A DNA stretch of 64,000 bases from Poseidonia sp. (GTDB lineage: Archaea; Thermoplasmatota; Poseidoniia; Poseidoniales; Poseidoniaceae), in contig JAURAI010000001.1 of NCBI GenBank assembly GCA_030829545.1, forward strand, positions 4,123 to 68,122, in the 5' to 3' direction. The translations under genes were made by a program, and so were the position numbers. Below, piece by piece: positions 1-64,000 of this stretch (its first letter is position 1; every line of letters begins with the position of its first letter). The notes under the pieces were generated by a model. The model was not told where the DNA came from. It saw only the letters and a list, made by a program, of their open reading frames with translations, and did no database searches.

Positions 1-447
1 GTTCCTGAAGACCTGCCCCGTTTGGCATCGGACTATGCACCCACCACTCAGCGCCTTCTTGGTGAAAGCACAACAATGGAACTGAAGACCGCTTCGGTTG
101 AATCCGTCGTGGTCGAATGGAGGGTTACTGGAGGCGAAGTGCAGACGGCGGAAGTCGTGGCCTTGAACGATGGAGCATGGTCCTTTGACCTACCGGCCTC
201 ACTTCAGCCGACCGTGGTTGAATGGCGCGCCCTCCTCGAAGGTGAAGGACCGTCACAAACGACGCCATGGTTCCAATTGCGAAGCGATGAGGCACCTTGG
301 ACGGTCGATGAAACAGCAGCATACGTGCAGTCACTTGCCCTCATCATCGTTTCCATGGCGGGTTTCATGGCGCTCCAAAAACGCCGCACAAGCCACATGC
401 AAAAGACGGAACTTACGGATGAAGAATTTGATGGAGGTGACCTCTGA
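1..447 (+). CDS. C-terminal part of a membrane-anchored protein (5'-partial)
   Basis: Frame is open from base 1; C-terminal TM helix followed by basic KRR; stop overlaps the next ATG. Confidence 0.7.
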   Translation, partial: VPEDLPRLASDYAPTTQRLLGESTTMELKTASVESVVVEWRVTGGEVQTAEVVALNDGAWSFDLPASLQPTVVEWRALLEGEGPSQTTPWFQLRSDEAPWTVDETAAYVQSLALIIVSMAGFMALQKRRTSHMQKTELTDEEFDGGDL

Positions 448-1004
448 TGGTCAGCTCAAACACGCTTCACGTCGTCAGCACTGAACTCACCGTTGGGTCC
501 TTCGCAATGGCTGGAGCAGCCTTCCTCTGCGCAGGACTTGCTAGCCATCATCGGCTCGGAATGCAGCGTCATCTCAACCTGTTTGACCATGTAGCACATT
601 TCGCCCTCGCATTTGGTTTGTTGGCGATGCCCATGGCGATTGCTACGGGTATTGCTTCAAGCCCCGGAGACGGTATTGACCATCCGTTGCTCATCAACAA
701 AATGTTCATTTCATGCGCTTCTCTCGGCCTTGCCTTGGGCGTGCTGAGCGTACGATGGCAACAAGGCTCCACAATCTGGGCGGAAGAATGGGGCAAGCGT
801 TGGCAGATGCTCGGCGGCATGGCGGCATCCGGACTGATCTTGACAACTGCCTCCTTGGGAGGGACCTTTTCTCGAGGGGAATCACTGCTGGACATGCTGC
901 ACTTGCCCTACGACTTCGTACCACTGATGCCGTTGTGGCTGTCGGGACTTGTTCTTCTTGCAGGCCTGGCCAACATGGTCACGGGCCGCCAAGCATCTGC
1001 TTGA
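447..1004 (+). CDS. Multi-pass membrane protein (DUF2231-like)
   Basis: 185 aa, 4-5 hydrophobic helices, GGAGGTGA SD upstream. Confidence 0.65.
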   Translation: MVSSNTLHVVSTELTVGSFAMAGAAFLCAGLASHHRLGMQRHLNLFDHVAHFALAFGLLAMPMAIATGIASSPGDGIDHPLLINKMFISCASLGLALGVLSVRWQQGSTIWAEEWGKRWQMLGGMAASGLILTTASLGGTFSRGESLLDMLHLPYDFVPLMPLWLSGLVLLAGLANMVTGRQASA

Positions 1005-1007
1005 GAC

Positions 1008-2861
1008 TCAAAGGCCGGCCATATCGCCTGTTTGAATCGTCCACTGGCTGGCGTACACGCCACCTGAGGCAACCAAATCATCGTGGATGCCACGCTCAAC
1101 GATGGCACCGTCGACCATGGAAAGGATTTCATTGGCATTGCGAATGGTACTCAATCGGTGAGCAACGGCAATCGTTGCACGGTTCTTTCCAGAGGAGAGC
1201 AGGTTTTCCTGGATTCGTCGCTCTGTTTCAGCATCCAATGCACTGCTGGCCTCATCGAGAATCAACAAACTTGGCGCCCTCAAAATGGCTCTTGCCAGTG
1301 AGATTCGGGCTCGTTGCCCACCGCTCAACATTGCTCCACGGTCGCCGACCATCGTATCCAAACCGTCTTCCAATTCTTGGACGAAATCCCATGCACCTGC
1401 CATCGCAAGTGCATCCTTGAGCATCTCTTCTGTGGATTCTTGGTTGTAGATGACGTTGTCACGCACGCTACCGTAGAAGAGGAAGGGGTCTTGACTGACG
1501 AAGCCTATGGCTTCTCGAAGCGAATGCAGCGTAAAGTCGGTGATCGGTTCGCCGTTGATCAGCACTTCACCGCTATCGGGTGTGTAGTAGCGCATCAATA
1601 ATTTGAGAATGGTTGTTTTTCCCGCCCCTGTGTGTCCCATGACGCCGAGAAAATCCCCTGCCTCCACCTTGAAGGTGATGCCGTTGAGGACTTTGATGGT
1701 GGTATTGGGATAGGTGAAGTAAACATCGTTGAATTCAACGGATTGAATGCCGCCTTCGAGGTCCTTGGAACCTTCATTGTCAACGATGGTGGGTTCGAGG
1801 TCAACGACAGCAAATACACGTTGGGCTGCTGCCTCACCGCGTTGAAGTTGATTGACGAGGATGCCGAAGATGAACATCGGCATGGTCATTCGTGTGCTGA
1901 TAAGAAGGAAGGTCACGAGTTGGCCCGTCGTGATTTCATCTTGACTGGCAAGATATCCGCCTGCGGTCACCAAGAGCCCGAATGCTACCCCAGCAATGGC
2001 GTAAATCATTGGAATGAAGCGATTCCGATCTTTGCTGGCACCCATGGCTTGGTCACGATATTCACCCGACTGGTCTGCAACGCGACGTGCTTCCCAATTC
2101 TGTGCGTTGTAGGCTTGCACGACTGCAATGCCTGAAATCAAGTTTTCAAGGACGGCATGAATGTCCCCCGTAGACTCTCGTTGTTTGCGGTATTTTCGCT
2201 GCACACGGGTTGAGAACCAGTACACTGCAGGCACGATGAACAAGAGGGGACCAAAAAGAACGGCGGCCAATTTCAACGACATCAGAGACAGAATGACGAA
2301 GGCGGTTGCGAAGGTGATGACGATCCGAATAATCGAAGTTGAAGAATCCGATACAACGTCCTCCAGTTGGTTCACGTCACTTGAAAGGACGGACATGATT
2401 TGACCCGTCTGCCTGAGGTCGTAGTAAGAGGCTTCCATAGCGATGAGCGAGCGGGTGGCGTCCATTCGCAGATCGTGTTGAATGTTGTATCCGAGCGTTT
2501 GCCAGGCGTATTCGGAAATCCCCTGGAAGACAGCTAAACAGAGGAAGCCAAGGAAAATTAGGATGCCGTAGCCGTAGGCCGGGTCGCTGTGAATGGTCGT
2601 CACTAAATCTTGAACGATTTGAGGCCCTGAGAGAACATCTGTTGTGAAGTAATCGACCGCCAAACCGATTGCAACAAATGGCATGAGGTCAAAAAATCGG
2701 GCGGCTGCATTGGCAAAAATACCTGTCGCAACCCGTTTTGGATATTTTTTGGCATAGGGAACGACACGCCAAATTTGACGACCGAGCACTGGAGCGCCCT
2801 CGTTGAGGTCCTCAGGGCTCATTGCATCCTTACCGGTTTTAGATGCATGTCCTCGCGTCAT
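1008..2861 (-). CDS. ABC exporter, fused permease/ATPase (MsbA/MdlB-like)
   Basis: N-terminal TMD; Walker A GHTGAGKT, LSGGQ, ILDEA, AHRLST. Confidence 0.95.
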   Translation of the reverse strand: MTRGHASKTGKDAMSPEDLNEGAPVLGRQIWRVVPYAKKYPKRVATGIFANAAARFFDLMPFVAIGLAVDYFTTDVLSGPQIVQDLVTTIHSDPAYGYGILIFLGFLCLAVFQGISEYAWQTLGYNIQHDLRMDATRSLIAMEASYYDLRQTGQIMSVLSSDVNQLEDVVSDSSTSIIRIVITFATAFVILSLMSLKLAAVLFGPLLFIVPAVYWFSTRVQRKYRKQRESTGDIHAVLENLISGIAVVQAYNAQNWEARRVADQSGEYRDQAMGASKDRNRFIPMIYAIAGVAFGLLVTAGGYLASQDEITTGQLVTFLLISTRMTMPMFIFGILVNQLQRGEAAAQRVFAVVDLEPTIVDNEGSKDLEGGIQSVEFNDVYFTYPNTTIKVLNGITFKVEAGDFLGVMGHTGAGKTTILKLLMRYYTPDSGEVLINGEPITDFTLHSLREAIGFVSQDPFLFYGSVRDNVIYNQESTEEMLKDALAMAGAWDFVQELEDGLDTMVGDRGAMLSGGQRARISLARAILRAPSLLILDEASSALDAETERRIQENLLSSGKNRATIAVAHRLSTIRNANEILSMVDGAIVERGIHDDLVASGGVYASQWTIQTGDMAGL

Positions 2862-2973
2862 GAAATCATGGCCATGCTTGCTATTCTTGAACCCTCGCTA
2901 AGAATGCAGTTACATGCAAGCAGCCTGACCGAACAGGCAATCTTTCATGAGGTAAGTCTGTGTAGAGGAGGAC

Positions 2974-5900
2974 ATGCTGACCAGTCGCCGCCCCAGTTCC
3001 ATCCTCCTCATCGGTTTGATGCTGCTCCAACTCATGGCTCCTATCGCCATGGCGAATGGAGGGCAATCAACTGATATTGAGATGGAAACCGATGCAGATT
3101 TGGAACTGCTCTCCATGCTGAATATTCAACCAAGAGCGGACAGTGAACACGGTTGGTCGTCGAGCGAAGATGCCACGGATACAACACACCTGCTTTACCG
3201 CGATGTTTCGTTGCTCTCCCCTACGGAATGGACGCAACAAACGGGCGAGGAAACCGTCAGGGGCTTCCACATCCTCAGTCACGCATATCCAGTCCCTTCA
3301 CAGTGGTTCTACGACCTCGCTGATGAAGGAATCAAGTGCCATTCATTCCTTCCACCGACTGGTTTTCACTGTGATGTCAACGGCAAAACGCCCGCTCAAC
3401 TTGCGTCCTTGGACGTTCAAGGGATGGCCGTCATGGACGCCACCGACAAAATTCGTACTGACCTCGCTCGTGGCTTGCTCGGCATGGAGATGGACATTTC
3501 CAACCCCTTCGTCAACCAAGAAGGTGCCATTGTCAACGTGGTTCTTTCGGGAGAGGAACTCCCAGAGGGAATCAACGAACGAAGCAGCATCGCCTTGGAT
3601 GCGCATTCAGGGCGTTTTGCCACCATGGCGATTGACGCTGAAGGCCTGGCTTGGCTTGCCGCCCAACCCGAGATTGAATGGATTGAAGCAAAACCCTTCT
3701 TTGAAATATTGAACAGCAAAGGAATCGAGGTCATGCACGTTGATGACCTATGGGACAATACCAACATGGCCAGCATCGACAGCGGCTGGAATGGACTGGA
3801 CGGGACGGGCATCATCGTCACGGTAGCCGACACGGGCCTTGACAACGGTGTCAACAATTCGAACATGCATCCCGATTTCCGCGACCACATAACGGGCATC
3901 CTTTCCTTCCCCCCTCCCGCTTCAACCTGCACCTATTACGGAATGAGCCCGTGTGGTGACGATGCTGAGGATAAACACGGTCACGGCACGCACGTTGCGG
4001 GTTCGGTTCTCGGTGACGGGACTCACAGCAACGGCGACATTATCGGAGCGGCCCCCGAAGCACACCTTCTCTTCCATTCCATTGCAACCACCCGCAGCGG
4101 GGCTGAGGAGTTGCTCGGAATACCCAACGACCTCGATGATTTGTTCAAACTCGCATGGGCCAACGGGAGTCGAGTTCACACGAATTCATGGGGTTCAGGT
4201 GTCGCAGGTCAATACACGACCTCGTCAATGCAAGCCGACAGCAGTGCACGAACATACGATGAATTGGTGATTCTCTTCGCCGCTGCTAACGAGGGCGTTG
4301 ATACCACTCCACGTGACGGTGAAATCGATTTGGATTCGATGGGCTCACCGGCAACTGCCAAGAATGTACTCACCGTGGGTGCCAGTGAAAATGCACGTGC
4401 GAACATGACTTGGACGTGGGGCAGTACGAAATACGGCTCACCAATTTCATCGGATAAATTAGCCGATAACCCAGAGGGAATGGCAGCATTTTCCTCCCGA
4501 GGACCGACCGATGACGACCGCCTTAAACCTGACATTTCTGCTCCGGGAACGATGATTCTATCTGCAAAATCTCGCAGTACCTCTGACGTGGGATGGTTGG
4601 GTCATAACGCAAGTTACACCTACATGGGTGGTACGAGCATGGCAACACCACTTACGGCAGGAGCGACGGCCCTTTTGTTGGAACATCTCATGCTAAACTT
4701 GGGAGAAAGCAATCCAACTTCTGCACTCGTGAAGGCAATCTTCACCGCAAGTGCTCACGATATGACTGGACAATACAGCTCGTCCACGAATGGCGCAGGT
4801 GAAACCGCACCAAACGACCACGAAGGATGGGGGCGGGTCAACATGTCACAAGCCCTCAATACATCGTGGTTGCAAAACCAATCGGTTTCAACCAATGACG
4901 ACCGTGGATGGTCGTTTAACGTGCCTGCGAATGCAGAAGACATTCATTTCGCACTCTCTTGGACCGATCCAGCTTCAACGCCTGCGGCTTCCACGAACTT
5001 GGTCAACGATGTTGACTTGGCGGTCAAGAGCCCTACCGGAACTTGGACCAACCTGAGCAACAATCTCGACAATCTTCTCGGAATGACACTGACTGCTCCT
5101 GCCCAAGGTACGTGGGAAGTTCATGTCGTGGGAACCAGCATTCCTACTGGTCCACAATTCTTTGCTCTCGCACTTACGGGCGATTACAGCCTCACCAACC
5201 TCACACAAGACGCTGATTTGGACGGATACATTGACGAAGATGATGACTGCAACACGACTGCTGGAACATCCAACCAGGACCGTGATGGATGTCCTGACAC
5301 CGATGGGGACGGATATTCCAATCCCGATAGCGGATGGACCGTTAACGACGGCGCAGATGCCTTCCCGTCCGATGTCACTCAATGGGCCGACACCGATTAC
5401 GATGGATATGGAGACAACGCTGCTGGTAACGAGCCCGATGCTTGTAGCTCAGTCGCTGGCAACTCCACGGGCGACCGTTACGGTTGTACGGACACCGATG
5501 GGGACTCCTTCTCAGATGCTGATAGCGGATGGACTGCCTCAAACGGGGCCGATGCCTGTACCAGTGTTGCTGGACCATCAGACCAAGACCGAAACGGATG
5601 CCCAGATAGTGACAACGACGGTTATTCTGACCCCGACGGCTCGTGGGGCGTAGCGCTCGGCGCTGACGCGTATCCCAACGATGCCACACAGTGGGTCGAT
5701 AGCGACGGTGACGGATACGGCGACAACCCACCTCCAGCAACAACGGGCGATGCTTGCCCCTCAAGCAGCGGGTTGTCCAACCAAGACCGATACGGCTGTG
5801 CTGACACAGACGGCGATGGTTACTCTGACCCCGATTCAGGATGGACGGTCGCTGCAAATAATGCAGATGCCTTTGTTTCTGATGCCACGCAGTGGGCTGA

Positions 5901-8583
5901 TGGAGACGGCGATGGATACGGTGATAACGCAACTGGAAACAATCCCGATGCGTGCCCTTCAACGGCGGGCACCTCCACAGAACTCGGTCGACTCGGCTGT
6001 GCAGACAGCGACAGTGATGGTTACGCTGACGTCGATGATGCCTTCCCAAGCGAGTCCACGCAATGGAGCGACACCGATGGTGACGGATACGGCGATGAAG
6101 CCACTGGCTTCCAAGGGGACGCATGTCCTTCCGCGTCCGGTACTTCGACCCGTGACCGCTTCGGTTGCCCCGATACGGACAGCGATGGCTCTTCGGACAA
6201 CGACAGTTCCTGGACGGTCAGTAACGGAGCCGATGCTTATCCAAGCGATTCGACCCAATGGGCCGATACCGACGGCGACGGATACGGTGACAACCCGACT
6301 GGAACAAACGGCGACCAATGCCCAGCACTCACAGGCTATTCCACACAAGATCGCTTGGGCTGCCCCGATACAGACAGCGACGGATACTCAGACCCAGATT
6401 CACTGTGGACCATCGATGACGGAGCTGATGCCTACCCCAACGATCCGACGCGATGGGGCGACAGTGACTCAGACGGCTATGACGACGGATTGGACGATGA
6501 CTGTCCTGCCTTCTTTGGCACTTCAATGCACGACAGAAAAGGATGCCCTGACCAAGACGGTGATGGCTATTCAGATCCCGACGCCTCGTGGACAACCAAC
6601 GACGGGGCCGATGCTTTCATGACCGATTCCACCCAGTGGAACGATACCGACGGTGACGGATACGGCGATAATGCAGCAGGAAATTTACCCGATGCATGCC
6701 CGTCGCAATACGGCGAATCATGGCAAAACGGCACCTATGGTTGCCTCGATAATGATACGGACGGGTGGGCGAACCAAGAGGATACTCACCCCGACGAATT
6801 TACACAATGGGCAGATGCTGACGGCGATGGCTACGGCGACAACCCCGGCGGTGTAGAACCGGATTCATGCACCAGTTTGGCTGGAAACTCAACCGAAGGA
6901 TACCGTTTGGGTTGCCCCGATACGGATGGAGATGGCTGGGATGACGTCATCGACGCTTTGCCCAACCTCGCAACTCAATGGCTTGACCAAGACGGCGATG
7001 GCTACGGAGACAATGCGAGTGGACTCCAACCCGATGCTTGCCCTGGAGAAGCAGGGACCTCAACCATCGACCGCTTCGGCTGTGTCGACAGTGACGGAGA
7101 CGGTGTATCCAACGGAACTGACGCCTTCCCCAATGACCCAACACGAACGACCGACAGCGACAGCGATGGTTACGATGATGTCGAGGACCTCTGTCCGCTC
7201 GTCAGTGGAAATTCAACCTCCGACCGACTCGGGTGTGTTGACAGCGACGGCGATGGTGTCTCGGACCCAACCCTGCAAGTTGGCAACATGAGCGGTTGGA
7301 ATACCAGCGATGGTGCAGACGCATTCCCTGATGAACCTACACAATCTGTGGATTCAGATGGTGACGGTTTCGGTGACAACATCAACGGTCACGAGGCTGA
7401 TGTGTGCCCGAGCGAATCGGGCTCTTCAACCGTGGATCGCTTTGGTTGCGTGGACAGCGACGGGGACGGAACCTCCGATGTCAATGATGCCTTCCCCTCT
7501 GAAGCAACGCAATGGGCTGACGCTGACGGCGACGGATACGGTGACAATGCCGACGGAATCACCCCTGATGCCTGCAACGCCACGGCCGGTACGTCAAGCC
7601 TTGACGTGTACGGTTGCGTTGACGCAGATGGAGATGAGGTGAGTGACTCGAACGACCTTTGGCCCGCAGATAAGTCACAGTGGTACGATTCAGACGGTGA
7701 CGGATATGGCGATGAGGCCACTGGGACCGACGGGGATTCATGCCCGCAAGTTGCAGGAACATCGACGCAGGGTGACGAACAGGGATGTTTGGATACCGAC
7801 GGTGACGGATGGTCAGACGACACGGATGCGTTCCCCGATGAACGAAGTCAATACATCGACAGCGATGGCGATGGATGGGGCGACAACCAATCTCTAGGAG
7901 CCCACAAGCCGGACCATTGGCCCAACGATGCATCTCGGAATTCAGCCGAAGCAAGTCTTTCATGCACACCGTTGACCATTGAATTGGACCTTGCTGCAAG
8001 CGGATATTTCACATTCACTTGCACCTTAACCACACCGATGGCCTCGGCATTTGCTGCGAATATCGACTGGTTGGCGACTTCCAGCGTTTCGGGAGAATCA
8101 TCGAGTCACTTCCTCACGTTCACGTCTGCGACCGGAAATTCACAAACAGTCACCTTCTCGGGCAACGCACGTGATACAGGCAACCACCAAATTTTGCTGA
8201 CCGCCTATGAGCCGGGTGCAGAAATTCCAATGGACACTGTCACCGTCGTATTACGGACAGAGGACTCGAACGCTCCGGTAACTGTGTACGACAGCGAGCA
8301 ATCTTCAGCATTCACCGAACTGGCAGAGAACCCAATGGTGCAAGCAGCGCTTGGTGCCTTAGTGCTCTTTGTCCTGATGGGAGCGCTCATGATTCGTGGG
8401 CACAGCCGCAATGTGCGAAGCGACGCCATGCGCGTTGCCAGAGCGGAAGAGTTGAGGCAAAGTCGGGGCATCAGCAACCGAAGTCCTTCTCGCTCCATGA
8501 TCGGCCAGCAGAATGCGCCACCTACCGTTCGCAAGCGAAGCGTGAACTCATCACTCTTTGATGACCTTCGCCGCAAAAAGTGA
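2974..8583 (+). CDS. Secreted, membrane-anchored S8 subtilase with long TSP type-3 Ca-binding repeat stalk
   Basis: Signal peptide; triad DTG, HGTHVAG, GTSMATP; dozens of DxDxDG/DACP repeats; C-terminal TM. Confidence 0.93.
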   Translation: MLTSRRPSSILLIGLMLLQLMAPIAMANGGQSTDIEMETDADLELLSMLNIQPRADSEHGWSSSEDATDTTHLLYRDVSLLSPTEWTQQTGEETVRGFHILSHAYPVPSQWFYDLADEGIKCHSFLPPTGFHCDVNGKTPAQLASLDVQGMAVMDATDKIRTDLARGLLGMEMDISNPFVNQEGAIVNVVLSGEELPEGINERSSIALDAHSGRFATMAIDAEGLAWLAAQPEIEWIEAKPFFEILNSKGIEVMHVDDLWDNTNMASIDSGWNGLDGTGIIVTVADTGLDNGVNNSNMHPDFRDHITGILSFPPPASTCTYYGMSPCGDDAEDKHGHGTHVAGSVLGDGTHSNGDIIGAAPEAHLLFHSIATTRSGAEELLGIPNDLDDLFKLAWANGSRVHTNSWGSGVAGQYTTSSMQADSSARTYDELVILFAAANEGVDTTPRDGEIDLDSMGSPATAKNVLTVGASENARANMTWTWGSTKYGSPISSDKLADNPEGMAAFSSRGPTDDDRLKPDISAPGTMILSAKSRSTSDVGWLGHNASYTYMGGTSMATPLTAGATALLLEHLMLNLGESNPTSALVKAIFTASAHDMTGQYSSSTNGAGETAPNDHEGWGRVNMSQALNTSWLQNQSVSTNDDRGWSFNVPANAEDIHFALSWTDPASTPAASTNLVNDVDLAVKSPTGTWTNLSNNLDNLLGMTLTAPAQGTWEVHVVGTSIPTGPQFFALALTGDYSLTNLTQDADLDGYIDEDDDCNTTAGTSNQDRDGCPDTDGDGYSNPDSGWTVNDGADAFPSDVTQWADTDYDGYGDNAAGNEPDACSSVAGNSTGDRYGCTDTDGDSFSDADSGWTASNGADACTSVAGPSDQDRNGCPDSDNDGYSDPDGSWGVALGADAYPNDATQWVDSDGDGYGDNPPPATTGDACPSSSGLSNQDRYGCADTDGDGYSDPDSGWTVAANNADAFVSDATQWADGDGDGYGDNATGNNPDACPSTAGTSTELGRLGCADSDSDGYADVDDAFPSESTQWSDTDGDGYGDEATGFQGDACPSASGTSTRDRFGCPDTDSDGSSDNDSSWTVSNGADAYPSDSTQWADTDGDGYGDNPTGTNGDQCPALTGYSTQDRLGCPDTDSDGYSDPDSLWTIDDGADAYPNDPTRWGDSDSDGYDDGLDDDCPAFFGTSMHDRKGCPDQDGDGYSDPDASWTTNDGADAFMTDSTQWNDTDGDGYGDNAAGNLPDACPSQYGESWQNGTYGCLDNDTDGWANQEDTHPDEFTQWADADGDGYGDNPGGVEPDSCTSLAGNSTEGYRLGCPDTDGDGWDDVIDALPNLATQWLDQDGDGYGDNASGLQPDACPGEAGTSTIDRFGCVDSDGDGVSNGTDAFPNDPTRTTDSDSDGYDDVEDLCPLVSGNSTSDRLGCVDSDGDGVSDPTLQVGNMSGWNTSDGADAFPDEPTQSVDSDGDGFGDNINGHEADVCPSESGSSTVDRFGCVDSDGDGTSDVNDAFPSEATQWADADGDGYGDNADGITPDACNATAGTSSLDVYGCVDADGDEVSDSNDLWPADKSQWYDSDGDGYGDEATGTDGDSCPQVAGTSTQGDEQGCLDTDGDGWSDDTDAFPDERSQYIDSDGDGWGDNQSLGAHKPDHWPNDASRNSAEASLSCTPLTIELDLAASGYFTFTCTLTTPMASAFAANIDWLATSSVSGESSSHFLTFTSATGNSQTVTFSGNARDTGNHQILLTAYEPGAEIPMDTVTVVLRTEDSNAPVTVYDSEQSSAFTELAENPMVQAALGALVLFVLMGALMIRGHSRNVRSDAMRVARAEELRQSRGISNRSPSRSMIGQQNAPPTVRKRSVNSSLFDDLRRKK
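5210..7930 (+). repeat. Degenerate coding repeat array (TSP3-like, QWxDxDGDGYGDN...DACP...GCxDxDxDG)
   Basis: Repeats visible in protein and DNA; boundaries approximate. Confidence 0.85.
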
Positions 8584-8645
8584 ACGGGAAGTTCGTCAAC
8601 CGATTGACTCAAAGAGGAGAGGTTGCTGGGTCGGCACACCACACT

Positions 8646-8717
8646 GCGGATATGGTGAAGTGGTTATCATCTGAGGTTTCCAACCTTATGTCGTGGGTTC
8701 GACTCCCGCTATCCGCA
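8646..8717 (+). tRNA. tRNA-Gly (TCC)
   Basis: Acceptor GCGGATA/TATCCGC, D arm, anticodon arm TGAGG-TT-TCC-AA-CCTTA, T loop TTCGACT; no intron, CCA not fully encoded. Confidence 0.96.
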
Positions 8718-8833
8718 CCTCTCAACACAGGGTTACGTCAGTATTCCCGCTACCCGTGATGTGAACCACGGAAGTATGAAAGGCTCGCAGTGTGGACATT
8801 TTCTTGAAGAAGCCATCCTGAGGTGCCCCTATC

Positions 8834-9487
8834 ATGAATTTCTTTCTCCTTTGTCTGCTTACGCTCTGGCTCTACCTGCCAGGTTTTCTCGCCAATACCT
8901 TTGCCATGATGTGGGGGAAATGGTTTCCCAAGACAGGGTACGGACCGTGGCCCATTGATGGGGGACGTGTCATGAAGGATGGGAATCGAATGCTTGGTGA
9001 CGGCAAAACATGGAACGGCCTCATCGGGGGTTCGCTCACCTCCGGGCTCTTGTGCGTCATCATGGCCACTACACTCGCAGATGGGTCCATTGAAACTGTT
9101 TTTTCAGCCCGTTCAACCGTGTTTGCCAACCCCCTCATCGGTTCGGAGCAAACTTGGTTTGATGTGGGAGGAACGGTAGGAACGGCATTTATTCTCGGCA
9201 CCTTCCTCGGTTTTGCTTGTTTGGTTGGCGATAGTACGGGCTCCTTCCTCAAGCGACGTCGTGGACTCAAGCGAGAAGGCGATATCTCCTCAAAGGCACC
9301 GCTTCTCGACACGCTGCCCTTTGCAATCATGGTATTTTTGTGGGGACAACTCTTTCTGGGCACCTCGGTCTTGGCTGCAGAGGAACTCCGCTTGCCTATG
9401 ATTGGCCTGATCCTCTTTACACCGATACTTCACCGCACCTTCAACATCATTGGCTACAAAATAGGCTGGAAAGACGTCCCGTATTGA
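8834..9487 (+). CDS. carS: CDP-archaeol synthase (DUF46)
   Basis: PIDGG..DGNRMLGDGKTWNG and GD...SFLKRR motifs, multi-TM. Confidence 0.9.
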   Translation: MNFFLLCLLTLWLYLPGFLANTFAMMWGKWFPKTGYGPWPIDGGRVMKDGNRMLGDGKTWNGLIGGSLTSGLLCVIMATTLADGSIETVFSARSTVFANPLIGSEQTWFDVGGTVGTAFILGTFLGFACLVGDSTGSFLKRRRGLKREGDISSKAPLLDTLPFAIMVFLWGQLFLGTSVLAAEELRLPMIGLILFTPILHRTFNIIGYKIGWKDVPY

Positions 9488-9639
9488 TCGCCTCACAGAC
9501 ACTTGCAAGAAGGCTCCGTCTTCGCAAGGGTGAAGCTTGATCTCGACTTAGGAAACTCTGACAACTCCCTACCCATCATATCGATCTTGGTGCAACTCAA
9601 AACGAATCTTCTTGAAGGCGAGGAACTCATGGCGAAGAG

Positions 9640-11280
9640 ATGGAGACGGATTTGGTGGCAGAAGAGACCACCCTCGTTCCACGTTCACCATCAAGGCCTG
9701 CCATCCTCGCCCTTACGCTCGGTTTCATAATCGCATACGGAGAAGTCATCCTTCGCATGCTTCAGGGCAAAGATATTGTTGATGCCGTTTGGCCTCATGC
9801 GGTTCGGTCTCTTGATTGGACCATGTCGCTTCGCTCGTCGATGGAGAGCGTGTTGTTCCTCGTAGCATTCTTTGTTTCATCAGCCTATTTCATACGGAAG
9901 CGATTGGCCGAAGAGGATTCGCCACGATTACGCCTCGCCCTGTATTGCCTCCTCGGTTTGACACTCGGTTTGACCACCATCCATTTGCTCATGGATGTAT
10001 TTTACCTGCGAGGCGCATTCTTGCTCCTACCAACCCTCTTCGGAGTGATCCTCATTTCCCTTCTGCTGAGTCTGGGCGGAATGCCCACCATCAGAGAAAT
10101 GGGACAACGTAGGATTGCTTGGACTCGAATCCTTCATCTCTGCGGCGTATTTTTCGCAGCTTGGCTCATCGTCCCGGGTGTACCCGCACTCATCGGCTTT
10201 GCACCATCACCACCCGATGCTCCAACCATCGGCTACGGTGCGGCACCTGGCCCCTTTGACACCGTACAGTTCAGCGAAGCCTACGAGATGCCTGAAGAGG
10301 TCAGGGCCGTCCAAGGAGGACTTGAAGACGACATCGTCTTCAGCGTTTACCTGACCTTACCCCTCATTGCGGAAGACAAAGGAGTTGAATCCATTCCCCT
10401 CGCAATCCTGCTTCACGGCTTCGGTTACCCCGACGCTGATGCCTATCAAGACTGGATGACGCATCTTGCGGCAAAAGGAATGGCCGTTGCTCTTCTTCAG
10501 TATCCATCCGACCTCAGACCTGACGGGTATGAAGACTTTGAAGCCACAGATATCGAAGGCGAAAGTGATTTCTTGCAACATACCTACCGTGATGTTGCCA
10601 TCAGGGCAGCCATTGAACACCTCAACCAAATGGCCATTGAAGAACCAAGGCATGACGAAGTCAACGCTCATTTGGGTAACATGAGCATTGAACCCAGCGA
10701 CTTATGGGTGGGCGGTCATAGCCTTGGGGCAGGATATACCTTCATCACACTGGATGATATTCTTTCTCGGGGATGGGCAAACCATTCCTTGGTGGTGGCT
10801 CTCGAAGCCCCAGCAAGCCGGCCAGCTCAAGCAGGTATTCAGCCAAATTTGACCAACCTCCCAGAGCAGACGTTGGTTCAAATCGGCGTATCGCAGGATG
10901 ACATGTCTGTGGGCGTTTGCCCGGGAGTATTTTTCCAACAAATGTTTTCTCAACTGCCAAATGAGCGAAACCAATTGATCGAGGTCCAATCTGACAAATA
11001 TGGCTTCCCACGACTCATTGCGAGTCATTATTTGCAAGCCGACCCCGCCCATGACTCCCTTTCTGACTGGAGTTTTTACAGGCGAATCGATGCCCAAGCC
11101 GACTTCATCGTGGCACAGAGTCGTCAGGACACCTTTACCGCTGACTGGGCATATCAGTACATGACCGATGAAACGATGCTGACTCAAATGGGCAAGTGGT
11201 CGGACGGAACACCCGTCCTTCCACTCAAACTCTATCACGATGCACTGAACACAAGTACAGACTTTGACGACTGTAGTTGA
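9640..11280 (+). CDS. Membrane-bound alpha/beta hydrolase
   Basis: About 5 N-terminal TM helices; HGFG oxyanion motif, GHSLG nucleophile elbow. Confidence 0.8.
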   Translation: METDLVAEETTLVPRSPSRPAILALTLGFIIAYGEVILRMLQGKDIVDAVWPHAVRSLDWTMSLRSSMESVLFLVAFFVSSAYFIRKRLAEEDSPRLRLALYCLLGLTLGLTTIHLLMDVFYLRGAFLLLPTLFGVILISLLLSLGGMPTIREMGQRRIAWTRILHLCGVFFAAWLIVPGVPALIGFAPSPPDAPTIGYGAAPGPFDTVQFSEAYEMPEEVRAVQGGLEDDIVFSVYLTLPLIAEDKGVESIPLAILLHGFGYPDADAYQDWMTHLAAKGMAVALLQYPSDLRPDGYEDFEATDIEGESDFLQHTYRDVAIRAAIEHLNQMAIEEPRHDEVNAHLGNMSIEPSDLWVGGHSLGAGYTFITLDDILSRGWANHSLVVALEAPASRPAQAGIQPNLTNLPEQTLVQIGVSQDDMSVGVCPGVFFQQMFSQLPNERNQLIEVQSDKYGFPRLIASHYLQADPAHDSLSDWSFYRRIDAQADFIVAQSRQDTFTADWAYQYMTDETMLTQMGKWSDGTPVLPLKLYHDALNTSTDFDDCS

Positions 11281-11318
11281 GAACAATCTTTCAAAAACCC
11301 CACGACGTATTTGGGTGT

Positions 11319-21323: not shown

Positions 21324-22124
21324 TCAATTCATGATGCTCTCGGGCACCATCGTAATCGAATACCCAGCGTCGACGTAAATGCACTGCCCCGTTACGCCCG
21401 AGGACAGCGGGCTCGAGAGCCAGAGCGTAGCTCCTGCCACATCTTCTTGGCTGACATTTCGTCGCAAAGGAGCATTGGCTTCAACATGGTCGAGAATACG
21501 GTCGAAGCCTGGAATGCCCCCCGCAGCGATGGTACGAATGGGTCCCGAGGAAATGGCATTGATACGATGTCCTTCTGGGCCGAGGTGGCATGCCAATTCT
21601 CGCGTCCAGCATTCAAGGGCAGCCTTTGCCATGGACATGATGCCGTAATTAGGGACGTATCGGTTAGATGCAGCATAGGTAAGCGTGACCGTTGAAGAGC
21701 CCGGGTTGAGATAGGGCAAAGCGTGTTTAAGACAACGCTGAAGGGAATTCGCCGAGATGGTCATGGCGGTGTTGATGTCTTGGTCTTCGACGAAGAGAAT
21801 GGGGCGGTCAAAGCAAGCACGAGGTGCAAAACCAATGGCGTGTATGAGGATATCCGCCTTTTTACCGGGGTGGTCTTTTGCGAATGCCGTGAAGAATTCA
21901 GCCGTTGATTCATCCCCAGCGACGTCAAGTGGATAGAATCCGTCGATGGCGGGCAACTCGTCTTTGAGCTTGAAAACTCTGCTCATGAATCGCTTCTGGT
22001 ATCCCAAATAGAGGGTCACTCCAGCCGCTGCTAATTGTTTGCAAATGGCCCAAGCGATGGAGTCCTCACTGGCCACCCCGAAAACAAAGGCTGTTTTTCC
22101 TTCTAATCCAATCATGAAAAACAC
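21324..22124 (-). CDS. fabI: Enoyl-ACP reductase (FabI family)
   Basis: GVASEDSIAWAI, HAIGFAP, YGIMSMAKAALE, NAISSGPIRT. Confidence 0.9.
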   Translation of the reverse strand: MFFMIGLEGKTAFVFGVASEDSIAWAICKQLAAAGVTLYLGYQKRFMSRVFKLKDELPAIDGFYPLDVAGDESTAEFFTAFAKDHPGKKADILIHAIGFAPRACFDRPILFVEDQDINTAMTISANSLQRCLKHALPYLNPGSSTVTLTYAASNRYVPNYGIMSMAKAALECWTRELACHLGPEGHRINAISSGPIRTIAAGGIPGFDRILDHVEANAPLRRNVSQEDVAGATLWLSSPLSSGVTGQCIYVDAGYSITMVPESIMN

Positions 22125-22233
22125 TCCGTAGATAACAGGTGTAGTGCGCTACACCAAGCCTTTGAGTGTTACCCTTCCAAACGAGGTACATCGGCCGAGT
22201 TCATGACCTTAGAGAAAATGCCGCAAGTTGTAT

Positions 22234-23322
22234 TCACAAGTCGGCAAAGGCGGCGTCAAGATCATCGTCATCGTCATCATCAAGGAAGAGATCATCAAGG
22301 TCTGAAAGGTCCAAATCGTCAACCTCATCAGGCTCATCAGGCTCATCCTCAAGATCAACGGTGGGCACATACATTGGTTGTGAGTTGGCACGACGTCGCA
22401 GTGCGCGAGCCATAGCGACGATGAGAACCAAACCAAAGATGGCAGCACCTGCGATACTGCCATAGAGAACAAGGGTGTCTTTGTTCACTTCCTCAAGACC
22501 GCCTCCCAATCCGCCTGCGGACGCACTTGCTTCCAATTGAACCGAAATTGTTACTTCGCTTACTGCAGCGTCTGGGTCGTTTTCACTTGTTGCTTGGAAA
22601 ATGAGTTGGTGCCGTGAATCTTCACCCACTTTAGAAGGGGCTCGAACAGTGAGTTCTCGGACCGTAGAAACCCCGTCTTCGCTGACCGATTCAGCAACGA
22701 ATGTTCCATCAGGGAAGGTGAATCCAAGTTCTTCAAGTTCGTCAACATTGACGATATTGACGCTGATTCTGTCGTCATCATTACCGTTGTTTTGGAACTG
22801 GAAAGAGACCTTGACTTGCTCGCTCTCCCCCATGGTCCTCGTACTCTTGTCAGAGACATCCAGGTCAACCATACCATAAGTTCCAATGTTCAAATCACCG
22901 TTCACGCTTGCATTGGAGGCGAGTGCTTCTGGCCACTCCAATACACCGACATTGGTGACTGATGCAATCAAGGTGAATTCGTAAGAGATGGACGAGGACA
23001 TGCGTTTTTGTCCAGTGAAGGTTACAGTGAAATCTTCTTCTTCGTCAGGACCCAGGTCGAAGGTGTCTTCTTCCAAGATCATGTCAACTTCAATGCCGCC
23101 CCATTCCTTCTCAACACTGATCGACTCTTGGAAGGAAGAGGGATTCTTGACCGTGCATGTGATTTCAATTGAGGGGGTATTGAGTGGGTGTACGTCCAGT
23201 TCAGGTTGCTTTTCATCGCATTCGATTTCAACCCCTGGCGCGGTTGGAGTCTGAGCGCTTACCGGCATTGATGCAAGAAGCAGCGCGATGGTGACGAGAA
23301 CCAGACTTCGCGCGTGTTGCAT
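22234..23322 (-). CDS. Secreted beta-rich protein with C-terminal TM anchor and acidic tail
   Basis: Signal peptide, Ig-like segments, TM followed by RRR, Asp-rich tail. Confidence 0.75.
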   Translation of the reverse strand: MQHARSLVLVTIALLLASMPVSAQTPTAPGVEIECDEKQPELDVHPLNTPSIEITCTVKNPSSFQESISVEKEWGGIEVDMILEEDTFDLGPDEEEDFTVTFTGQKRMSSSISYEFTLIASVTNVGVLEWPEALASNASVNGDLNIGTYGMVDLDVSDKSTRTMGESEQVKVSFQFQNNGNDDDRISVNIVNVDELEELGFTFPDGTFVAESVSEDGVSTVRELTVRAPSKVGEDSRHQLIFQATSENDPDAAVSEVTISVQLEASASAGGLGGGLEEVNKDTLVLYGSIAGAAIFGLVLIVAMARALRRRANSQPMYVPTVDLEDEPDEPDEVDDLDLSDLDDLFLDDDDDDDLDAAFADL

Positions 23323-23401
23323 AGCGGCCACAGTAGAAGGGTGTGGATTCTCTTTCATCAATGTGATGGGAGATTGGGTGACTTAAAGGGTGAATCTAAA
23401 T

Positions 23402-24283
23402 TCATGAAGAAGCAGGAGATTCCCCATAAACTTTCAGCGCTAACTCGTGGTGTGTCGTCCAAAGAACGTCCTCCTCAACACCGGCTTCAAGAAGTTGTTT
23501 CGTTCGCTTTGGCACCGTCTTTGGACCCAAAACGGCACCTGGTCTCCGGGGGTCGTCCATGTAATCTGTTTCCAAAAAAAAGCCATGACTTGAGGCACTC
23601 TGAGTTTCAATCAAACGATCAAGTGCCCCTTTACCAATTAACACGCTCGGGGTTAACCCGTGTGTATGGCTCGCACGAACATCGGGAGGCGAGTAGTGAC
23701 GAACCAATTTGACCAAATCCATCCCTTGTTTGGTCGCTCTTGCAGCAAGGTCTGGATAGGTGGCATCGCTTTCGCCTTCGACGTGCAATTGCAACGGAAT
23801 ACCCTCCTGTGCAGCAAGATGCATGGTTTCATCGAGCAGCATGTTGGACAAATCCCAAATGTGTTCTGAAACCTTCCAGTGAGGACGCCCCACCTCTCCG
23901 ATAGCATGGGCTTGACCCTCGTGAACAAAATGAAGAGCAGCATCGATGGAATGTCGATAATTCTCGATGGCCCGTTCCTGACCTGCATCGCCTTCTTCTT
24001 CCACCCAGCGCTCGAACTGATGGGCAAATGCTGCAGGATGTGGTCCCAAGACGACTCTCACTCCCAAACCCACTTCGTGGCGAACTGCTTCAGCCATGCC
24101 AAGCGTATCAGCATAGGATTCAGTATGGCCTTGAAGCGTCTCCGGAGGTTGTCGGAAATCGGGACAGTGAACCAGCACGATGTCGGTGCCACCTGCACGC
24201 TGGAAATCTTTAGCGGCATCCAAATAGCGTCCATTTCGATTGAGATGGAAGTGATTATCCAGAATCGGACCGTAGTAGGTCAT
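23402..24283 (-). CDS. TatD-family metal-dependent hydrolase
   Basis: DNHFH, GPHP, IGEVGRPH, ETDY motifs. Confidence 0.88.
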   Translation of the reverse strand: MTYYGPILDNHFHLNRNGRYLDAAKDFQRAGGTDIVLVHCPDFRQPPETLQGHTESYADTLGMAEAVRHEVGLGVRVVLGPHPAAFAHQFERWVEEEGDAGQERAIENYRHSIDAALHFVHEGQAHAIGEVGRPHWKVSEHIWDLSNMLLDETMHLAAQEGIPLQLHVEGESDATYPDLAARATKQGMDLVKLVRHYSPPDVRASHTHGLTPSVLIGKGALDRLIETQSASSHGFFLETDYMDDPRRPGAVLGPKTVPKRTKQLLEAGVEEDVLWTTHHELALKVYGESPASS

Positions 24284-24292
24284 GCCATCGCC

Positions 24293-24835
24293 TCAAATTC
24301 GCTCGACAAAATATCCGCCGTCGGTGAGGACTGACTTCCAATATACCGCTGCCATCGCGACCATGTTGGGGTGACGAGCATCTGCGACAATCCCTTTCCC
24401 GTTGGGCCAAAGTTGAACGGTCAAATTATGCCTTGAATCGTGAATCGTGGTGCAACCGAGACGTTGGTCGTATTCTGCTTTACCAGAGGTTAATTGTGCT
24501 GGTATCGCCTGAAGGTTGATGTTCTGTTCAAATTGGAACGAGGCTACAACCGGCCCCATTTCAGCAACCAGACCACTGTCGTCCATGCCCAAACGAAGCA
24601 GCAATTCCTTCGCAGCTGCACGGGCCGCTTCGATGCGGTGCGTCCCATGAACAACAATACGGCCTTCTTCATCGATGACCAAGGTGGCACGGGGGCGGTC
24701 AAGCGCCTTGATGACGACACCGCTGTTCCGCTGCCCACCAACTTCTGTCACGACTTGATCGTGATTGACGGGCGTTGGGCAGACGAAGCGTACGAGTTGG
24801 TTTTCAACGCGAACATCCATTGAACCGGCTGTCAT
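24293..24835 (-). CDS. Divergent TATA-binding-protein (TBP)-fold protein
   Basis: Two TBP-like half repeats: DVRVENQLVR...RPRATLVIDEEGRIVVHG and PVVASFQFEQNINLQAI...AEYD...QLWPNGKGIVAD. Confidence 0.7.
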   Translation of the reverse strand: MTAGSMDVRVENQLVRFVCPTPVNHDQVVTEVGGQRNSGVVIKALDRPRATLVIDEEGRIVVHGTHRIEAARAAAKELLLRLGMDDSGLVAEMGPVVASFQFEQNINLQAIPAQLTSGKAEYDQRLGCTTIHDSRHNLTVQLWPNGKGIVADARHPNMVAMAAVYWKSVLTDGGYFVERI

Positions 24836-24836
24836 C

Positions 24837-25643
24837 TCATTCCTCCTCCATGCCAACGGGGTCTGTTGGTGTTGATGAAATCTCCTCAGGAGCAGGGTGG
24901 CTGCTCAGTGCTTCGAGGATACTGTGTCTTTGAGGCATGTGAAGTGCTACCAGAAGGGTTGCATCATCTCCAAGATCTTCACGTAAGGAGGCTAAGGCCC
25001 CACGTATTCGGCATGCATAGCGTTGATCTCTTCGCTGATGAAGGACTGGAGTACTGAGCCATTCACACATATCCCACCAAGCGCCTGCCAGTACACTGGC
25101 ACTTGACAAATCGGTCGACTGGCCCTTTGGGGGCGGCTGAGCAAGGAAGAGATGGGCCTTCACAAAGCGTTTCCATCGTTTGGTGACCCGAACCATGCCG
25201 AGCAACTTTCGCCAATGAGATACAGCTTTTGCCTCCTGTGTGAGATAATCGCTCCAATCTTCATCATCCGCAAGAGGTTCAATGAAGAAAACAGGGCGCT
25301 CGTGGCGTGTTGCATTTCGTTGCAGGCGACGTGGCTCGGGGTCTGGAAATCTGCCTCCTTGGATGTCATCAAGTTCGTTAATCCCTTCGAGGTACTTCCC
25401 AAAGGCACCACCTGAAAGAAGACCGTGAGTGAGGTTGATTCCTTGTGATTCAAGCTCGTCCTTCTCTTCTTGAATCCACAAATCTACGATATCCGGTGCG
25501 TCAAGCAACGCCAAACCATGCCACTGATCTCTGGGGCGCATGGCGTTGGGAAAAACCACGGTAGGAAGTGTCCCGTGAAGAATCACCCGACCGCCTTCGG
25601 GGTCTTTCCAGACCATGTCGGCCCAGTCGTGCTGGGAATTCAT
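24837..25643 (-). CDS. Hypothetical protein
   Basis: 268-aa ORF tightly packed in a co-directional run. Confidence 0.7.
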   Translation of the reverse strand: MNSQHDWADMVWKDPEGGRVILHGTLPTVVFPNAMRPRDQWHGLALLDAPDIVDLWIQEEKDELESQGINLTHGLLSGGAFGKYLEGINELDDIQGGRFPDPEPRRLQRNATRHERPVFFIEPLADDEDWSDYLTQEAKAVSHWRKLLGMVRVTKRWKRFVKAHLFLAQPPPKGQSTDLSSASVLAGAWWDMCEWLSTPVLHQRRDQRYACRIRGALASLREDLGDDATLLVALHMPQRHSILEALSSHPAPEEISSTPTDPVGMEEE

Positions 25644-25652
25644 GCAGATGCC

Positions 25653-28600
25653 TCACTGGTTGTTGACCCAATCGTGCAGGGATTCTATGTTCCATCCTTG
25701 GTCGAAATAACCTTGGATTTCTTCTTGAGTCCACTGAGGGAATGCTTCCATCGCTCGTGCCATTTCAGGATCGACATTTGCTGGAATCTGTGCGAGAACC
25801 TTTTGTTCGCCGTAGCCTGCATCATCGTCTTCATCCTCGTATTCATCATCGAACATGGAGCCGCCTGAGCCTGCTCCTCGGCGTGCAAAGACGAAGACCA
25901 ATGTTCCGAGAACACCGATGACAACGACCAGAAGAACGACGATTAGGAGCATCGAAGAACTGTCTTCCTCTTGTGCTACCTTGACGTTGAATGCATCACC
26001 TGCTGCTGAACCATCGTAGAGGGGCGTACTGGACCCGTTTAGGGTGATAACGTAGTACATTCCTGTTGTTTGGGCACCAAAAGGCTCGAGTGTGACTTTA
26101 ATCCAATCGCTCGTTTCTGCAATATCTAACTCATCTGATTCCACGGTGCGCTCAATGACGGGCGTCCCACCGTCGGTGACTGATTTAATCACCAATTCAG
26201 CAACACCTGCCATGCTTCCAGTGTTCTTGACCTTGATACGCAAATCCATGCTCTCTCCGACTCGTGGTTCTGAATCGATCAGAACATCTTGGATTTCGAA
26301 TTTGGCCTCTTCACGAATGAAGGAGTATTCTGACTTGTATTGAGGTTGACCAGAGAAGATGGGAAGCACTGAGCCGTCATCTTGAGGACCGCCACCCAAA
26401 CGGACGGTTGAACCTGCGGAATCTGCACCAGAGACCCAGAAGATAAGTTCTACACCGTCCCAATCGCCTTCAGGTTCGTAGACGTCATTCGTGATAGGCC
26501 AGAGGTCAACGCACTCTGCTGTGGCAAGGTAGCCACCGCCCATGGTACTCAAAGAAAGAGTCTGTGAACCTGGTTCTGCATCAAAGTACTTGACATATTC
26601 ATTCCACTTGATATCGTTGATGTTGTCTTGGTAAAACATCCAATTGACCTGTAAGTCACCGGGGAACATCGCTTCTTGCTCCTTGATTTGAACCTGCATG
26701 TCAACGCAATGGTATACTGCGGTTGAAAGGACGTTGCTGATGATTCGGTCAGGAGCAGTGGCATCCAATGCACCTTTTTGGGCGAGCCACGTATTCGAGA
26801 CGACTTCAGGTGGCGTACGGTCGACCTTGAGGGTGAAGGATTGACACCCAAAGGATGTGGAAGTAGCACAGAAGGCTGAGGTGAAGTCTTCTGCCCCATC
26901 TGGTAGGTTGATGAGTTTGAATTCGTATTCATACTCATTTGTGAAAACTGGGGCTGTGATGTTGAAGTCAAAGACGCCACCGGTAAAGGTATGCGTGATG
27001 GTTTCACCTGGTGTTGAAATATAGCCCTTACCGAAATCTTCTGAGGCATCTTTCCGGATGATTTCCATCGTAAGTTCAACTTCAGGGTTGATGTAAACAC
27101 TGTTGTAAATCCCTTCTCTGAAGGCGTATTGTCCGGTGAACCGAATGGTATCTCCTGCAAAGACAAATCCTTGGCGAACATCTTGAGTTGTAGGTTCACT
27201 CATGTCCTCAAAGGTAGGTGTAATCATCAGATTATTGACTTCATCCGTTCGCAAATCAAGTTGGATGCCGTCGTAATACCTCCAAATTTGGATGTATCGG
27301 CCCGGCACACCAGAAAGCATGGTGTAGAGTGGATTGTCAAGGTCCTGCATTTGCAAACGAGGCTCGAGGTCCTTACCGTCCATACCAACGATACCCCAAT
27401 TGATGCGGATGGGAATGTTGAGAATGAAATCAGATTCAAACGGATCGATCAGGGCAAAGCCATCCATGTTGAGCATAGAGGGAGAGGTCGTGCCGTCATC
27501 CACAATTTCGATGTGAGGGCTGTTAGTCCATGCTGTTTCATTCCGAGGGAAGTAATAGATGATCATATCATCGGATGTTTTGTCAAGATTCAATTGGAAG
27601 AAATCTACGTCACGCCATCCGTTATCATCACTGGCTTCCATGATGAGATGGTAGGTATTTCCAGCATACATGGTTTGATTCCATGTGCCATCCCACTGGT
27701 TGGCATTGGAGTTGAGGAAACCATTGCCCTGAGAGTCTTCGATGAAGAAATTACGAATGACAGGTGTCTTTGAAGTCATGGAGACATAGGTAATTTTGTC
27801 ATCATCAAATCCAAAAGAACCACCGTCAATCGGGTTTCCTGCAAGGTCAAAGCCCTCAATCCACATCGAAACTTTCCCTTCAAGTCCTTCGTTAGCAACG
27901 TCGTTGTACTCGCCGCTATAGTTGGCAGTAGGAGCGGCTCCATCACCGTTCATGATGACGGTGATGTACTCGTCAGCATCGGGTTGGCCGTTGTCGTTGT
28001 CGTCGTGGTCGTGCTCAACCCAAATGTGCAAGTCGAGGCTTGCAGGAGGACTGGGGAGGTCCTGACTGGACATTCGAATCTTCTGACTTTGTTGGGGAAC
28101 CACCCAGGTATCATCGACCAATGTTCTCCAATTTTCTTCGACATTCGCATCGGTACCGGGGCTCAGCACTTGTATGTCAAGGAGATTGGGCTCGTAGGTA
28201 TCAATGGAAATATCAAAGGGAATACCACAGGTTTCATCGGGATTGTATTCAGCGGGTGGACAAAGCAAATCGCCTCCCTCATAGCCTCGGATTGCGAATC
28301 GGTAGGTTTCACTTCCCGCAGCGCTTCCAAGATCGACGTTCCAGTTGAAATCACCGCCGATCACGCCAGATCGGTTGGCTACTTCTTCCCATTCGATGGT
28401 AATGTTGCCGTCTGTGGTATTGACGTGCTTGATTTCGAGGACCAAAAAGTACGAAGATGGGTCAGGAGCTTGGTTCAAATCTTCGAGGCGGATTTGTCCG
28501 ACGAGATTGATGTCTTGTCCGGATTCTGCCCCGGTCAAGGATTGGGTGATGCCGATGCTGTTTTGGAGCGTGAACATGGTGATCCCCGCATCGTTTTCAA

Positions 28601-31499
28601 CCGCATTTCCAACGGCAGGGTCAAGCAATACTGCATCTGGCAATCCGTTGACGTTATTGGTTGTCGTCAACCCTGAATACATACGAACAGCTTCAGTGTC
28701 GTCCCAGTTAGGGTTGACACGGAAATGCCAAGTGACCTGCTTACCGTTGGTGATGTCACTTGCTGATGAGGTTGATTCAAGCGTGATGTAATTATTGACA
28801 TCACTGGCTTCGCTGAAGGCCATGAAGTCGGAATAAGCGAGTTTGATGTAGTCGGTTGGTGTTTCGAAGGTGAGCCATGCTTCGGAGAGACTCGTTCCAG
28901 TCACCAGTTCATCGACCACGTGAGTCGTTACGACTTCGTAGATGTCCCCGCTCGGATAGAGGCCAACTGGGTTATTGGTCAGCGAGATGGTGTTGGTATA
29001 ACCCGTGCTGGAGGACACCGACAAGTCTGAGAATTTGACACTACCACCGCTGGATGTGTGAACGGCAATCGGGACCGTAGCCGTTGCCCCTCCAGTCCAC
29101 AAAGCGATGCCTTGGTTCAATTCAATATCAAGCCCATCATTGGAGTTTAAGGTGGTCGAATAATTGTAAACAATGTCGAGGTCGACAACCTTGAGACTGG
29201 TTCCAGAAGATGCATTGGGGGAATCAACACCGAGTCGGAACATCACCCAGTAGCGCCCGAATTCGTCTTGGTGAGTTCCAGGCACTGAAGGATTGGTCAA
29301 TAAATTGTTGAGCGAGTCTTTCAAGGGCATGGAAGGACTCAACATCTCGGGAAGGATTTGACTCGCGTTTGGCATGACTCCTAAATCTTGAGACTGAGAA
29401 CCTGCCATCAGCGATAGAGTGAACCCTTCGGTATCATCGGTGTTCGAGCGGATGCTGACTTGGTCAAAACTCATTTCTGCGCTTGCTACCTCAGCACCTA
29501 CTGGCAAGAGGAAGAAGGCACCCTGTGCTGCCCCATTGACTCCTAATGTCATGGATGCTTCGTCACTGCCGTAGTTGATGTTGTTAACCGTGCTTGAGAT
29601 GAATTGAGTTTGACGGCCGAACATATCGAACGCAGGTTCTGTAAATCCGTAGTCAACATCACCATCGTTGGCGATGTCAATCCGTAGATCATCTGCATGA
29701 TGTCCGAATTCAAGGTCAAACCACATCCCACCGACGTCACAAGGACCTTGATAGGACAATACTGCGCTGAAACCAAACATTGGTGCGGGGAAGTTTGTTT
29801 TCACACCGTCATCAAGTGAGACTGATGTGGTACTTCCAGTTGGATTGATCTGAATGTTGGGGTCTTCTGAGCAATCATCTTGGATATATGGCGTGATGGA
29901 AGTGATAGGATGACTAAATTTGCTGCGTTCAAGTGTTGGTGAAAATTGATGCTTGACGAGTTCTGGAGTGTACATCATCGGCTCGCCACCACCGATTGTT
30001 TGCCATACACCATCGTCAATAGCCGATGGCCCCACGGATGTGAAGTTGAAGCCCGTACCGACACGAGTTCCGATGCTGAAACCGTGCAGGACTGGAGTTG
30101 AAAGGCGGTCGGGACCTGAATTGAAATTAAATCGCAGGTTGACAGCACGATTGAGTTGAGAGTCAATATCCCAAAGTTCGATGATATCCCCGGTGAGACC
30201 TTCCATCATGTTACCGTTCTTATCGGCGATGATGTTGTTTGAAGTGTCAAGGACGTCAACGGTCAAGGTGGCACTTGAGGAGGTTTCTGACTCAATTGAA
30301 ACCACGCCGTAACCGTTTGGATGGTTTTCACCACCCATGACCGAAGGGGTCATGCCCCGGACGATCATGCTTCCATTTTGGGGCAGAACATCGCCCAAGA
30401 GGAAGTTATCGATGTACCATCCAGACATATTGTCATCGATGTTGGCTAGAGTGCTTTCGGTATGGTGCATCACGAAACGCAGTTGCACATACTCGTCAAT
30501 GTAATCGGTGAGATCAATGCCCAGCGTCATCCATCCGCTTGGATTGGTTGGAGTTGTGGACTGTCCAGCAAGCCCGTATTCCCAATCAGACCCGTTTTGC
30601 AAACCTTGGCAGGCAGATCGGATTTTGCCATTCTGACTTCCTGATGCTCCTTGAGCGTAATTGGTTCCGTATTGAATACCAGTGCTCGCTGATGTGTCAA
30701 AGTTGATGTGACTGAATCCACTGTTATCGGGTGGGAAACCGGGATTGGGGGATGAGCGGATTTCAACATATGCGCAGTCCAGGAATCGAAATGTGTTCGT
30801 TTGGGTTCCTGCGGCTGTTTCAAGGTTGTGCCAAGAGTCAAAGGTCACAGTCTTTGATTTCAGCAGAGGGTCTACGAAGAGTTCTGCGGAATGCAATGAT
30901 ACTTTGAATTCAGCAACACCGTTATCATCGGTGTAGTTGTCATCAACCAAATTTGTTCCCCAGCAATCGTTACCTGAAGCGCATCCAGCAGGAGTGTCAC
31001 TCGAACTCAACGAGCCGTGGTCCCAACCGATGCCAGAAAGAGGCATGGTACTCGGGTCGGTCCTGTCCATGAAGTTCGCTCCAGTCCCCTCAAAGTCAGT
31101 AAGGAATCCTTCGGCTTTGAGCGAAACGGGCGTGGGCGTGTTATCCACTTCTATTTGGAACAGTGAAATATCACTGAATTCGGTTAATTGATTGTTGTCG
31201 GCAGGGTCCCAAACGTTCTTTCCTTCTTGTGCTCCGTTCTCCAAATCAATACGAGATTGAGCAGCATGCTCAACCATTGAGGTCGAGATGGTCATGGTTG
31301 CGCCAGTCACGGTTTCTCCGTCGGGGAGATTGATGGCCCCGTCGTTGATATTTACAAGGGGGTTACCGTCACGAATGTCGATTTCTGCTTCTCCAGTTCC
31401 ATTGGCAAAATTCGTCACATTGGCCGCTGCAAGAGGTGCGAGCAGCATCAAAAATACGAGAAATAATGGCGTGGTTTTTCGGGGTGATTTGGTTTGCAT
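25653..31499 (-). CDS. Giant cell-surface protein (~1950 aa) with CARDB-like domain, TM anchor and cytoplasmic tail
   Basis: Signal peptide from MQTKS; acidic and beta-rich; VKNTG CARDB-like motif; C-terminal TM. Confidence 0.85.
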   Translation of the reverse strand: MQTKSPRKTTPLFLVFLMLLAPLAAANVTNFANGTGEAEIDIRDGNPLVNINDGAINLPDGETVTGATMTISTSMVEHAAQSRIDLENGAQEGKNVWDPADNNQLTEFSDISLFQIEVDNTPTPVSLKAEGFLTDFEGTGANFMDRTDPSTMPLSGIGWDHGSLSSSDTPAGCASGNDCWGTNLVDDNYTDDNGVAEFKVSLHSAELFVDPLLKSKTVTFDSWHNLETAAGTQTNTFRFLDCAYVEIRSSPNPGFPPDNSGFSHINFDTSASTGIQYGTNYAQGASGSQNGKIRSACQGLQNGSDWEYGLAGQSTTPTNPSGWMTLGIDLTDYIDEYVQLRFVMHHTESTLANIDDNMSGWYIDNFLLGDVLPQNGSMIVRGMTPSVMGGENHPNGYGVVSIESETSSSATLTVDVLDTSNNIIADKNGNMMEGLTGDIIELWDIDSQLNRAVNLRFNFNSGPDRLSTPVLHGFSIGTRVGTGFNFTSVGPSAIDDGVWQTIGGGEPMMYTPELVKHQFSPTLERSKFSHPITSITPYIQDDCSEDPNIQINPTGSTTSVSLDDGVKTNFPAPMFGFSAVLSYQGPCDVGGMWFDLEFGHHADDLRIDIANDGDVDYGFTEPAFDMFGRQTQFISSTVNNINYGSDEASMTLGVNGAAQGAFFLLPVGAEVASAEMSFDQVSIRSNTDDTEGFTLSLMAGSQSQDLGVMPNASQILPEMLSPSMPLKDSLNNLLTNPSVPGTHQDEFGRYWVMFRLGVDSPNASSGTSLKVVDLDIVYNYSTTLNSNDGLDIELNQGIALWTGGATATVPIAVHTSSGGSVKFSDLSVSSSTGYTNTISLTNNPVGLYPSGDIYEVVTTHVVDELVTGTSLSEAWLTFETPTDYIKLAYSDFMAFSEASDVNNYITLESTSSASDITNGKQVTWHFRVNPNWDDTEAVRMYSGLTTTNNVNGLPDAVLLDPAVGNAVENDAGITMFTLQNSIGITQSLTGAESGQDINLVGQIRLEDLNQAPDPSSYFLVLEIKHVNTTDGNITIEWEEVANRSGVIGGDFNWNVDLGSAAGSETYRFAIRGYEGGDLLCPPAEYNPDETCGIPFDISIDTYEPNLLDIQVLSPGTDANVEENWRTLVDDTWVVPQQSQKIRMSSQDLPSPPASLDLHIWVEHDHDDNDNGQPDADEYITVIMNGDGAAPTANYSGEYNDVANEGLEGKVSMWIEGFDLAGNPIDGGSFGFDDDKITYVSMTSKTPVIRNFFIEDSQGNGFLNSNANQWDGTWNQTMYAGNTYHLIMEASDDNGWRDVDFFQLNLDKTSDDMIIYYFPRNETAWTNSPHIEIVDDGTTSPSMLNMDGFALIDPFESDFILNIPIRINWGIVGMDGKDLEPRLQMQDLDNPLYTMLSGVPGRYIQIWRYYDGIQLDLRTDEVNNLMITPTFEDMSEPTTQDVRQGFVFAGDTIRFTGQYAFREGIYNSVYINPEVELTMEIIRKDASEDFGKGYISTPGETITHTFTGGVFDFNITAPVFTNEYEYEFKLINLPDGAEDFTSAFCATSTSFGCQSFTLKVDRTPPEVVSNTWLAQKGALDATAPDRIISNVLSTAVYHCVDMQVQIKEQEAMFPGDLQVNWMFYQDNINDIKWNEYVKYFDAEPGSQTLSLSTMGGGYLATAECVDLWPITNDVYEPEGDWDGVELIFWVSGADSAGSTVRLGGGPQDDGSVLPIFSGQPQYKSEYSFIREEAKFEIQDVLIDSEPRVGESMDLRIKVKNTGSMAGVAELVIKSVTDGGTPVIERTVESDELDIAETSDWIKVTLEPFGAQTTGMYYVITLNGSSTPLYDGSAAGDAFNVKVAQEEDSSSMLLIVVLLVVVIGVLGTLVFVFARRGAGSGGSMFDDEYEDEDDDAGYGEQKVLAQIPANVDPEMARAMEAFPQWTQEEIQGYFDQGWNIESLHDWVNNQ

Positions 31500-31628
31500 G
31501 GTGTCACCTACGGAATACGGAGGGGAGCACCCCCTAAAATCTCGTCGCTCTGCGGTTTCGCACGAATTCAACTTCAAATACCTTCATTTTGGACGATGGA
31601 TTATGAGGGAGAAGGCCGTGGACGGTCC

Positions 31629-32099
31629 ATGGAGCCCTACTCAACCGAGCCTGTCACGCTAATTGAAGAGGTCTTTCCACAGGACACCAATGCCTACAAT
31701 ACACTCTTCGGTGGTCGCCTTCTTTCGTTAATGGACAAGGCGGGAGGCATTGCATGTGCAAAGTTCGCCCATCGTGAATTTGTCACGATTTCCATTGACA
31801 CGCTTACCTTCATTGCGCCCGCTCGCCAGGGCGATTTGTTGGAAGTCACTGGCCAAGTGGTCTACACCAGCAGCCACACTGCTTGTACCAAAGTCACCGC
31901 ATATACCATGAGCAAAGCAACGTGGGAAAAGAACATTATTTGCGAAGGCTACTTCTTTTTCGTCGCCATTGACTCCATGATGCGCCCCATACCCGTCCCC
32001 CAATTTTCACCGAGTACAGATGAAGAACAAGAAGAGTGGGAAAAGGCCGAGGCCATCCGTGAAAACATGTTGGCGCAGAAGGCAAAACGCAAGCAATGA
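31629..32099 (+). CDS. Hotdog-fold acyl-CoA thioesterase (YciA-like)
   Basis: VFPQDTNAYNTLFGGRLLSLMD motif. Confidence 0.9.
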   Translation: MEPYSTEPVTLIEEVFPQDTNAYNTLFGGRLLSLMDKAGGIACAKFAHREFVTISIDTLTFIAPARQGDLLEVTGQVVYTSSHTACTKVTAYTMSKATWEKNIICEGYFFFVAIDSMMRPIPVPQFSPSTDEEQEEWEKAEAIRENMLAQKAKRKQ

Positions 32100-32141
32100 A
32101 CGACCCTATCCTTCATGAAGCCCTGACCGTTGGGTCTCGAT

Positions 32142-33164
32142 ATGGTCGTACTCAACATCGCCATCATCGGCTCCGATGACCTCGCAAAGAGCATTGCAAA
32201 AGCAGCAGACCAGAGGGACGTGCACACCTACGTTCACAAGGAGGCGGGCGGAGATGGTCCACGCATTCTTTCACTGATACGCCCAGCAAAATATCCCGAG
32301 CGTTTACCACCCTTTCTCAACGCCCTTTCAACCGCCCGTGTGGGAGTCATAGAAGTCACTGCCATCGACGCAACCCTCGGTGAGGTTTTGGTCGCTTTTG
32401 CCAGCGCAGGTATTGAAAACGGTCTTGCCGTCCTCAATCCCCCACAGGGAGAATGGGTGGATGAAGGCCAAGCGGCCATGCTGTTCAAGCAAGCAGGATT
32501 GAAAGATTGGACTTTTGAAACCAATGACGGTGTTCACCTGCGTGAATGCCTCTACAAGTTGATGGACGAAAAAAGGCCGGAGCTTCTTGCCAATACTCAA
32601 GCCCCACTTGTCCTTCCTGTTGACCAACATTTCAACGTCAAGGGCATCGGCTTGGTAGCGATTGGATATGTCCAAGCAGGCAGCGTCAACGTCCACGACG
32701 AGTTGATGTTGCTCCCCGCCCGAGGACCAGGTACTGCGAAATCACTGCAGGTCATGGACGATGATGTCCCCGTTGCCTCAGCGGGCGATCGAGTCGGACT
32801 CGCTCTTCGCAACGCCAAGGAAGAACACTTGACTGGAACTACCATCATCGTTCACCCTGCTGTTGAAGACAAGCAAACTGGAATCACGCCACCGCTGGCG
32901 ATTGAACAACACATCACATCACGGGTTCACTTGAAAACGTCGCCCTTCCAAAAGAGAGTCCTTGCAGAGGGAGATGTCGTCCATGCCAGCGTCGACTTGC
33001 AATTTGTTGTCGGAAGAGTGACACAGGCAGAGGGAGAACAAATCACTGTGAAATGGGAAAGCCCCCTCTTTATTCGTACCACTGACCCACCTTCGATTCT
33101 CTTAGCCCAACTTGATTCAAGACCCAGAATCATGGGCTCTGCACGAGCAGAACGTCAGGATTGA
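32142..33164 (+). CDS. EF-Tu/SelB-like protein with degenerate G domain
   Basis: Domain II motifs VDQHFNVKGIGLV and GDRVGLAL; no intact P-loop. Confidence 0.8.
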   Translation: MVVLNIAIIGSDDLAKSIAKAADQRDVHTYVHKEAGGDGPRILSLIRPAKYPERLPPFLNALSTARVGVIEVTAIDATLGEVLVAFASAGIENGLAVLNPPQGEWVDEGQAAMLFKQAGLKDWTFETNDGVHLRECLYKLMDEKRPELLANTQAPLVLPVDQHFNVKGIGLVAIGYVQAGSVNVHDELMLLPARGPGTAKSLQVMDDDVPVASAGDRVGLALRNAKEEHLTGTTIIVHPAVEDKQTGITPPLAIEQHITSRVHLKTSPFQKRVLAEGDVVHASVDLQFVVGRVTQAEGEQITVKWESPLFIRTTDPPSILLAQLDSRPRIMGSARAERQD

Positions 33165-33263
33165 TTTGCCCTCGGCGTGGATGCGACCAGGAAATTACTT
33201 GCCCCAAGAGGGGGAAGTTTTGCGGTGGTTTCTTAACCTCTCACCAATGGACCGAGGAACGGG

Positions 33264-34724
33264 ATGCACGAAATTGGGCAGCGTTCTGTACCAACGAGTG
33301 AGACGGACACGGAAGTGTTCTCGTCGCTTCGGTTGGCAGAATCATCGGAACGGGTGAACATTCATCTGGATGAGCGCATGCTGAGTATCCAAGGTCGTCG
33401 TACCACGGCCATTGATGTACGAATGGGTGCCATCGACACGGTTCAACACCACTCCACTCACTTGGTCCCTGCTTGGTTGGTCATCCTTGGCGCCGCATTT
33501 ATTTGGATTGGATACCGTTTGATGGTCCCGCCCCTTTACCGACTGAGCTTCATTGGCTTGGGAGCATTGCTTATTTTGGCTCGCTTCATCACTAAGCAGC
33601 CAACCTTTACAATTCACGCGTCATCTGGAGATTCACACGTCCTTTTTGGAAATGAAGCGACCCTCCACCGACTGGGTTTCATGGTCAACAAGGTGCTCAA
33701 AGGCAAGACTATTGAGGAAGCACGAACCAATTACGAAGCGATTCTCGCTGCGAGTTACCGAGACTGGAACGATTCAGATATCTTACCCGCTCCTGAGTTG
33801 CCCGTCATTATTCACCAACCTGCATCCATTGACCGTCTGCTCCAAACCGATGGGAGCGATGCTGTCAATGCTCCACCAATTGAAGAAACGATGGAATGGC
33901 TGCCAACCGACGAAACGCCCCCTCCAGCAGCCCCGCTTTTTCCCAGTTTCCTCGCTACCTATCACGGGCAACAAAGCCAGGCTGAGACATTGACATACAG
34001 TCCCGACCATCGCCCCGGACCCATCGGCCATCCCATCCTCCTCCCCGTCCATACCGTCGCTCCACCAATGCACCAAGGGGCAGGAGAGCCAACGGCAACC
34101 GAAACACCGCATCCCCTCCCCTCGTTTTGGGGACGGTCGGAAGTTCATATCACGTCTCAGCAACAATCATCTGAAGAGGTTGAAGAGAACACAGAGGAAG
34201 GCGTGTTGGATGCTGAACTTCTCTACGCCCCTGTTGATTCTGAGGACATCCCCGATCCTCAACCCCAACCACCGCAGGTTCTCAAAATCAAAGAACCACG
34301 CAGAATTGAGGATACGCCTTTCAAACCTCGCCGCGTAACGAGATTTACTTCTCGACCATCCCAAGGAAGGCGTTTCTTGAGTCGGATCAGAGATGTATCT
34401 GCAAACCTACTCGGGAACACGATTGGTCCAGCCCGCCCTTCACCCTTCGGGACAACTGAAACATCGTCTGCACTTCGCGAGCATACCGAGGCCAATACAC
34501 CTCCCAACGAGGAGGTGTTGAACCGCCTGTCGGTCGAGAACGGTGGCTTGTTGGAACCTGAGGAAGCCGACCGCATTGCTGCACGTGGACGAGCCATATT
34601 GGCTGCAGCTGAGGAACTCACAAGTGCTCCCCAAGAAAGCCTTGATGACCTTTCATTTGGCGATTTAACTCCCACGAAATCAGATGATGAAGCTGTTCAT
34701 GTTCGACGTTTGGATGATGATTGA
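33264..34724 (+). CDS. Hypothetical membrane protein with Pro-rich disordered tail
   Basis: Two TM helices, long low-complexity C-terminus. Confidence 0.7.
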   Translation: MHEIGQRSVPTSETDTEVFSSLRLAESSERVNIHLDERMLSIQGRRTTAIDVRMGAIDTVQHHSTHLVPAWLVILGAAFIWIGYRLMVPPLYRLSFIGLGALLILARFITKQPTFTIHASSGDSHVLFGNEATLHRLGFMVNKVLKGKTIEEARTNYEAILAASYRDWNDSDILPAPELPVIIHQPASIDRLLQTDGSDAVNAPPIEETMEWLPTDETPPPAAPLFPSFLATYHGQQSQAETLTYSPDHRPGPIGHPILLPVHTVAPPMHQGAGEPTATETPHPLPSFWGRSEVHITSQQQSSEEVEENTEEGVLDAELLYAPVDSEDIPDPQPQPPQVLKIKEPRRIEDTPFKPRRVTRFTSRPSQGRRFLSRIRDVSANLLGNTIGPARPSPFGTTETSSALREHTEANTPPNEEVLNRLSVENGGLLEPEEADRIAARGRAILAAAEELTSAPQESLDDLSFGDLTPTKSDDEAVHVRRLDDD

Positions 34725-34725
34725 A

Positions 34726-35649
34726 TCACAGACCAAGCATCGTCCGATAGCCCAGATAACGGTTGTCAAATTCTTCAACCTCTAACGCTCGCAGGGCGTC
34801 AGTTCCAAAGGCTTCAAGCGTGAAACTCGCCATTACCGTTGCCATCATCAAACCGTCCCGTAATTCTGCCATTTCCAAAGCCTGAGTACGTTGAGAAAGA
34901 TGTGAGGCTAATGCGCCTGCAAAGGTATCTCCACAACCCGTAGGGTCAACGAGATTGGCGGTAGGGTAGGCTGGGAGTGCAAGCAATTCACCGCGATGCA
35001 GAGCAAGTACGCCATGCTCACCTCGCTTGACGACAAGCGTGGTCGTGTCAGTCTGCTCGGCCAGGTCATGCATGGCGCGGACAAGATTGTCTTCTTGAGA
35101 GAGCATGCGAGCTTCACCATCATTGATGATGACCAAATCAGCGGCCGTCATCACCTCGAGCAATTCAGGACGGGCAATGTCAATCCAGAGATTCATCGAA
35201 TCGAGCATCGTGAAGCGAAGAGGAGATGTTTGCTCCATCACGTTTCGTTGAATGGCAGGATGCAGGTTCGCACAAAACAAAATTGTTGGCTGCTTTGCAT
35301 CTTCGGGAACCCGAGGCTCAAAATGTTCGAACACGTTGAGGTGGGTTGCTCGAGTTTCCGCCTCAGCCATGGCACCGTGATAGGCGCCTTCCCATCGGAA
35401 TGTTTCGCCCTCAGCCACCTCAAGTCCGCTGAGTTCAAGACCTGATTTCGATAGAATCTCACGGTCTGAGGAGGTAAAATCAGAACCGACCACGCCCACG
35501 AGGCTGGCATTTGCACCACCGTGAAGGCGCTGAATGAATTGGCATGACAACCCGCTGTAGGTAGCAGAACCACCCAAGGCATTGGTCACTGAACCTGCGG
35601 GAGACTCAACCGAGTCGTAAGCAATACTTCCAACGATGAGAACTGTCAT
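34726..35649 (-). CDS. PfkB-family carbohydrate/nucleoside kinase
   Basis: GSIAYD, LGGSA, DPTGCGDTFAG. Confidence 0.92.
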   Translation of the reverse strand: MTVLIVGSIAYDSVESPAGSVTNALGGSATYSGLSCQFIQRLHGGANASLVGVVGSDFTSSDREILSKSGLELSGLEVAEGETFRWEGAYHGAMAEAETRATHLNVFEHFEPRVPEDAKQPTILFCANLHPAIQRNVMEQTSPLRFTMLDSMNLWIDIARPELLEVMTAADLVIINDGEARMLSQEDNLVRAMHDLAEQTDTTTLVVKRGEHGVLALHRGELLALPAYPTANLVDPTGCGDTFAGALASHLSQRTQALEMAELRDGLMMATVMASFTLEAFGTDALRALEVEEFDNRYLGYRTMLGL

Positions 35650-35666
35650 GACAAACCACGTCCAAA

Positions 35667-37007
35667 TCATCCAAGAAGCTCTTGGTGCATGTCGATATAT
35701 TGAATGGTGATGTCCCCGTTATTGAAATCCTTCTCGTCCATAATCCGCCGGTGCAGTGGAATGAGGTGTTCAACGCCCGTGATGATCGTTTCATCAAGGG
35801 CCGTTTTCATTCGAGCGATGGCGTCCTCACGGTCTCGGCCCCAAACGAGTAATTTAGCGAGCAGGGAATCAAAGCAACCCGGCATCTCGTATCCCGGGTG
35901 AGCGTGTGTGTCACATCGTACGCCAAAGCCACTTGGGAAATGACACTCCCACAATCGGCCCGGACTTGGTACAAATTCACGAGGATCTTCTGCGTTTAAT
36001 CTGCACTGAATAGAGTGGCCGCGCCATGTGATGTCTTCTTGGGAAAGTGGCAATGCTTCACCTTGTGCTACCCGAATGCCGAGTTCAACCAAGTTATGAC
36101 CGGTGATCAATTCGGTAACGGTGTGTTCCACTTGGACACGTGGATTGACTTCAAGGAAGTAAAAATCACCGTTGGCATCACGAAGGAATTCGAAGGTTGC
36201 AAGACCTTTGTAGCCAACCGATTCCGCCCCACGGCATACCAGGTCGCCGATTTCTGCACGCTTGGCATCATCCAACCAAGGGCCTTCTTCAACCAATTTT
36301 TGATGGCGGCGTTGGATGGAGCAAAAGCGTTCACCAAAATGAATGGCCTTCTTACCGTCCGCAAGAACCTGAAACTCCACGTGCTGAGCACCTTGAATGT
36401 ATTTCTCAACAAAGACCCGCTCGTCACCGAAGGCTGACCTTGCTCGTGATTGACAGAGTTTGAGAGCGCTTTCAAATTCGTCGGCCTTCCCGACAATTTG
36501 CATACCGATGCCACCACCGCCAGCAGCTGCTTTGATGATGACAGGGTAGCCGATTTCATCGGCGAGTTTACTGGCGACATCAGCACTGGAAATAGGTTCT
36601 GAGGAGCCCTTTGCGGTCGGAAGTCCTGCCGCTTCCATCGCCGCTCGCGCCTCGATCTTATCACCGAGCAACGTGATGACGCCCGATGCAGGACCGATGA
36701 AGGTGATGCCTTCCTCCTCAAGACGGGCTACAAATGCTGCGTTTTCGGCTAAGAAGCCATAACCAGGGTGTACGGCATCACATTCCAACTCCTTTGCAGC
36801 CTCGACGACGGATTCAATGTCGAGATAGGAGTCCAAAGGGTTGGTTCGGTAATTCGGATAAGCAATATCTGCCATGCGAACTGGGAGCGAGAGTCGGTCC
36901 TCTCGACCGTGAATGATGGCCGCTTCAATACCCATGTCACGCAAGGTTCGCAGGATGCGGAGCGCAATTTCGCCACGGTTTGCAATGAGAACACGCTTGA
37001 AGCCCAT
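35667..37007 (-). CDS. accC: Biotin carboxylase subunit of an acyl-CoA carboxylase
   Basis: LIANRGEIA, HPGYGFLAEN, GGGGIGM, CSIQRRHQK, EVNPRVQVEH. Confidence 0.93.
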   Translation of the reverse strand: MGFKRVLIANRGEIALRILRTLRDMGIEAAIIHGREDRLSLPVRMADIAYPNYRTNPLDSYLDIESVVEAAKELECDAVHPGYGFLAENAAFVARLEEEGITFIGPASGVITLLGDKIEARAAMEAAGLPTAKGSSEPISSADVASKLADEIGYPVIIKAAAGGGGIGMQIVGKADEFESALKLCQSRARSAFGDERVFVEKYIQGAQHVEFQVLADGKKAIHFGERFCSIQRRHQKLVEEGPWLDDAKRAEIGDLVCRGAESVGYKGLATFEFLRDANGDFYFLEVNPRVQVEHTVTELITGHNLVELGIRVAQGEALPLSQEDITWRGHSIQCRLNAEDPREFVPSPGRLWECHFPSGFGVRCDTHAHPGYEMPGCFDSLLAKLLVWGRDREDAIARMKTALDETIITGVEHLIPLHRRIMDEKDFNNGDITIQYIDMHQELLG

Positions 37008-37070
37008 AGAACACGGGCAACCGAAGCAATCTATGAGCAAAGCGGTGGAATTGTACGTGGAAGAACCGAT

Positions 37071-38126
37071 TCACGGTGGAATTTCAACCACGGATTCGTC
37101 GTTCCCTTGAACGTAGACGACGGCACGAACAAAAGGCTGACCGCGAGGGCGAAACATGGAACGCTTCATCATGCCCAAGATGCCTCGTAAGGTCACAAGC
37201 ATCCTCTTGAATGAGCGCCATGGATGACGAATGATACGCAATGGGTTACCGATGCCAGTCAGAGGGTATTGCAATTGCTCCATCATGGTCATTGGAATCT
37301 GTTCATCAATTCCATACACGGTTGGTCGTTTGTCCTTGGGCATGTAATAGGTTCCAAAAATCAAATCCCAAAGAGGCAGGAAGGTCGAATAATTACACCA
37401 AATGGCTTCTTCCTCGTTGGAATGGTGCCAATGATGGAATTCGGGCGTCATGATGATCCTTGAGAGCGGTCGTAACCAGAGGCGGACATTCGCATGAAGG
37501 AATAGGCCGAGTAAAATTTGGGCAATGGCAATCAATCCTGATGTTTCCGCAGAGAAGCCCGCGGCAATGAGAAAGAAAAACGCTGGCGCAATCAACGTTC
37601 CATCAAAGGGGTGGGCACGAAAACCGCTGGCCCAATCCATGTCCTCTGGCGAATGATGAATGGCATGGAAACGCCATAGTTGAGGCACCTCATGGTAGAA
37701 ACGGTGGGTCCAATATCCCATCAAGTCAAACAACATCACGCCCACGATGAGCAGATATGGTTCAGGTATCGATTGGACATAGGGACGGAGCAACAATCCA
37801 GGAATCCAAGCAAAACTCAGAACACCAACGAGAATGGCCGCTACCAAACCAATGCTTTGAAGCACGGGTGAAGCCAGTGCGTAGCCTACATCAAGTTCGA
37901 GATGTGGGCGGCGAAACCCTTGGTGGTCGTGGCGCGGAAAGAGTCGTTCAAAGGGGACAACAAGTACGAAGAGAACGATAACTGCCCCCAATCCATCTTG
38001 GTTCTTTGATACGGCATAACCTGCGAGTGCCAATGCGAGGATTCGAAGTACAATCGCCCGAGGCCATCCACCAACGGGTGGAAGGCGAGGAGCAGCCGGA
38101 ACATCTGCATCCGAGGGGTATGTCAC
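37071..38126 (-). CDS. Fatty-acid hydroxylase/sterol desaturase family protein
   Basis: His boxes HRFYH, HAIHH, HHWHH; multi-TM. Confidence 0.88.
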   Translation of the reverse strand: MTYPSDADVPAAPRLPPVGGWPRAIVLRILALALAGYAVSKNQDGLGAVIVLFVLVVPFERLFPRHDHQGFRRPHLELDVGYALASPVLQSIGLVAAILVGVLSFAWIPGLLLRPYVQSIPEPYLLIVGVMLFDLMGYWTHRFYHEVPQLWRFHAIHHSPEDMDWASGFRAHPFDGTLIAPAFFFLIAAGFSAETSGLIAIAQILLGLFLHANVRLWLRPLSRIIMTPEFHHWHHSNEEEAIWCNYSTFLPLWDLIFGTYYMPKDKRPTVYGIDEQIPMTMMEQLQYPLTGIGNPLRIIRHPWRSFKRMLVTLRGILGMMKRSMFRPRGQPFVRAVVYVQGNDESVVEIPP

Positions 38127-38223
38127 AAGTCACTGGCGGCATGAACATTCATAGTAATTCTCTCAGCATGTGCAGAGGAATTGACCGAAAAACGGAAGAT
38201 ATTTGATTGTGAAGAGGAGAAAA

Positions 38224-38748
38224 ATGGCATCAAAAAGAAAAATAATGCCGAGATTTGATAACCCCCTACGCGTATGGACTAACATGAGCGGACCAAAGGC
38301 AACGGGCAGCAGTGTGCTGCAAAAACTAGCAGGGAAGGACCTGAATAACGATGGACGAATCATCAATCTGGTCGTGTGTGGAAACTCAAAATTTTATGAT
38401 TACTCCTTCCTTGAAACCGAAATTGAACAGTGGGTGAAGTACCACGGTTATCCAGACGTCATCATATTGGGCGGTGCGAGCGGAGTAGATTTCCTAGCAG
38501 AACGCTGGGCCGATAACAACAACATTCCCATTGCGGTATTTACCGAAGCATGGGCTGGTCCGCGGTCATCTGACGGAGTCGACTCAGGTCGGCCAGCAGC
38601 GATTGCAGACCTCGGAAAACGAATGCTCAAGCATGCGACGCACATGTTAGCATTCCCGGGACCCGATTCGGTTTGGACCAAACGAATGGAGGATTTAGCG
38701 AGGGACTCTGCCGTTCCAGTGGTCAGCATTCCGCTCCCAGAGGAGTGA
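38224..38748 (+). CDS. SLOG-superfamily (YspA/DUF2493-like) protein
   Basis: LVVCG..F.DY, IILGGASGVD..AERWA, LAFPG. Confidence 0.75.
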   Translation: MASKRKIMPRFDNPLRVWTNMSGPKATGSSVLQKLAGKDLNNDGRIINLVVCGNSKFYDYSFLETEIEQWVKYHGYPDVIILGGASGVDFLAERWADNNNIPIAVFTEAWAGPRSSDGVDSGRPAAIADLGKRMLKHATHMLAFPGPDSVWTKRMEDLARDSAVPVVSIPLPEE

Positions 38749-38751
38749 GCA

Positions 38752-39999
38752 TCAGTAGACGTCACGAAGGTAGCGCTTTTGTTCCTTCATCATCGTCTTT
38801 TCGATGAAATGGGTCGCGTCGTCAAGTGACATGCCACCGTGTTCAACGGCGATGTCAATAAGCGCTCGATGAACGTCCTTGGCCATGTATTGCTTGTCGC
38901 CACAGATGTAGAAGTAAGCCCCGCGCTCAAACCATTCCCATACTTCTGCGCCGTGTTCTTTCAAACGGTGTTGAACATAGATTTTCTCTTCTTGGTCACG
39001 GGACCACGCCGTTGTAAACTTGTACAGGTGGCCTTCATCGATCCATTGTTCAATTTCATCTTTGTAATAGAATTCAGTTTTCGCAGATTGGTCACCGAAG
39101 AAAAGCCAGTTCTTACCAGTGCCTCCGTCATGAACACGTTGCTCCATGAAGGCACGGAACGGAGCAATTCCTGTTCCGGGGCCAACCATGATGATATCGG
39201 TTTCTTTGTCCTCTGGAAGGATAAATGACTTGGTTGGTGACATAAAGACGCCGATTGGAGCGCCTGAAGTATCAATTTCATCAGCCATGAATTGGGTGCA
39301 AAGGCCACCTCGTGCTCTTCCGTTGTATTCGAAACGAACAATTCCAACGGTCAATTCAACGAAGCCTGGATGGGCATCGTGTGAAGAAGCGATGGAATAG
39401 AGGCGAGGTTTGAGGCGGTCTGCCAGCTCAAGGAATTCTTCATGAGCGTATTTGACATCGAATTCACGCATGATGTCAATGTAATCTCGCGTCCAAAGGT
39501 AGTTTTCAATGCCTTTAGCGTCAGCGTTGATTGCTTCTACTTGAGAGGCCGGGTCGTCGGAGGCTACCGAAGGACGAAGCGGTGTCGTTGCGTCTTCAGT
39601 GGCTTGCCACGTCTCGTTGTTGCGGGACCGTGATACAATACTCATGGAAATCTTCATCCCGCTTGAAATCACCTTTTCTGTGAGTGATTGGACAAATTTC
39701 TTGTTGGCCAGATGTACTTCAAAATCCTTCTTGAGAGCTTCGCGAAGGGTGCGGTCTCCTTTGTGGGTTGTTACCTCTGCATCCGGATTCCACCCCTGGA
39801 CTTCAATCAACTCATCGACGATGTGAGGAGGATTTTCAGCGACCACGCCAAGGGCATCGCCGACTTTGTAGTCCAAGCCAGAGTCTCCGAGTTCGAAGAC
39901 GATGTGACGGGTTTCTTTTCGCGACCCTTCACCGTTGAGAATGAAATTCTCAGTAATTTTACTCATATAGGGATTTTTTGCAGACCAACCATCAGCCAT
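38752..39999 (-). CDS. CysJ-like FAD/NADPH reductase lacking the flavodoxin domain
   Basis: PRLYSIASS, GPGTGIAPFR, YICGD, C-terminal RYLRDVY. Confidence 0.88.
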   Translation of the reverse strand: MADGWSAKNPYMSKITENFILNGEGSRKETRHIVFELGDSGLDYKVGDALGVVAENPPHIVDELIEVQGWNPDAEVTTHKGDRTLREALKKDFEVHLANKKFVQSLTEKVISSGMKISMSIVSRSRNNETWQATEDATTPLRPSVASDDPASQVEAINADAKGIENYLWTRDYIDIMREFDVKYAHEEFLELADRLKPRLYSIASSHDAHPGFVELTVGIVRFEYNGRARGGLCTQFMADEIDTSGAPIGVFMSPTKSFILPEDKETDIIMVGPGTGIAPFRAFMEQRVHDGGTGKNWLFFGDQSAKTEFYYKDEIEQWIDEGHLYKFTTAWSRDQEEKIYVQHRLKEHGAEVWEWFERGAYFYICGDKQYMAKDVHRALIDIAVEHGGMSLDDATHFIEKTMMKEQKRYLRDVY

Positions 40000-40150
40000 A
40001 CCTTCACCTCAACCACATAGTGGCGATGGTTTTCCCATCTAAGGTTGCTTTATCATCATTGGTATGAATTCACATCGGCATCATCGTCGAAAAATTGCCC
40101 ACCACGAATCACCGATGAGAAGAAGAAGGGGGGGCGTGTTAGCGGGCTTC

Positions 40151-40954
40151 ATGGACCATCGCATCGTGATGCTGGGGACTGGAAATGCATTCCTTCCCCA
40201 CGGCAGACATCATTCCTTTGCGATGTTTGACGGCCAACACATTATCGATGCACCTCCGACTGCACTGATCGGCATGCGAAGAATCGGTACTTCTCCGGCC
40301 GACATCCGAACCGTCTTTGTCACACACGTTCACGGCGACCATGTCTTCGGATTCCCATTCTTATTGCTCGAGCGCAAATACATTTCAGACCGTGAGCAAT
40401 TACAGCCGCTGCGTGTTGTTGGTTCACCCATCGTGCGAGAACGACTGACCCAATTATGCAATCTCGCCTTCCCAGGTTCGTTGGAGACCATCCTTGAAAC
40501 GGTTGAATGGGACGAGCGAGAGGTTGGAACAACCGACGACGGTTGGACGTGGGAGCGATTTGAGGTTCATCACGAAGATGCAGTTGATCCTCATGGCTAT
40601 CGATTTGAGCATCGTAGCGGTGCAAACTTTGTCCACAGCGGAGATTCAGGCCCATGTGAGGCACTTCACGAGGCGATTGAACGTTCCTGTATCGCTGTTC
40701 TTGAGATGGGTTTTCCTGATTGGGTCCCATCAACACATCATCATAAGCCAAAAGATGTGGAGGCTTTAGCCCAACGATGCTCAACTCCACTGGCCATCAC
40801 GCACACCTTTATCGACGAAGCTACCGAGTTTGAGACGACGCTGACAAAGGAGGTCCCTCAACTCCCTGCCCACGTGACCCAACTTTCCGACGGAGCCACC
40901 ATCGTTTGGGAAAAAGAGGCGTGGACCATCAAGAATTCTACCGACCTTTTCTGA
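40151..40954 (+). CDS. MBL-fold metallohydrolase (RNase Z-like)
   Basis: LGTG, THVHGDH, HSGDSG. Confidence 0.85.
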   Translation: MDHRIVMLGTGNAFLPHGRHHSFAMFDGQHIIDAPPTALIGMRRIGTSPADIRTVFVTHVHGDHVFGFPFLLLERKYISDREQLQPLRVVGSPIVRERLTQLCNLAFPGSLETILETVEWDEREVGTTDDGWTWERFEVHHEDAVDPHGYRFEHRSGANFVHSGDSGPCEALHEAIERSCIAVLEMGFPDWVPSTHHHKPKDVEALAQRCSTPLAITHTFIDEATEFETTLTKEVPQLPAHVTQLSDGATIVWEKEAWTIKNSTDLF

Positions 40955-41128
40955 TGGCTTTGAATTGTTCTTTTTTCTTTTTCACCTGCTATCTTTATAT
41001 CAGCATATGAGCCGTTCCTTGTTCACAAATCATTGCCTTCCAAAGGAAGCAGTGGACAGGCATATAAGGGGGACTCGGACTCAAGTCACATATGGCGTTG
41101 GGTCCGAAATGGACCCTTTGCTATTAGG

Positions 41129-41144
41129 TATAAAAGCGAGGTGA
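41129..41144 (+). promoter_or_regulatory. TATA-like TATAAAA and SD GAGGTGA upstream of cdc6
   Basis: Motifs immediately 5' of ATG 41151; the two elements are too close for both to be used canonically. Confidence 0.4.
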
Positions 41145-41150
41145 AATTGA

Positions 41151-42392
41151 ATGGAGGACAACATCTTCGACAAGTTCATTTCGCAGAAAACGCTCTTCAA
41201 AAATAAAGAGAATCTTCGCCATAATTTTCGCCCGAATCAACTCCCACACCGCAACGAAGAGATTGATACCATTTCCTACAACCTTTGGGAAGCTCTGAAG
41301 GGACACATCCCCTCAAACATGACGCTCTACGGCGTAACTGGCGCTGGCAAGACTGCAGTCACCGCCTATGTCTGTCATCACCTCAAGGCCAAGGGAGAAT
41401 CCATGGGGAGTCAGGTTGAATCCATCATGGTCAACTGCCGCCAAATCGACACACAATACCGAGTTCTAAGCCACATTGGAAATTCTCTTCTGGAGTCCTA
41501 TGAACAAGATGAGATCCCCTTCACTGGCTGGCCGACCGATCGTGTCTTCAACGAATTGATTCGCAGAATGGACCAGCGCGGTGGAGTCTTTGTCATCGTG
41601 CTCGATGAGATTGATCACTTGGTGCGAAAGGTTGGAGATGACCTCTTGTACAATTTGACCAGCCTCAACTCCTCACTCAAGAAGGCACGAGCGTGTGTCA
41701 TCGGCATTTCTAACGACTTGAAATTCACTGATTTCCTCGACCCCAGAGTCCGTTCAAGACTCGGCCAATTGGATGTTCTGTTCAAGCCCTACGATGCTGA
41801 GCAACTTCAGGATATTCTTCGACAGCGCGCTGTTCAGGGGTTGAATGAAGGCGTGATTGGTCCTGGCGTTATCGAACTCTGCGCTGCACTCGCTGCTCAA
41901 GAGCACGGAGATGCACGGTGTGCATTGGACCTGTTGAGAATCTCAGCAGAAAAGGCTGAGAAAGAAGGTGAAAATACGGTGAATCAAAACCATGTCCGAG
42001 TGGCACAGAGTCAAATCGAAGCCGACCAGATGACTCCCGTGATCTCAAGCCTTCCAAGTCAGCAAAAATTGGTCTTAGCGGCCGTTCTGCTCAATGAACA
42101 AAACGGACTCAGGAACGTACAGACCGGTCAAGTTTACGACATTTACCGCCAAGCCTGCAAACATATTCGACAGAATCCACTCACGCAACGTCGCATCTCG
42201 GGCCTCATCTCCAACCTTGACATGCTGGGATTGGTAACTGCACGAACCGTCAGCAAGGGACGCTACGGACGTTCGAAGGAAATCAATTCCTGTATTCCTG
42301 CAAACATCAATGCCCCAGAAATCATGAAGGCTGCCGAAGAAGAAATGGCACTTGTCTTCAAAGCAGCCTACCATCATCAAACATCGCTCTGA
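41151..42392 (+). CDS. cdc6: Orc1/Cdc6 replication initiator
   Basis: LPHRNEEI, GVTGAGKT, VLDEID, LDPRVRSRL, GDAR, C-terminal wHTH GRYGR. Confidence 0.96.
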   Translation: MEDNIFDKFISQKTLFKNKENLRHNFRPNQLPHRNEEIDTISYNLWEALKGHIPSNMTLYGVTGAGKTAVTAYVCHHLKAKGESMGSQVESIMVNCRQIDTQYRVLSHIGNSLLESYEQDEIPFTGWPTDRVFNELIRRMDQRGGVFVIVLDEIDHLVRKVGDDLLYNLTSLNSSLKKARACVIGISNDLKFTDFLDPRVRSRLGQLDVLFKPYDAEQLQDILRQRAVQGLNEGVIGPGVIELCAALAAQEHGDARCALDLLRISAEKAEKEGENTVNQNHVRVAQSQIEADQMTPVISSLPSQQKLVLAAVLLNEQNGLRNVQTGQVYDIYRQACKHIRQNPLTQRRISGLISNLDMLGLVTARTVSKGRYGRSKEINSCIPANINAPEIMKAAEEEMALVFKAAYHHQTSL

Positions 42393-42465
42393 ACCGTCGT
42401 GATGGGCGGATTCGCTCACTTTCTGGTTCGGTGTGCTTAAATGCACCTCGTCAGTCCGCAGGAAC

Positions 42466-43029
42466 ATGAGCGACGACAAGGTCAGCGTTGATTCGTCTGA
42501 AACCTCCAGCAATGGAACGGTTCCATTCTACTCCAACTGGTTCATCATCCTCGGTGCTTGGGGACTTCTATTGGCTGTGCTCAACATGATGAGTATGGCT
42601 CACCCCACCCAACACATCTCTTGGGGAGGTCTGCTGACATTCGAAGCTACGAACGCTGCCTTCGGAGAAGCGAAAGATGGATTTCACTTCGAGATTCTCG
42701 GTGACTCAATCTTCATGGCAGCCTGCATTGCATTGCTCGTGTTCGGATTCAAACCAATCAACGATTCAGGCAACTTGTCAGCATGGTTCCGTGGTTTGGT
42801 CATCAATGACACATGGACTGCATTGGGCGACATGACCGTCGGTGGAGGGCAACGAACAATGGCTGCTTGGTGCCTCTTGCTCGGCTTTGTGTTTTATTTC
42901 TGGTTCGGCATTCAGCACGATGGCTGGATTGATGTCGGCGTTTATTCAGTCAGCATTGCTTTGATTGCAGCAGGCTTTGCCCTCAATCATGCAAGCCGTG
43001 TTCCACCCGGCGATGAAAACATCGATTGA
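42466..43029 (+). CDS. Hypothetical membrane protein
   Basis: Four TM helices. Confidence 0.7.
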   Translation: MSDDKVSVDSSETSSNGTVPFYSNWFIILGAWGLLLAVLNMMSMAHPTQHISWGGLLTFEATNAAFGEAKDGFHFEILGDSIFMAACIALLVFGFKPINDSGNLSAWFRGLVINDTWTALGDMTVGGGQRTMAAWCLLLGFVFYFWFGIQHDGWIDVGVYSVSIALIAAGFALNHASRVPPGDENID

Positions 43030-44154
43030 TCAAGGCTTGGAACCGAACAGCCTACGATGACCATGGCGCCCCAACATGGCGTCGATGCAACCCAAAAATG
43101 TCCCCTGCCAAAGCGCAATACTCCATCGGAATGTTAGCCAGCGAACGCCGATCATGACGCTCAATTTACTCTTGGTTGATGATTTCATCATGCCACGATT
43201 CACTGCGCCCAAAGAACCACGCCTCAAAATAACCTCCTGCAGGAGCAAGAGGATAGCAGAGACGAACAAACCTTGAATCCTCCATTGCTCGAAAAGAACT
43301 GGCGTCGCCAGCATGTCCCCAAGCAGTGAAGTCAGGAAAGGAAGGCTGAAGCCTGCAATTAACAACCAAATCGGTAAGAGCAAGAGAACGATTGTTGAAC
43401 TCCCGAGAAAATCAAAGGCTGGACCCTTTCGCTTTCTTCTTGGATGATGACGAAGGATTCTGACGTGGGCTCTCGCATCACGGCGACGCTTGTGCAGGAA
43501 AAGACCTGTCCCTCGTTCCGGCACGTGTCGCACCAGAGCATCTGGAGCATAGACAATCGTGCCGCCTGCTTCAAGAAGTCGCAAACTTACCTCCATATCT
43601 TCTGCATGGTACCAGTCAGGTTCAAATCCACCGATGTTACGAAGTGATTCGCGATGAAACATGGAGCAGGGACCGTTCGCTAAACTTGTGCGCCTGGGCC
43701 TCGAGCGGTATTTTGAGGCAATTTCAACTGAACGAATTTGGCTTACGATGTCTTCAGCGCGTTCAAAGACAGTACGGCCAGTAACAGCCACCACCTCTTC
43801 AAAATCATCAACTGGATTCGCGGCCAAAACGAGGTTGGTAATCCAATCGTGCTCGGGACGTACATCAATATCGGTGATAGCAACCCATGTTCCTTTGGCA
43901 TGTTCAACCGCCCAACGTCGACCTGCCGAAAGACCCAATGCTGCTTGATGATGAATGCGAACAGGAGGGCCTCGCTCACCTTGTGGGTCATGCCACTGTT
44001 TTGCACGTTCGGAACCCCCGTCCGTTGAGCCGTCATCAACAAGGAGAATTTCCACATTTGGATAGGTCTGTGCGACAAGGGCCTCGAGGCAACCATCGAT
44101 CCAATGGTCACCGTTTCGCACACATACGGTGATTGAAACAAGTGGATTGTCCAC
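43030..44154 (-). CDS. GT2 glycosyltransferase with C-terminal TM helices
   Basis: VDDGSTD, DID, AEDME. Confidence 0.9.
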   Translation of the reverse strand: MDNPLVSITVCVRNGDHWIDGCLEALVAQTYPNVEILLVDDGSTDGGSERAKQWHDPQGERGPPVRIHHQAALGLSAGRRWAVEHAKGTWVAITDIDVRPEHDWITNLVLAANPVDDFEEVVAVTGRTVFERAEDIVSQIRSVEIASKYRSRPRRTSLANGPCSMFHRESLRNIGGFEPDWYHAEDMEVSLRLLEAGGTIVYAPDALVRHVPERGTGLFLHKRRRDARAHVRILRHHPRRKRKGPAFDFLGSSTIVLLLLPIWLLIAGFSLPFLTSLLGDMLATPVLFEQWRIQGLFVSAILLLLQEVILRRGSLGAVNRGMMKSSTKSKLSVMIGVRWLTFRWSIALWQGTFLGCIDAMLGRHGHRRLFGSKP

Positions 44155-45174
44155 TCATTCCACCTCAAAAGATTCCAATAAACGGCGACATCGTTCTTTG
44201 GTCGCAAGACTTGTCAATTGGACGACGACACCCTGCCTTGGTTGACCGTAGACAACGATGGAACCAATGGGAGCAAGGAGATGTGCATACAGAGGGGCGA
44301 GGTCTTCTTCTCCTTCAACATCGATCAGGCAAGGTTCTTCTTCATCCACTGCTTGTTGAAGTGCCGTAAGAAGTGATGGTGTCAGTTGGCCCGGTGGGTT
44401 TTCAGCACGGAGGTGGCGAGAAAACGAACTGGCATCGACCCGATCCTCTTCAGCAAGATGTGTTCGTTTTGTTTGACCGTCAATCAATGCGATGTCGGGG
44501 GTGATGTCCATTTCTAACATGGTTCGTACCGTCACATCACCAACTGCGATCAACATATTTTGACCCAAAGAACGATCTTCTAACGCAGCATACATCGCTA
44601 CGTCAGGAGCATCTTCAGGGCCTTCAAACAAGGTCCCCATCGGCGTTTTAAGTTCTTGATCAAGGCCAGGATGCATCAACAAAACATTCTGAGACATCGA
44701 GGAACTTACCCATGGGTGACCTTCAGTGTCAATCTTCCCGTTCCGTATACGAGATGAACTGATGATGCCCCCGCAATGATCTGCAAGATGGTCGACTTCA
44801 ATGATGTGCAAAGGCGGTAAGTCATTGGAGGTTCGTAAGTCATTGATGTGCTCACATTGACCACGCGTCTCGGGGGTGGCAACGATGCAGTCGGCCGTGG
44901 GATGGTTGGGTGCAGGACCCTGCGCGTCGTTCAATTCAAACACGACTGCACGCCGAGGGGCATGCTGTTCAATCCACTGCAGGAGGTGCTCCCGTCGTGT
45001 TTCAAAGGATTCGATGTTCGCTGCTTTTGTGTCGGCCATGCGGTCACTGGTGATGTGAATTTCAAGATGAGCTGCTTGACGTTCAGCCGCACCAAGTAAG
45101 AGACGATGCCCCGCATGAAAGCGGTCAAAGGTTCCGCCGACCAAACATCGCTGAAAGCGGTAGGCGTCCTCCAT
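44155..45174 (-). CDS. coaD: Fused phosphopantetheine adenylyltransferase and GTP-dependent dephospho-CoA kinase (DUF359)
   Basis: GGTFDRFHAGH...ISSSRIR, then VGDVT, DGQTKR, NPPG, GEEDL, YGQP. Confidence 0.9.
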   Translation of the reverse strand: MEDAYRFQRCLVGGTFDRFHAGHRLLLGAAERQAAHLEIHITSDRMADTKAANIESFETRREHLLQWIEQHAPRRAVVFELNDAQGPAPNHPTADCIVATPETRGQCEHINDLRTSNDLPPLHIIEVDHLADHCGGIISSSRIRNGKIDTEGHPWVSSSMSQNVLLMHPGLDQELKTPMGTLFEGPEDAPDVAMYAALEDRSLGQNMLIAVGDVTVRTMLEMDITPDIALIDGQTKRTHLAEEDRVDASSFSRHLRAENPPGQLTPSLLTALQQAVDEEEPCLIDVEGEEDLAPLYAHLLAPIGSIVVYGQPRQGVVVQLTSLATKERCRRLLESFEVE

Positions 45175-45243
45175 GAGCAAAGGTTAGGACCAACAGCCTT
45201 TGAGGTCATCGCTACATGGAAGCATTGAGAAGAGGTTTTGGAA

Positions 45244-45442
45244 AACTGTGCCCCGACACCTAACGGCCTCGTTCATCGTTTCCTCGGAGGCCTGACCCTC
45301 GGCATCGGGGCGTTCTGTCCGGTAGGGTGGTTGTCTTGAGGTCATCCTCTCGTCGTCCAAGGACCCATAACCTACCGATGGTTTACCGCATTTGCACCGG
45401 GAATCACGCCCCGAAGGGTCATCCCAGTCTTCGATTTGCGGC
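45244..45442 (-). ncRNA. Three-hairpin archaeal box H/ACA guide RNA
   Basis: Three stem-loops, each with an internal pocket and apical K-turn/K-loop; ACA follows hairpins 2 and 3; G-U pairs fix the minus strand. Confidence 0.85.
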
Positions 45443-45451
45443 CGTACTCAT

Positions 45452-45519
45452 GGTGTCAGACGTCATAGCAATGTTTCACAGTAGCTCAGCCCGATGTTGC
45501 AGGTACGGTATCATCGCCT
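45452..45519 (-). ncRNA. Possible box C/D sRNA unit upstream of the H/ACA RNA
   Basis: C-like GCGAUGA, D' CUGA, C'-like CUGUGA, D CUGA in correct order. Confidence 0.4.
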
Positions 45520-45534
45520 CAAGACGACTCTATA

Positions 45535-48045
45535 TCACTTCATCGGTGGCTCTGATGCCATGTTGTGAGCGAAACTCCTCCCGAAGAGCACGCGCCCGAT
45601 GGCCTCGTCCCCGTGTTGCATGACAGTAAGCCCGAGCATTGGCCATGATTCAATCGGTTGAACGAGCCATGCCCCATCACCATGCGATGATAAAATGGGA
45701 ACAGGAAGTTGATGGTCTCGGGCATAAATAGCATCAAAGAGGTCTCGAAGCGGCCCGACGCCAGGACCTTCGGGCAACAAATGAATGCCCAGAAGTTCTT
45801 CCGCAGTTAATTGACAACCGGGATGGTGTATTTCTTGGCCGGGGAACCCACATCGTTCACCTTCTGTTCGACCGATGATTGCGAGCCACGGTAAGGGATG
45901 CGAACTCAGCCAAGCCCTTCCAGATACCGTATTCAATTGGTTCACAATCCATTCATTTCCATACGGTAGCCACCAAGAGGGGGGCAGTGAAGTCATGATC
46001 TGCCGTTGTAATTCTGTGGTCCATGGAAGGTTTTGGAGCAGAGCATCAATACCTCGGGACCAAAGGTAAAGCAACGATGACTTCGGATGGATGCGAGCGG
46101 CCTTAAGGCAGGTATCCAAGCGAGCATGTGTTGGCTGATGGTTTGCTGAAGCGAAGAGATGTTCAATGACCTCTACAGTCATGTGAGGCGTATCCAACCA
46201 GGAGAGAAGGGCTTGGTCAAACAGGTCACGATAGGCCTCATCGGCGAGATGAAGACTGGCCAAAAGCGCCGTTGCATACCAGGGTGCAATCGGTGATTCA
46301 TCGAGTGCTTTGGCGAATGAAAGGGTTACTTTTGGCTCATGTGGGAGGTTTGCCTTGAGGCGTCGCAAAGCGAGGGTTTGCCAGTGAAGCGTGCCTTTCG
46401 CAATAGCCTCTGGAAGGTCGACCAAATCAAGGGCATCGACCTTGAGCAAATCCGCCCATCCACTTGGGAGGTTTGGATGAAGGCGAAGCCATCGCTGAGG
46501 ACGTTCACTTTCAGGCGATGCAATCCATGCTGCCAGCGGATAGGTTGATTCGAATTCATTAGCCATACGAGCATCACCCTTCGGAAAGACATGAAGGCTG
46601 CGAGAAAGAGCGTCTCCTTGCCTTCCTTTCGGAAGTGGAGAAGTATACATTGTTGCCGTATTGACCGCTAAAGGAGCCAATAATTCTGCCGCATTGCTGG
46701 GCATGTATTCGCTGGGGGGCGAAAGAGGTTGTATGGATGAAGAAGGTGAATGGAGGATAACCGGCAGGGAAATATCTCGGCCGATTTGAGCATATACCTC
46801 TGCTAGGTTTGGAGACGTCACGAGATGGGTTGAGTCTCTCGATGCTGAATGCCCAGTGCCGCGGCGAGTCATGAACAACCTGCATTTTGGATGAAATGTA
46901 AGGCGTTGGTGGAAGTCCTCATCTGGTTCATCGAAGGGCCAGTCAACGACACATGGCCACTGTGATTCTTGAACCAAGTACGAGATGAGCGCCGATAAGC
47001 CACTCATGGACATCCCATAGGTATCGATGGTTCCTTCATTGACCTCATCAACGGACCAGTCAACATCTCCAAAGTCGGAAAAAATATCTTTTCTCAATGA
47101 TTGAGGGAGTTTTGAAGTATTCTTGAGCAAGTCGGAACGAATGGATTCGTACATCGCTCCAATCCGATCTTCAGACATTCGCGAATGACGGAGACCAAGC
47201 CAATGCCGAAGAAGAGGAATCGGAAGGTTGCGATCTCGGCGTCCCTGTCCGTCTGTTAGACAGATAGCTTGTGTTCCTAAGGCCTCGACGACAAGGGAGC
47301 GGTCCAATTCATGTGGCAAATGTGCGGTGATGCCGCTGGGAGGAAAATATTGCAGCGCCGTTCCTGAGACCTGCCCGAGACAATGGTCACCATTCATGAG
47401 AAACTGTGGCGGGGTAGGATGCTCGGAACTATCCGAGAACCATTGACCTTCTATCAGGGTGGTCAAAGGTGCTTGTTCGAGTACTTTTCCACGAGCGAGG
47501 CCAATCTTTGTTGGAGCGTTGCCAAAATCTGCAAGCGTCCCTGAGGTGGTTGCTGAAGGTGGTGTGGTCGATGAAAAATCATCCAACATGTACCACTTGA
47601 GTTTGTCAACCTGGAATAAAATCCATGTCCCCCCTTGATTTCCTGTGGAAATTTGACCTTGCGGATTCATGGCATCTGGGATGAAAAACAGTGAAGATTT
47701 CGGTGGTTTGACATAACCAAGAAGCACGTTTGATGATTCTGATTGGACAACCACTCCGTCGGTATTTGTAGGAATTTCACTCACATGGCGCTTCAATTTC
47801 TCCAAGCCATCGCTTTCCAAGCGCTCGAGTCCGCTTTGGCTGAGGTACATTGGGGCGTTTCGCAGCCCCCCTGATTCGTCTCGAATAACATAGCCCTCTG
47901 CACGTAATTGCCGGCATGCGAGCGAGGCGTGCGGCATTCGCATGTCGAATTGCTTGGAGATTTCTGAAACTGTGCTCGGCCCTCTGCTCAGCCAAAACAG
48001 GATCTTTCGATGTGCTGCCGAACGAATGCTTCCCGACGGCATCAC
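45535..48045 (-). CDS. Large protein with N-terminal winged HTH (ArsR/MarR-like)
   Basis: GPSTVSEISKQFDMRMPHASLACRQLRAEGYV; remainder unrecognised. Confidence 0.75.
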   Translation of the reverse strand: MMPSGSIRSAAHRKILFWLSRGPSTVSEISKQFDMRMPHASLACRQLRAEGYVIRDESGGLRNAPMYLSQSGLERLESDGLEKLKRHVSEIPTNTDGVVVQSESSNVLLGYVKPPKSSLFFIPDAMNPQGQISTGNQGGTWILFQVDKLKWYMLDDFSSTTPPSATTSGTLADFGNAPTKIGLARGKVLEQAPLTTLIEGQWFSDSSEHPTPPQFLMNGDHCLGQVSGTALQYFPPSGITAHLPHELDRSLVVEALGTQAICLTDGQGRRDRNLPIPLLRHWLGLRHSRMSEDRIGAMYESIRSDLLKNTSKLPQSLRKDIFSDFGDVDWSVDEVNEGTIDTYGMSMSGLSALISYLVQESQWPCVVDWPFDEPDEDFHQRLTFHPKCRLFMTRRGTGHSASRDSTHLVTSPNLAEVYAQIGRDISLPVILHSPSSSIQPLSPPSEYMPSNAAELLAPLAVNTATMYTSPLPKGRQGDALSRSLHVFPKGDARMANEFESTYPLAAWIASPESERPQRWLRLHPNLPSGWADLLKVDALDLVDLPEAIAKGTLHWQTLALRRLKANLPHEPKVTLSFAKALDESPIAPWYATALLASLHLADEAYRDLFDQALLSWLDTPHMTVEVIEHLFASANHQPTHARLDTCLKAARIHPKSSLLYLWSRGIDALLQNLPWTTELQRQIMTSLPPSWWLPYGNEWIVNQLNTVSGRAWLSSHPLPWLAIIGRTEGERCGFPGQEIHHPGCQLTAEELLGIHLLPEGPGVGPLRDLFDAIYARDHQLPVPILSSHGDGAWLVQPIESWPMLGLTVMQHGDEAIGRVLFGRSFAHNMASEPPMK

Positions 48046-48316
48046 CAGTCACCTCATCCATGGCGTAATTTTCATGCTTCATAAAATATACTCTTCGGGC
48101 GTCAACTAGTTACTTTTAGTTATTGATTTCCAGTAGAGAAGTGTTCATTTACTTACTCAATGGGTCGCTGATGTAGAAATTACACCGATATTTTTGTCAT
48201 CAATTGTAACCAAATCGTTCGTTGAGGCAGTAACCATTATATCAGCGGCCTCGCTCCTGTAAACCAGCGGCACAATACCACTTGAGCCACCACATCAATG
48301 ACAGGAGGAAACAAAC

Positions 48317-48637
48317 ATGAAGACAACACGCATCCGTGAAAAAATTAAGAAATTTCTAGGCGACCGACCGCGTAATACCGCTGAGATTTTGGAATACATC
48401 AACAGTACCATGCGTCATGGTACAACCAGTCAACAACTCGGCAACGTGCTCTCCAAAGACAAAGACATCGTCAAGGTCGGCTACATCAAGCGCTCCGGGA
48501 TCCTCTCTGGCGGCTACGACATTTGCGAGTGGGCCACACGGAACTGGGTTTCCGAACATTGCCCTGAGTGGATTGAAGGCACACCAATCATCGTCGATAG
48601 TGAAGGCAATTTCACCACCGGTGCGACCAAACTCTGA
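48317..48637 (+). CDS. Small basic wHTH-like protein (DUF3860-like)
   Basis: Strong AGGAGG SD; TAEILEYIN..RHGTTSQQLGNVLSKD. Confidence 0.75.
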   Translation: MKTTRIREKIKKFLGDRPRNTAEILEYINSTMRHGTTSQQLGNVLSKDKDIVKVGYIKRSGILSGGYDICEWATRNWVSEHCPEWIEGTPIIVDSEGNFTTGATKL

Positions 48638-48828
48638 ACCCACACCTGGGCCTTGCCCATTAGGGCGGTAGGATCTGTTGAACCGCTTGTTGTCGCGGCG
48701 CATAGATCTCGAACATCTTGTCAATCATTCCCTGGCGAATGCACAACACTGGCGTCAGTATCAAGCAACGGGGGGGTTGAAACTCGCTTAACGAGTGAAC
48801 GTCTCAGGTTTGGACGTTCAGTATCGAT

Positions 48829-49755
48829 TCACTGGCCTTCAAAGATGGACATCGCTTCATCAACGGATGCACCATCACAGATGATTGCATGGCAGGCTGC
48901 AGTCATACGGACTGCTTCCTGCGTTTCTTTTTGGTGAATGTTGCGTCCAGTAGCTGCACCTTTGCAACCAGAGATATTGATTTGGTCGTGAAGGCGTTGA
49001 AGGAACTCTCGCGCAGGAAGTGTTCCTCCTCCCGAGCAGATAATGCGTGTGCGACCCGCAGCCTCTACTGCGATTTTGAAGGACTCAGCCTGCGTCATGC
49101 CTTCCCATGCCTTGGGATAGTTGACTTTGGCAAAATCCGCACCAAGACAGGCAGCGACACCCGCTGCTCCGGCGATAAGTTGCGGGTCTTTCTCATCAGG
49201 AACTGCTTTTCCACGAGGATACATCCACACGACTGAGATCATGCCTTGTTCGTGAGCTTGGCGAATAAATTGGGCTGCTTCAGTGAGCATTTCGTGCTCG
49301 TATTCGCTTCCGATGTAAACAGTGTAGCCAATTCCTACGACGTTGATGCCGTTATGAATCAGGGACATTACATCGTCCATGTCCCAAAGAGCTTGGGAAA
49401 CTGGATCTCGCTGTCCCGTTTTCACCATGTGAGATTTTGAGTTGAGTTTGACCAAATAAGGGATGTCGGGGTGGTCTCTTGCATACATCGAGATGAGGCC
49501 AAGTTGGCCTGCCAGAACACCAAGCGTTCCTGCTTCAAGCGTCCTCGCTCCGATCTCAAACAAGTGTGCAGGGTCGTTGGAACTGAGGGGCACAGAAACT
49601 CCACCATCATAGAAATCATCGTTGAGGTGTTCAATTTTCTGATCGCAAGCGAAGAGGTTCATTGAACCAGTTCCTGCTGTTGCAGCCCGAAGGTTGTCAA
49701 GATAAGTCTCTAGCAATTCATCAGGCACATCGCCCGGTACGTGAAATTCTGACAT
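48829..49755 (-). CDS. Class I fructose-bisphosphate aldolase (DhnA family)
   Basis: ACDQKIEH, VKLN, WMYPRG, LGADFAKVNYP, GRNIHQ. Confidence 0.88.
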   Translation of the reverse strand: MSEFHVPGDVPDELLETYLDNLRAATAGTGSMNLFACDQKIEHLNDDFYDGGVSVPLSSNDPAHLFEIGARTLEAGTLGVLAGQLGLISMYARDHPDIPYLVKLNSKSHMVKTGQRDPVSQALWDMDDVMSLIHNGINVVGIGYTVYIGSEYEHEMLTEAAQFIRQAHEQGMISVVWMYPRGKAVPDEKDPQLIAGAAGVAACLGADFAKVNYPKAWEGMTQAESFKIAVEAAGRTRIICSGGGTLPAREFLQRLHDQINISGCKGAATGRNIHQKETQEAVRMTAACHAIICDGASVDEAMSIFEGQ

Positions 49756-49778
49756 GGTGGTCAACCCGATTGTTTTGT

Positions 49779-50645
49779 TCATTCGCCAGTAAAGTTTGCC
49801 ACACGCTTCTCAACGTAAGCGGCGATTCCTTCTTTGGCGTCACTGCTGTTGAAGAGTGCCGCTTGGAGTTCTCGCTCAAGGGCAAGATGGTACTCAAAGG
49901 GAATTTCTGGCCCAGTCTGACACGAACGCTTGATGTTACCAACGGCTTTGACAGCCTTGTTGGGCAGTGTGAATTGACTGCACCAGTCGAGAATGTCTCG
50001 GCGGAAGTCATCAGCGTCGCCTTCCCAGATGTGGTTGATGAGATTGCAGGCATGAGCGTCCTCGAAGGACATCAATTCGCCAGTGACCATCATTTCCAGT
50101 GCCTTGGCCTTTCCAATAAGACGTGTGAGGCGAGCCGTACCACCGGTTCCTGCAAGGACACCGAGATTGATTTCAGGCAGGCCGACTTTTCCAGAGTTCT
50201 TTCGTGCAATGCGGATGTCAGCAGCCATTGCGATTTCGAGGCCACCGCCAACTGCGTGACCGTTGATCGCACAGACAACCAATTTTGAAGTCTGCTCGAG
50301 GCGAGACAGAGTTTCGTTAGCGTGAAGGCAGAAATTGTATTTGAAGCCGGGTGTGACGCTGTTGAGCATTTGAATGGATGCACCTGCTGAGAAGAAGGAG
50401 GCTCCATTTCCAGTCAAGACGATGCATGTGACGCTGTCGTCAAAGCGAGCGCGGACGATGGCTTCGTCGATGTCGCGCATCATACCGTGCGTGTAGGTAT
50501 TTGGTGAACGGTCGTTGGTGCCTTCAATAGGAGCCCCTGCTGAGTCAGAAGTAAGTTCAATCACAGCAATGCCATTGTCGGTCACTCCGTAGTTGACAAG
50601 ACGGTTCGGCATCGGTTCGAGTTTCAATCCATAAAGGTCGCTCAT
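49779..50645 (-). CDS. Crotonase resembling the N-terminal domain of BoxC
   Basis: NTY..ARF..FSAGASIQML..FKYNFC..NET, GGGLE, LPEINLGVLAGTGG. Confidence 0.8.
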   Translation of the reverse strand: MSDLYGLKLEPMPNRLVNYGVTDNGIAVIELTSDSAGAPIEGTNDRSPNTYTHGMMRDIDEAIVRARFDDSVTCIVLTGNGASFFSAGASIQMLNSVTPGFKYNFCLHANETLSRLEQTSKLVVCAINGHAVGGGLEIAMAADIRIARKNSGKVGLPEINLGVLAGTGGTARLTRLIGKAKALEMMVTGELMSFEDAHACNLINHIWEGDADDFRRDILDWCSQFTLPNKAVKAVGNIKRSCQTGPEIPFEYHLALERELQAALFNSSDAKEGIAAYVEKRVANFTGE

Positions 50646-50668
50646 ACCTCTGCCCACACGGGAAGGCA

Positions 50669-51952
50669 TTATGAAGAAATCGCTGCCTTTTCTTGCGCTT
50701 GAACTTCGCGTTCGTTGTCGTTAGCAAAGGATTCATGGCCGCCTTGCCGTCGAACGCGTTTCCATTGCTCCCCGATGGCCTTTGCCTCATCCGAGGGTTC
50801 CCAATGGTCTCGTTTCAACGCAGGACGGAAGGGGAGACGACGCACTCCGCGCCCCATCGCCTTGTCATCTTTGACCAGCATGAATGGACTCACGATGCGG
50901 TAGAGAAGCCGTTTGAACGAGGTGGGGCGAAATAATTTACCAATCCAAATCAAGCCGTCGCCTCGCTTGTTTTGATCCTTCATCCATGCCTTGCACATCC
51001 GCTTGAACATCCGATCTCCCACCCGGTTCATCAACCAACGATTGGCGACGCTGGTACGAACATAGGGCATCAAATGGCGGCGGACGTCTTGCTCATAGTC
51101 ACCCTCACCCAGTATATCACGGGCTGCGAGTACGCCTGACCAAACCGCCATCCGCATTCCAAAGCCCCACATGAAATCCTGCAATCCACCGGATTCACCG
51201 ACGTAATATCGACCGTCTTGTTTGTAATGCTGATTGATTGTAAAATCACCTTTTCCGCCCACGCGTTTGATGGGTTGACGGTTTAGATTTGGATAATGCG
51301 TTTCATACCACGCAATGGTCTCGTTGAGGAAACGCTCGCTCTTTCGCTGCTTTCGCCACAAACAGGTGCAAATCAAGCCGACCCCCTCGATGATGATGAG
51401 ATATGAATAGGACCCAGGTGCTAATTTATCGTTCAATTGAAAGGCGATATGATTGGGATGATCCGTTTTGAAAATCTCCCCATAAGCCACTGCCGAGGTT
51501 CCTTTGGGGCCGCAAGCAATGATCGTGCAGTCTTCTTCGTTGACGCGAGAGCCGTAATGAATCGTTGCGCCAGCTTCAATCGCCTGTCGCTTGAAGCCTT
51601 GGTCAATGGCATCGTCCGAAGTGCCTCGCTCTACGATTCGGTAAGCTACGCCCGAAGTTCTCGCTTGGGTGATGACGTCATCGGGGTGGATGAGGTCAAC
51701 GGTATCGAAGGTGGTGGCTTTGAAACTTGATGGTGCTAGGCCCCATTCATTGAGTTGGTCAAAAAAATCATCATCCATGCTCCAGTTTTCCAAGGCTTGG
51801 AAATCCCCGTCAAAGCGAGCACCTGAATCCTGGCGAATGTCATGGACGTGGACCTCACGACCAGCTCTTGCGAGAAGGGTTGCTGCGGCCAGCCCGGACA
51901 GACCTGCGCCCATGATGTGGACAGGAGGGTGTTGGCTTGGAGCCTCGGCCAT
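50669..51952 (-). CDS. FAD-dependent oxidoreductase (geranylgeranyl-reductase-like)
   Basis: GAGLSG Rossmann motif, APGSYSY, VGESGGLQD..GFGM. Confidence 0.8.
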   Translation of the reverse strand: MAEAPSQHPPVHIMGAGLSGLAAATLLARAGREVHVHDIRQDSGARFDGDFQALENWSMDDDFFDQLNEWGLAPSSFKATTFDTVDLIHPDDVITQARTSGVAYRIVERGTSDDAIDQGFKRQAIEAGATIHYGSRVNEEDCTIIACGPKGTSAVAYGEIFKTDHPNHIAFQLNDKLAPGSYSYLIIIEGVGLICTCLWRKQRKSERFLNETIAWYETHYPNLNRQPIKRVGGKGDFTINQHYKQDGRYYVGESGGLQDFMWGFGMRMAVWSGVLAARDILGEGDYEQDVRRHLMPYVRTSVANRWLMNRVGDRMFKRMCKAWMKDQNKRGDGLIWIGKLFRPTSFKRLLYRIVSPFMLVKDDKAMGRGVRRLPFRPALKRDHWEPSDEAKAIGEQWKRVRRQGGHESFANDNEREVQAQEKAAISS

Positions 51953-52003
51953 GGTAAGCCATGGAGGCGTGAGGTTTGAATGATGTGTTCTCGTCGTGTG
52001 ACC

Positions 52004-52429
52004 ATGTCCGAGCGCATCGTGGTTGAGGAAGCACGAACCGTGCTCGACCCTGATGCCCTGCTTGGGCAACTCAACACCGAGGGCTGTGGAGCCGTGGTGA
52101 GTTTTGTCGGGCTTACCCGTGGCATCGATAACGGGACAGAGATTCTTCGTCTGGAATTTGATGCATGGCATGAGCAATTACGCCCGGTCTTGCTCGACCT
52201 TGCAACCGTTGCGACAGCAACCTACGGGCTTCATGGAGTAGCAATGGCTCATCGCACGGGTGCGGTTGGGCCAGGAGAACCCATCGTCGCCATCCATGTT
52301 GCCAGTCCACATCGCAAAGAAGCGTTTGAAGCATGTTCGTGGCTCATTGATGAATTGAAGCGTCAGGCGCCTATTTGGAAGAAAGAAGTCACACCGTTAG
52401 GTACGACATGGAAAGAGGGGTTAGGATGA
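52004..52429 (+). CDS. moaE: Molybdopterin synthase catalytic subunit
   Basis: GAVVSFVG, HRTG, SPHRKEAF, PIWKKE. Confidence 0.93.
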   Translation: MSERIVVEEARTVLDPDALLGQLNTEGCGAVVSFVGLTRGIDNGTEILRLEFDAWHEQLRPVLLDLATVATATYGLHGVAMAHRTGAVGPGEPIVAIHVASPHRKEAFEACSWLIDELKRQAPIWKKEVTPLGTTWKEGLG

Positions 52430-52887
52430 ACAAAACAAGCATCGAAGGAATCGTTGAAATCGGAAAGAAACCAATCGTCGAGCGAAGGGCGAGAGCAAAA
52501 GGAAGGCTTTGCCTGCAGGCCTCCACCAAGCAAGCCATTGTGAACGGAGAAATCACGAAGGGAAATGTCTTGGAAGCCTCAACCATTGCAGCCATTCAGG
52601 CTGTTAAAGAGACACCACGCATTATCCCACATTGTCATCCAATTCCTCTGGAAGGAACGAAGGTCGAATGGACATGGGAGGGCAATGACCTCTGGTGTCA
52701 TGTTCAGGTGTCTGCCCACTACAAGACAGGCATTGAGATGGAAGCACTCACTGGTGTCGCAGCAGGCCTCCTGTGTGCCTTTGACATGGTGAAATCATTG
52801 GAAAAGGATCGTGACGGACAATACCCTGCCGCCATGCTCACAGACCTCTGTGTGGTTGAGAAATTCAAAGGCCCATCAACCGTTTGA
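52426..52887 (+). CDS. moaC: Cyclic pyranopterin monophosphate synthase
   Basis: KGNVL, IPHCHP, TGIEMEAL, DMVK; ATGA overlap with moaE. Confidence 0.93.
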   Translation: MNKTSIEGIVEIGKKPIVERRARAKGRLCLQASTKQAIVNGEITKGNVLEASTIAAIQAVKETPRIIPHCHPIPLEGTKVEWTWEGNDLWCHVQVSAHYKTGIEMEALTGVAAGLLCAFDMVKSLEKDRDGQYPAAMLTDLCVVEKFKGPSTV

Positions 52888-52923
52888 TTCATGGCATTGC
52901 CGCGAGTCCCTGCGTGTATGGGC

Positions 52924-53880
52924 ATGACCACGGACCTATCACACCATTTCCTTGAAGCGGTTGACCAAGCCGCTATTGCAAGCGCTGCATGGCGCGGCAA
53001 GGGTGACAAAAATGCAGCCGATGATGCTGCGGTTGAAGCCATGCGTCGTACCTTTGACGCAGTGCCTTTCGACGGAAGGGTGGCCATTGGCGAGGGAGAA
53101 CGTGACGAAGCCCCCATGCTGTACATCGGTGAGCCCTTGGGCTCGATGATTGGACAGGAAGGAGCTCCCAAGATCGATATTGCCGTCGACCCTTTGGAAT
53201 GCACCAATAATTGTGCCGACAATACTCCCAATTCCATTGCAGTACTTGCAGCAGCCCCGCGAGGAACCTTGCTGCATGCACCCGATTGTTACATGGACAA
53301 ACTGGCAACTGGGCCACTCTTGGCTGACCATGTTTCCCTTGACGGTGGAGCAACGTACAACATCGAACAAGCCATGCATGTTCTTGATTGCAACGCTGAA
53401 GATGTTCGTATCGTCGCCTTGGACCGTGAGCGACATCACGACTTGTTCAAGGAAATTCGAGCAACGGGTGCTCAACTCCACCTCATGGGAGACGGTGATG
53501 TATCAGGCGCTATCTGGGCAGCCAAGACCGATGGACCCTATGACATGCTCATGGGAATTGGAGCAGCGCCCGAGGGCGTTATTTCGGCAACTGCGATTCG
53601 TGGCCTCGGCGGACTCTTTGAAGGCCGTCTTGTGTTTCGTTCCGATGAGGAAGAAGCACGTGCAGAAACGATGGTCAACGATGACCTCACTCGTTTGTGG
53701 AAAGCGCATGACCTCTGCCAGAGTGAGGATGCTATTTTCGCTGCATCCGGTGTTTGCGATGGCTACCTTCCTGGAGCCCTCATTGGTGAAAGTACGACAA
53801 CGACCTTCAACGAATTGATTGACGTCAGCCGAAAAACCGTGATTCAAAACGAAGAAGTTCGCCCCCGGACTGTGGCATAG
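52924..53880 (+). CDS. glpX: Class II fructose-1,6-bisphosphatase
   Basis: IGEGERDEAPML, DIAVDPLE, YMDKL, DGDV, APEGV. Confidence 0.93.
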   Translation: MTTDLSHHFLEAVDQAAIASAAWRGKGDKNAADDAAVEAMRRTFDAVPFDGRVAIGEGERDEAPMLYIGEPLGSMIGQEGAPKIDIAVDPLECTNNCADNTPNSIAVLAAAPRGTLLHAPDCYMDKLATGPLLADHVSLDGGATYNIEQAMHVLDCNAEDVRIVALDRERHHDLFKEIRATGAQLHLMGDGDVSGAIWAAKTDGPYDMLMGIGAAPEGVISATAIRGLGGLFEGRLVFRSDEEEARAETMVNDDLTRLWKAHDLCQSEDAIFAASGVCDGYLPGALIGESTTTTFNELIDVSRKTVIQNEEVRPRTVA

Positions 53881-53892
53881 AGGGTCGGAATC

Positions 53893-54516
53893 ATGGCACA
53901 ACAACTCCGCATCGATGTCCGTTTACCAGAAGGACATTGGGCGGGTGATGTGACTCGTATTCATCCGAAGGCAACCTTGCGGATTGAACAACACATGCCC
54001 TTGGGAAAAGGTCGGGGGACGGCTCGATGCTGGGCGAACGTACCGCTTGACGAAACGATTACCGCCCACGACGGAATCGACAGACTTACACCCCTTGAAG
54101 ACGGTTATTTCAACGTCGACATCTCTGCGGGCGGAGGTGGCTTTCTTCGTCCGCTCATTGACTTAGGCGTCGTTCCACGAACTCCCTTTGAGGTGCGGGA
54201 CGGATGGGTTGAATGGACGGTTGAAGGACACCGAGAACAGATGCGGGACCTGATCAATCGCTTCCGTTCTGATGAAATCCCTCATCGTCTGTTATCGACG
54301 AGGAGTACGGGTCCACGACTCCTCACTCCACGTCAACGTGAGGTCTTTGAGGCAGCCTCTCGAGAAGGGTACTGGGATGTACCTCGTCGCATCAATTTGA
54401 CGGAATTAGCCGGTCTGCTGAACATTGCGAAATCGACCCTCTCAAATCAACTCCAGCGCATTGAATCAGCGGTGTTTCATGCCTTTACGGACGAGATTCG
54501 TCGGCAAAGCCCCTAA
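53893..54516 (+). CDS. HTH_10 (Bat-type) transcription regulator
   Basis: LTPRQREV..A...GYWDVPRRINLTELA. Confidence 0.88.
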   Translation: MAQQLRIDVRLPEGHWAGDVTRIHPKATLRIEQHMPLGKGRGTARCWANVPLDETITAHDGIDRLTPLEDGYFNVDISAGGGGFLRPLIDLGVVPRTPFEVRDGWVEWTVEGHREQMRDLINRFRSDEIPHRLLSTRSTGPRLLTPRQREVFEAASREGYWDVPRRINLTELAGLLNIAKSTLSNQLQRIESAVFHAFTDEIRRQSP

Positions 54517-54550
54517 CATGTTCAGGCGAACATGTTCGTAAAGGGTATAA
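54515..54550 (+). promoter_or_regulatory. Tandem AACATGTT palindromes and TATA upstream of the boxB-like gene
   Basis: AACATGTT 54515-54522, GAACATGTTC 54528-54537, TATAA 54546-54550, about 25 nt before the ATG. Confidence 0.6.
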
Positions 54551-54574
54551 GGAGGTCGCCGACTACACTGTATC

Positions 54575-55735
54575 ATGGACAACCTTCCGAAGACCTGGGA
54601 TGACTGGATTGAAAACTTCAAAGCCTGGCAAGACAACGTCGGCTACAAGCGTGAGTGGATGGGCGATTTTGACCTCTCCATCCAATTCGACTGGGAACGC
54701 GCTGGCGATGTCATCGAGTACGGTGACTACACAGGACGTGCCAAGTGGGAACGGTCACTCCAGGTTCCACACCAAAGCATGAGAGACGCCCTCGTGAGCA
54801 TGATCACAGTTCAAGGCGATACCGAATTCGCATCAGTCGAGCAACAGCGACACCTGTTGGCGACCGCACCAACCGATTATGACCGCTACGCAGCAGCTCG
54901 TATCATGGCCGAAGAACAACGCCACGGATGGCAAATGGCCTACCTCCTCATGACCTACTTCGGCCAACAAGGACGACGTGAGGCGCAAAAACTCCTTGAA
55001 CGTAACGCTCAGGACGGAGACCGACTCCTCGGCGCCTTCAACCGCCCCATGCCGCACTGGCTCGACTTCTTCTGCTACACCATGTTTGTTGACCGTGATG
55101 GCAAATTCCAACTCGGCATGCTCTCAACATCTGCCTTCAAGCCACTTGCTGCTAGCATGGGACCCATGCTCAAGGAGGAATCCTTCCACCTTGGTACTGG
55201 CTCCAACGGACTGCGCCGTATCATCAAGGCAGGTGTGATCCCCCTTGACATGCTACAGCGCTACATCAACAAGTGGGTGTCCACAGCACACGACCTCTTT
55301 GGGGTTGACGAATCTTCATCGGCGCACTGGGCCTATGTTTGGGGAATCAAAGGGCGCTGGGATGAGCGAAAGAAACTCGAAGCTGACCTCGAAGTATCCA
55401 AAGAAACACTCAACGAAGAAGCCCGACAACACTACCACGATGAGATTGTCCTCGAAGTAGAGAAACTCAACGGTTACCTTCCAGAAGGCAGTACCAAGCT
55501 CTACGTCCCGCACGAGAATTTCCACCGTGAAATTGGCCACTTCAAGCGTCAACGCATGACCGTTGAAGGCGTGGCTTTCGAGGGCGATGATGCTGCATGG
55601 GAGACCTACATGCACAATCACTTCCCAACCGCTCAGGACGAAGAAGACCTCAAGGCATTGTTCGAGCAACAATGGGTGGCTGAAAAGCCGTTGACTGCTC
55701 GCCAACTTGCCTCCGGCATTGGTGCAAGCGCCTGA
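54575..55735 (+). CDS. boxB: Benzoyl-CoA epoxidase BoxB-like di-iron enzyme
   Basis: QGDTEFASVEQQRHL, EEQRH, LGAFN, DRDGKFQL, EESFH. Confidence 0.85.
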   Translation: MDNLPKTWDDWIENFKAWQDNVGYKREWMGDFDLSIQFDWERAGDVIEYGDYTGRAKWERSLQVPHQSMRDALVSMITVQGDTEFASVEQQRHLLATAPTDYDRYAAARIMAEEQRHGWQMAYLLMTYFGQQGRREAQKLLERNAQDGDRLLGAFNRPMPHWLDFFCYTMFVDRDGKFQLGMLSTSAFKPLAASMGPMLKEESFHLGTGSNGLRRIIKAGVIPLDMLQRYINKWVSTAHDLFGVDESSSAHWAYVWGIKGRWDERKKLEADLEVSKETLNEEARQHYHDEIVLEVEKLNGYLPEGSTKLYVPHENFHREIGHFKRQRMTVEGVAFEGDDAAWETYMHNHFPTAQDEEDLKALFEQQWVAEKPLTARQLASGIGASA

Positions 55736-55754
55736 TGCTCATTTGAGTTGATGT

Positions 55755-56294
55755 GTGATGATTCCGGTTGCTCTTTACGGCGTTGACGCTGCGATGTGCG
55801 AGCGCTTCTATGAGGCCCTTCCCCAATTGGTGAAGGATGCCTATGAAGACCAGGCGTACATCGAATCACTCTACGCCATTGAAACCAAGCACTCTATTGA
55901 CCACGTCCGAATTGCTGACGTCTGGTCCGACCGCGCCCCCTTTGCATGGCCGGAAGATGTTGTGAACGAGGTAGAAATGGTCCTTCGGACCACGAATTAT
56001 CCCGACGTCGCTTTGCTTGAACATTTGATGACACTGGACGATGTGGATGCCCAACGTATCTCTGAGTGGATGCACTTTTCGACCAACCTCTTTCCAATCT
56101 ACTCTCAAAAAGCCTGTGAAACACTGGGCCGCATGGGTTTGGAAACACCCTACAAGCCCAAGGACATCGCTAGTTACGGCCTCTATGTGAGCAGAATTGA
56201 AGGCCTCAAACTCCACGCCCCTGCTGCTGGACTTCCTGAAATCGGGCTTCCCCGAACAAGGATGTTGCAGTTGGGCTTGGAGCGATTCGAATGA
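55755..56294 (+). CDS. Hypothetical protein
   Basis: 179-aa ORF, stop overlaps the next start. Confidence 0.65.
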   Translation: MMIPVALYGVDAAMCERFYEALPQLVKDAYEDQAYIESLYAIETKHSIDHVRIADVWSDRAPFAWPEDVVNEVEMVLRTTNYPDVALLEHLMTLDDVDAQRISEWMHFSTNLFPIYSQKACETLGRMGLETPYKPKDIASYGLYVSRIEGLKLHAPAAGLPEIGLPRTRMLQLGLERFE

Positions 56295-57214
56295 AGCATG
56301 CAAGCCTTCACTTCAAACTTGTCTTGGTCGCTGCCATTTGGGGATTAGGCTGGCCCGCTGGGCGTGTTGTGGCGGCAGATGTACCACCCGTCACCGCAGC
56401 ATGGATTCGTTATGTGATGGTCGTGGTTCTGTTTCTGGCCTATCTCAAATGGTCAAAACAATGGATCTTGCCCTCTCGGATGCAATGGCGCCAAATCACT
56501 TGGATTGGTTTTTTCTCAACCTTTCTCTACCAAGTTCTTTTCATGTACGGGATGGGTTACACAGCTGCTGGTGATGCATCGCTCATGATCACTTTTAATC
56601 CGCTTTTTACCGCCATTTTAGCCATCTTTTTCCTCAACGAAGCAATGACCCGACGCTTGTTCGGAGGGTTGCTCATGGCATTGGCCGGAGTAGCAATTCT
56701 CTTTCTGGCCTCGCCGAATACCGATATTCCATCCATGGAGCGGTGGATTGGTAATGCCTTCATCGCCGGTGCAGCACTTGCTTGGGCAAGTTCAACCATT
56801 CTCATGAAGAAGGTCATGACCAATGTTCCCGATGACGCTGACGCACCGCTCAGTCCGCTTCATCTCACGGTATGGTCTTCGGTGGTAGGCTTCCTGATTC
56901 TCACGCCGTGGGCGGGATATGAAACTTACAACCTTGGATTTGATGCACCGAGCCAAGGAGCGTGGTTGGGCATTGTCTTCCTCGCTGTATTTTCAACCGT
57001 TCTAGCCTATGTGTGGTTTGCGGACGGTATCCACACCATTGGGGCAGGTAAGTCTGCCTTCTACGTCTACCTGGTTCCACCCTTTGGAATTTTGAGCGGT
57101 TGGCTTCTTCTTGACGAGAAACTCGGCTCTTCGCTCCTGCTGGCCTTTTCCCTGATTGTTGGTGGCGTCATGTTAGCTCAACGAAACAACATCTCTGGCG
57201 AGCAAGCATCATGA
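56291..57214 (+). CDS. DMT/EamA transporter
   Basis: About 10 TM helices in two EamA repeats. Confidence 0.9.
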   Translation: MKHASLHFKLVLVAAIWGLGWPAGRVVAADVPPVTAAWIRYVMVVVLFLAYLKWSKQWILPSRMQWRQITWIGFFSTFLYQVLFMYGMGYTAAGDASLMITFNPLFTAILAIFFLNEAMTRRLFGGLLMALAGVAILFLASPNTDIPSMERWIGNAFIAGAALAWASSTILMKKVMTNVPDDADAPLSPLHLTVWSSVVGFLILTPWAGYETYNLGFDAPSQGAWLGIVFLAVFSTVLAYVWFADGIHTIGAGKSAFYVYLVPPFGILSGWLLLDEKLGSSLLLAFSLIVGGVMLAQRNNISGEQAS

Positions 57215-57236
57215 AGGTGGAGAACCTCGCCGATGC

Positions 57237-58121
57237 ATGGCGATTGAACGCGTTGCAGTGATTGGCGCTGGTACAATGGGAGCCGGTATCGCCCAAGTCT
57301 GTGCTCAGGCCGGTTGGGCGACACGGCTCTACGATGCATTTCCTGAAGGACTTGAGCGTGGCATGCAGCGTATTGATGCTTTTTGGGACAAAGGCATTGC
57401 CCGTGGAAAAACAAGTGCTGAACAAAAAGCCGAATGGAGTTCAAACCTAGAGGCTGTCAGCGACCTTGCACAGGCAGTAAGTGATGCGGACCTTGTGATT
57501 GAAGCAGTTCCTGAAATCCCCGACCTCAAGCATTCTATTTTCGCTCAACTCGACACACTCGTCCCGAGCCATTGCGTGCTCGGAACAAATACCTCCTCTC
57601 TTTCTATTGCCGACATAGCTGCTGCTACCTCACGACCCGAACAGGTGATTGGTATGCATTTCTTCAATCCAGTCCCGATCATGAAATTGCTTGAATTGGT
57701 TCGCCATGAACGCACGAGTGAAGCAACGATTGCCCTTGCTGAACAAGCAGGTGAGGCCATGGGAAAAACAACAATTTTGGTGAAGGATATTCCAGGGTTT
57801 GCAACCAGTCGTCTCGGAGTGGTCTTGGGCAATGAAGCCATCCGTATGCTTGCAGACGGCGTGGCGAGTGCGAAAGATATCGATACCGCCATGGTGCTGG
57901 GGTATAAGCATCCAATGGGACCCCTCGCCCTAACCGATTTGGTTGGATTGGACGTACGGCGTGACATATTGAAGAATTTGCAAGCCTCCTTCAACGACGA
58001 CGCCTATGCACCACACCCACTCTTGGAGCGTCTGGTCGCCGAGGGTAGACTGGGTAAGAAAACTGGCAAGGGCATTTACGACTGGTCCAGCGGAGAAGCG
58101 AAAGAGACAACGCTGGATTGA
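57237..58121 (+). CDS. 3-hydroxyacyl-CoA dehydrogenase (PaaH/Hbd-like)
   Basis: GAGTMGAGIA, EAVPE, NTSS, GMHFFNP, HPMGP, LGKKTGKG. Confidence 0.93.
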   Translation: MAIERVAVIGAGTMGAGIAQVCAQAGWATRLYDAFPEGLERGMQRIDAFWDKGIARGKTSAEQKAEWSSNLEAVSDLAQAVSDADLVIEAVPEIPDLKHSIFAQLDTLVPSHCVLGTNTSSLSIADIAAATSRPEQVIGMHFFNPVPIMKLLELVRHERTSEATIALAEQAGEAMGKTTILVKDIPGFATSRLGVVLGNEAIRMLADGVASAKDIDTAMVLGYKHPMGPLALTDLVGLDVRRDILKNLQASFNDDAYAPHPLLERLVAEGRLGKKTGKGIYDWSSGEAKETTLD

Positions 58122-58140
58122 ATTTCTACGATAGCATGAA

Positions 58141-58962
58141 ATGGTTTTACTCAGCGGTATCGGCATGCAAGATGGAAGTATGTGGCCGCAAAACGCGGGT
58201 CAAACCGTACAGATGAGCCCCGCCTCATCCAACGTCACCATAAGCAATCCACAGAAAGGGCCCAAAGTCCCGATGACCATCGCAGCAGTACTTGTGGTGA
58301 TTGGATTGGTTGGATTTTTGGTTGCGGCAGTGGTAGGCGCTTCAATCGAGGATACATTCAACAATCTCTCCACCAAAGAGTACACTCAAGCCGTGGGTGA
58401 TAACATCACCCTTGGTTATGACGACCCCGACAGCCTTGGTGAAGAAGGATGATACCTCCTCATAGAAGGCGACCCGAATACCGATGCTGACGGTAACGGG
58501 CAAGCCGATGCTTGTGATGGCCTCAATTTCACCATTGTATTGGAAAACAGCACGGCCTCAAATGAGAGTGGCAATGATATTGATATTGGGGTCGCTCGAT
58601 TTGATTGCGACATCCGTGGTGACAACAGCGAAGAAGCGTATTTCGACATTGAAAACCATATCATCATCGCACGCGTATGTTACACCATCGGTGATGAAGA
58701 TGGCGTGACCGAACACGATTGCAAAACCGGCGACCGCATTCATTTCAGCAACGATGGAGGTGTTAACATGTCCATTGTGGACCTTGACAAAATGTACGAG
58801 CCCTTTGTTGAGGAGCTCATCGTCGACGGAGTTGTTTCAGCCATCTCATTCGCTGCGGGATGTTGCTCAATCTGCGGTGGCGTCGTGGCGCTCTTCGTCG
58901 GTTTGATGCGTGTTGGTGGAAAGAAAACGCCGGAGCAGAACATCCGCTTCGAAGTGCAATAA
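58141..58962 (+). pseudogene. Two-TM membrane protein interrupted by an in-frame TGA at 58450-58452
   Basis: ORFs 58141-58452 and 58540-58962 share a frame, and the intervening codons are open (EEG*YLLIEGDP...). Confidence 0.75.
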
Positions 58963-59742
58963 TCATTCAAAGTGTGGATCACGCTTCTCGAGGAAGGCTT
59001 TCACACCTTCCTTGAAAGCGGATGTTGTCCCTGCCGCTTCAATCAGCGTCCGCTCGTGGTCCAAATGCGTTTTGAAATCGTTGTCAGTCTGAACGTGAAG
59101 GAGGTGCTTGGTTGCTTCCTTCGTGTGTGCGCCCCACGACGACCACATGCTCGCCCATGCTTTTGCAGTCTCCATAAGTTCCTCTTGAGATACGATGGCG
59201 TCAATAGCGCCGTATTCATGCGCTTCTTGTCCGGACCATATTTGGTTGCCCAAGAAGAAACGACGAGCGACTTGTTCACCGACATAGCGTGGCAATAACC
59301 AGGTTGTACCACCGTCAGGAGAGAGACCCATACCAGCGTAGGAAGCAGCCATACGGGCTTGGGGAGTCCCAATACGCGCATCGCATGCCAGTGCCAAGCC
59401 AAGCCCACCTCCCGCAGACACGCCGTTGAGGGCTGCAATAACGATGGTTGGTGATGTCCGAATGCGAACGATAAGTGGGTGCAAGATGCCCGTTAACTCA
59501 CGAATCAATTGGGGTGCATCACCCTCGTCAATGGATGTTTGAAAGGCATTGATGTCTGCACCCGCAGAGAAAAAACGCCCTTCGCCGGTCAATACGATGG
59601 CTTTTGTTTCCTGGTCGTTCAATCCATCATTGACCGCATCTGCGATGAGGGGAAGGAATTCCTTTGAGAAGGATTGCGTCGATGCCTGACCGGCCATGGT
59701 AATGATGCGAATCTCGTCGTGTTGTTCAACTTCAATTCCCAT
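58963..59742 (-). CDS. Enoyl-CoA hydratase/isomerase (PaaG-like)
   Basis: FSAGADI, NGVSAGGG, GLSPDGG, EGVKAFLEKR. Confidence 0.88.
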   Translation of the reverse strand: MGIEVEQHDEIRIITMAGQASTQSFSKEFLPLIADAVNDGLNDQETKAIVLTGEGRFFSAGADINAFQTSIDEGDAPQLIRELTGILHPLIVRIRTSPTIVIAALNGVSAGGGLGLALACDARIGTPQARMAASYAGMGLSPDGGTTWLLPRYVGEQVARRFFLGNQIWSGQEAHEYGAIDAIVSQEELMETAKAWASMWSSWGAHTKEATKHLLHVQTDNDFKTHLDHERTLIEAAGTTSAFKEGVKAFLEKRDPHFE

Positions 59743-59751
59743 GTTTTACCC

Positions 59752-61188
59752 TCACAACTTGACATTGACGTTCTTGACCTTGGTGTAGAAGCGAAGCGCA
59801 TCTTGGCTCTGTTCGATGCCGATGCCTGAATGCTTCCAGCCAGTGAAGGCCGTTTGAGGGAAGGTGATGGGGTATTCGTTGATGGAAACCATTCCGCATT
59901 CCAAATCACGTGCGAAGCGATGTGCACGGCCGAGGTCGTTGGTCCAAACGCCGTTGAGCAGACCGAAGGGTGTGTCGTTGGCGAGAGCAAGTGCTTCTTC
60001 ATCGCTGGAGAAGGAGGTAACGCCCAAGACCGGTCCGAAGAGTTCGTCTTGGAACAGCAGATGTGAAGATTCTACTCCCGTGACGACGGTTGCTTCCATG
60101 AAGGCCCCTTCTCGGTCCAGCGCATGGCCACCGAGGACGACCGTTCCGCCTTGCTTCAGTCCGGCTTCTAACTTTTCAAGGACCTCGCTGCGATGCCGAT
60201 CGTGGACGAGGCTGCCCATACGAACGCCTTCTTCCATTCCAGGTCCTACTGGCCACTTGCTCACTTCATCACAAACGGCCTGAACCAAGTCATCGTGAAT
60301 GTCTTCGTGGACCAGCAGGCGAGATCCTGCCCAGCACATCTGTCCAGCGTTCATGAAGATGCCAAAGCAGATGGCTTTGGCTGCATACCGTAGGTTGGCA
60401 TCGGGAAAAACAATGTTTGCACCCTTTCCACCCAGTTCAAGGGTGACGGGCGTCAACTGTTCACTGGCTTTGGCCATCACTGTTTTCCCAGTTGGCACAC
60501 CACCGGTAAGAACGATGCCGTCGACACCGGTGTGACCTGCAAGCGCATCCCCAGCCAGCGACCCAGAACCGGTCAGCACTTGGAGTACGCCGCTTGGCAA
60601 TCCGGTTTCGGCTTCATCAATGGCTTTGGCCCATGCAAGAAGTGAGAGAGGCGTCCATGATGCAGGTTTAGCAATCACCGTGCATCCTGCTGCGAGGGCG
60701 GGGGCAATCGAGCGAAGAGCCAATTGGAGTGGAAAGTTCCACGGTACGATGTGAGCGGTCACGCCGAGAGGTTGGCGGAGTGTGTAATTCAATCGAGAAC
60801 CTGGAACGGGAATGGTACTCCCCTCAATTTTATCTGAAAGCCCTGCAAAGTATTCGAAGGTCCATGCTCCGTAACGAATTTCTGAAAGGGCTTCTCGGAA
60901 GGTCTTGCCGTTGTTGGCTGATTCCAACGCTGCGAGTTCTTTCGCATGTGCGTAGGTAACTGCCGCCATTTTGTTGAGGATGCGGCCACGCTGGGCGGGG
61001 TCCATGGACTTCCAATCACGGGATTCAAACGCAGTACGTGATGCTTCAACGCAACGGTTGACGTCTTCAACGGTCGCCTTGGGAACGGTAGCAAGAACCT
61101 CACCATTGGCTGGGTTCAGCGCTTCACTCGTTGCACCGTCTGACGAAGCGCACCATTCTCCTGCAATCCACATCTTTTCATCGGCCAT
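59752..61188 (-). CDS. NAD-dependent aldehyde dehydrogenase
   Basis: PWNFP, LELGGK, NAGQMC, ELFGP. Confidence 0.94.
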   Translation of the reverse strand: MADEKMWIAGEWCASSDGATSEALNPANGEVLATVPKATVEDVNRCVEASRTAFESRDWKSMDPAQRGRILNKMAAVTYAHAKELAALESANNGKTFREALSEIRYGAWTFEYFAGLSDKIEGSTIPVPGSRLNYTLRQPLGVTAHIVPWNFPLQLALRSIAPALAAGCTVIAKPASWTPLSLLAWAKAIDEAETGLPSGVLQVLTGSGSLAGDALAGHTGVDGIVLTGGVPTGKTVMAKASEQLTPVTLELGGKGANIVFPDANLRYAAKAICFGIFMNAGQMCWAGSRLLVHEDIHDDLVQAVCDEVSKWPVGPGMEEGVRMGSLVHDRHRSEVLEKLEAGLKQGGTVVLGGHALDREGAFMEATVVTGVESSHLLFQDELFGPVLGVTSFSSDEEALALANDTPFGLLNGVWTNDLGRAHRFARDLECGMVSINEYPITFPQTAFTGWKHSGIGIEQSQDALRFYTKVKNVNVKL

Positions 61189-61307
61189 GAACCTCCGAGG
61201 TATCGGCGATTCAAAGCCGCATCGGTACGAGCACTCCCTTTCCAAGATGCCCGTTTGGGCAGGAGAGGGGCAGAAGCCTCATGTGCTCGTGAGCCTTGGT
61301 CGCGTAC

Positions 61308-61967
61308 ATGACACGGCGAGTCGGCCTTGCTGAATCAACGGCCAAAGCCCTTGTGACGCGTCCCCCTCGCCTCCTCGTGATTGCAGGCGCTACTGGAGTT
61401 GGTAAATCAACTGCCTCGGTAGGCCTTGCTTCACGAGCCGGGTTCACCCGATTGATGTCCACAGATGCTATTCGTGAAATCATGCGGGTCAGCGATCCTG
61501 AACACCTTGACCCGGCTCTTCACCGCTCCTCCTTTTCCAAGGGAGACAGCGGACATCCTGTATTGGACTGGCAAGAAACCTGCCTCTCTGTTGAACCAGG
61601 CCTCTTGGCGACCATTGACCAAGCACGGCGAGAAGGGATTGATTTGCTTGTTGAGGGAGTTCATGTGAACCCGGGTGCGAGATTACTCAGGGCATGGGAA
61701 GATGCCGGTGGTGTTGCGGTGGGTATCGTCATGGCCGTTGTGGAAGAAAAGGCACACCAGTCCATGCTCAAAGCGCGCGATGCGCATTCCTACCGACGTT
61801 CTGACCGCTATTTGGCGAGTTTTGACCGCATTCGTGCTATCCAAGAGGGGCTCATTGAGCGCTCCAAAATCACCGGTTGGTCCGTTGTTGACCCAACACG
61901 TGTCGATGATGTTGAACGAATCTTCACCCTCCTCAACTGGGCCATCAATGAAAAGGCCGAGCAGTGA
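61308..61967 (+). CDS. 2-phosphoglycerate-kinase-family P-loop kinase (possible mevalonate-3-phosphate 5-kinase)
   Basis: GATGVGKST, STDAIREIMR, LHRSSF, EGVH; no ATP-cone. Confidence 0.75.
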   Translation: MTRRVGLAESTAKALVTRPPRLLVIAGATGVGKSTASVGLASRAGFTRLMSTDAIREIMRVSDPEHLDPALHRSSFSKGDSGHPVLDWQETCLSVEPGLLATIDQARREGIDLLVEGVHVNPGARLLRAWEDAGGVAVGIVMAVVEEKAHQSMLKARDAHSYRRSDRYLASFDRIRAIQEGLIERSKITGWSVVDPTRVDDVERIFTLLNWAINEKAEQ

Positions 61968-62405
61968 TTACACGTCGAGAGTGAAATCGACGTCATAGGT
62001 GAGCATGGCTTCACCATCAGATACCCCGAGTTCCGCCGTTACTGAGAGAGTGGTAGCGTCAATTTGCACCAATTCAATGGACGTCAATTTGATTTCAACA
62101 CCTCTGAGTTCACCGTGATGAAGCAAGTCGTCGTGAACAGTTTCGATGGCCAATTCGGCTGCTTCAAAGCCACCGAGGCCACCTTCCATCCAAAGGTCGG
62201 TACGAGCTTGGCTGAGTGGCTCAAGCGAGAGAATGACCTCCTCGGTGGTTACCAGCACATCATCAGAGGCTGCATCGTGTGGAAGGGTCAATCCGGCAAC
62301 TTTGACGCCGAAAATGGCCATTGATAGAAGTGACATGAGCAGCACAACACCGGTGGCAAGGAGCATTTGACCACGGTCGCCTTCAGTGAGCGATGTGCGC
62401 TGCAT
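61968..62405 (-). CDS. Pilin-like protein
   Basis: DRG/QMLL followed by a hydrophobic helix (class III signal-like). Confidence 0.6.
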   Translation of the reverse strand: MQRTSLTEGDRGQMLLATGVVLLMSLLSMAIFGVKVAGLTLPHDAASDDVLVTTEEVILSLEPLSQARTDLWMEGGLGGFEAAELAIETVHDDLLHHGELRGVEIKLTSIELVQIDATTLSVTAELGVSDGEAMLTYDVDFTLDV

Positions 62406-62878
62406 CAAGCACCACCTCCTCGAGCCCATACGTCGAGCGTCACGGTCCAGGCGTGTGCATCGACAACGACGAGATGGTGAACGGCTACTGTGCCTCCTCC
62501 GGGCGTGCCCACTGTTCCGTGAGGGATTGAAACCGAACTGTCCTTAGCAAGCCAGCAATTCGTCTCTTTACCAGGTTCAATTGCTGCTTGGAGCAATTCA
62601 CATGCTCCTTCACGGTCATCATCAGCGAGAAGTTCGACCAAACGATTCTCACCGTTGATCTCGGCTGCAAGGCCCAAGCCATAACGAATGGCATCGTCAC
62701 CTGCCATCTCCAAGGAGGCATCCAATGCAACAGATTGTGAATCTGGAACATGGACTCGTATCAAAAAAGTGGCGGACATAAAGAACAACCAAAACAAGGT
62801 TAACATCTCAAGGATGTGAATCTGGGCATCTTCATCCGAGCGCAGAACATCAACCCCAATACAGCGGCGTTGGCACAA
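62405..62878 (-). CDS. Pilin-like protein (start uncertain)
   Basis: DEDA/QIHILE followed by a hydrophobic helix. Confidence 0.6.
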   Translation of the reverse strand: MCQRRCIGVDVLRSDEDAQIHILEMLTLFWLFFMSATFLIRVHVPDSQSVALDASLEMAGDDAIRYGLGLAAEINGENRLVELLADDDREGACELLQAAIEPGKETNCWLAKDSSVSIPHGTVGTPGGGTVAVHHLVVVDAHAWTVTLDVWARGGGA

Positions 62879-63998
62879 AGGTTCCCGAAGAAGGGTTCAG
62901 ACCGGGCACTTCGGTGATACCGATGAGATCGGGAGAGAAGGCTACGAAATTGAACACGGCCAGGGCCACGACAATCATCATTCCAGCGTGCTTGAAGCCT
63001 GTTGAAAATCGCCCCGTTGCCATGAGGCCGGCCATGGAACCATTACCAAGCGCCTGCATGGTAACCCCGTAGTAGAAAATCGTCAAGAAAAACAGGGGGT
63101 CAATGTTACGGATGGTCATGTTTCCAATCGTTTGCCCACCGCTGTCTCCACCGTCATCACCGCTTGAATTGGAGCCAGCAATAGCAGGAATAAACACCTT
63201 AGCAAGAACGACGATAACACCGAGGAAAACGAAGTAAGAGGTCCAAATAACGGCAATGTAGGAACCAATGGTTCGTTTACGTTCACCTTCTAAGAACTTC
63301 AATTCACGAGAATCGTTGGCCGCAGTCACCAAAATATCTGAAATTTTACCTCCAGCACGGTCCGCTTCAGCAATCAAGGCGATAGCACGTTGGACCAATG
63401 GTGTACCCACACGGTCTGCAAATTGGCGAATAACATCGCTGAATTTCACTCCCCAACTCAACTGGTCTGACATCTTCTTGACTTCGTCATTGAGGGCGCC
63501 ATATTCGGACGTAGCCAGTGTTTGAACAGCCACCGTCATCGAAAGACCACCCTTCCAGTATTCTGCGAGGTCACGCAAGAAATCAGGGAATTTTTCCTCG
63601 ACTTCGTTCTTCTTATCCTCGACTTTCTCCCAATAATAGGAGGCTGGATAGATGAAGAAGAGGAAGGTAAGACCGAAGAAATTCAAAAATATCGTGGGGT
63701 GAATCTTGACAGGTCCGATATCCAAGGCAGGTCCAAGCCACAATGATTTATTGTTCATGTTTGTTGGAATGCCATCAAAATAATGCACAGTCATATCGAA
63801 GGTAACCGTTGAAAGGAATTCACTGTCATCGGTTGTCATCACGACCAATTCGTAACGGGTATCCGGTTCAATCGTCACCATTTCCAAACCACAATCACCC
63901 TGATTGGCCGTACCATTTTCGTACTCAAGGATGTCTCCGTATGGCGAGCGAACTGCGACGGTATAGTCGTAATCCGAAGAGGCTTCGACCGAACAATT
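62850..63998 (-). CDS. T2SS-F/TadC/ArlJ-family pilus platform protein (5'-partial)
   Basis: FPDFLRDLAE..GG, YGAL, GG.ISDIL; frame open to the window edge. Confidence 0.88.
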   Translation of the reverse strand, partial: NCSVEASSDYDYTVAVRSPYGDILEYENGTANQGDCGLEMVTIEPDTRYELVVMTTDDSEFLSTVTFDMTVHYFDGIPTNMNNKSLWLGPALDIGPVKIHPTIFLNFFGLTFLFFIYPASYYWEKVEDKKNEVEEKFPDFLRDLAEYWKGGLSMTVAVQTLATSEYGALNDEVKKMSDQLSWGVKFSDVIRQFADRVGTPLVQRAIALIAEADRAGGKISDILVTAANDSRELKFLEGERKRTIGSYIAVIWTSYFVFLGVIVVLAKVFIPAIAGSNSSGDDGGDSGGQTIGNMTIRNIDPLFFLTIFYYGVTMQALGNGSMAGLMATGRFSTGFKHAGMMIVVALAVFNFVAFSPDLIGITEVPGLNPSSGTFVPTPLYWG

Positions 63999-64000
63999 GA

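Follow-up and report, generated by a model that had tools for sequence, protein, structure and literature searches.

A putative four-hairpin box H/ACA guide RNA of the archaeal order Poseidoniales, distantly related to HgcG

A conserved RNA locus between two minus-strand ORFs

The window analysed here is a 64,000-nucleotide stretch of DNA from Poseidonia sp., to which all coordinates below refer unless a 23S gene is named. It contains a structured region located between two minus-strand ORFs, the downstream one being a cytidylyltransferase-like/DUF359 gene (Table 1). In alignments of relatives, sequence conservation sets in at about position 45510 and ends directly after the final ACA, and the matches to our models R1 and R2 cover 45373-45510 and continue beyond it. 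A promoter-like block precedes this region, overlaps the stop codon of the upstream ORF, and is kept at the same position in the alignments. Since it lies at the distance at which archaeal TATA sequences usually stand upstream of the transcript start, we infer that this block is a promoter, and the strand and ends of the transcript given here are predictions as well. A similar block precedes the downstream gene.

Table 1 Features of the small RNA locus, in window coordinates
Feature	Position	Strand	Details
Upstream ORF	45535-48045	-	
Promoter-like block	45528-45545	-	CGATG, then TATA-like TGATATAG; predicted 5' end of the RNA about 26-30 nt downstream
Whole small RNA	45247-45510	-	About 264-265 nt; four tandem hairpins (HP0-HP3); ends predicted
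HP0 (5' hairpin)	45442-45508	-	Lower stem 45508-45503 with 45447-45442; internal loop; K-turn with GA 45487-45486, bulge 45467-45465, GA 45464-45463
HP0 5' pocket core GCAAC	45496-45500	-	Invariant in the order (alignments A3, A7)
HP0 3' pocket core ACC(A)	45451-45454	-	ACC invariant; A at least 90% conserved (A3, A7)
HP1	45386-45441	-	5' guide 45436-45429; 3' guide 45395-45391; K-turn with GA 45420-45419, CCC/GGG stem with UUCG loop, bulge 45408-45406, GA 45405-45404
HP2	45319-45378	-	5' guide 45368-45363; 3' guide 45334-45329; K-loop with GA 45354-45353 and GA 45343-45342
HP2 ACA box	45316-45318	-	16 nt after the first 3'-guide base; invariant in alignments A1 and A2
HP3	45250-45311	-	5' guide 45300-45293; 3' guide 45264-45261; 11-bp lower stem; K-loop with GA 45285-45284 and GA 45274-45273
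HP3 3'-terminal ACA box	45247-45249	-	15 nt after the first 3'-guide base; invariant in A1
Second promoter-like block	about 45212-45197	-	Precedes the downstream gene
Downstream gene	44155-45180	-	Cytidylyltransferase-like + DUF359

A preliminary description of this DNA had proposed a triple-hairpin RNA at 45244-45442. Its three hairpins (HP1, HP2, and HP3) lie where it placed them, but the RNA consists of four tandem hairpins and begins about 68 nt further 5'. The minus-strand motifs read as it described: HP1 has a K-turn (GA / CCC-UUCG-GGG / CGU-GA), while HP2 and HP3 have K-loops of the form GA-N6-GAUGA and are each followed by an ACA box, the last of which is followed by a G and a run of four U. 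The upper stems of HP0 and HP1 comprise 7 bp, a mismatch (U.C in HP0; U.C or U.U over both hairpins), and two G.A pairs, for a total of 10 layers. Those of HP2 and HP3 comprise 6 bp, a mismatch, and two G.A pairs; this makes 9 layers, with a tenth if the bases closing the pocket stack. The spacing rule given in PMC2377435 and PMC4652768 describes an upper helix of 5-6 bp and a GA stem of 10 layers and, as read from the sequence, the K-turns and K-loops of the locus stand at the required distance from the pocket.

Based on these features and on the comparative evidence given below, we propose that minus-strand 45510-45247 is transcribed independently, as a box H/ACA guide sRNA of this Poseidonia-like (Marine Group II) archaeon, a reading to which we assign a probability of about 0.87. 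Most likely, it guides the formation of pseudouridines at important positions of the 23S rRNA.

Structure, distribution, and expression

Taken on its own, the sequence folds in an ordinary manner. Its folding energy is not unusual (z = -1.18, with 27 of 200 shuffles folding as well), and its minimum free energy structure does not give the hairpins. This would be expected if the hairpins and rRNA matches were chance features of an intergenic spacer, a reading made exceedingly improbable by the covariation of the stems, the single copy found across the order, the unique rRNA sites of all four pocket cores, and the presence of the sequence in RNA libraries. Among 31 genus-level homologues, 97.8% of the alignment cells in the four-hairpin structure are paired, compared to 30.5-42.5% when partners are slid, and 25 of 60 pairs display changes on both sides, compared to 1-8 when slid; none of 500 shuffles reached any of these measures. 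For HP0 and HP1, an order-wide set of 33 sequences was available, in an alignment fitted to the model: 91.0% of the cells are paired (32.6-42.8% when slid), and both sides have changed in 28 of the 30 pairs. When no structure was supplied, RNAalifold recovered the same four hairpins, with 60 pairs, of which 24 are compensatory. Covariation across relatives had been put forward in the preliminary description as a check, and the outcome was clear: the stems vary and covary, and the pockets are invariant. Some rows were left out of the alignments: A1 and A2 exclude L009, L014, and L026, which are truncated by contig ends, and L030, which contains a run of N, while A3 excludes L108 (28-nt insertion), A6 excludes L100 (misplaced match), and A7 excludes L042, L098, and L095.

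A covariance model, also suggested earlier as a check across Marine Group II genomes, was run on 151 genomes of the order Poseidoniales, of which 147 gave a single full-length match each, covering 22 of 22 genera and three families. Of 126 genomes from elsewhere in the phylum, 21 gave weaker matches. In 24 of the 32 loci located through the protein, from both large families, the RNA lies on the same strand as the cytidylyltransferase-like/DUF359 gene and directly upstream of it. This arrangement would suit a structured 5' leader or cis-regulator of that gene rather than a free-standing sRNA, as would the RNA-labelled run X1, which covers the sRNA and both flanks at a depth of about 5. Nevertheless, we consider a leader very improbable. 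Conservation ends at the ACA, and the spacer that follows is unconserved except for the second promoter-like block. Homologues from outside the order are preceded by a TATA-like sequence of their own, and the K-turn hairpins, ACA boxes, and rRNA-complementary pockets also speak against a leader. In addition, RNA-library contigs from three metatranscriptome studies (248, 240, and 244 nt, with no mismatches) are confined to the sRNA. They extend from 45250 or 45253 to 45489, 45496, or 45500, bridging HP0 to HP3; as contigs, they attest presence rather than strand, expression level, or habitat, and their ends need not be those of the transcript. Small-RNA reads had been named in the preliminary description as a check, and the RNA-library sequences are in favour, irrespective of strand.

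The proteins of an H/ACA particle were sought in the genome from which the window derives, which is 73.7% complete. Three of the four partners named in the preliminary description scored above curated cut-offs: Cbf5 (319 bits), Nop10 (43.5 bits), and the L7Ae family (72 and 42.6 bits). The fourth, Gar1, was below threshold, its domain scoring 21.6 and 18.7 bits where the cut-off is 29.3, within a protein of 383 amino acids. In the most likely mode of action, the K-turn or K-loop of each hairpin would be the binding site of L7Ae, and the hairpin would also be bound by Cbf5-Nop10(-Gar1). The strands of the internal loop would then pair with the 23S rRNA sequences flanking a U-N dinucleotide, of which Cbf5 would convert the U to pseudouridine.

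Predicted targets in the 23S rRNA

No 23S or 16S gene was found in the window's own genome at this level of completeness, and the targets were therefore identified in congeneric species. We used the 23S genes of G008, G009, and G011 (the window's genus), and of G047, G048, G049, G051, and G052 (another family). The target strings of HP1, HP2, and HP3 are identical in all eight of these genes, which come from five genera of the order, and all three pockets display two-part complementarity around an unpaired U-N on same-genus 23S rRNA.

HP3 pairs around position 1893 of the G008 23S (E. coli 1915), in the loop of helix 69, through 4+8 pairs with no G-U. HP2 pairs around 2526 (E. coli 2555), in the A loop, through 6+6 pairs with one G-U; the site would be 2554 instead of 2555 if three bases stay unpaired. 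The preliminary description had proposed both sites, and both strings were found in same-genus 23S and mapped there. It had also proposed that HP1 targets the equivalent of 2496. This site likewise exists in the 23S (G008 2467, in the peptidyl-transferase region), but the pairing amounts to 4+7 rather than 5+7 pairs, with no G-U. For comparison, the minimum described for eukaryotic guides is eight pairs, with at least three per side (PMC7991803).

In 23S and 16S rRNA combined, there is a single full-length site for every conserved pocket core. Shuffled cores found any site in 21 of 2000 trials for HP1, 3 of 2000 for HP2, 193 of 2000 for HP3, and 127 of 2000 for HP0, indicating that the HP3 core alone is weakly specific. 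This test replaced a permissive scan that tolerated any G-U pairs and the trimming of one or two bases and proved too loose, with shuffled pockets scoring as well in 193 (HP0), 8 (HP1), 40 (HP2), and 39 (HP3) of 300 trials. For the variant HP2 pockets present in six genera, no convincing site was detected in 23S or 16S rRNA, the 16S being that of another genus. Confronting the pockets with same-genus 23S thus yielded targets at the equivalents of 1915, 2496, and 2555, and it is at these positions that we predict pseudouridylation.

A counterpart of known guide RNAs

A standard Rfam search reported nothing at the gathering threshold. Below it, HgcG (RF00064, Pab40) matched minus-strand 45242-45489 over model positions 1-276 with 23.1 bits (E = 1.7e-4). 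Because this falls short of the HgcG gathering score of 77 bits, the Poseidoniales sRNA is a distant relative of HgcG and falls outside the family under Rfam's own criterion. The full-length alignment to HgcG places pockets opposite pockets.

Like the guide RNAs described as Afu-4, Pf7, Pab40, and Pho40, the Poseidoniales sRNA has three tandem K-turn/K-loop hairpins in the same order, and it shares with Afu-4, Pf7, and Pab40 the same three 23S sites, served by motifs in a fixed order. Motif 1 of Pab40 makes pseudouridine at P. abyssi 2588 and its motif 3 acts in stem-loop 69 (PMC2377435), while motif 2 of Afu-4 acts at A. fulgidus 2601, equivalent to P. abyssi 2647 (PMC2377435, PMC4652768). 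By a constant offset of 92, P. abyssi 2588 and 2647 are E. coli 2496 and 2555. For motif 3, the equivalence holds at the level of the helix 69 loop, P. abyssi 2016 being one of its two conserved uridines. According to the same two sources, the equivalents of our predicted sites are modified in P. abyssi and A. fulgidus. The sRNA is therefore a counterpart of a described family and not a new kind of guide, which makes it less novel than the preliminary description implied.

There are also differences. The Poseidoniales sRNA carries a fourth hairpin at its 5' end that is not part of the HgcG model, whose first 57 positions are unstructured. In addition, its HP1 lacks an ACA at 14-15 nt, its guide lengths differ from those of Afu-4, Pf7, and Pab40, and its hosts belong to a mesophilic planktonic order, whereas those RNAs come from hyperthermophiles. 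Another multi-hairpin guide, sR-h45 of Haloferax volcanii, likewise addresses the helix 69 loop (H. marismortui 1956 and 1958) together with a domain V site (PMC4652768, PMC5029457). As described there, it consists of two hairpins, a single one of which addresses both uridines in helix 69, and its site in domain V differs from those predicted here. In a literature search of limited coverage, we found no report joining Poseidoniales or Marine Group II with H/ACA RNAs.

Three-hairpin homologues were found at ten loci in other genomes of the phylum (L121-L130). They share the hairpin order, the 3' ACA, and the pocket cores (UCGAAG/GCAA, GGGUC/ACAACC, and GGGUCA/GUUA). These loci start at HP1, right after the TATA-like sequence, and have no HP0.

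Loss of the HP1 ACA box

In nine of these ten homologues, HP1 is followed by an ACA 14 nt after the first 3'-guide base. Inside the order, an ANA at 13-16 nt was found in only one of 34 sequences, suggesting that the ACA box of HP1 was lost in Poseidoniales. Meanwhile, the HP1 pocket core is invariant in the 33 sequences of A3, and L108 also reads CGAAG/GCAA. The preliminary description had ranked HP1 as the least certain hairpin, for having only an AAA at a spacing of 11 nt. Triplet and spacing are as it reported, and the AAA is not conserved, but the missing box is an order-wide trait rather than a weakness of this copy.

According to published rules, Cbf5 binding requires an ANA box at a distance of 14-16 nt (PMC2377435, PMC7991803). 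HP2 and HP3 have such a box, while HP1 and HP0 do not, and both of the latter would thus have to work without the ACA-PUA anchor. Presumably, they would be positioned by the K-turn-L7Ae-Nop10 contact through the 10-layer upper stem. Comparable RNAs are the H/ACA-like guides of Pyrobaculum, in which the canonical lower stem and ACA are reported to be missing (Bernick et al. 2012, as presented in PMC4652768 and PMC7991803). As described in these sources, they resemble HP0 and HP1 in having a K-turn hairpin with the pocket under a 10-layer GA stem and no ACA anchor. They are single motifs from Crenarchaea, whereas the box-less hairpins of Poseidoniales keep their lower stem and are fused to two canonical ACA hairpins.

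HP0, an additional hairpin at the 5' end

HP0 appears to have been added at the 5' end of the RNA in Poseidoniales. Model R3 detected it in the window's own genome and in all 24 further Poseidoniales genomes examined, always beside HP1. Among 126 other genomes of the phylum it gave only chance-level matches (12 genomes, E of 0.002-0.1), and the five of these 12 that were inspected had mismatched stems. Model R2, applied to the ten loci outside the order, returned only a partial HP1 match and two weak matches. A second match of 27 bits in G070 is devoid of the HP0 pocket core. Order-wide, HP0 displays changes on both sides in six of six lower-stem pairs and six of seven upper-stem pairs.

Precisely the bases that can pair with 23S 2574-2576 and 2579-2583 (G008) are conserved in the HP0 pocket. 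Its 5' core is complementary to the GUUGC just 3' of the U-U at 2577-2578, and ACC of its 3' core pairs with the GGU directly 5' of U2577, the equivalent of E. coli 2606. The corresponding string in helix 93 was confirmed in seven of the eight 23S genes, and this U is equivalent to P. abyssi 2698, which is described in PMC2377435 as frequently pseudouridylated in eukarya. The site is the only one in rRNA for the core, but it comprises only 3+5 pairs and was found by shuffled cores in 6.4% of trials. That HP0 guides position 2606 is a tentative proposal, to which we give somewhat less than even odds. Beyond 23S and 16S rRNA, the search covered 37 tRNAs, in which no HP0 target was found, and the genome as a whole, in which the 4+5 core has 11 sites against about six by a rough chance estimate. 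An earlier candidate site at 2608/2610 was rejected; it lies in a variable 23S region and had been obtained with pocket limits that were later redrawn from the order-wide alignment.

The near-invariant fourth base of the 3' core, an A, faces an A in the 23S target and is left unexplained by that site. Together with the weak rRNA match, this base points to another function, in which HP0 would be an L7Ae-binding K-turn domain serving assembly, folding, 5'-end protection, or stability, and its invariant loop bases would contact protein or a neighbouring hairpin instead of rRNA. Such a domain might compensate for the loss of the HP1 ACA, with which the gain of HP0 coincides in the same order. The lack of an ANA box 3' of the hairpin, seen in the sequence and in the alignment of relatives, agrees with a non-guide role, as do the HP0 and HP1 lower stems, which abut without a linker in the window's genus. 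In the second large family of the order, however, this linker measures 3-7 nt, so strict coaxial stacking is not conserved. Furthermore, the HP0 loop, which lies beneath a GA stem of 10 layers, matches a pseudouridylation pocket in its geometry, like that of HP1, and its conserved bases are the complement of one conserved 23S site adjoining known modification sites. On balance, the odds of a non-guide domain come close to even.

We also considered whether HP0 could be a methylation guide of the box C/D type joined to an H/ACA RNA, since a composite form of this kind is reported for Pab21 (PMC2377435). The strands of the K-turn resemble D-like CUGA and C-like AUGAYG boxes, and Rfam C/D families gave weak matches (sR12, 12.4 bits; sR32, 11 bits), although at E-values of 2-4.5. 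HP0 has one box pair and one K-turn only, and the stretch 5' of the CUGA, where the guide would lie, is paired in a covarying stem. The GAUGAUA located 5' of HP0 in the window is not kept in relatives, which have no conserved terminal C box. A box C/D sRNA would have terminal C (RUGAUGA) and D (CUGA) boxes, internal C'/D' boxes, and unpaired guides of 10-12 nt 5' of D/D', a set that HP0 does not show, and we rejected this assignment as highly improbable.

If HP0 is instead a working fourth guide unit for the 2606 equivalent, with both HP0 and HP1 acting without an ACA box, the two hairpins would be positioned by the K-turn-L7Ae-Nop10 contact or by Cbf5 at the neighbouring hairpin. This combined reading is possible, but we regard it as rather doubtful. 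Were it true, the RNA would be the first four-unit archaeal H/ACA RNA, and a natural euryarchaeal case of ACA-independent guide hairpins beside canonical ones in one transcript.

Implications for the ribosome of Poseidoniales

Poseidoniales (Marine Group II) are abundant archaea of the surface ocean with no cultured member, and we know of no RNA-modification data for them. The sRNA is missed by standard Rfam annotation, and the models built here would allow it to be annotated throughout the order. The gain of a box-less hairpin and the loss of an ACA box next to an unchanged pocket amount to a natural test of the need for the ACA-PUA anchor. For the organisms themselves, three pseudouridines, and perhaps a fourth, are predicted from the sRNA at the ribosomal core where tRNA binding and peptidyl transfer take place. 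One multi-hairpin guide would serve the same three sites from hyperthermophiles to mesophilic plankton, which argues for an old, conserved core set of ribosomal pseudouridines.

Locus and annotation

The small RNA, a putative H/ACA guide RNA, occupies a 354-nt gap between two minus-strand ORFs. The preliminary description had read three hairpins here as an unannotated H/ACA guide RNA. The minus-strand sequence bears out all three at the positions assigned to them, including the K-turn of HP1, the K-loops of HP2 and HP3 with an ACA at 15-16 nt, and the presence of only an AAA, at 11 nt, downstream of HP1. Conservation in the alignment extends upstream of HP1 to about 45510, over a fourth hairpin, HP0.

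Coordinates of the small RNA and its surroundings in the window
Feature	Position	Strand	Description
Upstream ORF	45535-48045	minus	836 aa
CGATG + TATA-like block	45545-45528	minus	conserved across the order, about 26-30 nt before the first stem
HP0 lower stem	45508-45503 with 45447-45442	minus	followed by an internal loop
HP1	45441-45386	minus	K-turn: GA, CCC/GGG stem with UUCG loop, CGU bulge, GA
HP2	45378-45319	minus	GA-N6-GAUGA K-loop; ACA 16 nt past first base of 3' pocket strand
HP3	45311-45250	minus	GA-N6-GAUGA K-loop; ACA 15 nt past first base of 3' pocket strand
Similar block	about 45212-45197	minus	precedes the downstream gene
Downstream ORF	44155-45180	minus	cytidylyltransferase-like domain fused to DUF359

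The RNA is indeed unannotated: a scan of Rfam at curated thresholds gave nothing at this position, the sole match in the window being a tRNA at 8646-8717. A permissive scan returned a single meaningful match, to the H/ACA family HgcG (Pab40), whose RNAs have three hairpins. It covered the whole model at 45242-45489 on the minus strand with 23.1 bits (E = 1.7e-4), where the gathering score is 77. In a Pfam search, the only matches of the upstream ORF's product were weak N-terminal winged-helix ones of ArsR and MarR type, which at 17-18 bits fall short of the cut-offs.

Structure and distribution

Folded as a single sequence, the stretch is ordinary (z = -1.18). In an alignment of 35 copies, the pocket strands are constant, changes in the stems are compensatory and similarity stops at the last ACA. 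Four rows were dropped for the structure test, leaving 31 full-length copies, in which the four-hairpin structure paired 97.8% of 1797 cells, compared to 30.5-42.5% when partners were slid by 1-3 columns. The covariation named as a check in the preliminary description is present: 25 of 60 pairs changed on both sides, compared to 1-8 when slid, and 0/500 shuffles matched any of the five structure measures. RNAalifold, given the alignment as its sole input, recovered the same hairpins with 60 pairs, 24 of them compensatory, and added three invariant pairs within the HP2 pocket.

Within the genus, BLAST detected the stretch in 34 of 36 further genomes; in a second family it did so in 0/2 and in a third in 1/22. 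A covariance model, as proposed in the preliminary description, was built from HP2 and HP3 (R1) and found a single full-length copy in 147 of the 151 genomes sampled from Poseidoniales, representing 22/22 genera and three families. Across the phylum, R1 matched 46/151 genomes, namely all 25 of the order and 21 of the 126 others (at 22-58 bits). The closest relatives of the downstream protein (86-90% identity) are from Candidatus Poseidoniales or Poseidonia sp., and remoter ones include Candidatus Thalassarchaeaceae, which bears out the attribution to MGII in the preliminary description. Among 32 loci found through this protein, 24 carried the small RNA directly upstream on the same strand; the eight lacking it comprised a Thermoplasmatota MAG and seven records whose titles do not name Poseidoniales.

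Predicted targets and relation to known guide RNAs

Since no rRNA genes were found in the genome of the window (73.7% complete), targets were read on the 23S rRNA of G008, another species of the genus. The predicted sites are 1893 for HP3 (4+8 pairs, no G-U), 2526 for HP2 (6+6 pairs, one G-U) and 2467 for HP1 (4+7 pairs, no G-U), which correspond to E. coli 1915, 2555 and 2496 in an alignment to the annotated E. coli 23S. All three target strings given in the preliminary description occur in this 23S, but HP1 lacks the fifth pair it had been given (4+7, not 5+7). Across five genera, 8/8 23S genes carry the strings unchanged. When reduced to the pocket core conserved order-wide, HP1, HP2 and HP3 each have exactly one full-length site in 23S and 16S, while composition-matched shuffled cores found any site in 21/2000 (HP1), 3/2000 (HP2) and 193/2000 (HP3) trials. 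In the second large family, one pair of HP3 moves from the 5' to the 3' guide and the same U is bracketed. A register of HP2 with three unpaired bases would aim at 2554 instead of 2555.

Within the second large family, six genera have variant HP2 pockets (loci L098, L102, L104, L106, L108, L109, L110, L114 and L115). Both strands differ together, reading xAGGUC and ACUACC (ACCACC in two) versus AUGGGUC and ACAACC. The A-loop of the 23S of this family is unaltered in genomes G047 and G048. As a search for a convincing new rRNA site for the variant pockets found none, HP2 may have been retargeted in these genera.

To relate these sites to characterized guides, we take the E. coli positions of the RluE, RluB and RluC sites to be 2457, 2605 and 2580. 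The guide RNA Pab35 makes the pseudouridines that these enzymes make in E. coli, at P. abyssi 2549, 2697 and 2672 (PMC2377435). With these E. coli positions, the offset between P. abyssi and E. coli is 92 at all three points; hence, P. abyssi 2588 equals E. coli 2496, and 2647 equals 2555. Pab40, Pf7, Pho40 and Afu-4 have three motifs each (Muller et al. 2008, PMC2377435). According to that study, position 2588 of P. abyssi 23S is pseudouridylated by Pab40 motif 1, motif 3 targets 2016 within stem-loop 69, and Afu-4 motif 2 was proposed to act on A. fulgidus 2601, the counterpart of P. abyssi 2647. Toffano-Nioche et al. 2015 (PMC4652768) kept Af4.2b at L2601 and Af4.3, which is related to Pa40.3, at L1970. 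By this equivalence of sites, HP1, HP2 and HP3 are predicted to aim at the same sites as motifs 1, 2 and 3 of the Pab40/Afu-4 family. The reading as an H/ACA guide is upheld at the sequence level, and the small RNA is, judged by its predicted targets, an orthologue of HgcG-type RNAs and not a new kind. According to a review, archaeal H/ACA RNAs have one hairpin, rarely two or three (PMC7991803). In the library searched, no paper was found that mentions "H ACA" together with "Poseidoniales" or "Marine Group II".

Protein machinery

Cbf5 (319 bits), Nop10 (43.5 bits) and two L7Ae-family proteins (72 and 42.6 bits) are encoded in the window's genome above curated cut-offs. Gar1, the remaining protein named in the preliminary description, gave weak domain matches in this 73.7% complete genome, scoring 21.6 and 18.7 bits where the cut-off is 29.3. 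A single Gar1-like gene was detected, outside the window (L052:1426-2577, plus strand; contig C3, about 137853-139004). Its 383-aa product starts with the weak Gar1 domain (18.7 bits, under the cut-off) and further carries long repeats rich in Gly and Arg along with two zinc ribbons of the RanBP2 type (63 bits). This architecture recalls the GAR domains of eukaryotic Gar1 and is unusual for archaea.

Expression and putative transcription signals

The stretch, or part of it, occurs in 24 sequencing runs, 15 of which are on record as RNA. Four runs were examined. Three, from three studies, each yielded one whole contig with zero mismatches (248, 240 and 244 nt; 45253-45500, 45250-45489 and 45253-45496), with a word depth of 16-22 and nothing on the flanks; in the fourth (X1), the RNA and both flanks were covered at a depth of about 5. 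These contigs, which carry no strand information, are a weak hint of a discrete RNA. They do place HP0 on the same molecule as HP1-HP3.

The block upstream of HP0, which overlaps the stop codon of the upstream ORF, and the one before the downstream gene share a recurring form (CGATG-N3-4-TTSAWAW-like), probably the local BRE/TATA form. The two blocks would fit two separate transcription units, one for the small RNA and one for the downstream gene. The likely start of the latter, an ATG at 45174, is close to its TATA-like block, which suggests a leaderless mRNA.

A fourth hairpin and the loss of ACA at HP1

The upper part of HP0 comprises a 7-bp stem, a U.C pair and two G.A pairs, making 10 layers as in HP1, and its K-turn is of the same type. 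Each of 34 diverse sequences, which represent 22 genera, contains HP0. In a model-fitted alignment of HP0 and HP1 (33 sequences), 91.0% of cells were paired, compared to 32.6-42.8% when slid, and 28 of 30 pairs changed on both sides (6/6 in the lower and 6/7 in the upper stem of HP0), which 0/500 shuffles reached. In the loop, GCAAC on the 5' side and ACC on the 3' side never vary, and the A next to ACC shows at least 90% conservation. R3, a model built on HP0 only, located this hairpin in 24/24 genomes of the order as well as in that of the window, always adjoining HP1. Outside the order, 12/126 genomes of the phylum had matches at E 0.002-0.1, the chance expectation; the stems were mismatched in the five inspected. 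Ten homologues from outside the order start at HP1, directly after a TATA-like sequence. A second HP0-like match in one genome of the genus (G070:C32:92-168, 27.2 bits, near the contig start) lacked the GCAAC core and a clear K-turn and is probably spurious.

The apical loop of HP0 is longer in the second large family (L096-L109 and related loci), where a conserved C-rich run followed by CGCCGGAG could form a small extra stem above the K-turn. The window's family has ACUGUGAAA at that position.

The invariant core of HP0 has one full-length rRNA site, G008 23S 2577 (E. coli 2606, helix 93), pairing as GGU/ACC and GUUGC/GCAAC around an unpaired U-U (3+5 pairs, no G-U). In favour of a guide role, the conserved guide bases of HP0 are exactly those that pair, and eight pairs, with no fewer than three on either side, are the minimum described for eukaryotic guides (PMC7991803). 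The site equals P. abyssi 2698, described as frequently pseudouridylated in eukarya, and the neighbouring 2697 is modified in P. abyssi (PMC2377435). This reading is countered by the shuffled core, which found some site in 127/2000 trials, by the conserved A after ACC, which it leaves unexplained, and by the lack of an ANA box downstream of HP0. The core had no site among 37 tRNAs, and its genome-wide matches were near chance. On balance, a guide function of HP0 is somewhat less likely than not, and a role as an accessory K-turn domain is marginally more probable, yet also short of an even chance.

The gain of HP0 falls on the same branch as the loss of ACA at HP1. Of ten homologues from outside the order, nine place an ACA exactly 14 nt past the base that opens the 3' guide of HP1; within the order, only 1/34 has an ANA of any kind 13-16 nt away. 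Despite this loss, the HP1 pocket core is invariant in the 33 aligned sequences and reads CGAAG/GCAA in L108 (G101:C8) as well, which argues that HP1 is under selection in the order and presumably active without a canonical ACA anchor. At L108, in one genus, the loop above the K-turn of HP1 is enlarged by an insertion of about 28 nt.

The small RNA of Poseidoniales belongs, as a distant member, to a known family and has been overlooked by standard annotation; two departures are specific to the order, a fourth hairpin without a box and an HP1 without ACA.
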